From contig OX597816.1 of the NCBI GenBank assembly GCA_951406725.2, forward strand, positions 112,282,001 to 112,346,000: DNA of 64,000 nucleotides. The letters run 5' to 3'. This stretch comes from Octopus vulgaris (taxonomy: Eukaryota). The notes beneath the pieces were generated by a model. It made no database searches and was not told the DNA's origin. It worked only from the letters and a program-made list of their open reading frames with translations. The translations under genes were made by a program, and so were the position numbers. Position 1 is the first letter of the stretch. Every line of letters begins with the position of its first letter. Shown here in pieces: positions 1-64,000 of the stretch.

Positions 1-511
1 TGCATCTGAATAGAATGGAGTACATGGATATGTATAAATGTATGTGCATATTCAAGTGAGTCTGAATATGTTGTAGTGCATATTTAAGTGAGTTTGAATA
101 TGACAAAGCATATTTAAATGACTCCGAGTATGGTCAGCTATGTCAATCACTTTTCATTAAATGAAGGTGAAGAGAAACACTGCAATTCTTGATCCATGGT
201 ATAACAACAATTCTTTCCAATCAGCTTCTTTTAAACTTGAGTTAATTGCACTCAAAAATTTCAGTTTATCAATCAATGAATTAGATTTTGACTGTTATTT
301 AATGTTATTGGTTACCCTCTTCATGACCTCATCACTCAGTTTGAAATTTCCTATTTCGAAATAACAAGTCCTGAGTTTGAACTGAAGCAGAAACCTACTG
401 TAAAGTTGTGTAATACACACACACATACACACACACACACACACGTGCGCACGCACACACACACACACACACACACACATACATACATATATGCATAGAG
501 GCATCATATGA

Positions 512-1060
512 TGTGTGCAAGAGAGAAGACTGCTGGTTTGGTCATGTGATGGTACATGGATAAAGACAGTTGTGTAAAGAAATGCTAGCTCTTATTGTGG
601 AGGGTACCTGTGGAAGGGGTAGACCCAGGAAGACGTGAGGTGAGATGGTGAGAAAGGATCTTCAGAGGCTGAGCCTCACTGTGAAAATGACAAGAGACTG
701 GGAGGTGTGGCGTTTTGTTGTACTTGACAAGACACATCAAGATAAGTAAAATCGCTGTCAACCACACATACAGGCTTGTCCTTTCAGTTGCCAGTGCCAC
801 TTAAAAAGCACCCTTGCCGATGCTGCTTTAACACAGCCATGCCAATACTGCGTAAGTGCACACGTGCCAGTGACGCGTAAAAAGCACCCAGCATACTCTG
901 TTAAGTGGTTGGCATTAGGAAGGGCATCTAGCTGTAGAAACCATGCCACAACAGACAGTTGGAGTTTGGACAGCTCCCTGCTAGCCATCTGCTTGTCAAA
1001 CCGTCAAACCCATGCTAGCATGGAAAGTGAATGTTAAACGATGATGGTGATGATGATGAT
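512..1060 (+). mobile_element. RTE-clade LINE 3' remnant (decayed ORF2 C-terminus, 3'UTR and (TGA)n tail)
   Basis: Decayed WFGHV..MDKDSCVKKC..LIVEGTCGRGRPRKT motif. The 3'UTR ends CATGCTAGCATGGAAAG...TTAAAC(GAT)n and is homologous to 6618-7441. Confidence 0.8.
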
Positions 1061-1931
1061 AAATATACACGGGAAAGGGTATATATATATATATAAACAA
1101 GCATAACTGTAGTCAGGAATTTACCTTACAATCATTAGATCTCCACTTCAATCCTACTCTGTGCATTTAAATTAGGAAAGTGTATTTTACCATAGTCTTG
1201 GATCTGTGTAAGAAAGCTTAGACAGGAATTGTATGGAATCCTGTCAAAGGAAGCAAATTTATAATTCAGTATTGTGCTTGGCATATTATTGCTTGGCATC
1301 TTAAGGTCAAACTATAGGCTTTAATGTAGAAGGAAAATTAAACAAGGCAACCAAACCATCCTATGCTACATATCTAAGTTGTGTATGTGATGTATCTAAG
1401 AGACATATAAAATGATATTTTCAACACTCTCTCTCTCTCTCTCTCACAAACACACACACACACAAACACTCAAACATATGCACAAACACACACACATGCC
1501 TACACACATACACACACACAAAAGAAAAGGCTGGTATCTTGTAGCTTTCATTGAAAGCATTACACACTAAAATTTCTCGAACACTTTGCTAGATAATTTT
1601 GAAAATCTAATAAGGATTTCCCAGTTGTCGATACTACAAATTACATCTATAAAAAATATAGACTGATTAAACTATTCTTAAGATAATTTTGTGCACCAAG
1701 CTCCTGCTAATATGCTTGTATTTGACTTCTGCTAAATTTCTTCTTAATATCCTTGTGTTACTTAATAAAATTATCCTGTACTGTTTTGGCATAATTTAAG
1801 AACTGAAACTGTATGAAAATAGTATTCCTAAACTTGATCAGCATTTTTATGCTGTTGACTTCACTCTACTAAAAGGTATTGAGCACTTTAGTTAGAAAAG
1901 TTTGCACTTACTTCTATAAAAATAATAATAT

Positions 1932-2124
1932 TTTCTACTCTAGGTACAAAGCCCAAAAATTTTGGGGAGGCGGGGCCAGTTGATTAGATCGACCCCAGTA
2001 CGCAGCTGGTACCTAATTTATTGACCCTGAAAGGATGAAAGGCAAAGGATGAAATGCAAAGACAAACAAAATACCACTAAGCCATTCGCCTGGCATGCTA
2101 AAGTTTCTGCCAGCTTGCCACCTT
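1932..2124 (-). mobile_element. tRNA-derived SINE, family B (Nin/Deu-like central domain), internally deleted
   Basis: Reverse complement contains CTTTGCCTTTCATCCTTTCAGGGTCAATAAATTAGGTACCAG and the head GGTGGCAAGCTGGCAGAAAC; matches 37120-37350; (TTA)n tail. Confidence 0.75.
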
Positions 2125-2126
2125 AG

Positions 2127-2167
<41 letters not shown>

Positions 2168-2169
2168 GA

Positions 2170-2590
2170 CAGGCACCCATGCCAACCCCCTTTGCTTGTG
2201 AAGACATTTTGGGGCAAGCGAAATCGAAATCGAATTGAACCAGCCAGGATCCCTGGTCTGGTGGTACGTAAAAAGCACTATCCAACTCGTGGCCGATGCC
2301 AGCACCGCCTCGACTGGCTTCCGTGCCAGTGGCACATAAAATACACCAATCCGACCGTGGCCGTTGCCAGCCTCGCCTGGCACCTGTGCAGGTGGCACGT
2401 AAAAAGCACCCACTACACTCACGGAGTGGTTGGCGTTAGGAAGGGCATCCAGCTGTAGAAACATTGCCAGATTAGACTGGAGCCTGGTGCAGCCTTCTGG
2501 CTTCCCAGATCCCCGGTCGAACTGTCCAACCCATGCTAGCATGGAGAACGGACGTTAAATGATGATGATGATGATGATAATGATAATGAT
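2170..2590 (+). mobile_element. RTE LINE 3'UTR fragment with internal ~60-bp repeats
   Basis: Repeated GTGGCACGTAAAAAGCAC units, GGAGTGGTTGGCGTTAGGAAGGGCATCCAGC and a (GAT)n tail; close reverse complement of 6640-6950. Confidence 0.8.
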
Positions 2591-3190
2591 AATAAAAATA
2601 ATAACGATTTCATTTATTTGCCACCAAGGTAAAGGATGAGGGTGACAATACAAAGACAGATACAAAGTTCGGGGGTTTATGTATTATAAAGGGATAATAT
2701 AAATAACAAAAAAAAGAGCAAGTATACACAGTATCCAATGAAAAGAAAGGGAAATTTACATAATATACAAAGGTTAAAAATAAATTTAAAAGGTGTGGGG
2801 TGATAGTATTGTAGTCTTCTTTATACATGATGACCTCTAGGAATAATCACGGAACTACTTGAGGCTGAATTTGGCATCTGAATTTGGTGCTAGTCTTTCA
2901 ACGATTTTAACAAGCATGACAAAGCGGGTATTAGTTTAACTCCAGGCAGCAAAAACCACTAATGAGGACTAAGTGTAATAGCTCAGAGTCTGAAATCATG
3001 TGACATGGGTATATCTGCAAATTCATTGGCATCTTTTCCCCTGCAATAGTAGGTTGGCTTTTTACCCGCTCCTCATTTTCATCAGCTTGTTAAATTTTGA
3101 GTGGTATTGTGGCTTATTTGAGTATTTTTTTACTCTTATTTCTAGCAAAGCTGGTACTATCTAGTGCCCTTAATTATAAATTTATACATT

Positions 3191-3232
<42 letters not shown>

Positions 3233-3235
3233 AAA

Positions 3236-3484
3236 TGTGCCCTTTTAAAGCCTAGCCAGGCTCATGGGCCCGGTTTCCCGGTTTCTATGGCGTATGTGTT
3301 CCCCAGCTAGTATGTGTTCCCCCGCTAGTCCATCGCAGCGTTACTCATTTTTACCAGCTGAGTGGACTGGAGCAACATGAAAGGAAGTGTTTTGCTCAAG
3401 AACACAACGCATCGCTCGGTCCAGGAATCGGAACCACAATCTTATGATCGTGATGCTGACACCCTAACCACTAAGCCACGCATC

Positions 3485-3488
<4 letters not shown>
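3236..3488 (-). mobile_element. tRNA-derived CORE-like SINE, family C
   Basis: Minus strand has A-box TGGCTTAGTGG, B-box GGTTCCGATTCC, then CORE-like TGTGTTCTTGAGCAAAACACTT. An older related copy lies at ~34595-34745 (+). Confidence 0.7.
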
Positions 3489-3525
<37 letters not shown>

Positions 3526-5958
3526 ACTGTTCTTTCAGTCCTTGCCTATTAAATCTATTCACAGGACATTGGTTGGACTGAAACGATAGTAGAGGATGTT
3601 TGTGCATGGTTCCACACAGTGAAATTGAACAGAAACACACAAGGGTGAGAAGCAACCTTCTTAACTACACAGCAAACAGAGAGAGAGAGAGAGAGAGAGA
3701 GTTACAGAGTGAGAAGGAGAGATGGACAAAAGAGGGAGAGAGTGTTGTGTGTGTATTGGAAAGAGAGAGAGGGGGGGAGAAAGTGTGTGTATGCTGGAGA
3801 GAGAGAGATTTATATATCATAAAGTATTTTAAGATTTTGTCAATAGTAAGAAAATATGCAAGATGAATATACTATGAGAAATTTATCAAGGAAATCTAGT
3901 ACCTACTTGCTACATAGTTTTAGATTGAAATGCAACTTGGAAGTTATTGTTCTGCTCAGAAACATAAAAATGTCAACATCATATGGGAGTTTCATGCTCA
4001 ATTGTTTATCCTCTTATTGTTTCATCTCTTCATAATCTATTGAAGCTTTCAAAGTGTTGGAGAATAATTTTATAAAGAGATTATTGTTGTTGCTCTTCTT
4101 CTTCTTTCTTCTTTTTGTTTCTGTTATTGTTGCTGCTGCTACTGTTCTTCTTGCTTAGCATTTTCGTCATGGTCAAAAAATAAAAAAAAAACAAATATAT
4201 TAGAATGAGAGAATTAGAGGCAGTGACAAGACTTAGCTTCACTTGGACAACTATGTTTTGAATCTGAAACAAGGTAAATGTGGGTTTATTAAGTTCTAAA
4301 CTATAGAAATTATTGTGTTGACAGGTGGAGACTTATTGTTCTTGTTGCTTTCAAAATTATTGTCATCATTATTCTTGTCATTGCTATTGTCAACATGGCT
4401 GTTGTTTGCTTGTCTATGATCAGAAGTATTCCAGCTATGGCTAGCTCTTTGTTGCTGTTGTTTTTTTTTGTTTTTTTACTTTTGTTTTTTCAAGTATAGT
4501 TTATCTAGGATTACATGAGGCAATGTCTCCTTCCTTGTTATTAAAAGACAGTAAAGTATCTTTAATAAGAGATTTGGCTTCTATTTTCAGCAGATCATAA
4601 GACCAGAAGGATCACTACACTGATTCAAACCAGAAGTGTTTATTATTAATCAAGTAAATGTTTATCGCTATGGTTTTTTTTTTTGGTTTTTTTTATTAAT
4701 CAACCACCATGGTGATCTGAGAAATCAGTCTTATACCATTTTGTGCATGCAATCATACTTCATCACCAGTTGATTTTAGCTTGCAGGAAACAAGAAAAAC
4801 AGCAGCTCTTTTTTTTTTTGCTTCAGTTTACTTATTCAAGGGAGGCAGAGCAGTAAATGTCTCCAATTGAATTTCGAAGTTGTTTTGTTGATGAAATGAT
4901 AGAAATGGGATAGCATATATGTGTTTGGTTTCTTTTCCCCTATGTCAAGATCAAAATCATTCTGTCTATTAATACATCTTAATAAATCACTTCATAAACT
5001 ACCCCTGATTCTTTATCAGATCTGTTTGTACTTAAGCAACCCCGCTGTTATCATTATTATCTCTTTTGTAATACTTTTATTTTTTTTTTATTCTTGAAAA
5101 ATTATGTATCCTGAGCACATCGTCTTCTCTCCCACTCCTTTCATCTCTCTGATTCAGTATGAACAAAGCTGATGATGGGGATGAAAGTGAATTATGAGTG
5201 AATTATAAGTTATTAAAGTAACCACTGTACCATTCATTTCATTCTTGTAATCTATCTCAATCTCCAATAATGGAAGATGATTTCTGTAAAAATTATATAA
5301 ATAGCTTTGCTTGGAAATGTAGAGGTACAGAACCAAAATATAACATTGGTTTAAGTTGCTTCTATTGACAATCCACAATGGAAACGGTCTATGTTATGGA
5401 TTTTATCCTGCTGACAGCTGGTGCTATGACAGGATGTTCTTGGACTTGTGGTAAACGATTTGTCAGATGGTAAAGAAATTTTTTTTTGCATATAAATAAA
5501 ACAGGAGAAAAGAAAGAGATTGAATATAATTGAAAGAGAGAGCTTCTGAGAGATAATGGGAAACGGTAAGAGTGAAAGTAAGTGCAAGGATGGAGGAATG
5601 GAAAACATGAATGAATAGGAAAATAGGAAAAAAAAACCCAGAAAACAAAATTAAATATCAAAAAGCAAGGAGTTCAGTTCATAAGATGAAATAGGAAGTG
5701 ATAAAGATGAAAATAAGGATAGATGGGTAAACAGATGGATCGATAAATAGGTTGATAGATGAATTAATAGATGGCTAGCTGGCCAGCTGGACAGATGAGA
5801 GGGTTAAGGGAATGGAGGAATGGATGGTAATATAAATATACAATCAGAAAGGATGACAAAAAAATGCAAATAGAAAAAGATTGTGCATGAACAGGCAAAT
5901 ACATAGAAATAAGTAGGAAAAGTAACAGCTTGACCAATAAGCAAATAGAGTACTTTAG

Positions 5959-6029
<71 letters not shown>

Positions 6030-6081
6030 GTTACAAGCAAACACACATGTATATGCACATATATACGCATATACATATATA

Positions 6082-6135
<54 letters not shown>

Positions 6136-6425
6136 TCATCATCATCCTCACTTAACATCTATTGTATATGCTGGTATGGGTTGGATGGTTTGACCAGGGC
6201 TGGTAAGCTTGAAGGCTACAGCGGACACCAGTCTGATTTGGCATGGTTTTCTATGGCTGGATGCCCTTCTTAACACCAACCACTCTGAGAGTGTAGTGGG
6301 TGCTTTTAAATTCTACTAGCACAGGTTCCATATATGTCACACCAGTATCTACCATGACTGCAAATTTGCTCAGCTTGATAAATCCTCTTCTCAAGCATGA
6401 CATAATGCCAAAATTCTCAGTCATT

Positions 6426-6617
6426 GCCTCCGTGAGGCCCAACACTCGAAAGTAACTCAGCCACTTGGCCTCCCTGAGGCCAAATACTCAAAAAGTACTC
6501 AGCCACTTTGTCTCTGTAAGGCCCAATACTCTAAAAGAACTCAACCACTTTGCCTCCATGAGGCCCAACACTCGAAAGGAGCTCAGTCACTTTACTTCTA
6601 TGAGGCCCAACGCTCAA
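6426..6617. repeat. 42-bp minisatellite, ~4.5 copies, derived from RTE ORF2 terminal codons
   Basis: Units start at 6426, 6468, 6510, 6552 and 6594 (GCCTCCGTGAGGCCCAACACTCGAAAG...CCACTTT); the unit matches 7292-7317. Confidence 0.85.
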
Positions 6618-7441
6618 CATCATCATCATCATCATCATCATCATCATTTAACGTCCGTTCTCCATGCTAGCATGGGTTGGATGGTTCGACCAGGGATCTG
6701 GGAAGCCAGAAGGCTGCACCAGGCTCCAGTCTGATCTGGCAATGTTTCTACAGCTGGATGCCCTTCCTAACGCCAACCACTCCGAGAGTGTAGTGGGTGC
6801 TTTTTACATGCTACCGGCACAGGTGCCAGGCGAGGCTGGCAATGGCCACGATTGGATTGGTGCTTTTTACGTGCCACCGGCACGGAAGCCAGTCTAGGCG
6901 GAGCTGGCATCGGCCACATTTGGATGATGCTTTTTACGTGTCACTGGCACAGGGATCACAACTGCAGTTTCCATTGATCTTTGATGTTGGTGTCCTTGAC
7001 TCAATGGATCTCCTCAAGCACAGGGTCAAAACAGTGTTTCGTTACTTGCCACCTGCACAGGAGTCAGTCCAGTGGCCCTGGCAACTGCCGGGTGCAAGTC
7101 ATAGGATTGGTTCAATTTAGAATTCGATTTCGACTTCGCTTGCCTCAACAGGTCTTCGTGTGTCCAAGGAAGGAAAGGCATGCATAAGTGGGCTGGCTAC
7201 ATCCCTGGCAAGGGACACAGGATGGACTCACTTGTCCTGCCGGCTCTTCTCACACACAGCATATTTCCAAAGGTCTCGGTCACTAGTCATTGCCTCGGTG
7301 AGGCCTGAAGTTCGAAGGTTGTGCTTCACCACCTTGTCCCAGGTTTTCCTGGATCTACCTCTTCCACGGGTTCCCTCAACTGCAAGGGATTGGCACTTTT
7401 TCACACACCTATCTTCATCCATTCTCACCACATGACCATAC
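6618..7441 (-). mobile_element. 5'-truncated RTE LINE (ORF2 C-terminus, long 3'UTR, (TGA)n tail)
   Basis: ORF 7228-7441 encodes YGHVVRMDEDRCVKKCQSLAVEGTRGRGRSRKTWDKVV...DRDLWK, the typical RTE C-terminus; (CAT)n at 6618-6646. Confidence 0.88.
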
Positions 7442-7879
7442 ATAAGTATATACACACAAACATAGCTATATAGACATAAATAAATATATATACATATTGG
7501 TATGTGCACACACATACATATGTACATATATGTATAGAAATATGTGTGTGTATGTTCAAAGGAAAGAAAAGAGTACTTAATATATTATGTAGAGTTTTCA
7601 TTTGTAGACAAGCAACTGGGGATTCACACAACCATTTCTCAGTTTTTAAGGTATGAAAGCACATGCTTGCTATGACCAGCAGATGGAATACACTTTTGCA
7701 ATCAGTCAGTCCAGATTCTATGTTGCCATGAAGTTGATATAAGACAAGGCAATATAAAGTAAGAATCAAAGGATAACTAATTTAACACAAACCAACGGTT
7801 TGCCTATAGGGTTTGAGAACACAAGTAAATAGCATATCCATTTAGTACATCTCCACACACCATCAGACCTTCAATTTTA

Positions 7880-8190
7880 CATGGGACTATAGTTGAAAAG
7901 TGTAACTGAAGCCATAAGAACATGATTGTTATATTGAATCTGTTGTGTATCTATGGTTTCTAGAAATGATTGACTAAATTTGTTAAGTTTCGCATTCATG
8001 AGGAATGTAATATTTGTTCATGTATAAACACAGACATGAATGGTTAAGAAACGTACTTCTCAACCATGAGTTCTTGGGTTCAGTCCCAATGTGCAGAACA
8101 TGGATAAGTGCCCTTCTACTATAGGCCTGGGCCAACCAAAGCCTTGTTAATGGATTTGGCTGCTGGAAACTGAAAGAAGCCTGTTGTGTG
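7880..8190 (+). repeat. Local direct duplication, copy 1 (copy 2 at 12002-12311)
   Basis: CATGGGACTATAGTTGAAAAG...GAAAGAAGCCTG is almost identical at offset 4122; includes ~150 bp of unique flank plus a SINE head. Confidence 0.9.
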
Positions 8191-9258
8191 TGTGTGTGTG
8201 TGTTTGTATGTGTGTGTGTGTATACCACACTCACTACATCTCTATATAAAGTTATGTACACTCTCTTTTATCTTTTGCTTGTTTCGATCATTATACTGTG
8301 GCCATGCAGAGGTACCACCTTGGAGAATTTGTTTTAATTGAATGAATCGATGCTAATACTTTTTTTTCTTTTTTTTTTTGAAATTTGATTTTCATTCTAT
8401 CAGTCAATTTTGCTGAACTGCTGAAAAGGAAACAGAAAAAAGAGAATTAAAGTACAAAATTCTTACATTCCCTTAATTTCCTGTAATTCAGACCATTTCA
8501 TAGTCCCAGCAGACAAAATGGAGAAAAAGCATTACCCTGGAGGATGGCAAGGGAGATGCACTAAAACAGCTACTCTGCTAAGGATGTAAACACACCAGCA
8601 CCAGTTGTCAAGCAGTGGTGGGAGACAAACACAGGCACAAAGACACACACACACATAGACACACACACACACACACACACACACACTCAAACACACAAAC
8701 ACACATACAAAGACACACACACACACAAACACACATACACACACAGACACACACACATACAAGACACACACAGGCACACAAAGACACACACATACATACA
8801 AAAATACAAACACACACAAACATACACACACACAAACATACACACATACAAAGACACACTCACACACACACACAAACATACACACATACAAAGACACACA
8901 CACAGAAACACACAAACACACACACATATATATATTATAAATAACTCTGTCTACTATAAAGCATGAATCCCAAAAATTGGGAGAGGGGGCCTGTTGATTA
9001 CTTTCAGCCTCAGAGCTCCATTCGTCATTTTATCGATCCTGAAAAGATAAAAAGCAAAGTTGGCCTAGACAGAAGTTAAACTTAGAATGTATGGTTAGAC
9101 GAAATGCTGCTAAGCATTTTGTTTGATGTATTAAATAAATGATAAATAAAAAATAACAGATAAATAAAACATACAGTGTGGGCCAAAATTAATGCCCCAA
9201 CTTGAGTTTTTGAAAAATATACATGAAATGTACTGAAAATGAAAAAAATGAACAGATA

Positions 9259-9915
9259 GGCACAGAAGTGGCTGTGTGATAAGTAGCTAGCTAGCTTACC
9301 AGTCACATGGTCCTGGGTTGAGTTCCACTGTGTGGCACCTTGGGAAGTGTCTCTACTATAGCCTTGGGCTGACCAAAACCTTGTGAGTGGATTTGGTAGA
9401 CGGAAACTGAAAGAAGCCCATTGTATATATATATATATATATAACTTATAAATAAGGGCAAATGAAAAATTTCTAATGCCAAATATGCCGAAAATTGGAC
9501 ATATTGTCCATTTACCATATAATTTTTTTCCCAGTATGCACGCTACTCGAAAAAAGGTCGACAGTAGCGTGTGTACTGGGAAAAAAATTATATGGCAAAT
9601 GGACAATATGTCCTATTTTCGGCATATTTGGCATTAGAAATTTTTTTTGAAAAAATTTTATCCTACATTAGATATATATATATATATATATGTGTGTGCG
9701 TATGTATGTATATGTTTATGTGTCTGTGTTTGTCCCCCACCCATCGCTTGACAACTGATGTTGGTGTGTTTACATCCCTGTAATTTAGTGGTTCGGCAAA
9801 AATGACTGATAGAATAAGTTCTAAGCTTACAAAGAATAAGTCCTGGGGTCGATTTGTCGGACTAAAAGCAGTGCTCCAGCATGGCCACAGTCAAATGACT
9901 GAAACAAATAAAAGA
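9259..9915 (+). mobile_element. tRNA-derived SINE, family A, nested in the mariner relic
   Basis: Head GGCACAGAAGTGGCTGTGTG, CORE-like GGCACCTTGGGAAGTG, central (TA)/(TG) tract, 3' end CAGTCAAATGACTGAAACAAATAAAAG. Confidence 0.85.
9465..9645. repeat. Near-perfect palindrome (MITE-like) inside the SINE (TA)n tract
   Basis: Arms 9465-9547 and 9563-9645 (83 bp, about 4 mismatches), 15-nt spacer. Confidence 0.9.
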
Positions 9916-11487
9916 AGTGAACATCAATTTGGCAAGTCATTGAAAGTGACAGCCGTTCATTGCTATGCACAACTCGCAATGCCTGGCCAAACTGGTGAAT
10001 GTATTTTAAGACATTTGTTCAGAAGGTTGACTAAAACATACAGTTACCTGTTTTGCCAATTGGTTCAAATTATGGATCGTTTCCCTGTAGACTTGATTTC
10101 TGAGGTATCTCCAGAGAAAAAAGTCAGACAGAGTTAAATCCAGAGACCTTGCTGGATATTCACAAAATTTGCTGCGATGTCCAATCCAATGATTTTGTAG
10201 GTGCTGGTCAAGGAAGTTTCTCACACATTTGCCATAATGAGGAAGTGTTCCATCTTGCACAAAGATTTTGAAATGATGGTATCAAAAATACGACCATTCA
10301 TCGTCTCTCATTGAATATGGAATGCACATATTCCTGAAGACAACATTACCACCCAAATGACAAGAGAAGGTGAATTAACTGAATTAACGTGCTTTTCCCA
10401 AACTACTTCAGGGTCATCTTCAGAATAATGGAAGCAGTTATGGCAGTTGATGTGACCAAAAACATGGAAGGTCACTTCATCAAAGAAAATGAGGCAATCA
10501 AAAAGTCTGGAATCTCGGGCTTCTGCTCACATTCTTTCACAAAATTTGACACATTGAATAATCAGTGATATATACAAATAATAACAGCATGCATCAAGAA
10601 ACTACAGAACTAATAGACACATAAAGTTGGAGCATTAATTTAGGCTCACCCTGTATTTTCTTCACCATCTTATGGATTATGCACACCTTAATATAAACCC
10701 TGGCATGCTTGCAAATACATGCATTTTCCCATGCATACTCTGACCTGCACATATACACTTATTTTCACTCACATACACTCTCACATCACACGCTTATAAA
10801 ACAAACTCTTATGAAACATACACTAATCTATATATGCATTTATACAATTTGTCTCTTAAGTAAATCTCCTTATACATTTGTTTATGTATATATTCCCTCC
10901 TGATCTTATTCCATTAGTCACTCAGACACCAACTCACACATACAAGTAGAAATATGTACAACTTCACTCTTGTGGAATTAGGAAACATGCTATGTTGTAT
11001 TATCATCTCCATATACAAGGTTTGCCTAAGCATAAATGGGATTCAATAGGTAAAATGAAAATAATGTGCAATGGCAAAATACATAGGATTTCAGAGAATG
11101 TTAATGAAGTTCTGAAAGAATGTCTTATGGATTAACATAGGTGTTCTCCAGAAAAAAATGTTTAAAACTGTATGAAAAGGAGAAATTATTTCATAAGGTT
11201 ACCATACAGTTCAGGAATTCATTCAGTGTCAAATTTGCCATGACCACTCAGGTGGGTCAAACAGATCACATGTGTAGCAGGCAATAGAAAATTACCTCAG
11301 GTCCATGATTACAGCAATTGATGTTTATCCTGTAAAGTAGACCTCACTGTCTTGGTAGTGGCCACATTCTCAAAGAATAATGGAGTATTTAGTATTATCT
11401 GGTGAAATTAATGTATGAATAATTGTCTCCTCCACTTCATTTAAGTGTTAAAACTAATCCTTCTGGGAGTGTAAAGCACTTATAGCT

Positions 11488-11796
11488 GTGCCACATTAAA
11501 GTGCCCCTAAGCAGTGCCACGTAAAATCACCCCTACAGTGCCACATAAAAGTGCCCATGTGGTGTCATGTAAAAGTGCCTGTGCAGTTCCATGTAAAAGC
11601 ATCCATGTAGTGTCACGTAAGAGCATTCAGTACACTCTGTAAAATGGTTGGCGTTAGGAAGGGTATCCAACTATAGAAGCCAAGCCAAATCAGACTGGAG
11701 TCTGGTGCAGCCACACCCAGCTTGTCAGCTCTGGTCACACCATCCAACCCATGCCAGCATGGACAACAGACATTAAATGATGATGATGATGATGAT
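11488..11796 (+). mobile_element. RTE 3'UTR fragment with a 24-bp tandem array (~6 copies)
   Basis: GTGCCACGTAAAAGTGCCC-like units at 11488-11630, then GGTTGGCGTTAGGAAGGG and a (GAT)n tail. Confidence 0.75.
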
Positions 11797-12331
11797 TACG
11801 TTCCTGGCTCTTTTCAATGTGTGTTGGATGAGAGACAATTAACCTGAGTTTATGAGATATTTTTAACATTTTGTAGGATATGTGCTGTCTTATAATATCA
11901 GGATAAGGTTTTTCTACAGACACATATTACATTCTTGCCTGTCAAACATAATGGCTGCGTTTAGTGTTATGAGTTGCTGGTGACTATGCAAGTAGAACTG
12001 TCATGGGACTATAGTTGAAAAGTGTAAATGAAGCCATAAGAACATGATTGTTATATTGTATCTGTTGTGTACATATGGTTTCTAGAAATGATTGTCTAAA
12101 TTTGTTAAGTTTGGCATTCATGAGGAATGTAATATTTGTTCATGTATAAACACAGACATGATTGGTTAAGAAACGTACTTCTCAACCATGAGTTCTTGGG
12201 TTCAGTCCCAATGTGCAGAACATGGATAAGTGCCTTCTACTATAGGCCTGGGCCAACCAAAGCCTTGTTAATGGATTTGGCTGGTGGAAACTGAAAGAAG
12301 CCTGCTGTGTGTGTGTGTGTGTGTGTGAGTG

Positions 12332-12383
<52 letters not shown>

Positions 12384-12431
12384 TATATATATAGTGGCAG
12401 ACTGGCCAGGCTGCCAGCTTTCCCAGATTGA

Positions 12432-12885
12432 TGTTAAGTCTCTACTGCCTTGTTTTCATTTTAGGTAGAGGTGGTCTCCATCACAGTTCATGTGGAAATT
12501 AGGTGTGCTTGTTAGTATTTTCTGGGTTTTCGCATCAATGATCTCATCAAGCATCCAATCAAGCAGCCCAAATGTTGGTGTAAGTACTAGCACTACAAAC
12601 ATATTGTGGTCCAATGTTTTATTGAATGCAGAGAGTTCCGAGGTTCAAATTTTCTGTATTCAGCTTTAATATTCTTTAGTGACACATGTTTTGTTACAGG
12701 TGCCATTGTAGGATATGTTTTCATTCACCCTTAAATACTTGTAACATTCCTCATCAGATATAGAGGAAACAGTCAAGTCACTGATGGAGATGTTGCTAGT
12801 CTGGTTTACAGTTTTCCCTCTTTTCACAACCATATAACAACATTTATCCTGACCAAACTCCAACCTTACGCCCTTCAAGAATGTT
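12432..12885 (-). mobile_element. Decayed R4/Dong-type LINE RT fragment
   Basis: LEFGQDKC...YKYL...KEY, then SELSAFNK..HN.F...LTPTFGLLDW...KTQKILT...FH.N.D.DHLYL...QG.R.L; homologous to the start of 19677-20983. Confidence 0.75.
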
Positions 12886-15800
12886 GTAACTTGGTTAATA
12901 GAGTGATGGTGCAATTCACCAGAGAGGAGGAGTCCACATCATCTCACCAGAGCTCTCTGACAGGACCCTTTACTTTGTTAAGAGAAGTGTGGAAGATAAT
13001 CCTTGTTGCAAAGCAAGAGAGAGAAAGAGAACAACGGAGCGAAAATAAGTTTCTCTCTTTTTTCTCTTTATGTTTTCTCTGTCGCTCTCTCTCCATTTCT
13101 CCACAACCTGCTGCTGACACGTGACCCAGGTCCAGCTTTCCTTCCATCTCTCCCTTTTTCACACGAGCCACCCAGCCATTTCTCTGTCTTGCTATTTCCA
13201 TATCCTTTAGGATTTCTACTACACATTACCCACCATTTTTGTCTTTTTAGCCCTAGGGCTGTATTTTGCTCATTTTTATTTATTTTGTCTTTGTCTATCA
13301 TCTTAAATTACATTTTTTGACTTTTGTATGTCCACTTTGTGTTGTTTTGTTTGCTTGAGGCCTGGCATTCTCTGCGACTTTCGCAGACACTACCAATATG
13401 GGAAGTTCTGTCTTATCCTTAATGGTGTGTAACTGAGTATTACAATTTTGGTTGATAACTGATGGATAATTAGGGATCCTCAGTATATGTATACCTTTTG
13501 TATCTGTCATTGTTCATTTACAATGCATTTTCTCATTTATTAAGTAATGGTATGTTTGCACACCCAATTTTTTTAACAGTAAGTTCACATATATATGACA
13601 GGCTTCTTTCAGTTCCATTTACCAAATTCACTCACAATGCTTTGATCAGCCCAAAGCTATAGTAGAAGACACTTGCCCAAGGTACCATGCAGTGGGACTG
13701 AACCTGGAACCATATGGTTGGGAAGCAAGCTTCTTACCACACTGGAATATTTTGTTGGTGATTGTAACAGAATGTTCAGAAAAGATTTCCTCTTATGTTG
13801 GAGACCTCTACGTGATCATTTGAAATGCTTGGAATAGCTGCTAAAATTCCCTCGAAATGTGTTCTACTGTTTAAGAAAAAAGACTTATTGGGTAATGTGG
13901 TTTTGAATTTTATGCGCATATGAAAACAGGATGGTCACAGCTGGAATGCCTTTAATCACAGGTTTGTTGAATCAGGTTTGACTTGGTGCTAAACAACAGT
14001 AACAACAACAGCAACAACAACAACAGTAAAGATGTTTTTTTTTACTTTCTAAAGTACACTATTTCAGGAAGGAGCTGTATCCTTTAGATTTACTTTTCAT
14101 AAACATTAAAATAGACATTAGGAAATATGACCTGCACTTAATACATTCCCAGTACATCATCATTCCACCACTGCAGTGACATTTCATAAAGAAAAAAATA
14201 GACCTTCAAACTATAACTGTGGATAAGATTGTATCTACATAACTCGTAATAACAAACAGGCATTTCAGAAATGAAAGAATTTATATAACTTGCACAAAAA
14301 TAAATGTGAAAAATTTTTCCAGTGAACTTTTATATAACTGCATAAGATTCTTGTTTGAAAATATCCAGCATACATAAAAGCATAAAAGCATATGAAAGCT
14401 GTCTCTTCATATTGTCATGATTCAGTACGATAACCAGAAAACAAAATTCATATATTTTTGTTCTTTTTACCTTTCCTATCATTTTTTTTTTGCTTTTGTT
14501 TCTTTTTTATTTAGTTTTTGTTTTTTTTCTATCTATATCTGAACAAAACTTTCATAATAATAAAACAATTATCTGCCTTTAGTTTTATATTAGCAACTAT
14601 TTACTTGACAAAATGATATTTCTATTTTCTCTTTTTTTGTTCTTGTTCTAAATTTTGAGTTCACAACATCCCAATAAATACCATCCTACACAAATATCAT
14701 TAGCAAGCAAAATTTCCATATTTAACCTTTAAATTGAATGATGTTTAAAAGGTGATAATTTACAGTATAAATTAACTAGGAATAAACTTCTGAGTAAAAT
14801 ATAGTTAAGTGCAAGCAACCACACATGATGTGGTGAACTGAAAATAATTTTAATCAATTGAAATTATAATAACAAGAAGGAAATTCATTGACCCTTAAAT
14901 ATTCAAATTACTCTGTCAAATATAGTGCGTATTTATTCACATTGTTTTGAATTAATCATGCTCTCCTAATATTCTGCTCATGAGAATTAAGCTACGAAAT
15001 TCTTACATTCTCTCAATTTCCTGTGATTCAGACCGTCTCATGGTCCCAGCAAACAAAATGGAAAAGGTGTTGCCCTGGAGGATAGCGAGGGAGATGCACT
15101 GGAACAGCCACTCTGACTCACGAGGCACTCACTGTCATTGGGGATGGTTATCACTGATAACCATCCCCAATAACAGTGAGTAGAGATGTGTTCCAGGGGC
15201 CAACAACACTGGAGGTCTTCACAGCTGCAAGCTCAACCATAAGCATCTCAGAGAGTGACTGATATTTTGACAGTTTGCATTTCTCAGCCTGACAAGCAGT
15301 GGAGCCTGTGCTGAAAGCTGAACACACCAAGTTGCCACTGGAGAAGGTTTCACAGCATGTGATCCCAATGCAAGTAGTTCTGAGGGTGGTGTTGGCAGGG
15401 ATTGTGGTAGAGGTTTTTCTTGAGATATTTGACTGACTTGAACTGGTGATAGAAATTTTATTGCTAGTGTTGGTGATGCTACTCTTAACTACACCTGCTT
15501 CTTTATCTTGAGACAAGCAGTGCCAGAAAATCCATACCATTGAAACCAATGAAGTGGATACAGTTGATATTACTGGCCCTATTGTTAGAGTTTCTGGTGG
15601 TGTTGGTGGTGGTGTTGTAGGCATTTCTGGTGTTATCTAAATCAACAGAATGTTGTTGCTGCTTCCAAAAGAGATGCTGGTAAACTTTGTTCTGTTATTC
15701 CATCACCTTTTCTCAAATTGGAATCTGTTATTTTAACTAAAACAGGAATTTTTGAAATTAGAAAATTTTTTAAATCAGCAACACTTCCAGAGAAAGGGCA

Positions 15801-15891
15801 TCGCAACAGAGGAAACCACACTCAAATGTAGCTGGTCACATTTTCCACACAAATATCAATGAGAAACAAAAGAACTAGACTTTCCATCCAT

Positions 15892-15893
15892 AT

Positions 15894-15959
<66 letters not shown>

Positions 15960-15997
15960 CACCACTACCACCACCACTACCACCACCTCCACCACCT

Positions 15998-16063
<66 letters not shown>

Positions 16064-16086
16064 TTGCTACTATTACTACTACTACT
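15892..16086. repeat. Compound trinucleotide microsatellite (TAC/CAC/TGC)n
   Basis: Directly visible. Confidence 0.95.
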
Positions 16087-19000
16087 TCAGAGAATGTGAT
16101 GTAGAAAATTGAATTGCTGTACTGAAGGGCATCCATCCATAGAAACCATACCAAAGCATTCGCTGGAGCTCAACATAGATCTGTGACTATTCAGATCCTG
16201 TCAAACTATCCAACCCATGCTAGCATGGAATTCAAGTGCTAAATGATAATGCAAAAAAAAAAAACTAATAATAAAAATCAGTTATAATATATCCATGCTA
16301 GTTTACAAACCATTTTCCAAATTGGTTAAGATGGTACGAATAATTTCTATTATTTGGTTTTAAGCCAGAAAGTTTGATGATTTAAGTTTAATCAAAAAAA
16401 AAAGTACTGAAATTATGGAACTGAGCTAAAATGTAAAGCAAACCAAGTGCTAAATAATTATTAGTGACAGAAGCAGTATTAAAATCAAAACGTAATATTT
16501 ATCCCCTCTTAAAAGTGAATATCATGTTAGAACAAAAAATACTGTGACAGTTTCCATAAGAGAACCTCTCATATAGACTTTTGGTGCATATAAGCACTCT
16601 TGTTTACATCACTAGTAGGAGATAAATAACCCAGCATCGCCACTGCAGAGACTTCTAGATCACATGCTTCTATGCTTCAAAAGCCAATATGAGAGATTCT
16701 CTCATTGTAACCTTCACAGTATTCTGTGTTCTAGCACAGCATCTACTTTTTAGTGGGGATAAATACTACCTTCTAATAAAGTGTATTTCACTAAGCAAGC
16801 TGTACTATCCTTGTTGTTATTGCAAAATTTTCTTTAACACTATGTCATCCCTTATCAAATAGACATATGATCAAAAACATTCCAGTTATGACCATTCCTT
16901 CTTTTTTTCAAGATTGATAAAATCAGCACTGCTGCTGTTAGTAACCTCATTATTATTGTTTTTGGAGTTGTTGCTGTTAAAGCCAATTTTGATGTTACCT
17001 ATCTCCTGGAAAACTTATCTCTATCATTCTCTGTCCTTTCCTCAAACTGGCTCTCTAGAGGTACATTATCAAATGTATCCTTCCTTTTATAACAGACAAA
17101 AAGACAGACTTGAAGGGAGATTTGGCTACTATTTCTTGTAAATCAAATGACTATGTAGTGGCTCTCTTGATCTGATAAATGTGTAGTAAATGCTGGGAAG
17201 TACTTTAAGGAATGTTACATAATTGGTTCTCTTTCTTGGCTATTTTTGGCCAATCTAACTATATCTTTTAGCACGAATCATTTTACAGACAAAATGCTAG
17301 AGCCAGCTGACCATCATAAAAGCTGTGTTTTGGGCTGACAACCAGAGTATATCCTTGTAAATACATAAGTCTATGTCACACAGAAATTATGCTTTTACAA
17401 AACACATACTACCACGCACACACACTCATCACAAATGAATATCTTCTCATGCTTATTAAAATACATTATGACAAAACATACAAAGTCTTTTAAGCTTGTA
17501 TCAGTTGTTGTTAGAAATATTGTCTCAAGTTTCTCATCTGTTATTTTATATTAATTTTCTCATGAACATTTTTGTAAATGTTAACTCTATTACAATCTGA
17601 TGAATAATGAAGACATTATTTAATTGAAAATTTTGTTATGAACTGCTGTTATTTTCTATTAACTTTATCATGCATTATAAACTGAAATTCTCATGTTTTG
17701 ATAATGCAGTCATTTCACATATGCATTCATTTTTGTTATAATTTATACTCTGTGCTATTATTTTTAGACAGTGCTTTATTTTCGAATTTCTTGTAATGTC
17801 TGGATCTGTTGTCATCAACATATTCTTCATAACCGGAATGAAATGACTTTTGACATATGAGTTATTCTCATTCTTATTTTATCTATATCTCCTGAAATAT
17901 CCTCTTCATTCATTCACTTTGCAAATATAAGAAATTTCTCAGTAGAGGCAAAAATATTTATGTGAAACAAACTCACAGCTATATGTTGCTGCATAGTGTT
18001 AGCCATTCCTAAAATTTCCTTAAAAGTCATTTGCAAATGTATCATAGATATTTAATGGCAACAATTTATAGTACCCAATATGAGAAGATGGAGTAGTATG
18101 ACCATTGCAGAGTAATTAGTAACGTTGTCACACAACAAGCAATAGATAAATAGTTAAGTATGTCTTGATACATGGTTACATAGTTAAGAATTTCACTTCA
18201 TATGTAAATATCAATTCAGGTTGCTGGATTGGCTGGGCTGTAAGAATCTCAAACAGGAGGCCTTGCAGTATTTGCTTTGGTTCTTTGTGTTTCAAGTTCA
18301 AAACTTAAACAGCCTAAAACAGACAGAACATAAACACAAATTATAGACAGACATTCCAAAGTGTTATTTATCGATTATCCATAGGATGTAGGCCTTCATT
18401 TCTCCCAAGAGCTCTCATACATACCTACTGCATTGCTTGCAGACAAACACCATGAATGTTCTGTGTTCAAATTCTGCTTAGAGTAACTTTTCCTTTCATT
18501 ATAACATACGTACCAGTTGAACATTGGGGTTTAGTGTAATTAACTTATGCCCAGTTCCAAAATCTGAAAATAATATCTATTCATGAAATATCACTTCTCA
18601 AAATTTAATCCGTCTATACTGAACATCAGAAACCATTCATTTATTCATTCAGTTCATTCTAAGAACATCAATCATCACCAAACACTGTTTCCTCATATCA
18701 ATTTAAAATTAGATCTAACAGTCAAGAAACTCTTAGGCCTACATGAGTGATAGACATAATGTGTTGTTTGGTTTAACGCCACCACCTGGTTTCTTCAGTG
18801 TTTTTATTCGTGTCCACTCTACGGCAAATATTCAAGCCAAGTATCAGGTTTGAGAATACTGTCCTCTATTCCTAATACCAATTTTATAGGTCTTGTGAAG
18901 AGTCCTAGGCACTGCCTTCCCTAAAAAAAATCCCATGATTTCAGGTTCAATACCTCTGTGCAACACATTTAGTAAATATCTTCTGTCGTGGTATCAGATT

Positions 19001-19322
19001 GAACCATCTTGCAATGAAAATTAGTGAGATGGAAATTATGTAGAAGCCTGTTGGATGGTTGTATTTGTTTGTGAGGGGAAGACTTCATCTATCACCTGGT
19101 TTAGAATTCAGAAAATTCTGGAATGGCCAACACTTTTAGAGGGGGGAACATCACAATAGAGACAACCATACCTAAATTTAGCCAGTCAGTTTCTCTGCAC
19201 AAATATCAACAACAAACAAAACAAACTCCCATTCAAGCAAAAAACAAAAGTTATATTTTCATCAGAACTTGCAAAGCTGAAAATCACTATGGCTTCCTCA
19301 GGAGAGAGATAATAATAATAAA

Positions 19323-19375
<53 letters not shown>

Positions 19376-19379
19376 CGAT

Positions 19380-19593
19380 CCTTTCTACTATAGGCACAAG
19401 GTTTAAAATTTTGAGGGAGAGGGCTAGTTGATTACATTGACTCCAATACCCAACTGGCACTAATTTTACTGACCAAAAAGAGATGAAAGGCAAAGTCGAG
19501 CTCAGCAGAAAATGAACTCAGAACATAAACAAAGACAAAATGTCACTAAACATTTTGTCCAGTGTACTAATGATTCTACCAGCTTACTGCCTT
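19380..19593 (-). mobile_element. SINE family B (Nin-like)
   Basis: Reverse complement: AAGGCAGTAAGCTGGTAGAATC head, TTCTGAGTTCA, TCGACTTTGCCTTTCATC. Confidence 0.8.
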
Positions 19594-19613
19594 CAATAAT
19601 AATAATAATAATG

Positions 19614-19676
<63 letters not shown>

Positions 19677-20983
19677 GGAAAATACGCAAGCTGCTGAGTT
19701 GTAATAGGATGCACCACCCAAAGGCAGACGTAGATCGCCTTTACCTTCCCAGAGTCCAAGGAGGTCGCGGCCTGATCCAATTTGAACTAGCTAACAAAAC
19801 AACCACAATTGGACTGGCCAAATATCTCGAAATATCGAATGACTGGATGCTAAAGCTTGTGGAAAATCACGAGAGACGAAAGAAGCTTCATTCTATTATA
19901 AAGGAAAGCAAAAAATTTGCTATTGATCTCGTGCAGGATACCCAAACTTAACAACCCGAGGGAAGTATGGCAACTATTGTTGCAAAGAAGGTGAAAATGA
20001 TGGCAATGAAAAAAGCGCACGAGCAATTGGCTGATAGGTGGGAGGAGAAACCTCTGCACGGCAAATATGTGACCTGCAGCAAACAAGATGATGTTGACCA
20101 GAAGCAAACCCATCAGTGGCTATGGAGCTCAGGGCTAAAAGCAGAGAGCAAAGGTTTCATCCTGGCTGCTCAAGATCAAAGCCTATTAACCCGGAACTAC
20201 CAGGCCAATGTGATGAAAAATGAAGCAGACCCAAAATGCCGATTCTGCAACGACATGATTGAAACAGTGGACCACCTAATCTCTGGATGTAAAGTCTTAG
20301 CACCAGTGGAGTATAAATTAAGACATGACAGAATTGGCCAATATCTACACTGGCTAATAAGTCGGCATTACAATATCAAAACTGCCGACAAGTGGTATAA
20401 TCACCACCCTGAGGCTGTAACTGAAGGAGAAAATGTAACCATTCTGTGGGACTTTCCAGTACATACAGACCGAACCATCAAGGCCAATAAACCAGATATT
20501 GTTGTGAAAGACCAAAACAATAAAGTTTGCTTATTGATCGACATGAGCATCCCCTGTGATCATAATATCTCAGCGAAAGAGTTTGACAAGCTCAGAAAAT
20601 ATAAAGACCTACTCATTGAAATTGAGAAAATGTGGCATCTCAAAGCGGTTACAATACCAGTGATCGTAGGAGCACTAGGAATGATCAAGAAGGGAACCGA
20701 AAATTATATGAGAATGATCCCTGGCTTACCATCCCTGCAAGAAGTGCAAAAGATTGTCTTAACTGGTACATCACACGTATTGAGAAGAGCATTGTCGATG
20801 TGAGAACTGTTGCTGCTCATGTATTTTAATTTAACTTTAAAAAAAAATTTTTTTTTTAAAATGAACGAACTACTGAGTTTGGTTTAAGGGCCTACCAATG
20901 TATACTATGAGTTTCTTTGCCCTAGGAGTCGGGAAGACACTCGGCAAGAAATGGAAGCAAATTTGAAAGAAGGAAAAAAAAAA
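19677..20983 (+). mobile_element. 5'-truncated R4/Dong-clade non-LTR retrotransposon (RT C-terminus, CCHC knuckle, restriction-like endonuclease) in a (TAA)n tract
   Basis: ORFs 19709-19951 and 19967-20803 share a frame with one stop between them. Motifs: HPKADVDRLYLPRVQGGRGL, CRFC-x8-H-x4-C, RHD, KPDIV..LIDMSIP, KYKDL. ~170-bp 3'UTR; (TAA)n on both sides. Confidence 0.93.
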
Positions 20984-21473
20984 GTAATAATAATAATAAT
21001 AATATTTCTAACAAAGGTATATGGCTTGAAACAGGAAAGAAAGGATTTGTTAATAAAATTAATCCCCTCTCTTTCTCTTAAACATTGATAACCTACTCAC
21101 CACCATCCAACAACCTTCACTCTTATGCAAACAACACAATCTTTCATCCTTCTTAATTTTTCTAATCATGCATAATCCATACACAGCCTAGACACCACAT
21201 GCCAAACCTGTACAGATTCAATAAATTGAGAGCTTGAGAAAATTGTTCAGTGAAACCAGACTAACATTGTTTCATTTAGCGACAAAATGCCCCTCAAGCA
21301 TTACTCATATAATGAAAACACCACTGCACTTCATTCTCATAAACACGAGCAACACTCAGCTAACTACTATGCAGGTAAGGAGTTAGCATCCTAGTCACAA
21401 GGTTCAGGTTCAATCCCACTGTGTGATGCCTAGTGTATGTTTTCTACTATAGCCTTGAAACAACCAATGCCTT

Positions 21474-21693
21474 ATTGTTGTTGTTGTTGTTGTTGTTAAG
21501 CAACAAGACAGGTAAGGGTGATTAGGTGATGGTCTAGGGCTTAGGGGCAGGAGACCCCAGACCTTGGAAAGAAAGAAAAAACTTTGGTTGTCTTGTTGTA
21601 GTTGAGGGCTCTTCGTTGACGCCCAACACCACTGGGAGGTGGCCCTCGAAGTCGCTAGAAATGGAGATCTCCAGGTCCAAATTCTTGAACGAC
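21474..21693 (-). mobile_element. Short (AAC)n-tailed retroposon, copy 1, with 11-bp TSD
   Basis: TSD ACCAATGCCTT at 21463-21473 and 21694-21704; it interrupts a family-A SINE; homologous to 41217-41428 and 45421-45625. Confidence 0.88.
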
Positions 21694-21789
21694 ACCAATG
21701 CCTTGTGAATTATTTGGTAGGCAGAAACTTAAGTATATCATGTGTGTGGAAGTGTTCATGCATCCTTTGATGTTGATGATGTATGTAAT

Positions 21790-22230
21790 GATATATGTAG
21801 GTATCCAGAAAAACATCATTGAATCCACAATAGATGTCTTCAGATCAATTCAATGCATATTTCCAACAGATTCAACAGAATCCACTGAGCTGCAAGTATT
21901 CAGGTAAAGTTCCCTATCTAAAGTTAACTTCCTGTCTAACTTTTAACATTCTTCAAGGCCTTCTAAAAAGATTATAGCATTGTATAAATCAAAATGTTCA
22001 TGTTATCTCCAATTGTTCTTCTCTGCCTACAGTTATAGATATATGTCTTTCTTGTCTTACTTTACTATCTAAACTTGTAATGTTATTTCACAGAATTCAA
22101 TCAGACATTTCTCAATATCAGAAACCATTCTTTTATTCTTATTGCCTGCCCAAACAAGCAAAATCAGTTTGTTCTAAGGACATCATCACCAAACACTATT
22201 TTCTCATCTTAATTTAAAATCTCATAACAT
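21790..22230 (-). mobile_element. Possible highly decayed Penelope-like RT remnant
   Basis: Minus-strand traces DLYNAIIFLEGLEEC (cf. SLYTNIP..EG...C) and LLW..NDVFL (cf. WxRYIDDIF). 22105-22220 is similar to 18625-18710. Confidence 0.35.
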
Positions 22231-23033
22231 TCCCATATTATTGAAATCATTTCCCCCACAAACGGAATTTAAAGACTTTGAACTGCAAGTTGTTGTTAAA
22301 TGCTGTACTGGATCAGAAGCTGAAAGCTACATTGTTTGGCTTCTCATCAATGATGCTGTGCAAAGCTAATCAGGATGTTATTTGGATGGAATTATATATA
22401 CAGTATTATGTCTTTATTTATTTTTGTTTGATTTATTTCAACCTTCACCTTCCCTAATGCCAACTAGATCTATTACAATAGCCATGTTAGCACTTACAAA
22501 ATCAACTTGAACAGTATTTATCAAAGAAAACAGAAAATATATTAATATTCTGACATTTGTATCATATTAATTTCATTCTTTTTTATGTATAATGTTTGTT
22601 TGGTATAAATATAGTTACATTATAAATACTATTTTTGTTTGCTCTGCTTTCTTTCTTTTCTATTTTGGCATGTCTATAGCTGTAATTACATGCTTTCAAA
22701 TATTCTACACTGTCTGTACTATAATAAAAAAAAATAGATACATACATATATATATATTCATATATGTAAATATACATGCATACGTGTAGGTAGAGCAATA
22801 GATATTTATATATTCACACACACACATATACATAATGTTAGTAAAGTGCATGTTAAGTGGATGCATAACTATTCTTTTAGAATTCCATTCCTTGCTTTAT
22901 AATTTTATAAAGGAACCTGTGAAGTGAATTCATGTCTTGGCAAAATTTCATGTTAAGGCTATCCATACACATACAAAAATCAAATCTAGAGACTATATTA
23001 TGAACTTATTCATTTATAGCATCTTTACGCAAG

Positions 23034-23269
23034 TTTTGATAACTGTTGCAAAGCAGATTATGTATGGATTTCCTTACATAATATTGGACATTCATGTCAT
23101 CAGAAGTGCCATCCAAAATACAATGCATTCTGTTGTATGCCCCAGTATTTATAGTGATAGGATGTATGAAAACATGTGTTGCAATTGTGTATGACATCTC
23201 TGATGATGCAAATGTCCAAAATTATATAAGGAAATTCTTACATAATCTGCTTTACAACAGATACCAAAA
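23034..23269. repeat. Old inverted repeat (MITE-like)
   Basis: Arms 23034-23119 and 23184-23269, roughly 80% complementary by eye. Confidence 0.8.
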
Positions 23270-23468
23270 TGCATGCACCATTGGTGTTTTAAATATTTTC
23301 ATGACATATACTCAATGTATGAAACTTGCGCATATTTATTTACAAATATATGTAGTTCCAGGCTTTGAAAAAAATAAGTAATGGGATTGATACAGTCAAC
23401 TAAAAATTCATGGCCACAGTCCAATATCTGAAACAAGTAAAAAATAAAAGACAAAATATATATATATA

Positions 23469-23764
23469 GGTGCAGGCATGGCTGTGTGGTAAGTAGCTTG
23501 CTTCCCCACCACATGGTTCTGTATTCAGTCCCACTGTGTGGTACCTTGGGCAAGTGTCTTCTGCTATAGCCTCGGGCTGACCAAAACCTTGTGAGGGAAT
23601 TTAGTAGACAGAAACTCAAAGAAGCCTGTCATATATGTGTGTGTGTTTGTGTACCTGTGTTTGTGTGTCTGTGTTTGTCCCTCCACCATCACTTGTTTAA
23701 CTAAAGGTGGTGCTCCAGCATGACTACAGTCAAATGACTGAAACAAATTAAAGAATAAAAGAAT
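23469..23764 (+). mobile_element. SINE family A, internally deleted
   Basis: Head GGTGCAGGCATGGCTGTGTGGTAAGTAGC and 3' end CAGTCAAATGACTGAAAC. Confidence 0.85.
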
Positions 23765-24354
23765 ATATATATATATATACAATTGAAAGAACTGGAGTCA
23801 ACAAGAAGGGGTACAGTTGGACATTTATTTAATTGTCAGTGATTGCTACAAGACAATATGCTCATCATTCTACTAATTCTGCCATTCCTCTGATCAACTG
23901 AATTGTATTCTTCTGTATTGATTAATAATGTAAAGTATTATGAGTCAATACAGGTTTTCACACAAATATTTCTATTTGTAACATTTAATGCACATAATTT
24001 TATTGAAATATAAACAATATAAACATAGGCATAGAGAGTGGCTGTGTGGTAAGTAGTTTGCTTACCCACCACATGATTCTGGGTTCAGTCCCACTGCATG
24101 GCACCTAGGGCGAGTGTCTTCTACTATAGTGTCAGGCCGACCAAAGCCTTCTGAGTAGATTTGGTAGATGGAAACTGAAAGAAGCCCGTCGTATATATGT
24201 GTATATATATATATTACGTTATAAAAATAGGGTTCAGTAAAATAATTTATTTTACCACACACCGAACTTTTTAGAAATAGCAGCCAAAAATCTTAGCTAT
24301 TTCTTCTACTGTAAGAAAAATCTCCCAGACAATTATTATGTGTATATATATATA

Positions 24355-24408
<54 letters not shown>

Positions 24409-24444
24409 TGTATTGTGTGTCTGTGTTTGTCCCCTCCCCAACAA

Positions 24445-25172
24445 GATGGGTCCAGAACCTAGTGCATGCATTTCTCGCTATGTCTCTGAGAAGACTTTTG
24501 AACAGCTCTTTGTTCTTAGCCACTAAATCAGCCTTGATTTTGCAAGCAGAGTGGTTAGTGTCTTTCTCAACTGCACCTCATACAGAGTAATCTATGGAAT
24601 TACAATCATGGAATTACAAGATCAGAAATTGGGGTTGGGGAAGTCGTAGAAATTCTCCAGCCACTACATCTGAATCTTTCTGGAGGTATGGCAAAACAGC
24701 TGAATCCTGCTACCACACATATAGTCTTCCAGCAGCAACCTCCTTCAGACAGTAAGTGACCAGAGTCTCCAGTATTTTTTCAAAGCTGTCTGAATTGAGC
24801 CTAAGGGTCTATTCAAAGCTGAGGGAATGTGGTCACGGTAAAACTCCTGCTGTATTCCTTCCTGCTGGTCACAGCTCTGTAGTCTCCATTGCAACTGTCC
24901 ATGACATATCTTACAGCTTTTACAGTGTTTACAGAGAATTGAACAGCAGTCAGGATATCAGCATTTTAACACCCAGCACGAATTATCATGACACAGGTAA
25001 CTTTTTTCTAATATTCAGATATCTTCCAGTCCTTCATGTCAGCGAACTTTTTCTCAACTACAACTTTAATCTCTATACTCTCCCATGCCATTGACTGTTC
25101 ACCGATACCTCAAGCTGTTCCTGAAAAAATGAGACATAAAAAATTGCCAAATTTTGCCTGAACATTCTGTAT
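24445..25172 (-). mobile_element. Tc1/mariner relic, maT/DD37D-like, internally deleted
   Basis: Minus-strand LRLNSD..KILETLV...EVAAGRLYVW*QDSA ... DCNSIDYSV*GAVEKDTN...RNACTRF; TIR-like TACAGAATGTTCAGGC near 25155-25171. Confidence 0.72.
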
Positions 25173-25691
25173 AATCACTCCAGGACAAAACACAAAAGAA
25201 GTTCTTTGCATAATGTTATTTTCAGCTGAGTAGATATATAAACAAAGAGCATATTCACAACTAAGTAGATTTATATAAACAAAGACAGAATGGTCCGATG
25301 GTAGTCTTCTAAATTCATTGGAAACTGATAAGTTGTCTACAGCACTAAAATCAAAATAATCTTACATGAGTCTATAATAAAAGAACATCAAAATACCAAG
25401 GTTTATATTTTTTTCATTTTAAAATAAACTCATTGAACAAAAAATTATGTGTTAACATTAAGATAGATGCTGAGGTAAGGGTTGACTTATAGAGAAATAA
25501 TGCTTTAGAAGTAGGTCTGATGTTTCAGCTCATTACCATAATAACCCTAATTAGAATAAAAATAAAATAGAAAATAAAAAAATTAATTTATCTTTCTGCA
25601 TCAATCTCAACTTGTAATGATCTAAAGCTAAAATCTATTGACCGAAAATAATGGTTCTTGTATTTTATTCAAAATAAAGTGTATTTTCTTG

Positions 25692-25759
<68 letters not shown>

Positions 25760-25785
25760 CATAATTATTATTATTATTATTATTA

Positions 25786-25864
<79 letters not shown>

Positions 25865-25894
25865 CATCATCATCATCATCATTTTTATTATTAT
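25692..25894. repeat. Long (ATT)n/(ATC)n microsatellite
   Basis: Directly visible, ~200 bp. Confidence 0.95.
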
Positions 25895-27574
25895 TTTCTT
25901 TTTGGCTCAAAATCAACTTTGATGGGTTGTTCATTAGCACATTAGAAATTAGCAATTAGATATATTTTTCTAAGAATTTATTCAAGAAAACAAAAACAAT
26001 AACAAACATACACACAAATGAATATAAAGCATTTTGTTTGTTTTTTTTTTTTTCTTTCTCTTTTCTTTTTGTGCTTTTGTAGTATAATCTTTTAGAAATT
26101 TGAACTTGGAATTTATATTTTATTTATTTTATTTTATTTTATTTTTCTTTCTTTTTTTTTGCTATATTAACTCAATAAATAAACAATTTGTTAAAAAGAA
26201 GACTAGTTAAAAATTTATCCTAACTCTGCCACAGTCTTCATCTAAACAGCATCGTTATGATTGTGACTATATCAGTAACTTTCACTTGGTCTGCTAATAT
26301 CACAATGCAGGAGGAGTTAGCTTCATGTTACTTTGTTGTTTTTTCCTTTCATCACTTTTGTTTGTTTTTTTATTTTTATTTATTTATTTTTTTTATAGAC
26401 ATCATTTTACACATATGCCTAATACCATTAACAGAAAACATGATGACAGATTAGTACTACTGATGATTACAAATTTTGCTTTAGTGGTGTAAATGGCATT
26501 GGTAATGATGCACAGGGAATTAGTAAGCACAAGATATAATGGAATCAATCACACCATCTTTAACAGTTACGTTAATATCAATATAGATTATTAATGTCGG
26601 CGATGATTATGGTAGCATAGTAAATTAATGGTGAACATTTCCAAACTGTATTAACTGAGGTTTGCATAAAAGAGACAGGAAAAGAGAAAGAGAGAGGCAG
26701 CAAGTGAAAATGGAAGAGTGACAGACAGGCAGGCAGACAGACAGGCACAGACATACAAACCTGCAGATAGACAGATTCAATAGGATATTATTATGAAAAA
26801 TAAAAGATCAAAATGTTTAAATGATCTATTGAAAAAGTACATTAAAATTTAAAAGCTAAAAAACAATGATCTGCATTTAAAAATGTAAGTGGGAGGAATT
26901 AGTATTGGTAAATTTAATTAATAAAGAAATTTATTTATTTATTTATTTATTCACTTTATAAGATTCGTTGTTTAAAAAGAGAAGTTGTGCAAATATAGAA
27001 GATTGTGCTTTATTGATAGGCATAATGAAAAGTATATATGCAGTATTAATCAACAATAAGGAATTAATTATTCTAGCGGGATTACACTTATGTTCAGCGA
27101 ATTCAGTCCTTAACAATTTCCTTCAGAAAGTAATTTAGAATTTTTACAACAGTAACCCATTTGCTTTTGTTATTGTTGTCTGGTTTATGTTCCAGATGAA
27201 TCATCATCATCATCATCATCATTTGATTTCCATTGTTGGGGGTTTGCAAGCTTGTAAAAGAAGAAGGAGATGAGGGGATGGGAAGGTAGCCTGCAACTCT
27301 AAACCAAGTTGGGTAGAATTAAATCAAGGTCATTATCTATTTATGCCAAAAACAAATCAAAAGGATATTTCAAAAGATTCTTATTTCATTCATACTGACT
27401 TCTTTCTTGATTTGAAACATTCAAATGAGGGTTTAGGGTTGAATGCATCTGGACTTTATAGTTCTTGTTTTTGCTGTCATTGTTTAACACCAAGCTAGCC
27501 ACAAGTGAACAGACACACCCAAAAGAAACTGGAATTTTAAGATATTATTTTACTCATTAGTTTTACATGTTTAC

Positions 27575-28200
27575 ATTTTTATTACCTTCAAAGTATTCTC
27601 CATTTGAAGCAATGCATCAGTCCAGGTACGTTTTCCACTATTCAAAGCAGTACTGGAACTCTTGCGAAGTGATGCCTTTTTACACCTCCACCATTTTTTT
27701 TCACCTCTTCCACATCTGCTTTCATCAATCACCAGTGACGACCTTCAAAGAAAGGTCTGGATCAACTTCCAACTGTTCTTTCAGTTCATGACAAACATTC
27801 AGTCATGACTGCATTTGATCCTCCGTGAACAAGTGAGGTACAAATTTTGCCGCAACTCTTTTCATTCACAATTCCTTACTCAAAATTCGTTGGCAGGAGC
27901 TCCGAGAGACACCAGTCATATCAACAGGTTTGTCAATTCTTTGGTGACAGTTCTCCAAAATCAATTCATGAATTTTCATGATGTTTTCATTTGTTTGGGA
28001 AGTCATCAATCATCCTGAATGAGGTTGGTCTTCAAGTGACAAGTGACCATTCTTTAAACGTGGAAACCACTCATAAATTTATGTTTTGTGTATGACAGTG
28101 TCCTTGTGAGCTATTTGAAGCATGACAACTGTTTCAGCCACTATTTTCCCCAGCAGAAAACATTTTCCAGAAGCATGCTATTCCTTTGTTTCAGTCATCG
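27575..28200 (-). mobile_element. Mariner (DD34D-like) transposase relic lacking the catalytic core
   Basis: IYEWFPRLKNG..SLEDQPHSG, MKRVAAKFVPHLFTEDQ, KVVTGD joined to C-terminal FQYCFE*WK...CIASNGEYFEG. A second N-terminal scrap (AMDETQIKEWYNHFK) lies at 28560-28618. Confidence 0.82.
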
Positions 28201-28320
28201 CAAAAATTGACGAATAGGGAAGAAGCACTGCAAAATCTTCTCAATTGGTTTCTTACTTCAGCTTATGAATGGCCTGCCTCAACATGCCTTGCTCTTCACA
28301 GAGATACAGCCAGGTATTTG

Positions 28321-28553
28321 GAGGTGGCAAGCTGGCAGAAACGGTTAGCACACTGGGTGAAATGCTGAACAGTATTTCATCTGCCATTACATTCTGAGTT
28401 CAAATTCTGCCAAGGTCAACTTTGCCTTTTGTCCTTTTGGGGTCGATTAAATAAGTACAAGTTACACACTGGGGTCGATATAATCGACTTAATCCGTTTG
28501 TCTGTCCTTGTTTGTCCTCTCTGTGTTTAGCCCCTTGTGGGTAGTAAAGAAAT
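28321..28553 (+). mobile_element. SINE family B with 9-bp TSD
   Basis: Full head-to-tail copy; TSD AGGTATTTG at 28312-28320 and 28554-28562. Confidence 0.88.
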
Positions 28554-29719
28554 AGGTATTTGAAGTGATTGTACCATTCTTTGATCTGAGTTTCATCCAT
28601 GGCATCATCACAAAAGGCTGTTATTTGACAGAGATCTAGCTGCTATTTTAGCAGGCTGAATAACCATGTAAAGGCTCTCTCATCAGACTCTTTAGTATGT
28701 TGATGACCTGTGTTTTGTTGTTTTTTGTTCTTTGTTAGTTTTATTGCCAAATCTTCTGAGGAGCTGCAGAAAATGTTTGCAACTTGAATGATTGGGTTGG
28801 GGTTAAAAGGTCTAAAAGCCAATATAAAATAGATAGTATAAGTTTCATAGGTCATGAAAGCTTAAAATATCTACATTAATGGTAGTGGTGATGGCAGTGA
28901 AGATAGCAGGCAGCTGCCATAGCTGCAATGGTGGTGGTGGCAGTGGCAGTAGCAGGGTTCTCAATGGACTTGGTGACAGTAATGGTGGCAGGGCTAGCAG
29001 TCACAGTAGCAACATAGGTGGTGTAGTGGGGCAATGGTTTTGGTGTTTAGTGTCAAATTGGCATACCAATGATCAACAGTGATCCACTTGGATCGTCCCA
29101 TATTTTATTTAAACATAGAGTGTATGAGTATCTAGGATAAACACAATCCAATGTATCCTTACATTTTTAAATGGTAGAGTGTGGTTTGAGGGAAAATCAG
29201 TCAGTAATTCTTGGAGGATATGTGACTATATAAAAGCATATTCACTGACTACTAGTTATTTCATTATAACTTGCCAATATATTCCTGTTACTAAGACAGT
29301 GAGCAGGCAAAATACTTGGTGACATCTCGACTGCTTTTACATTCCAGTTTCAAATCACACTAAAGTCAGCTTTGTCTATCATCCTTTCAAAGTCAATAAA
29401 ATAAATACCAGTAAAGTACTTGGGTTGATGTAATCAACTTACTCCCCCCCCCCAGTGAAATTGCTGGTCATATTCCTTAATTTGAAACCAATTTATTTCT
29501 GTTACTAATTTTTTTTTTTATCAAACCCATTTTTTTTTTATTAAACCCTTTCTTTTTTTGTATCAAACCCATTTTTTTTTATCAAAGCCAAGTCAAACCT
29601 ACTAGGATTTGATCTAAGAATAAATAGGAATGAAACTAAATACTATATGATGACATGAAGTTTAGCTTTCTACCATTGCTTTCATTTCCCTATGATCTTA
29701 CCAGCATAATCCTAACAGT

Positions 29720-29846
29720 AGGCACAGGTGTGCTTCCAGGTTCAGTCCCACTGCATACCCACTTCAGTAAGTGTTTTCTACTATAGCCTCAGGCTAACCA
29801 AAGCTTGGTGAGGGAATTTGACAGACGGAAACTAAAAGAAGCCTGT

Positions 29847-29891
<45 letters not shown>

Positions 29892-29901
29892 CTGTGTGTG
29901 C

Positions 29902-29945
<44 letters not shown>

Positions 29946-30118
29946 ATGTGTATGTGTGTTTGTTCCATATCACCACTTGACAGCTGATATTGGTGTTAGT
30001 GGGTTGACAAAAGATACAAGTACCAAGTACTGCAGTTGATTCATTTGACTAAAAGTACTTCAAGGTGGTGCCCTAGCATGGCCACAGTCTAATTACTGAA
30101 ACAAGTAAAAGATAAAAG
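29720..30118 (+). mobile_element. SINE family A (older copy)
   Basis: GGTTCAGTCCCACTGC, GACGGAAACTAAAAGAAGCC, (TG)n, GAAACAAGTAAAAG. Another decayed copy lies on the minus strand at ~30355-30810. Confidence 0.75.
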
Positions 30119-32117
30119 CATATGTGAATATTCCATAAGACTTTGAAAATAACCTAGAATTCCTGATTTTGATTTTGAAAAACTCTTGAGTCAATAAATA
30201 AAAAAGAAAAATTGTGTTTTAGTTACTTGTAATATCAGTCTGTAATATCAGAACATCAAATTTTGCTTTTGGAAAGAAATTCCAAAATATTCCTTAAAAT
30301 TTAGCTTATAAGCAGAATTGTGACACAATTTATGTATTATATTCTTCCATTATTTTACTTGATATAGTCAATGGACTACAGCCATGATCAGACACCACTT
30401 TCAAGGGTTTAATCAAAAAAATCTCCCAGTACTGGTTCTTATTCCATTAGTTTCTTTTTGCCAGACTGCTAAGTCACAGAGATATCCACAAACAAACAAT
30501 GGTTGTCAAGCATGCATGAGATAAACACAAACAAAAAGACACATGCACACACCTTCATACACACATACATGTGCACACACACACACATGCTCATATGGAC
30601 ACACACACACATGCATACACACACATACATATGCACATACATACACATACACACATATACACACACACATACATGTGAAACAGGCATACCACAGTTTTCA
30701 TCTGTCAAATTTACTCTAAAACATTTACCAGCCTGTGCTATAGTAGAAAACACTTGCCCAAGTTACTGCTCAGTAATTTGAACCCAAAACCATGTGGTTG
30801 GGAAGTGAATGCAACATATGCTTGTTTAAAATATGCAGTTAGAAAATTCAGAGCTGAGACACTCAATACTACAATTTTTTTTTTTTGTTTGTTTATATTA
30901 ATACATGATACTTAAAAATGTAAATACAAGAAATGTTGAGGTTTCAGAAAATTTGCAGTATACGTTTCCTTCAACTGTGTATGTTTAAAAGCTTCTTCAA
31001 TCTAGATATCACAGAGAAAGACAAAGTTTATTAGCCTCCATTACCCCACATCATACAAATAACATCAAATCCTTCTACATTTCTTGTTAAATCCTATCTC
31101 CCAGTAATGGCTTACATTGAAGATCTTCTGCTTTGATTCCCTCCTTGTTTACATTAGCAGTTATTTACTAACATAAATTCATGATGTAAAGCAATAAAAA
31201 AAATGTAGCAGTAACTCTGACGTCTTGTTCTTGAAGAATTTTATTGCCAGATAGATTAGTGAAAGAAATTTTATGGAACAAAATTGTAAATTCCTCACAT
31301 AAAATCTACCCAGTTCTGAAATGTGAACATCATTTTGTTACCCTACTTGTTACAAGAATTTCAAAAATCACATTCTCCATTACCCAATCTTATTGCCTCT
31401 TAATACTTGTGAAGTAGATTTCTTCCCTGTTTTCAAATCTCACTTCATGTATAAACTGTTTTCCAAATCCTTTATTTGTTTATTTTCTTCCCTCTTAATA
31501 ATTTATTCTACAATTTTACCTTGGTTCCACTGACATTCAGGAACAATTTGTTACAAATTAATTATCCAAACTTTTATTAAAATTCAGCTATCCATTTCCT
31601 TGACCAATTTCACATTTGTTCAATTTTTAAGTCTTGCTAGTAGCTGGCTATAATTATTCATAGCTGTTCTACGCATACTGTGTTTAAATATACAGAACCT
31701 TGAAGATCTACATAAGAGGCACATAAGATATGCTTATAAAATCTTACAAGTTGATGTTTTATTTCCATATAAACAACATTTCTCTCTTATTTCAGATAGC
31801 CTTACGGGATTCCTTCTTGACAAAAACATCAGAGATAATATATACACATATGTTTGCTGATGTCTTGCTACAGATCAACCTTTAATGAATAACATAAAAA
31901 GAAAAAAGTAGTGCATTCTTTGAGGAAGATTTTGTTGCTATTTCTAAAATGTGGAAAGACCACAGAGTTCTTTCAATGGCTCATGAAAAACATAGAAAAT
32001 TTATTTTGTGCTAAGTTCTTTCTATGTGTGGTGGGATGGGGAGGTCACCTCCTCTAGAAGAGTTAATACCACAAGAAATTTATACAGGTATACAAAACCA
32101 GGCACACACACATACGC

Positions 32118-32162
<45 letters not shown>

Positions 32163-32205
32163 TACACACACACATTCACACACACATATATATACATACA
32201 TATAT

Positions 32206-33330
32206 ATGGGGCCCCAACTATGCAAACCTGTTCACTGGCTACATTGAGGCCCAAATATTCTCAAGTTTCACTAGTCCCACTCCTGAACTAAACTGCTGTT
32301 ATATTGACCACTGTATCAGTGCGACCTCACTCTCCCACGAACATCTTGACTCCTTCCTCTCCTTTATCAAAGCTTTCCATCTTGCCCCCCACTTCTCCTG
32401 CACTATCTCTGACACCTCTGTCTCCTTTCTTGACATTTCCGTTAATATTCATCACTCCACTCTCACCACCTCCATCCACTACAAACACATAGACTCACAC
32501 TCATATCTCAACTTCTCCTCCTCCCACCCCAAACACACCAAGCTTTCCATCACCTATTCCCAATTCTTCTATCTACGTAGGCTCTGTAGTGACAACCATG
32601 ACTTTGAGACTCAGTCTCAACTCATGGCTCACCACTTCATGCTACGTGGATATCCCCTCACCACTATCCACACTGCCCTTGCCAGAGCACATTCCATGAA
32701 CCATGTATCTTCTCTCTCTCCCCACACCCACCCTACCGTCTCCTGTCTCCCGTTTACCCTCACCTACTATTCCACCACCCTACCTCTCCAATGCACAATT
32801 CTCCGTGCCTTCTGGCGACACCAGTCCGACCCCTCCACTTTGCACATCTTCCCTAACCAACCCCTCCCCTCCTTTAAATGAGCCCACAACCTACGAGACG
32901 TCTTGGCTCACAAATTCTTCCCTAACCCACCCTCCCAACCCAGCTTGTTCCCCTGCTCCCACCCACACTGCTGCACTTGCCCTTACCTCTCCAACACCAC
33001 CCTCCTCACCAGCACCCATCATTGGCCCTATCACATCACTGACTCCTTCACCTGCACTTCTACCCATGTCATCTACTACATCTCCTGCTTTTTCTGCCCT
33101 TCTTTATACACTGGGCAAACGGGACAACGCTTCGCTGACCAGTTCACAGAACACCTCTGAGACATCCAACTCGGCAATGACAACCCAGTCTCGCACCATT
33201 TCCGTTCTACCTTTGCAACACCTGTCTGTGTTCGGATTGTCTTTGCACAAGCACCATCCAGACTCCCGTTTGCACCGTGAACAGGGATTAATCTTCTCTC
33301 TTCACTCCTTTGCACCACATAGGCTCAACT
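32206..33330 (+). mobile_element. Penelope-like retroelement remnant (RT C-half and GIY-YIG endonuclease)
   Basis: GPNYANLF, YIDH (decayed YIDD), VSFLDI, YKHIDSHSYLNFSSSHP, YSQF..LRRLCS, RGYP; then C..P.CCTC and VIYYISCFFC..LYTGQT...F.EH. Two in-frame TGA stops (32879, 33158) and a later frameshift. Confidence 0.92.
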
Positions 33331-33989
33331 CTCCTCCCCTCTCCTCTCTCCCCCTCACACCTACTTTCTCTCACCCACTTCTCCTCTCTTACTCTGACTC
33401 CTACTTCTCTTCACTTCTACTCTCCTCTCTTCTCTTCATTCAAGGTCACCAGCCCTCTTCCACACACACATACATACTCTCTTATACACACGCATGTGCA
33501 CCTTCATTTTGGGATCACCACTACTTTATCATCTCCCCTTCTTCCTAGCTCTTCTGTGTGACCCCTCTGTCCGGCATTCGTCATGTACTAGATATGTTTT
33601 TTCATGGTACCAAAAGTGGAGAAATTAAATAAACAGACTTCAGAATCCTAAACTTTCTCTGCTCATTTGCAAACCACTTTACAGTATATTCTGGATGCAT
33701 TTTGTGGTACCAGAAAAAGAGAGAAATAGACTTGTTCATCTTTCAGTTTGAGAGGACATGAGTTGTAGGCTTTCTGTTGTGGTACCTGAACAGGGGAGGA
33801 GGTACTTTGTGTACAAGATCATGTAAGGAAGACTCAAAGAGCTAAGATATTTAAAGTAGGGAGAGGAAAATATGAGGGACAAAATGATGTTAGCAGCAAG
33901 GCCAGAACTGGTTGAGGAGAGGAAATAAGAGTTGTCAAGAGCCTAAGATATATACATTTGCTTAGATAACCAAGGAGAAAATTAGAAGA

Positions 33990-34365
33990 GAGAATGTTGA
34001 TGTCAGGGGGTGCTGGATGGCTGGGTGGAAAGAAGGAATTGTAGTATGACGTACATATCAAGGTTATTAAGGGTGGAATCAGGTAGGGAGTAACTAGCAA
34101 CAGCAAAGATGAACAAAGTTAAGGGTGAGTGATGGACAAAACAAAAAAGTAGGTGATAAATGGCAACAGAAGTGACCCTTGTAGGGAGGAAAGAGTAACA
34201 GCTGGTAGTAGAGGAGGACAAAAAAGGTACAGATGATGGACTACAGAGAGAGATTTATGAAGACATGAGGATGGTCCAATGCAAAAGATGAGGGTGGACC
34301 AGTGCAGTCTCCAATACATAGACTTTGTAAAGGGTAAGTGAATCAAACAGATGAGATGGACCAAT
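33990..34365 (-). mobile_element. CR1/L2-like LINE 3' remnant, decayed
   Basis: Minus-strand LTLYK.Y..., later CTSYYNSFFP, resembling the RT..Y..SFFP C-terminal motif of CR1/L2-group LINEs. Confidence 0.5.
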
Positions 34366-34439
34366 GCATTCTCTTAAATATAGGCCTATCTTGGCAGAGT
34401 ATAAAATACCTCAATCCCTGAGCACCAGCCTCGAGTCAG

Positions 34440-35460
34440 GATATTTTTTGTTATAGACAGTTAGATCTTCTACAACACCACATGTTGCCACTCAGTACAA
34501 TCCTTTGTCATCTCATCCGTGAGACCAGCCTTCACAATTTCGTCCCAAGTCTTCTTTGAGTTCTTCAAACTTGGAGTTCTTGGCACTTCATTGAAGGCAT
34601 GTGGCCCATTGATTAGTGATGTTTGACTCGTGAACATAACATCGTGGGTTCAATTTCTTATCTGGTTGGTGTGTTGTTTCCTTGAGCAAGGTGCTTCATT
34701 TCACAGTGCTCCAATCTATTCAACTGAAAATTAGTACCAGCCTAATGCAGGTGCACCTCTCTCTCTCTCCCTCCAGCAGTCACATCCTTGTGACAATGGT
34801 GGGAAAGCTGAGAGGATGCCTATGTCTACTTGTGATCATACAGGCACCTAAAACTATTAGCAAAAGCATGGTACATTATTTCCAAGCCAAACTCATTCAA
34901 AACTACACTAGTCTTGGCATTTCTTTATGAAGAAGTCCTCCTCTATACACATCACATGCTCATATCAGCCTTCTTTATTGCACACTACCCTAATTCTTCT
35001 TATACCCAATTTGTTACTCAGCTCATTTGTATTCTGTCTCCTTGTACATGAACATTACACATCACATCACATCAGAGCATACTCGCTTCATTTCCTTCTA
35101 GCTTTCACACATCTCCTGCATTCATGGCTTGCATCTCACTATCAGGCAACTTAGCAGTTCTAACACAAGTATCATATAATCTGCCTTCCACTCTGAAGCT
35201 GAAAATCTTTGTTGCCAACAGCAGTAATAGTCCCTAAAACTTTTTCCAATCACTTCTTACCCTGGATATTATACTTCTGAAAAACTGTCTCCTTTGTTGA
35301 TTTTGTCACCACAACTTCATATAAACTAACTGAGTTATTTAAGAGAGTCTATATCCAGTGTACTTTTAGTGCATATTGTTCCAATGTCTTTGTCACATAC
35401 AAAGCTTGCCTTCATTGTTAGCCTTCCTGAGATTCCACTAAACCTCTTATGTGATGATAT
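34440..35460 (-). mobile_element. Decayed RTE LINE, interrupted by a SINE at ~34595-34745
   Basis: RVRSDWKKF..LL.LL.TK.FSFRVEGRLYDTCVRTA, LEGNEASML, and KKTWDEIVKAGLTDEMT. Confidence 0.75.
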
Positions 35461-35685
35461 CTCACACTGGTTACAGTGTAGGTGAACTCTTATAAGCTGT
35501 TGACTTGGTTTTCATTCTTTGCTTCTTCTACTACTTTCAGTCATTCAACTGTGGTCATATTGTTGCACTGCCTTCAAGTGATTTTAATAAAATATATTGG
35601 TATTTTAGATAATTTGTTTGGTACTTATTTCATTAATCTTGTAAGAAGTGAAATGCAAAGTAGATATTTTCATAACTCCTTCTTA

Positions 35686-35897
35686 TACTCTTTTATTTGT
35701 TTCAGTCATGTGACTGTGGCCATGCTGGAGCACCGCCTTTAGTCAAGCAAATTGACCCAGGGTTTATTCTTTGTAAGCTTAGTACTTATTCTATCAGTCT
35801 CTTTTGCCGAACCGCTAAGTTACAGGGACATAACCACACCAGCATCAGTTGTCAAGCGATGTGGGGGGGGGGGGAACAAACGCATTCACAAACATAT

Positions 35898-35954
<57 letters not shown>

Positions 35955-36117
35955 TCTGACGGGCTTCTTTCAGTTTCCATCTACCAAATCCACTCACAAG
36001 GTTTTGGTCAGTCCGAGGCTATAGTAGAAGACACTTGCCCAAGGTGCCATGCAGTGGGACTGAACCTGGAAGCATGTGGTTCATAAGCAAGCTACTTACC
36101 ACACAGCCACTCCTACG
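35686..36117 (-). mobile_element. SINE family A, full length
   Basis: Collinear with 39010-39405, 43103-43496 and 57199-57582. Confidence 0.9.
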
Positions 36118-36442
36118 AGAACAACCACTCCTAAGAGAACATAACTAAGAACTGAAATGGTAGTTATGTTTGAAAGCATCAATTTTGGTTCATTTCACAC
36201 TGTGTATATAGAAAGGACTTCCACACAGTTCAGATCTACTGTTTGTCAGTTTCAAGATATTTGAAATCACTTGTTTACATTACCACACAATGAGATTGTA
36301 CAAGGAACCAGATGGTTATGATGTGAACTTGTTGACAACACAATCATGCTTCTCTTCATGAATAATGAAACCAAGAAGAAATACTTGTGTTTGAACACAG
36401 CTATGATAAAAACATGGAATTAATGCATATTAAATGCTTTGG

Positions 36443-36706
36443 ATGACTGCAGAGTGGAAGACACATGTTAGCCATTCAGAAACACACAAAGACTGTTAAC
36501 TTCACTTAAACATTTATCATTTGTAATATGGTGTCAAAACTTTTATCACTCAAAACTGCAACCCAGTGTAATGTTGACAGTAACCAGGTTGCAGTTTCAG
36601 GCAATAAACATTTTGACACCTACTTCAAACAATAAATATTTAAATGAAGTTAACAGTTTTTGTATGTTTCTGACTGGCTAACATGTGTCTTCCATGCTGC
36701 AATCGT
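36443..36706. repeat. Long imperfect palindrome
   Basis: Arms 36443-36563 and 36587-36706, e.g. TGGAAGACACATGTTAGCCA / TGGCTAACATGTGTCTTCCA. Confidence 0.85.
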
Positions 36707-37119
36707 TTTAGTTTCAACACACAGTCTCAGATCAAATCACATGCCAGGCAAGTATAGTTCCATAAAATGCTATAGAGTTAGCGTACATTAAGTATTTGAA
36801 TGATTCATATATAATTACTGTTACAACTGTATTCCAATTGTCGCATCCCCAAATCATTTGCATGAAGAATCCACAAGTTAAGGATTGCTTCAGCAGGAAG
36901 CAATGTATCAAAATATCAAGTTGTCTTCAGGTTGAATGCTTATAGCAAAGTTAACTCTATTAAAAGCACTGAAGGGTAAAGGGATTTTGTTTGATCTACC
37001 AATCTACCAATCAAATACAGGTACTGTCTGATGAACTTCCATGCAATTTCAACTTTATCTTGGCTTTTCTCTTCTACATTCCAGATCCTCTGCTTCAATG
37101 GTATCATATATTTCCTGTA

Positions 37120-37350
37120 GGCGGCGAGCTGGTAGAAACGTTAGCACGCCGGGCGAAATGTGTAGCCATATTTCATCTGCCGTTACATTCTGAGTTCAAA
37201 TTCCGCCGAGGTTGACTTTGCCTTTCATCCTTTCGGGGTCGATAAATTAAGTACCAGTTACGCACTGGGGTCAATGTAATCGACTTAATCCCTTTGTCTG
37301 TCCTTGTTTGTCCCCTCTATGTTTAGCCCCTTGCGGGTAATAAAGAAACA
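37120..37350 (+). mobile_element. SINE family B, young copy with 21-bp TSD
   Basis: TSD GGTATCATATATTTCCTGTAG at 37100-37120 and 37351-37371; CpGs retained. Confidence 0.92.
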
Positions 37351-37579
37351 GGTATCATATATTTCCTGTAGATTGGTTTTGTTGGTTTGCAACTCCAGTC
37401 TGTGTTCCTCTGTAGTTCCTGATAGGTAAGTTTCAAAAGCCTTTTGCACTTTCTCATGTGTTGCAACAACCCTCAAGCCAGTTGATGATCTTTTACAGTG
37501 CTTCTTTGAAGGCTACAGTTGTTCTGCAGTTTCTTTGTTTGTTGTGATCAATGCTGGTGTATTTCTGTTATTCACTTCA

Positions 37580-37900
37580 AAGCAATCTTGCATTGCAACA
37601 AAGTGGTCTTTTACTGAAGCAAAGAAGTGTTTAGATGGCTGCTATGCAAAGATGTTATGAATGGCCATGGATGCAAAATGGCAACAAATTATGACCAATG
37701 AGCATCTTTATGGAAACAGTCTGAAAGTGACAAACAAGACCAGAGAACAATATCTCTGCATATCAGATCATTGCAAGCAGCACTAGAAAGAAGAATCATC
37801 AAAATTTGTGCTTTGGGAGCCACAATATGATACCAGGAATCATGGGAGACATCATCTGATATTTATCAAGAACCTGAAGTAGGTCACAGGATTGGACTCT
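37580..37900 (+). mobile_element. Decayed RTE-like LINE C-terminus (relative of 57718-58195)
   Basis: WSFT..KKCLDGCYAKML*MA...WQQIMTNEHLYG...SKFVLWEP.....GR. Adjacent minus-strand LINE-like scraps at 37372-37500 and ~38330-38400. Confidence 0.65.
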
Positions 37901-38825
37901 GTCCACAAATGGAAGTGGGTAAAGATGAATCAAGACACTAGACAAAATGATTTTATCTTTAAGGAACAACTGGAAGCACAGCAAGGTGGTGCCCCAGCAT
38001 GACCACATCCCAGTAGCCATGCTGGGGCACCACCTTGAGCAATTAGTCAAACAAGTCAACCACACTATTTATTTTTTTTAGTCTGATATTTATTCTAACA
38101 AGTCTCATTTGCCAAATTGTTAGGGTTATGGGGATGTAAACAAACCAACACAAGCACAAGACATACACACACACACACATACATCAACTGCACTTAAGTT
38201 GACTGCAAAGATCATTGCAGAAGGTCTGCAAGTTTTTGATGACAACAACTCTAAATCATGACCCTTGCATAAAATTTATACAGAGAAGTTTACCATGACA
38301 TGAGCTTTTCCAATAAGCTGTACAAAGAGATGATGTGTCATAAATGTCAAGCAATTTTGGAAATGTTCTTCTCCACTCAAGTAGCTGTTGAAGATGATGA
38401 ACTGTAAGATAGAAGATAATGTCCCTCATCAATTCAGGAACTCTCATTCTACCGCCATCCTTTACACGGCAGTCAGCATCTTTTATGGTAAGAACATATC
38501 TTATTGCAATATTACGATTCTTGTTTATTCCCTCATGTATATCTCTTCAAATATTTTTATGGCCTCATATTGTTACTGTGTGTGTTTAGAAATTGTTATT
38601 TTTATGCATAAAAGTGGTCACATTGCTTATTTTGTAGTCGTTGTCAATTTCTTTTTGTTCCCTTTTTTTAAAATATCCTATGGAATGCTATATTGTTTTA
38701 AAACATGAATTCAATTTGAAAATTAATTTTGTATTTCAGGATTTTGCATTATCGCAAGTTTTTCAGGAACATATTCTGGGAGTAATGCAGGGGATTCCTG
38801 TACACATACATTCGTGCATGCACAT

Positions 38826-38864
<39 letters not shown>

Positions 38865-39009
38865 CACACTCAGACACACACATAGAAGAAGAGGGGGAGC
38901 AAGGAAGAGAGGGAGATAGTTTTACATATATGATAGAGTGAATTTAAAACTTTGGTTAATAGTGATAATCCTTACAATTAAAAAACAATAACTTTACACT
39001 TTACACTTT

Positions 39010-39405
39010 TACTCTTTTACTTGTTTCAGTCTTTTGACTGCAGCCATGCTGGAGCACCACCTTTAGTCGAGCAAATCGATCCCAAGACTTATTCTTTGTA
39101 AGCCTAGTACTTATTCTATTGATGTCATTTGCCGAACCACCAAATTACGCAGATGTAAACACACCACCATTGGTTGTCAAGCGATGTTGGGGGACAAACA
39201 CAGACACACAAACATATACACACACATACATACATATATACATATATACGCCGGGCTTCTTTCAGTTTCCATCTACCAAATCCACTCACAAGGCTTTGGT
39301 TGGTCCGAGGCTATAGTAGAAGACACTTGCCCGAGGTGCCATGCAGTGGGACTGAACCCGGAACTTATGTGGTTGGTAAGCAAGCTACTTACCACACAGC
39401 TACTC
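39010..39405 (-). mobile_element. SINE family A, full length
   Basis: Same head, CORE-like box, microsatellite core and 3' end as the other copies. Confidence 0.9.
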
Positions 39406-40254
39406 TGTGGACGTTTAGAATTGTTTTTGTTTTTTTAGCAGATGGTTTCAAATTTGAAGGTGAGTAAAATTTTACCTGTGAACAAGGGGATTCTATTCCT
39501 GATACAAAGACTCCATCATTTGTTCAAGACTTTTAAAAGTAATACTGTATTATTTGAACCTAAGGCAGCAAAATCTACCATAGTAGTTTTGAAATGAAAT
39601 GTGTTTGTAAGGAAGTTAGTGTGAATATATATATGTGATATAGATTTTAGATGAAAAAAAAATCATTAGACTTTTAACAAGATTCAAGTACTTATAGCTA
39701 AAACAGATGCTTTGTGATATGGAAAGGGTGAGAGAATAGACAATGAATGAGAAGAGAATAGAAGACAAGAGTTGTTAAAAATGTAGATAATATTTGAACC
39801 AGAGAAAAATTATTGAACAATTCTGAATGAGACAACCTAGTTAAATCTAAGAGACTATGACGTTCGTCCATGAAAATATTTAAGGACATAACAATTTTAA
39901 GAAAGGGAATTGTAAAATTCTATTCATTTCCTACCAACATTAAACAATGGCAATAAAATTGTTAGTGGTGTGATTGTAGAGGAGGTGGTTGTGGTGGGTG
40001 ATGGTGGTGGTAGTGGTGGTGATGGTGGGGGTACTGTGAAGATGCAAGTGTAAAAGAATGGTCGGATAGATGGTTATCGTGGTGGTGGTGGTGGTGGTGA
40101 TTGTAGTGGTGGTGGTGGTGGATGTGGTATGGCGGTGATGGTGGTGGTGGTGTTGGCAGCAATGGCAGCAGTGATAGCAGTGGCAGCAGTAGTGTGTATT
40201 TTCTGTGCTTGAGGTAGGCAACAATAACTAGTAAAATTACAAGAAGGAACAGAT

Positions 40255-40298
<44 letters not shown>

Positions 40299-41216
40299 GA
40301 AACAAAAGAGGAGAGAAGAACAATAATCACATTAACAAAAATATCAACATTGTCAAAACTATTATGACAGTTGTGTTAACAGTCTTATGTGATAAATTAC
40401 CAATGTATGACAAGGGGGAAACATTTATGACAGAACCTAATCTTATACTCTTAGCTCCTCTCCTATGTTCTCATCATTACCAACAAGCTGGGGAAGCAAC
40501 AAGAAAGCATCACCTTTAAAAACAACTAATTTATCTCTTCCTATAGAACCATTGAAAAATAAAATAGATATGACAGGAGGAAGAAGCATTTAATGAATAT
40601 TAACAATTGATAGCCTTGCTATAGCTGGTAAGGAATAATAATTTCAATAGAAATTGTATATAGCCAGATAAATTCTGGCCAAGGAAACACACTTCGTCTC
40701 CAGTAGAGATTCTTAAGTAATGACCTACAGAGCTAAACAGTTAAAAACAAGATTCCAGCTGAACTTAGCATCATTTGTTCTTTCATCTTGTTTCAATTAG
40801 TTAAAAACTCTAAATTCTGAAAGTATCAAAGTACCATAATGTGACATTTGATAACACACACACATGTATGTATGCATATGTATACATATGTATATATATA
40901 TATATATATATATACATACACACATGCACACATGTATATATGTGTGTGTGTCTCTCTCTCTATATATATATAAGCATAAATATATATATATATATATGTA
41001 TATATGAATAAAAAATGGAGTTAACGCTGCCCTGGTAACTATTTATTTATTTATTTTTCCGTGTTAAATGTTAACAAGGTAAAAATACACTCATCTACTT
41101 ATATATATATATATATATATATAAGTATAAATATATATATATATATATATATATAAATATCATCATCATCATCATCATCATCACACACACAACTAACATG
41201 GTCAGCAACAGTGGCA

Positions 41217-41425
41217 GCCGTTCAAGAATTTGGACATGGAGATCTCCATTTCCAACAACTTCGAGGGCCACCTCCCAGTGGTGTCGGGCGTCAACAAAGA
41301 GCCCTTGACTACAACAAGATAACCAAAGTTTTTTTTTGTTTTTTCCAAGGTCTGGGGTCTCCCGCCCCTAAGCCCTAGACCATCACCTAATCACCCTAAC
41401 CAGTCTTGCTGCTTAACAACAACAA

Positions 41426-41428
<3 letters not shown>
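41217..41428 (+). mobile_element. Short (AAC)n-tailed retroposon, copy 2
   Basis: GCCGTTCAAGAATTTGG...GTCTTGCTGCTT(AAC)4. Confidence 0.88.
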
Positions 41429-41463
<35 letters not shown>

Positions 41464-42852
41464 CAAGCGCAATAGCAATAACAACAACTACCACAATGGC
41501 AACATCATGGACAAACACACATACACAGAGGAATACAATGACTTTACCCCTTTTTTTCTTGAGTCTTAGGACAGCAGCAATACAATGGGGTGAGAGGTAG
41601 GCACTGTGAAGAAGGACACACTACTACTAAAAACTGAGACATACACACAAACATACACATACACAAACAAGGATATAAACACATTTGCACATAACGATAC
41701 ACATCTAAGAAGAACAGAATGGAGTAAGTGGAGCAAGAACACACAGGGAAATGAAAAGTGTCACTGAAAAGGTCACAGATGTGTGATGAAAGATTTCCGG
41801 ACAATAGCGAGGTGTTAGAATAATAAAATAACAGTAATAAATGAGTGAAGAAAAAAATATAGTGTGTGTGTTTATTTGGCAAAAAAAAAATAATAAATAG
41901 TAATAATAAATAAAATGACCATCCCAAAATACAACAAACATACATATATATATATATATAGATATAAAATATATATATACATAGAAACATATGTATATCT
42001 TATTCTTTTAGAGGTTACACTTATGGGACTGCAGCCATGCAGGGACATGGCCTTGAAAGGTTTTGTTTATCATATCAGTCCCAATACTTATTTTTAAGGT
42101 ACTTATCTTATTGATCTCTTTTTTCTCAAACTATGTAAAAGAACATAGACATAAGCACAAACATTCGCACACATGCACACACACACATCATTTTCATTAT
42201 CATTATTATCATCCCTTAACATATTTGATGCCTGTTTTTCTATGCTGGCTTGGATTGGATGGTTTCACTGGATCTGGTGGGCCACAGTGTTGCATCATGC
42301 TCCATGTCAGCTTTGGAATGGTTTCTACTGCTGAGTGCTGTTCCAAACACCAACTAATTTACTGTGTGGGCTGGGTACTTTTTTTTCATCCCAATGGCAT
42401 TAGTCCAGGTAACTTGCAAGGGAAGAAGAAACAAGAAACAGGGGAAAAGAGGGAGGAGGGAAAAGCCATTTTGACTAAGTGGGGTAAGCATTTAGGAGAA
42501 TGTCGCATGCTTCCAAAAAAGAACTTTCACATTCTCTCAAAGTTTTTTTCTTAAAAGGGTAGAGAAATTCAAAGGATTGCTTTGGTCCAATGATAGAACA
42601 TCTGTCATATCTACAGGAGATGTGGGTTCAAGGATAGCCCTTAACTTTTTCTATCCAAAAGGGATCTTAGCCCAATATTTACATGCTATTATTTATGACT
42701 TTATGTGGTGGTGAGTTTTCTGAATTGTTAGCATATGTTGGACAAAATGATTAGTAGTATTTTGTTCATCTTTATGTTCTGTGTTCAAATTCCATCAAGA
42801 TCGACTTCGCTTTCATCCTTTCAGGGGCAATGAAATAAGTACCAGTAAAGTA

Positions 42853-42975
42853 CTGCTGCTGCTGCTGCTGCTCTTGTTGTTGTTGTTAAGCAGCAAGACT
42901 GGTTAGGGTGATTGAATCTTGTTAAAAGTCTAATGATTTTTTTTTCATCTAAAATCTATATCACATATATATATT
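42853..42975 (-). other. Two-segment inverted templated insertion inside a family-B SINE
   Basis: 42853-42913 is the reverse complement of 41389-41449; 42912-42975 is the reverse complement of 39624-39687. Confidence 0.88.
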
Positions 42976-43102
42976 GTGCTTGATGTTATTGACTTGGTCC
43001 TTGCCCCAAAGTTTCAGGCCTTGTGCCTTTACTAGGCAGGATTATCTATAGCTTTGTACGTGCTTTGAGATACACAGTTTCAAAAAGGAACTATATATAT
43101 AT

Positions 43103-43496
43103 ATTCTTTTACTTGTTTCAGTCATTTGACTGCGGCCATGCTGGAGCACCGCCTTTAGTCGAGCAAATCGACCCCGGGACTTATTCTTTGTAAGCCCAGT
43201 ACTTATTCTATCGGTGTCTTTGGCCGAACCGCTAAGTGACGGGGACGTAAACACAGCAGCATCGGTTGTCAAGCAATGCTAGGGAGACAAACACAGACAC
43301 ACAAACACATACACACACACATATATATATACATATATACGACAGGCTTCTTTCAGTTTCCGTCTACCAAATCCACTCACAAGGCATTGGTCGGCCCGGA
43401 GCTATAGCAGAAGACACTTGCCCAAGATGCCACGCAGTGGGACTGAACCCGGAACCATGTGGTTGGTTAGCAAGCTACTTACTACACAGCCACTCC
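43103..43496 (-). mobile_element. SINE family A, young full-length copy
   Basis: CpG-rich and collinear with the other family-A copies. Confidence 0.92.
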
Positions 43497-43740
43497 ATAT
43501 ATATATATATATGAATAAATAAATGGAGTTAACGCGTTAACTCCATTTATTTATTTATTCATATATTATTCAAAATATTCCACGTAAACACGAAGTTTCT
43601 ACCTTTATAAACAAGGTGTTACAACATCTTTACTTGTGAGATTTTTGCTACCCTGGTAACTATTTATTTATTTTTTCCGTGTTAATTGTTAATAAGGTAA
43701 AAATACACTCATCTATTTATATATATATATATATATATAT

Positions 43741-44346
43741 CATCATCATCATCATCATCGTTTAACGTCCGCTTTCCATGCTAGCATGGGTTGGACGGTT
43801 CAACTGGGGTCTGGGTAGCCCAAAGACTGCACCAGGCCAGTCAGATCTGGCAGTGTTTCTACAGCTCGATGCCCTTCCTAACGCCAACCACTCCGAGATT
43901 GTAGTGGGTGATTTTATGTGCCACCGACACAGGTGCCAGACGAGGCTGGCGAACGGCCACGCTCGGATGGTGTTTTTTATGTGACACCGACACAAGTGCC
44001 AGACGAGGCTGGCGAACGGCCACGATCGGATGGTGTTTGTTACGTGCCCACAGCATGGAGGCCAGTTGATGCGGTACTGGCTACGGCCACGTTCGGATGG
44101 TTTTCTTACGTGCCACCGGCACTGGTACCACAAAGATACAAATTCCATTGATGTTCATCTATTTTGATTTGGTTTGATTTGATTTGATTTTCACTTGCCT
44201 CAACAGGTCTTCACAAGTGTCACAAGAAGGAAGGTATGCACAGGTGGACTGACTACGTCCCAGGTAGGGGCCACGGGTTATGGCCTCACTAGTCTTGCTG
44301 GGTCTTCTCACGCACAGCATACTTCCATAGGTCTCGGTCTCTAATC

Positions 44347-44347
<1 letters not shown>
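43741..44347 (-). mobile_element. RTE LINE 3' end (last ORF2 codons, 3'UTR, tail)
   Basis: RDRDLWKYAVREKTQQD* at ~44290-44343, 3'UTR repeats, (CAT)n. Confidence 0.85.
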
Positions 44348-44404
<57 letters not shown>

Positions 44405-44405
<1 letters not shown>

Positions 44406-44773
44406 CATCATCATCATCATCATCGTTTAACGTCCGCTTTCCATGCTAGCATGGGTTGGACGGTTCAACTGGGGGTCTGGGGAGCCCGAAGGCTGCACCA
44501 GGCCAGTCAGATCTGGCAGTGTTTCTACAGCTGGATGCCCTTCCTAACGCCAACCACTCCGAGAGTGTAGTGGGTGATTTTATGTGCCACCGACACAGGT
44601 GCCAGACGAGGTTGGCGAACGGCCACGATCGGATGGTGTTTGTTACATGCCCACAGCACGGAGGCCAGTCGATGCGGTACTGGCTACGGCCACGTTCGGA
44701 TGGTTTTCTTACGTGCCACCGGCACTGGTACCACAAAGATACAAATTCCATTGATGTTCATCTATTTTGATTT
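44405..44773 (-). mobile_element. Second, near-identical RTE 3'UTR copy
   Basis: Matches 43741-44171 apart from one missing ~61-bp internal unit. Confidence 0.85.
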
Positions 44774-45420
44774 GAAGCCTGTCATATAGCTGTGTGTGTG
44801 TATGTATGTATATATATATAGAAGCCTGTCACATAGGTGTGTGTGTGTATTACGCACACACACTCACACTCACACACACATACATATGACAGACTTCTGT
44901 ATATTTTCCCTGTGCCAAATTTATTCTATATTTCACAAAATATTGGTCAGCCTAAGCTTCTAATGGAAGACACTTGGCCAAGGTTCCGCAGAATGAGATC
45001 GTGTGTGCACGCGCACGTGTGTATGCATGCATGCATGTGTGCATGTGTGTGTGGGTGGGTGCATGTGAATACATAGTATTCAAAGATTGTGGCAGTGCTG
45101 TCACATTTATTTGAACCCTTTCTCACATTATTTCATCCCTACTTCTCTGAAGTCACTGCTTCTACTGCTACCATTGTTATTATTGTTATTTAATTCCAAG
45201 TGAGGTTTAACTATGCTCATCTCCACATTTTTATCAAGATTGTAAAATGTAATTTTAAGGAGATTTTGGCTGTTATTTATAAAAGATCAATCAAAAATTT
45301 TGAAGCTACTTTAATAGCTTATTGTCATCAATAATAGTGGTGGCATAAGTGGTGGTGGTGGTGGTGGTGGTGGTAGTGGTGGCAGTGGTGTTGGTGGCAG
45401 TGCTTGTGGTGCTGCTGCTG

Positions 45421-45625
45421 TTGTTGTTGTTGTTAAGCAACAAGACGGGTAAGGGTGATTAGATGATGGTCTAGGGCTTAGGGGCAAGAAATCCCAGACC
45501 TTGGAAAAAACAAAAAACTTTGGTTGTCTTGTAGTCGAGGGCTCTTCGTTGATGCCCGACACCACTGGGAGGTGGCCTCAAAGTCACTGGAAATGGAAAT
45601 CTCCAGGTTCAAATTTTTGAACGGC
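45421..45625 (-). mobile_element. Short (AAC)n-tailed retroposon, copy 3
   Basis: (TTG)n AAGCAACAAGAC...TTTTTGAACGGC; possible TSD GTGGTGCTGCTG in low-complexity flanks. Confidence 0.88.
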
Positions 45626-46533
45626 TGGTGGTGCTGCTGGTGATAGTGGTAGTGGTGGTAGTGCTAGTGGTGCTGGTAGTGGTGGCTTTTGTTTTATTAC
45701 AGTTTAATGAGAGAATCTTTACCCATCAGTTTTACATGCCATCTAAGAGGTTGACCTTAACATGGTAGATATCCAAACAATATAGAGCAATGCTTCTCAA
45801 AGGGATGGTACCAGTCACTAGGGGTAAAGGAAAAATTTTATATTGGGTACAAGAGACAAACAAAACAGTAGGAGGTAAAGTAAGCACCTGTACATTTCTT
45901 TTGATTATGGAAAGTGGCACCAGATCAATGTACAAAACGTTGCCAAGTTTTCAATCTTTTGAGAAAATATTTCATACAGAGAGTTTTTTTGTTCGTAACA
46001 ACGCCAACAAAAGTCAACTTTTCATTGTTTAGGTTTACACCTGAAACAATACATACTACATACCATTACTTTTGTTGTTCTTCTTGTTCATGTTGCCACT
46101 GACAAGATTTCTACATGGTGTTGTTGAAATGTCTATGTTTACTTGTAGTCCATGTTTATTACTATAAATAAAGTATTCTGCATAGTTTTTGATTTCAGAG
46201 TGTGAAAAGTATTATTTGGTACATCTTCAAATGGTTTGGTTTTGAATATTTACACGTTTTTCTTTTCTTTTCTTTCTTTTCTTTCTTCCCCTCCCGATTG
46301 CTGATGTGAAAGAACAAATAAAATTTTTTGTCCAGAAATAAAACACAAACTGTATTTCATTTTTTGTCAGTTTCTGCAGTGAGAGACTCCAGCTTGTGGT
46401 AAATTATCTGTATATGAGTATTTGCAGTAAAAACTTTATTTCATGTAGTAAAATCCTTCACTTAGGAGAGCAACTTGAAGAAACATTTCTACTTTGTCAA
46501 GAGTGGTTAATAATAATAATAATAATAATGATG

Positions 46534-46637
<104 letters not shown>

Positions 46638-46640
46638 AAT

Positions 46641-46942
46641 GACATGAATGTTGTGTGTAAAGAGGTTGAAAAAATCACCAAGTGGAAATGGCAACTGTAT
46701 GGAATGTGAGAGGGTAGTTAAAAGTGATGCCAGTGTTGATCGAAATGTTGTGGCTCAATCCCATTGGAACTTCAAGACTTCGTAAGGCAACTAGAAATCC
46801 CATGCAAAATTGATGTCTTGCAAAAAGCAGCCTTATTGAGCACAGTGACGATATTAATTAAAGTATTATCTGTCTGAGGTCGTTGTGACTAGACAGATGA
46901 CTAAAGACTCCAGTGCATTTTTACCTACACTGTGTTATGAAG

Positions 46943-46944
<2 letters not shown>
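46641..46944 (+). mobile_element. Old R4/Dong-type 3' terminal fragment within (TAA)n
   Basis: KEVEKITK... and VLQKAALLSTVTILIKVLSV* parallel the C-terminus of the 19677 element; (TAA)n on both sides. Confidence 0.65.
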
Positions 46945-46992
<48 letters not shown>

Positions 46993-47435
46993 GGAGTGGT
47001 TCGTGTTAGGAAGGACATCCAGCTGTAGTAACTCTGCCAGATCAGACTGGAGTCTGGTGCAGCCATCTGGTTCACCAGACCTCAGTCAAATCGTCCAACC
47101 CATGCTACATGGAAAGCGGGTGTTAAACAATGATGATGATGATGATGATGATGAATAATGGTTTCAAATTTTTCCATACGGGCAGCAATTTTGGAGGATG
47201 GCGAGGAGGAGATAAGTCAATTTCATCAACTCCAGTGTTTCACAGGTACTTAATTCATTGGCCTCGAAATGACGAAAGGCAAAGTCAGCCTTAATGGAAT
47301 TTGAACTCAGAACGTAGTGACAGGCAAAATACTGCAAAGCATTCCATCCAGGATGCTAAAGATTCTGCTAAGCTTGCAGTCTTAATAAAATTGATAATAA
47401 TGATGATAATAATAATAATAATAATAACAACAACA

Positions 47436-48605
47436 ACAACAACTGGCCTAGACACCTACTTGAAAACTCAGATGACTGGATGTTAAAACTTGTCTCAAAG
47501 TGTGAAAACAAGAAAGCTTCATACTCAGTAATAAAACAGGTAAAGAAATATCTAAGTGAATTCCAAATACAACAAAATTTCAGAATTAGATGTACTAGAA
47601 ACAAGCACAGATAAAGTTAAGCATATGAAAACCTGTGCTAAAACTGCTGCCTTAGCTATTCTTACTGCTCAATGGCAAGAAAAACCTCTCAATGGCAAAT
47701 ACCCAAAGAGAGCTAATAGTGCCGATGTTGACAAAGCACTTTCCCATCAATGGATTAAAATCAGAAACAGAAGGGTTTATCATAGCCCAAGATCAATGCC
47801 TACCTACAAGGAACTACTAAGCCAACATATAGAAGAATGGCAATAGCCCAACATATAATATGTGTAAACAAAATGAAACCATTGATTATGTTGTCTCCAT
47901 GTGCAGTCTTCTTGCACCTACAGAGTATCTCAACAGGCATAATAGAGCAGCACAATATATTCACTGGGTAATTTGCAAAAACTTGGACCTGCCCCATGAT
48001 AAAAACTGGTGGGAACACAAACCACCTCCAGTGCTTGAAAATGATCACATTTCAATCCTTTGGAACTTCACCATTCAAACTGACAGAAAGATAGATGCAA
48101 ATAGATCAAACATTATATTGAAAGACTTCAAACAAAAATCATGCCTCCTCATTGATATGACTGTCCCAATTGACATAAATGTATCTGTCAAGACCTACCA
48201 AAAACTGAGCAAGTATAAAGATCTTGAAATAGAAATTGACAAAATGTGGAACCTCAAGGCTAAAACAATACCTGTTGTCATAGGTGCCCTAGGAATGATA
48301 GCAAAAGAGGCTGATTCCTATCTAGCTCAGATACCAGGAAACCCCAAAATGATAGAAATTCAAAAGATAGTGTTCATGGGAACTGCCCATATCCTATATA
48401 AAATACTGTCTATGTAATATCAAATTTTAAAACAAACACATAATTTTCTTGTTTTCTTTAACATTCTCTAGAACAATATTATGTGCAAAACTAAATATAT
48501 GACACCCTAGGCATAACACCAACATGAACTTCTAACTTGTTGTCTCTTGGGTTCTCTGGGTGAGACTTGGAGTCAACTTGTACAAATACAAAGCAAAAGT
48601 CAAAC
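47436..48605 (+). mobile_element. 5'-truncated R4/Dong-clade LINE, second subfamily, frameshifted
   Basis: WQEKPLNGKY, ETIDYVVSMC, RHN, ILWNFTIQTDRKIDANRSNI..LIDMTVP, KYKDLEIEI..MW; flanked by (TAA)n. Confidence 0.92.
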
Positions 48606-48691
<86 letters not shown>

Positions 48692-49952
48692 GATGATGAT
48701 GATGATGATGATGATGAGGTTGATGATGATGATGATAATGATAGTTGTTTCATATTTTAGCACAAGGCCAATTATACTGAGGGGACGCAGGTTAGTTGAT
48801 ACCATTGACCATAATACTTGATTGGGACTTTATTTTACCAACCTCAAAGCCATAAAAGATGAAGTTGACTTCAGTAGGACTTGAACTCAGAATATAAAAA
48901 CACCAAAAGAAATCGAGTAAGGTATTTTTTTCAGACCTCTAATGGTTCTGCCAAAACATTACCCTTAATAAATCCATGTTTAGGCACAATTTTGCAGAGA
49001 GTGAGTTAGTCAATTACATTAAGGCCAACATTTGACAGGGATTCTATTTTACTGACCCTGAAAGTATGAAAGGCAAATTGATTTTAGTGAGATTTGAACT
49101 CAGAATATAAGCCACTGGAAGAAATACTATAAGACATTTTATTTGATGCTCTAATGATTTTGCCAAGCCACCATCCTGGATACAAATAACAAAAATAATA
49201 AGAATTTCGCATTATTTTCAATCAGTTGGAGGTTTAAAATCAAAACAAACAAGCTCTTAAGGGTTAAGCTTCAGTGAGAAACTACTGACAATTTAAAATA
49301 ACTCACCCTCTATTTGTTGCTTCAAAATGAGATTTAAGATTAAATTTTTGCAGGATTTTTATCTATTTTTACAATTACTGAAGAGTAATCATTAACTTAC
49401 AAACTCTGACACATCGCACAGCGAGAGATTATTGTAACACTACATCTTATTAAAGAATTAAATTACTGGCAATACACGCTTCATAGATTATCGTGTGAAG
49501 AAGAAGAAGAAGAAGAAGAAGAAGAAGAGATGCATTTCCTTTAAAAAAAAAAAGGAAACAAAAAAGGAAGGAGATGAGATCTCATTGAAATTGACAAGAC
49601 CATCACATTTTAAAGCAGAATTAAGATTTCTTATGAAATGTTACATTCCCATATTCCTAAACTGACATGTGATTCTAAAGTGTCTGTTGTGTATTAGTTT
49701 CTGGACCAATGCAGTCAAATATATAACGAAATCAAACCATAGTTGTTTCTCTTCCAATTACTTTGGTTAAGAAACTTTATTTGTTATTTGAATGAACATT
49801 TCTTTCTCTCTGTTTCTGTATTTGTAACCTCAATGTATTGTATATTATTTGATTTGAACAGCTCTCTTGTTAACTCCACATCGTCACCAGTGAACACGAA
49901 AAAATATAAATAATTGTAATTATTTCGCACGCAATAACAACTCATATATATA

Positions 49953-50303
49953 TCATCATAATCATATTTTAACGTCCGTTTTCCATGCTAGCATGGGTTG
50001 GACGATTTGACTGAGGACTGGCAAACCAGATGGCTGCACCAGGCTCCAATCTTGATCTGGCAGAGCTTCTACAGCTGGATGCCCTTCCTAACACCAACCA
50101 CTCCGAGAGTGTAGTGGGTGCTTTTATATGCCACCGGCATGAGGGCCAGTCAGATGGTACTGGCAACGGCCATGTTCAAATGGTGTTTTTTACGTGCCAC
50201 TTGCACAGGAGCCAGTTAGCTGCTCTGGCAACAATCACGCTCAGATGGTGCTCTTAGCACTCCACTAGCATGGATGCCAGTCATCAAATTTGATTTGATT
50301 TCA
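49953..50303 (-). mobile_element. RTE 3'UTR fragment
   Basis: TTAACGTCCGTTTTCCATGCTAGCATGGGTTGGACG and internal repeats. Further decayed copies at ~6135-6420, 16110-16250, 42200-42400, 46990-47155, 51660-51890 and 54970-55190. Confidence 0.8.
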
Positions 50304-51155
50304 CGTATTTCATGAGGTACGTTTAACGTTCCTGAATCCCTCAGTCTTTTTCAGAAACATGTCTTAACTGCAACCCCAATCATCAGGACTCGTCATAACT
50401 TTTTATAATTCTATAACTATTTCAATATTTTTATATTTTATCAGTTACAAATGTAACTAACATTTTTTCACTGAGCCTTGCAGCGTTAAGTTGAACTTAG
50501 CTCAAATTATGACCATGTTATACAATGGTAGATTGAACATACATATTTTTTACAATATTTTTACGACATTTGTTTTATGATATTTTTTAATGTTATTTTT
50601 TACGTTATTATTACACTATAACTTTTACTTTGTAAATTAAGGTTCCTATATTTTATCATTTTTTAATTTTTTCTCCGTAGATTTTGTTATATATCTTTTT
50701 ATACTTTTTGCATTTTGTTATTCATTCGTATTTGTTTACGTCCACTTTTATCTATAGTTTTTATTCGAATATATATTTTCTTGTGACTGTTTATTTTATC
50801 ATCATTGTATTATTTATTCTTTTCATTATTATATTATAATTTTCTTCATTCCAACATGTTATTAATTCATATGTATGTTTATAGGCATAAATCACGTTTT
50901 ATTTTAGTTTTGTAAATTTTTTATTTTTAATTAATTAAATTATGGCTTGCACGGCAAGGTTCAGCAAATTTATTTGCACACCTGCATATTTGTTTGTTAG
51001 TTACATTCGTAACTGATAAAACATAAAAATATAGGAATAGTTATAGAATTATAAAAAGTTATGAAGAGTCCTGATGATTGGGGTTGCAGTTAAGACATGT
51101 TTCTGAAAAAGACTGATGCTCTCGGGAACGTTAAATGCACCTCATGAAACATGTG
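50302..51155. mobile_element. Inverted pair of Penelope-type terminal repeats around an AT-rich spacer
   Basis: 50302-50462 is the reverse complement of 50995-51155 (weaker match extends to 50490/50946); each arm carries CTGATGA...GAAA. Confidence 0.7.
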
Positions 51156-51160
51156 TAGAA
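51068..51160 (+). ncRNA. Type I hammerhead-ribozyme-like motif (probably degenerate)
   Basis: CUGAUGA 51071-51077, long stem II (UGGGGUUGCAGUUAA / UUAAAUGCACCUCA), GAAAC 51146-51150, palindromic ACAUGU, GUA 51155-51157; stem I is only 2 bp. Confidence 0.5.
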
Positions 51161-52155
51161 GAGAAATTTGGAACTGAAACAGTAAGTATTAAAATAAAAT
51201 TCAATGATATGGTGTGATGCATATTAGGATTTGATGAATCGCATGAGGACTTCTATCTCTAAATGACATATATTTCCCTATCGAGAATAAGTCAATTTAT
51301 TTGAATCCCTGTGACGCCGGAATTTTTATTCCCTAATTAATATATAAATAAAATAATATATATGTATGTACATACATATATAGTGCATCATGGATTTTAG
51401 TCAGAATTAACTGAATGGTAAATTGCTCAATCAACTGGTTTACTAGACAGGCTCATTGAATTAGCTAGTAAGTGGCTGAGTATTCCACAGGTTTTTATTT
51501 CCCTAGAATCAGCATGATACAGTGTGACAAAGGTGGATCTTTGAATTACAAGCACTATTCAATTAACTGACATTTATTGCCCAATTTCCATCATCCCAGT
51601 TTCCTTCACAAGATGTGGATTGACAAAGACTATAAAAAATAACACTCAAGATGCCAGCCATCATCATCATCATCATCACTACCATCATTTGATGTCTGCT
51701 TTCCATGCTGGCATGAGTAAGACAAAGAGAGAGGGAACCTGTTAAACCACAGGGCAGCATCAAGCTCCAGTGTCAACTTTGGCATGGTTCCTGCAGTTGG
51801 ATGCCCTTTCTGATAATGCCAGCTACTTTACAGAGTGTACTGGGTGCATTTTTCATGCCACCAGCACTGATGGGGTTGCTGTGTATCTTGCAAGACAGGA
51901 AAGAACAGAGATAGAAGAAATGGAAAAAGTTCCCACTTCTAAAAGGAAGTATTTAGGAGGGGAAAGTGAAGGTGGGTAGCTGTATGTGAGATGCTGAAGC
52001 ACTAAAATATTATAGAGGAATAAGCACAGATGTCTTGCTATAGAGGAGATATATAGCTGAAGGAGATAAGTGGGAAGCAGTGTTAGGTGCAGAGAGCAAA
52101 CTCTCAAAGAATGAGAAGGTGAGCATAGGAGAAGACATGGATAGTGGATCATGGG

Positions 52156-52536
52156 CAGTGCTGGATTAGAGAAGGAGAGGACACCACAAAAATGGTAAAT
52201 GGTTTATGGTACAAAAGAAATCACTTTAAACTTGCTAAAATAATATTCAGGATGCCTTTATCTCTACTAATTAAAGATGCAGATGTGTTGCCTAAGATTA
52301 ATTTTGAGGATCAAAGACTTTGCAATCCAAAAATGTAGGAAACTTTTCAAATATAAATAAAGTGGAAATATACAAAAATAAACATTATTTTCCCTCTTTC
52401 TGTTTTGTTTTGTTTTGAAAAATTGAAATTTATTTTATGGTTTGTTATTGTTTATATTTTGAATTACATAATCTTTTATGGGGGTACCAAAATCTTTGAA
52501 GTGCTTAGGGCCTTGATGGGTCTTAATCCAGCCTTG
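52156..52536. mobile_element. hAT-type non-autonomous element (MITE)
   Basis: TIRs CAGTGCTGGATTA / TAATCCAGCCTTG; 8-bp TSD ATCATGGG (52148-52155) / ATCATGGT (52537-52544). Confidence 0.78.
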
Positions 52537-52811
52537 ATCATGGTAAGAAATGAGATAGTGAATGCTTTCATAAGAGTGTGAGGGAGGAGTAAACTGATGG
52601 AGGCAGAGGTTAATGTAGTGAGTGATGAACAAGGGGGGGGGTAACTCAGACTGCATAGTTGCAAAATAAACTTCTTAGACATTCACCATATTGTACCTAT
52701 ATTTCATACATTTTTGCACCCTAGTAAAAGTTAAACAAATACTTATTTTCGAAGTTCTCATGACAACTAAGATGATAGAGTGGAGGATTTTAGTTGCAGT
52801 TATATATCTAT

Positions 52812-53058
52812 ACAATAAAACATTTACAGATACTAATTTAACAGATTAACTGATTCAAAATCTCTTTTGTGTAATCAATAATACGTTTCATCCAGTAAAA
52901 CGGTTATAAGTACCAATTTGTCAGCTTAATTTATTCAAAATCTCTTTTGTGTAATTAGTAATTTAGTTTATCTTGTTAAAACATTTATAGTAGCTAATTT
53001 AGTAGATTAATTCATTATTCAGAATCCCTTTGATATGATCAATAACATAGTTGTTCAC
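52812..53058. repeat. Diverged ~80-84-bp tandem repeat, ~3 copies
   Basis: ATTCAAAATCTCTTTTGTGTAAT at 52853 and 52933, with a variant at 53017. Confidence 0.75.
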
Positions 53059-54495
53059 TATATGTCAGATTTGTGGTTCAATTCCCATAAGATGACTTTA
53101 TATATATATTTATATATATATATATATATAAATACAAACTTGTTACCCTTGTTACCAATTGAAATATACTTGGGACATATTGGAACCCTTAAGAAAGCCA
53201 TTTCTGTATTTTATCATGAAGAAAATTTCTCCTTGTAGACAAATAGGTGTAAACACACCAAGTCAGTTCAAAGTGCCCTCTAACTGATGGATGTGTAGTG
53301 AGTCATGGAAGTGCTATTTTGTTGTCACAGATTAGCACAGTTGTGCTTTGGCAACTGCAGCCAATCAGAGCTGGTTTCATACAGTGGCATCTGTCCAGAA
53401 AGGAAGTCTGTTCCAGTCAGTCTGCGAGCAGTTAGCAGAAGACTTCAACAAGAGTACAGCTATTTTCAGTGGGACTTCAGAAGGACATCACACCCAATGG
53501 CATTACTTCAACATGAACAGCTGTATTATTTCAGCAACTTAACACTGTAAACTTCAGGATTACATTAAGCTCACACAGCAAATCCAATTATTCCCTATGG
53601 ACAGAACCTGCCTGTTTATCACAGTATGCTTCTACCCATTTGTGTAATAGTATGTCCAATGGCCTTCTTTGACTCACTACATACAACAATTGTCTACTCT
53701 AATTGCAACACAAATAAATTATGATGTTTGTTCTAATATAGCCTTCTGATGTATTTTCTCAATGCCTCAAAGATGCAACTGTTTCACTGACTTCTACATT
53801 GTGTATTCATTTGGTAACATGTTAAAATTGGTAATAATACTTTACTCAAGTGACATTCTTGCATAGTTACATCCAAGCACAGAAGCACCAAGCCTGTAGA
53901 TGCATGCATTTTGGAGTGTTTATCTCCTCTTCAGTATCAGATACTGGAAAGGGGACGTGTATATGAAATTTTTGTGCACGTGTGTGTAGGTATGTATATA
54001 TGTACATGTATATGTACATGTGTATGGTTGCATATGCCTGTGGGTGTACGTGCGAGTGTAAGTGAGCATATTCATATATAGCATGTCCGTATTTTAAACG
54101 TGCATTTCAATATAACTGTGCATGTATGGGTATGAGCACATGTGTGTGTGTGCATGCATGCATACATGTGTGTGGATTTGTATACATGTACATGCATGGT
54201 TGCATATATATGTGCATCTATTTGACATATGTGTAGCTGCACATGTGTGTTTCATGCGAGTCTGAGTGAGCATATGCATATAAGCACATGTATGTGGGTG
54301 TGTATACATGCATGTGTATGTATGCATGTACACGATTGCTATGAGCATTTTTACTTCTTTACTTTTTACATTTTACTTCGGTTTTTTCCCTTAGTTAACT
54401 GTCATTCTAATAGTTCTTTTGTCTTAATAACAGTCATTTACATAGTAATTTCCCTTTGTTTAATGGTTATTTTCATAGCATATTTTGATTGCCTC

Positions 54496-54556
54496 AATAA
54501 CTGAAGAGATGCTGGTGTAGGTTTCCGCCCCAACATCCAAAACTCAGAGTTCTATT
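54496..54556 (+). ncRNA. Degenerate hammerhead-like motif in a Penelope-type tail
   Basis: AAUAA-CUGAAGA-GAUGCUGG...CCAACAUC-CAAAAC-UCAGA-GUU-CUAUU; the G of GAAA is lost. Confidence 0.4.
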
Positions 54557-55557
54557 ATGGCAACTGAAAATAATTGTCACATATTATATTACAAATATAT
54601 ATATATATATATATTTGTGTGTATGTATATATATATATGTGTGAATGTATACACATGTATGCATATGTGTGTGTATATTTGCATGTACTCCTGTCTTGAC
54701 ATCACATAATGATTATAAATGAGCATTGTCATCATACAAGCCAGGCTATTTGTTTCCAGTCTTTCATGAAAAAAAATCTCTCACTTAGAAACAGGAGAGT
54801 ATTGCCAACAGGAAGAGCATCCAGGTGAAGAAAATTTACCTCAGTCAATTCCATATGACACGTGAAAGCCTGGAAAAGTGGACATTAAATGATGATGATA
54901 ATCATGATGATAACGATGATAATGAGTATGACAAAGACATGTTCTTTTTTTATTGTGAGTTAGTTGGCAACCTCACTAATGTCAGTACCATGAAAAAAAC
55001 ACCAAGTACACTCTGGAAAGGGGTTAGCATTAGGAAGAGCATCCAGTCATAGAAACCAACCTGAAGTAGATACTGGAACTTAATGCAGGTTGTTGGATCC
55101 TGTCAAATCATGCAAACCATACCAGATGGATAATAAATAATGATGATGATGATTACGAAGACCACAATGACAATGATAATGGTGATGATGATAATGATTT
55201 CAACCAACACAAGATTTGATATTGTTCTAACTTTATAGATGATATAGCATTTATAATTTTTGTTTTGCTCTTGAGATGTATGGAGAGAGAGGTTAAAATG
55301 AAAACATAACAGCCTCTTGTAATTTCCATTACTCCTATATTTGGAATGGTAAAAGCAGCTTAGCAGCTTTACTTACAGCGAAGGAGAAAAATAGCCTAAT
55401 ATGATATCCGTTTGCAACCTGTAACTATTTACTCGCAAGTTAATGTTGAAATTTAAAGAATCTTCCTGTCTTGTTCACAAGTTAAAATCTGGATGAGTAG
55501 TTTTCTCTTAGAGAGAGAAAGAGAAGGGAATAGGAGAGAGAGAAAGAGAAGGGAATA

Positions 55558-55590
<33 letters not shown>

Positions 55591-57198
55591 TGACAGGAAA
55601 CATTACCGCTAATTTCATCTTAAATCTCATGGCTACTATTCACGTTAATTGATTTCCTTTCAGTGGACAAAACATGAGGCCAAATTTTGCAGAGGAAGCC
55701 AAATGTATGTAGACATGGCCATGTGGTTAAGAAATTTGTGTTACAATAACTTGGTTATGTGCTTTATTCTACTAACTAATTTGGTACCTTAGTTAAGTGC
55801 CTACTACCATAGTCTAATGCAATTAGTTGAAGTGGTGCATGAAGAAATAGCTGTTGCTGCTTTTCGTGTTTTGTTGTTTAGTCACAGATCAACTCTGATT
55901 AACTAAATCCATGACCAAAGGTATTTGCATCCTATATTTTACTCAAACACAGTGTATCTAGGACTATATTATCCAAATGGTCCTTTCTAACAGAAGCATT
56001 TTGGCAACTCTTTCTAACAGGTCAAGCAACCAAATAGAGGCTCCCTTCATTGGACCTGGCATTTTTGCTGGCTGTTATTATTGTCCTAGGAGTATCAGTA
56101 GTAATACCTGTGGCTGTTTTATTTTTGTTGTTTTTCTTGATGTTGTAACAAGTAAGCCAGCTTACTAACTTCTTGATGGAATAATTGCTTCTGTGTTAAC
56201 CTAAAGGCCAGCAAAGTAGAAGTTAGCGGTCACAGCCAATTGAATTACTAGCACTTTATTTTATAGACCCTGAAAGAATGAAAGGTAAAGTTGACCCAGT
56301 AAAATCTGAATTCAGAATGTAAAGAATCAAAATAGATACTGCAAATCGGTTTTTCTGATACACTAATGATTCTACCATCTTGCCATTAGATCACTCCTAT
56401 TGTAACCATAGGAGTAATTTAGTTCTGGTTCTTCCTTTGTTATTTAAGAAATAAATTGGAGAAGTCATTGAAATACCTTACACTAGTTTTTTCCAGAATC
56501 TTAAGATCTGTGTTCGAATCTTGTCAAGGACAACTTTGCTTATCATTCTTCAAGGATTGATGCAAAAAAACTTCAAATAAGTGTAATGGCTAATGGAATC
56601 AGACAGAATGCTTTGCAATATATATTTTGTGTGAACACACATTGACATCAGAGATTAATAATAACAAAATTGTAAAACAATGCAGACAGCCATGTCTGTT
56701 TGGCAAGTAACTTTCTTTCAAACCACAATATTTGTCCCAACTTTTAGAGTTCTAAGTTCAAATCCTGCATTATGCCACATGGGTTGTAGACATGATCCAC
56801 TGGCAGTTTAACATTAACACCTTTTTCTTGTGTACCTTTTGTGGAGTCCACTCTGTTACAAGCATTTTGGCCAGATTTCCAATTTGATGATAACTTTCTC
56901 TCTCTCACCACTACTCTCCTGCAGTCTTGGAGGCCCTGTAAAGGGTCATAGATACTGCCTTTCTTCCTGGTTAATTGACAAAAATCATTAACAAGTAAAT
57001 CTAATAGGTACAGGCATGGCTATGTGGTAAGAAGTTTGATTCCCAGCCACATGCTATCAGGTTCAGTTCCACTGCATGAGCAAGTTTATTCTAACAGTTT
57101 AACCTGAAAGATGCTTGTCATGTGCGTATCCAACCCATGCAAACATGGAAAAGTGGACTTCAAAATAATTACAATGATGATCCACAATTAAAGGCATT

Positions 57199-57582
57199 AA
57201 GCTTTGCTTATGAACCACGTGGTTCCAGGTTCAGTCCCACTGCATGGCACCTTGGGCAAGTGTCTTCTACTATAGCCTCGGGCCGACCAAAGCCTTGTGA
57301 GTGAATTTGGTAGATGGAAACTGAAAGAAGTCCGTCGTATATATGTATACATATATATGTATGTGTGTGTGTATGTGTTTGTGTGTCTGTATTTGTCCCC
57401 ACCAATATCACTTGACAACCGATGCTGGTGTGTTTACGTCCCTGTAACTTAGTGGTTTGGTAAAAGAGACCAATAGAATAAGTACTAGGCTTACAAAGAA
57501 TAAGTCCCAGGGTCAATTTGCTTGACTAAAGGCGGTGCTCCAGCATGGCCACAGTCAAATGACTGAAACAAGTAAAAGAGTA
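57199..57582 (+). mobile_element. SINE family A
   Basis: GGTTCAGTCCCACTGCATGGCACCTTGGGCAAG...GAAACAAGTAAAAGAGTA. Confidence 0.9.
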
Positions 57583-57717
57583 CCATATGGAGGTTGATGA
57601 TATTGCTGCTATCTCTAGCAGGTCTAGCAACTTCATAGCAGCACCCTGATTGATTCCTTGATGGTATTGTTGCTGTTTGATATGAGCACAATCTTGATCA
57701 ACCAAAAATATGATCAA

Positions 57718-58195
57718 TCATCATCATCATCATTGTTCGACCGTGGTCGAGACAATGGAATTTACTATGTTACGCCAGACTTCACGGTCCATCATAGCAT
57801 TACGGAGGTCCTGTTGCTGGATGCCTGTATCCCTGGAGATTACATCAGGGTAGGAGAGTGTGCGCCCTCTGGTATTGCGAGTAGATGGCTTCCAGAGGAG
57901 AAGAGTAGAAATTACTTCTTTTTCAGCTCTACAACAATGTCCAGCAAACTGGACTCTCCTACCTTTCACAAGAGATGACACAGGTGGTAGTTTCCCATAT
58001 ATTTGCATTTTGGTTGGATGGCGCTTCCACGAGAGATTTTGAGCTCTCATATGGAGGCGAGTGTAGGTTCCATCCAACCGCCTCTCAAGCTTCTTTGATA
58101 ACGTCCAGGTTTCTGAGCCATATAGTAGAATGGGTTCGACTGTGAATATTTCAAGTTTGAAGTCTCTACTTAGATTTGATGACCAGATCTTATGC
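57718..58195 (-). mobile_element. Young 5'-truncated RTE-like LINE with open ORF2 C-terminus and 8-bp TSD
   Basis: VEPILLYGSETWTL..RRLDGTYTR...RRVQFAGHC.R...MMDREVWR; TSD ATGATCAA at 57710-57717 and 58196-58203; (TGA)n tail. Confidence 0.9.
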
Positions 58196-59265
58196 ATGAT
58201 CAAACACCTCCTTTCTTTTTAGGTTGGTATAGATCTATATTGTCTAATGTGTCATGTTCCTACAGAGGTTTTAGGCAATGATTTGAAGAAGATTTCACTA
58301 CTATTTCTAGCAGGGCAAGTGACCACATAAAGAAATCCTTGTAAGTGGTGGAAATGATAGTATCCAATGTTGCAAATGTGGCACTGGCAGTAATTATGGT
58401 GATGGTAGCATTGCAATTATGACAGTGGAAGTAGCTACAGCAATGATAATAGCAGTGGCAGTGGTAACAGTGCCAGTAGTGGTTGTTGTTGTTGTGATTG
58501 TGGTGGTGGTGGTGATGGTGGTGGCGGCGGTGATGACTGCAGTGATGGTAGTGGTTGTGGTGGTGGCAGCGGTGGTGGTGGTGGTGGTGGTGGTGGTGGT
58601 GGAGGAGGAGGAAGAATTGGTGGTGACAGCAGCAATGGAATTGACAATGCAGTCAGTGGTGGTTTGTGGTGGTGGTGGTAGTGGTGATGGTGGAGATGGT
58701 GATGGTGGTGATGGTGATGGTGGTGATGGTGATGGTAGTGATGGTGATGGTGGTGATGGTGGTATTTGCAGGGGTGGTGTCAGCAGGAGATATGGCAGCA
58801 GCAGTAGTGGTGGTACTGGTGGTGTTGTTGGTGGTGCTGGTGCTGATGCTGATGGTGCTGGTGACCATCGCCATCATTATTGTATGGTGGTGGTGGCAGT
58901 GGTGGTCAATATTGTTTCAATCTCTATCGAAATTTAATCACTTTTGGGAAATTTAATCTCTTGTATGAAATTTAATAAAATATAAATTCATTTATTTTTT
59001 TCTTTTTATTTTTTTAATACTTTTTATTAGGGATCCAAACTGCAGGGTCTTTAGAAGATTTCCAAGATTCTGAAATATTCAGCATGCATGCAAGAGCACA
59101 ATGTCTTCTGTACACTAGTATATTAATAAACATAGTACACATATACATATATACATACATACAGGCATATATATATGCATACATACACACACGCATACAT
59201 AAAATATATATATATACACGCACATATATAGATATATATATATATATATACATGCATAAATACGC

Positions 59266-59329
<64 letters not shown>

Positions 59330-59974
59330 GTGTACATGCACACTCACACACACATATACATATATATATATATATATGCATGCATGTAAATTTATGTATA
59401 TATATATATGAATATATGGGCACATACATAAGTGCATGCACACATATGTGTACATACGTATATATACACACACACATATATGTATATTCATATATATTCA
59501 TACGTAACTGCACACATACATAATCGTACACTCACATGCCTACATGCATTTGCACATACATGCACATGCAATCATACATTGACACACACACATACACACA
59601 CATGCACAGAAGTAAAGCCAAACAGCTCATTAATTGGACAGCTTGTAACAGTATACTGTTATGTACAAAACAAATTGGGCGCTAGCCATAAGTGTATATT
59701 TGGATTAGATTACGATTATAAGCAGAAATACTCAAACATGTGTATGTGTGTGTGTGTCTGCATGCATGTGTTTGTATGTGTGTGTGCGCGCATGCACATG
59801 TGTGTGTATCCTATGAGTTTTTCAGGTTTTCGAATATGAAGCATGTTATATCGATGGACTATTTGTGAGATACTCTCTTCATACTCACAATTTGGCCAAG
59901 CAATTTCCATACAAAAACTATTATGCAAACTTTCACTCTAAAATATATATCAAATGGGGCAGAGTCTTGGAAGT

Positions 59975-60092
59975 GCTTACATCAGTTTCACATTGAAAGC
60001 ATCAGTCCCTATGTAATTGTCAAAGTTAAGCAACATCTAACCTAGATAGTACTTAGATGGGTGACCACTTATTAAAACTAAGTGCTCTGAGG
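59975..60092 (+). pseudogene. Decayed 5S rRNA copy (pseudogene or 5S-derived SINE head)
   Basis: ~118 nt collinear with metazoan 5S: GCTTAC...TTGAAAGCA...AAGTTAAGCAAC (box A)...TAGTACTTAGATGGGTGACC (box C)...GTGCT; many CpG-type substitutions. Confidence 0.78.
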
Positions 60093-60289
60093 ACAATTAT
60101 TAGTTTAGGCACAGGCACAGCTGCATGGTTAAAAAGTTTGCTTTGAAACCATGTGGTTTTAGGTTCAACCCCACTGCATGCTACGTAAGGCAAGATCCTT
60201 CTGATCATGGGCTAATCATTGCTTTGCACATGAATTTGGTAGAAGAAAACTTCACTTGCATAGACATATATATAAATATATATAAAGAT

Positions 60290-60290
60290 C

Positions 60291-60352
<62 letters not shown>

Positions 60353-60353
60353 C

Positions 60354-60420
<67 letters not shown>

Positions 60421-60421
60421 C

Positions 60422-60487
<66 letters not shown>

Positions 60488-60565
60488 ATAAGTAGACAGG
60501 CAGACAGACAGATAGATAAGTAGATAGACAGACAGACAGATCGATAGATCAATAGATAGATAAAT
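60290..60565. repeat. (GATA)n/(GACA)n microsatellite
   Basis: Directly visible. Confidence 0.95.
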
Positions 60566-61159
60566 AAGCAAATAATAGAAGATGGATTATAGTGAACCAC
60601 AATCCATCTGCTGTTATTTGTTTATCCTTCACCTAACTCAGAACCTGGAATTCTTTTGGATTGCAGTAGGTGCAGTGAGTGCACCCATGTGTGACCTTGA
60701 TGACTTGTGTATTTTGTCAGCCATTACATGAACATATGCATAACCAGACTACAGGTCTTTGTTTACAAAGTAAGTACGTTTTGTCCTTAAATATTGTCTG
60801 TACATGATAACACTATCACCGACCTCACCTTGGTGCTTCCATTATTTAAGTACCTGATTCTCTTGAATCCTGGAAATTTTATATATATATATATATATAT
60901 ATATGCTAGTTACAAGGAAGAAATTCTATAAATAGACAATATGGGTGTACATACATACAGACATACATATACATATGTATTTGCTTTGCTTTACATATAT
61001 ACATTTACAACTACATATACATACATACATATGCATGAGGAGATAGACAAACAGACAGACAGATAGAAAGATATGTGTAAGTATGTGTTTGTGTGGCTGT
61101 GTGTCTGTTATGTCCCCATAATTTTGGCAACTCAGCAATGGACAAAATGCTTTTGCTTT

Positions 61160-62119
61160 GCAGTATTTCTTCCGACTTCTTATCTTTCATACTTTCAATA
61201 AAATAAAGTTCCAATCAAATTCTAGAATCAATTGTATCAGCTTACACCCATCCTTAAATTACAAGCCTTATACCTATACTAAAACAATTATTAAGAGTGG
61301 TGGGGTTGGCAGAAACACTAGAGCATTGGATGAAGTGTTTTGCAGATTTTTCTTCTGACTCTTTACATTCTGAGTTCAAATTCCGCTGAAGTCATATTTA
61401 TCTTTCATCTCTCTAGAACCAATAAAATAAAATACTAGTCAAAAAATTGCTGGCCTTGGGCCTAAACCAGAAACAATTAAATGTGGCAGACTGGTAGAAT
61501 CATTATAGCTTTCCTCATTTTCTTAGAGTTCTTTTCATTATGAGTTCAAATTCCACTTAAATCAGCTTTGCCTTTCATTCTTTCAGAGGTGAGAAAAGAA
61601 ACCAAACTCTTGTGTCAAAGGAATTGACTGACTCCTGTTCCTTCAAAGTTCATACCAAAAGAGGTGGAATGGCAGGATTATTAGGGCTTCAGGAAAAATG
61701 CTCAGGCTCTTTGTAGTCTGAATTTAAATCTTGCCAAGGTCAACTATGCCTTATATCCATTCAAGAATCAATAGACTAAAGTACGAGTCATGTCTCGGTA
61801 TTCCCTCAAAAATTGCAGGCCTTATGCCTCATTAGCATGCTTGGAAAAATGCATAGCAGCATGTCTACCAACTTTAAATATTGAGTCCCAATGCTGTTAA
61901 GGTCAACTTTGCATTTCATTCTTTCATGTTCAACAAAATAAGTACCATTTGACCTCTGGGGTCGATGTAATTGATGTACCCCTCTCTTCAAAACTGCTGG
62001 CCTTGTGCCAAAATCTTAAAGAATTATTATTGTTTTTGTTGTTGTTGCTGTTGTTTTATTATTATTGTTATTATTTTTCCTCTTCTTCATTTTTCTTCTT
62101 TTTCTTCTTCTTCTTTATC

Positions 62120-62160
<41 letters not shown>

Positions 62161-62184
62161 AGCAGCAGCAGCAGTAGCAGTAAC

Positions 62185-62230
<46 letters not shown>

Positions 62231-62610
62231 AGGTAGTTGATTGCAAAAAATCACAGCACACTGGGAAAATGCTTTGTGGTAATTAGTTACAGCCTTTACA
62301 ATATCCTTTCGAATTCTGCCAGGATCAATAACACTGCCTTTCATCACTCTCAGAGTAAAGATTAATAAAATGAATACCAATCAAGTATTAATAGTTTGTT
62401 AAGTTGACTATACACACACCCCACAGCACACCACACACACACACATACACACTAAAATTTATGTAGTCTTGAACCAATGTTATTAACCAACATTTCGTGT
62501 TTTGTAATACGTAGTTGCACTCCTTTACATTTTGAGTTCAAACCCTTCAGAGGTTAACTTTGCCTTTCAGCTTTCTGGTGAATAAAGAAATCAATAAAAT
62601 AAATAGCAGT
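61160..62610 (+). mobile_element. Head-to-tail cluster of ~6-7 old family-B SINEs
   Basis: Repeated GAGTTCAAAT...CTTTGCCTTTCAT cores near 61370, 61540, 61720, 61880, 62310 and 62530, all on the + strand. Confidence 0.72.
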
Positions 62611-63000
62611 GACACACTAGAGGAGAAATTTATTAGATCCTTTCAGACACTGTGAGATCAATGCAGTTGATGTTATGGTTATGACAAGCGGGATGTGGGT
62701 TGGTATCCTGAAAGTCTTGGTCAGTTCTTAGAGAAATAGCCAAGTGAAATGCTTTGATTCAATATTTCTTCTTTCTAGAAAGATGGAATGGTGAGACATA
62801 GTTACAATAATGAGAAGAAAATAGATTGTTGTTGTTGTCGTCGTCGTCGTTGTTGTTGTTGTTGCTTTTTCAAGAAGCTGGTCTATTTCCACATGGAAAT
62901 ATGAAAGCATAACACAAAGTCCCTCCAGAAACGGATTCAACAACCACAACTCTTTGTTTAATATCCAAGTGAGATAAAAATCTTACACATCCAGAGATTA

Positions 63001-63037
<37 letters not shown>

Positions 63038-63099
63038 ACATTGAAGGAAAATTCTGTGCATAGGCATAGAAGTGGCTGTGTGGTAAGTAGCTTGCTAAC

Positions 63100-63960
63100 C
63101 CATACATGCACATTGCTGTTGCTTCTTACAGAGAACCGAGGTGGATGTGAGTGGAGTGTGTTGGCTCTGTCCAATATTGAACTGAAAGAAAAAAGATCAA
63201 CATCAGCATAAGGCCATTGAGGTAGGTGGTTTTGTTTTCATTTGACCTGGGTGTAATTTGTCAAATAGTAATTGTTTGTTGGTTGATAAATTTCGCCCAG
63301 CTCCATGGCAATTCTGTGTACTGTTTGCAGCTGCTGTTTGTTGCTTTGTTGCATAGGAAAAAAAAGAAAAAAATTGGGGGGGGTGTATTCTCGCCCAAAC
63401 TTACTGGATTTTGCCATTGGAATTTGTTGGATTACCATTGAACCTAGGAAGTTGACCAGGAGTACCTGTTGGCCATTGATGTTTACTGTGTGAATTGTTT
63501 TTCTTTTCTCTATCCTTCTGTTTTTTTCCTTTCTTTCTGGAACTGTTTTTGTGTTTCATTTGGATTTTATTTTACATTCATTTTTTGGACTGATATGTTT
63601 ATTTCTTTTTGGACTTCCTGTTAATTTATTTGGATTTTCTGCTTTGTTTTGAACTGATTCTTAACATGGCAAATACAAAAAGGTGCCTTAGAGTGGAAGG
63701 TTATTCCACCTAAGCAATGGATTAAAAACCTTGAGAAGAGGACAATGGTACTACAAACCTATTCTAGGTCACGTGATGCCATCGCCCTCTTCAACAAGGG
63801 TATTATTAATAAAGAGCTGGCAAAATGTTTGCCAGCCAAAAATTATTATGTAACCGGGGGTGTCAAATGCGCCACGGTGTGGCTGCTTTTTGACACCCCT
63901 GAGGAGGCTTGCACTGTGGCAGGCTAGCCCCTGGAAGGAGAGGGGATTTTGTTTTTGGAA
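63100..63960 (+). mobile_element. Possible 5'UTR and ORF1 start of an L1/Tx1-like LINE, decayed
   Basis: T-rich leader, then LEKRTMVLQTYS...YVTGGVKCATVWLLFDTPEEA (RRM-like ORF1 pattern, my recollection only); begins where a family-A SINE head (63062-63100) breaks off. Confidence 0.4.
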
Positions 63961-64000
63961 TTTTTATACTTGTATTTAATTGCTGTATATTAATTTTTCT

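Follow-up and report, generated by a model that had tools for sequence, protein, structure and literature searches.

The element at 41217-41428 (+), a short retroposon of about 200 nt without an ORF, is best explained, at a probability of roughly three in four, as an internally deleted Ingi-like LINE that carries a predicted HDV-like ribozyme head with a split P1, would be freed from its transcript directly before its first base, G1, and would be mobilised in trans. The evidence comes from a genome-wide family with a fixed first base, from a 3' end shared with a LINE, from inverted heads of the element on copies of this LINE, and from covariation with a sister family.

Copies in the window and in the genome

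Three copies of the element were found in the window (the whole 64-kb stretch of DNA that was analysed), at 41217-41428 (+), 21474-21693 (-) and 45421-45625 (-). The window copies were 90-91% identical to the copy at 21474-21693 (E 1e-78 to 4e-84), and all three began with the same G and ended in (AAC)n. An 11-bp target site duplication (TSD) flanks the copy at 21474-21693 (21694-21704 and 21463-21473), and a probable 14-bp TSD with one mismatch flanks that at 45421-45625, within a CAG/CAC repeat. The three copies, their shared first base, the tails and the 11-bp TSD had all been described in the original prediction and were found as described. No tRNA gene was detected in the window, and no Rfam model came near its gathering score around the copy at 21474-21693.

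A fourth match in the window, a 3' fragment of 48-61 bp at 42866-42913, was inverted and 100% identical to the 41217 copy over 61 bp. This piece (42853-42913, -) is a local duplicate of 41389-41449, comprising the 3' end and its flank, and not an independent insertion. Through a local rearrangement involving 39624-39687, 41389-41449 and 42853-42975, two nearby pieces of 61-64 bp recur as inverted, 100%-identical copies that are joined together. The density of copies between 21474 and 45625 (three in 24 kb) was well above the genome average, and CAG/AAC runs were about three times commoner in the window than in random DNA (3.4 versus 1.2 per 10 kb).

The genome (2.8 Gb, 227 contigs) was searched for further copies. 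A query with one copy returned 1,501 candidates; the 40 that were scored contained 42 near-full-length matches. An exact 32-nt pattern from the 3' part matched at 811 places genome-wide, with none for the control. This pattern was kept exactly in just 2 of 14 copies sampled independently of it, and the family, with over 800 copies, is therefore likely to number several thousand. The family was too sparse to be met by random sampling, as 20 stretches of 10 kb and 30 reverse transcriptase (RT) loci contained no copy; its absence from these 200 kb of random DNA fits a family of several thousand copies. Mean divergence from the majority sequence was 3.8% among 63 aligned copies. Contigs from sequencing runs under four organism labels also carried the element, with variants solely of the CpG type and in the T run, and these therefore add no covariation. 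Among the sequencing runs listed as containing the element, none was recorded as RNA.

The 5' ends were counted at 30 loci, the first to be listed for the 3' pattern, which all lay on contig 1. The copies aligned from nt 1-3 at 27 of these loci, two further copies started at G1 and contained a nested SINE, and one started at nt 24. TSD candidates of 6-19 bp were present at 24 of the 30 loci, many of them within microsatellites, and G1 is taken to be the element's own first base because it is fixed by TSDs in non-repetitive flanks. CA directly preceded G1 in 39 of 58 copies, and many copies lay inside CAG/AAC repeats. When the upstream flanks of the 58 copies were compared, the top-scoring shared flanks (the 8 best of 1,653 pairs) were plain microsatellite.

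The two nested SINEs (L091 and L099, at G000:C1:15599832 and C1:32377124) belong to an abundant tRNA-type SINE of ~235 bp; both lie antisense, interrupt the 3' stem at one and the same base and are accompanied by a 13-14-bp duplication. Their sequences differ, so that the shared position points to a composite subfamily or else to a preferred target. At another locus (G000:C25:28626794-28627631), three tandem copies with shared flanks indicated a local duplication.

Relationship to an RNase H-bearing LINE

The original prediction had proposed a search for a LINE with the same 3' stem and (AAC)n tail, and a LINE that shares the 3' end of the element was found. An RNase H search of the genome returned eight loci, one of which (L141) encodes RNase H and a C-terminal Cys/His (CCHC) motif and shares the last 45 nt of the element (95.6%, E 4e-16). 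Sequence comparison thus assigns the last ~45 nt of the element to the 3' end of an Ingi-like LINE that bears RNase H and resides in the same genome. In the 41217 copy, the terminus common to this LINE family, about 26 nt and the (AAC)n tail, lies at 41389-41428 (+). The LINE family gave 43 matches with ragged 5' ends. Copies continuing raggedly into a LINE ORF had been named in the original prediction as the observation that would count against a discrete element; this was not the case in the short family, where 29 of 30 loci reach nt 1-3, and it was the case in the separate LINE copies, in which the shared 45-nt 3' end does enter an ORF. The best longer homologue of this parent LINE has a single ORF of 1,265 aa with APE, RT and RNase H, as does L1Tc according to the available text of its description (PMC3185411). 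Parent copies showed RNase H and the Cys/His motif only, a 2A-like motif was not seen in them, and no named reference element occurred among the RT-homology matches.

Thirty loci of the parent LINE were fetched, two of which were at one place, leaving 29 distinct loci. In eight of the 29, the head of the element was present in inverted orientation at the 5' junction, reaching nt 1, 1, 1, 1, 3, 3, 5 and 27. Seven of these inverted heads begin at nt 108-112 when the junctions are read, and the eighth at nt 149; alignment gives starts of 93 and 123 for two heads because of an internal deletion and of a target repeat pairing with the U-run. Stubs of 7-12 nt from the same site were recognised by eye at three further LINE loci. 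The arrangement matches the pattern of twin priming, and heads that run to nt 1 imply that the template RNA began at G1.

A loop variant was carried by five of the eight inverted heads and by one of 63 short copies (Fisher p 2.5e-5). A pattern search for this variant returned 15 matches, namely 11 short copies and four inversions, two of which were new; since 11 of the 15 were ordinary short copies, the variant was abandoned as a strict marker of the LINE and is regarded as enriched in the inverted heads. At one locus (L195), the inverted head includes the 3' stem-loop (41349-41381, + in the 41217 copy) and extends beyond nt 170 into sequence that is not target DNA and starts with ATG. At another (L196), a short copy has its head and tail joined at a second, independent pair of deletion breakpoints. 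The inverted heads, the loop variant, the L195 extension and the L196 junction together indicate that the element is best read as the 5' UTR of the LINE joined to its last 45 nt, with the first ~170 nt, including the 3' stem-loop, presumably representing this 5' UTR; the evidence for the 5' end of the parent consists of ten inverted pieces and one alternative junction. Genome searches returned no forward, full-length parent (head, ORF and tail), a search for the upstream part of the parent gave two matches at one locus, and no contig was found that extended the parent past the L195 locus.

An origin from an Ingi-like LINE is highly probable. Because its 3' end traces to this LINE and its 5' part very probably does so too, the element belongs with the internally deleted LINE derivatives NARTc, RIME and the R2 SIDEs. 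The original prediction of a small RNA of unknown origin, or of a new SINE class, is thereby superseded.

Several other candidates were rejected. LINEs recovered by RVT_1 and Exo_endo_phos_2 searches, mostly CR1/L2-like and RTE-like, did not match the element at their ends. Mining for (AAC)n-tailed families and tblastn in the loci collected by then yielded no partner LINE. The CCCTAA-like 3' part had also been considered as a telomerase template, an idea given up when this part was traced to the LINE.

A sister RNase H LINE family (24 matches), whose protein is 45% identical to that of the parent LINE, was used as a comparison. One member (L258, G000:C10:3419807 onward) is a full-length Ingi-like LINE of ~4.7 kb. 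Directly behind an 11-bp TSD it begins with the equivalent G, and it carries a ribozyme-like head, a 2A-like motif and a Cys/His-rich region; tblastn covers its APE-RT-RNase H portion, with frame breaks. A 2A-like peptide near the N-terminus is a mark of the Ingi clade, and CR1/L2/Rex1 elements have 2A as well, according to the available text of PMC3708506.

A predicted ribozyme head with a divided P1

The first 92 nt of the element (41217-41308, +), starting at the TSD-defined G1, very probably adopt an HDV-like ribozyme fold, as suggested by a structural descriptor, by shuffled sequences and by covariation with the sister family. The head fits an HDV-like double pseudoknot, with a P2 of 9 bp containing one bulge, P3 (ACC/GGT) and L3 (TCCCAGT). 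Position 24 in L3 is usually C and is A here. The predicted catalytic core (41270-41298, +) comprises P3, L3, P1' (nt 67-73), G74, which would form a single-pair P1.1, and J4/2, with no P4. The candidate catalytic C79 (41295) lies in the C-G-A-A of J4/2, directly before P2'. Thus, the head shows P2 stacked on a 3-bp P3 with a 7-nt L3 (U-Y-C-N-N-G-Y), and C-N-R-A before P2' together with a G after P1', both of which are hallmarks of HDV ribozymes; C79 was present in 57 and G74 in 58 of 63 copies.

A third hallmark, a contiguous P1 of 6-7 bp from the cleavage site, is absent. P1' pairs perfectly only with nt 1-3 together with nt 40-43, so that P1 would be built from two segments, of 3 and 4 bp, around a 36-nt insert of two hairpins. 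The split 5' strand of P1 (41217-41259, +) consists of GCC (P1a), hairpin H1 (nt 4-19), hairpin H2 (nt 20-39) and the 4-nt P1b, and the insert is predicted to form a four-way junction with no base left unpaired. The seven P1 pairs, P2, P3, G74 and C79 are all intact in the family majority and in the LINE-derived heads.

The core descriptor, to which the split-P1 option was added after the sequence had been seen, matched none of 20,000 dinucleotide shuffles and no site in 200 kb of random DNA, and was passed fully by 19 of the 63 copies. Rfam gave no ribozyme match for the element or the sister family, and twister, hammerhead and pistol ribozymes were considered and discarded on inspection. Single copies were predicted to fold into a different, non-catalytic core, and the majority fold has a hairpin of nt 68-81 that covers C79. 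Of the window copies, only that at 21474-21693 passes the full descriptor, with wobbles, and one of its outer P2 pairs is broken. The 41217 copy is likely decayed because two ribozyme pairs are broken, in H2 (nt 20-39) and P1b (nt 41-69), and the copy at 45421-45625, which has G74A and a 1-nt deletion in P2, is also likely decayed.

The folds named in the original prediction were re-examined on the majority sequence of the 63 copies, which supported the 5' hairpin, the 8-bp helix and the 3' stem. The palindrome TGGAGATCTCCA is better taken as part of an 8-bp hairpin of nt 20-39. Of the two changes in the 5' hairpin of the third copy, which had been regarded as keeping the pairing, one falls in the loop and the other turns a wobble into a Watson-Crick pair; both are confined to this one copy and therefore do not constitute covariation.

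The sister head has the same P3/L3 and a small P4, and its P1 contains a 1-nt bulge about where the element has 36 nt (MAFFT gap after GCC), the exact bulged base being ambiguous when wobbles are allowed. Between the element and the sister, three P2 pairs have changed on both sides, as has one P1b pair, identified by hand since the MAFFT alignment is one column off in that strand; the covariation thus amounts to four events between two families only, with none in H1 or H2. The sister head has lost its outer P2 pair. The candidate catalytic C and the G for P1.1 are kept in the sister LINE heads. A rare short derivative of the sister family (L247-L251) carries A and not the candidate catalytic C in all four copies covering the position, and its 5' ends are uneven, with two of the five copies starting at nt 42 and 89. 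Upstream of nt 1, two sister short copies from different contigs have about 45 nt in common, an apparent 5' transduction such as uncleaved RNA would give. Active cleavage by the predicted ribozyme of the element is probable, and would likely give every copy the same starting base.

Possible head-tail pairing, alternative readings and known systems

In the majority sequence, nt 96-105 can pair over 10 bp with the 10 nt preceding the tail; the 5' strand of this head-tail helix lies at 41312-41321 (+) and the helix is partly decayed in the 41217 copy. The inverted LINE heads begin directly 3' of this strand, at nt 108-112. A predicted helix of 15 bp, with a sequence of its own, occupies the corresponding two places in the sister family, whose two inverted heads (L230 and L259) start where that helix ends. 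Among more distant relatives, 38 of 80 metagenomic loci were scanned, and five had a 2A motif, four of these with both ends. The six elements thus available (four metagenomic elements and two genome families) had longest perfect 5'-3' helices of 9, 15, 9, 11, 14 and 9 bp for cognate pairs versus 6-10 bp for non-cognate pairs, and the cognate pair was best or tied in all six, within windows that were chosen after the candidates had been seen. Shuffle p values for the six cognate helices were 0.086, 0.002, 0.096, 0.008, 0.002 and 0.198, three of them non-significant alone, and the 3' helix strand lay 60-146 nt from the tail in the distant elements. These comparisons are suggestive of head-tail pairing across Ingi-like elements. 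The ribozyme descriptor found nothing in the 38 scanned loci. Two metagenome contigs (L274:342-430 and L271:91-155) could be parsed by hand into HDV-like heads, one with a 1-nt P1 bulge and no P4.

In the cycle that we propose, a copy would be transcribed from an upstream host promoter or from its own internal Pol II promoter, and the ribozyme would cut the RNA out of the host read-through transcript exactly before G1. The head-tail helix would keep the two RNA ends together, and the LINE protein, acting in trans, would nick CAG/CAA-rich DNA and prime on the (AAC)n tail. The short template would then be copied to its end, giving full-length copies with TSDs of 6-19 bp. On long LINE RNAs, second-strand priming at nt 108-112, leaving an inverted head, would be explained by the head-tail helix. 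Much of this agrees with the original prediction, which was judged right in proposing a discrete non-coding retroposon with a fixed 5' end and without a Pol III head, mobilised in trans by target-primed reverse transcription; its suggestion of a ribozyme-processed element has become the best reading. A wider proposal, that an active HDV-type ribozyme with P1 across a four-way junction heads an Ingi-like RNA in which 5' UTR and 3' end are paired, and that such pairing is general in Ingi-like elements, is tentative and has somewhat less than even odds. If it is true, the pairing brings the cleaved head beside the integration site, turns the base that follows the helix into a hot spot of second-strand priming, and explains why these clades yield two-ended miniatures.

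It is conceivable, although unlikely, that the element has the same origin and that its ribozyme is a relic inactivated by the P1 insert, the fixed 5' end coming from an internal Pol II promoter at G1, like Pr77 in L1Tc. The first 77 nt of L1Tc are both promoter and ribozyme, with the same start base (PMC3185411, available text), P1 mismatches are described in the available text of PMC3774820 as uncommon and linked to loss of cleavage, and competing folds exist for the element. Against a relic stand the intact P1 pairs, P2, P3, G74 and C79 described above, the position of the insert at the bulge of the sister family, and the uneven 5' ends of the sister short copies that lack the candidate catalytic C.

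Far less probable is an independent small RNA that captured a LINE tail, so that the head belongs to the short element alone and the inverted heads were copied from co-bound short RNA. In its favour, no forward full-length parent was seen, and short copies far outnumber LINE copies (811 exact matches versus 43 matches); however, the inverted heads are enriched for their own loop variant, L195 continues beyond the junction of the short element, L196 has another junction, and the full-length sister LINE begins with a homologous head. A Pol III SINE whose head went unrecognised, or a MITE carrying subterminal inverted repeats, would likewise be short, non-coding and abundant, and the element does have a 10-bp subterminal inverted repeat. 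Both are largely excluded, since an internal run of four or more T, which argues against a Pol III transcript, is present in 62 of 63 copies (T-rich run at 41329-41345, +), the TSDs vary in length, the tail is a microsatellite, no tRNA or Rfam head was found, and both ends are linked to a LINE.

Ribozyme-headed LINE miniatures are already known as a class, and the internally deleted, ribozyme-headed element favoured here is of the NARTc/RIME type, its distinctive features being the split P1 and the hot spot of second-strand priming. NARTc and RIME, which derive from L1Tc and ingi of trypanosomes, are likewise ORF-less and combine the two ends, 5' and 3', of a LINE with one ORF (2A, APE, RT and RNase H), and share an HDV-like fold with the cleavage site at nt 1, a single-pair P1.1 and three G-C pairs at the base of P1, according to the available text of PMC3185411 and PMC4035085. 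In contrast to them, the element has an animal host, (AAC)n and not poly(A), G1 and not C1, no P4, a split P1, and cleavage that is predicted here. Bipartite derivatives of RTE, Ingi, Vingi and R2 elements share with it an internal deletion that keeps both LINE ends and a 5' terminus of ribozyme type (PMC5786205, Kojima 2018; R2 SIDEs, PMC3414825; available text). The head-tail helix and the fixed site of second-strand priming are features of the element for which the available text of PMC5786205 contains no mention in bipartite LINEs. These four clades are given there as the sole ones with two-ended derivatives, the reason being left open, and the helix and the fixed inversion site bear on this question. 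P4 is replaced by a few nucleotides, as in the element, in the silkmoth R2 ribozyme and an abalone example (PMC3774820, available text). The ribozyme drz-Agam-2-1 has a peripheral structured domain near P1/P2, in the J1/2 linker (PMC4908430, available text), whereas that of the element interrupts P1 itself.

Among the papers covered by a literature search, none reported a split P1, head-tail pairing in these clades, the family itself or an octopus Ingi derivative; the family may already have an entry in a repeat catalogue. If it cleaves, the element widens the HDV ribozyme fold; ribozymes with a split P1 would have been missed because descriptor searches assume an unbroken P1, and Rfam does miss the element. 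It also offers a cheap test of the size of insert that is tolerated in the substrate helix. The head-tail helix and the fixed inversion site are relevant, too, to how templates are designed for RNA-only gene insertion by Vingi/RTE systems, in which the cargo is flanked by both UTRs (PMC13708176, available text).

Other LINEs of the genome were also recorded. A third RNase H LINE family (L198-L227, 30 loci) has (AAC/ACC)n tails and internal inversions, and inspection of its 30 loci by eye revealed no head at the junctions. Two very young LINE families (L052-L080 and L111-L140) have many near-identical ORFs, of about 950 and 1,020 aa, and the former has an (ATT)n tail.
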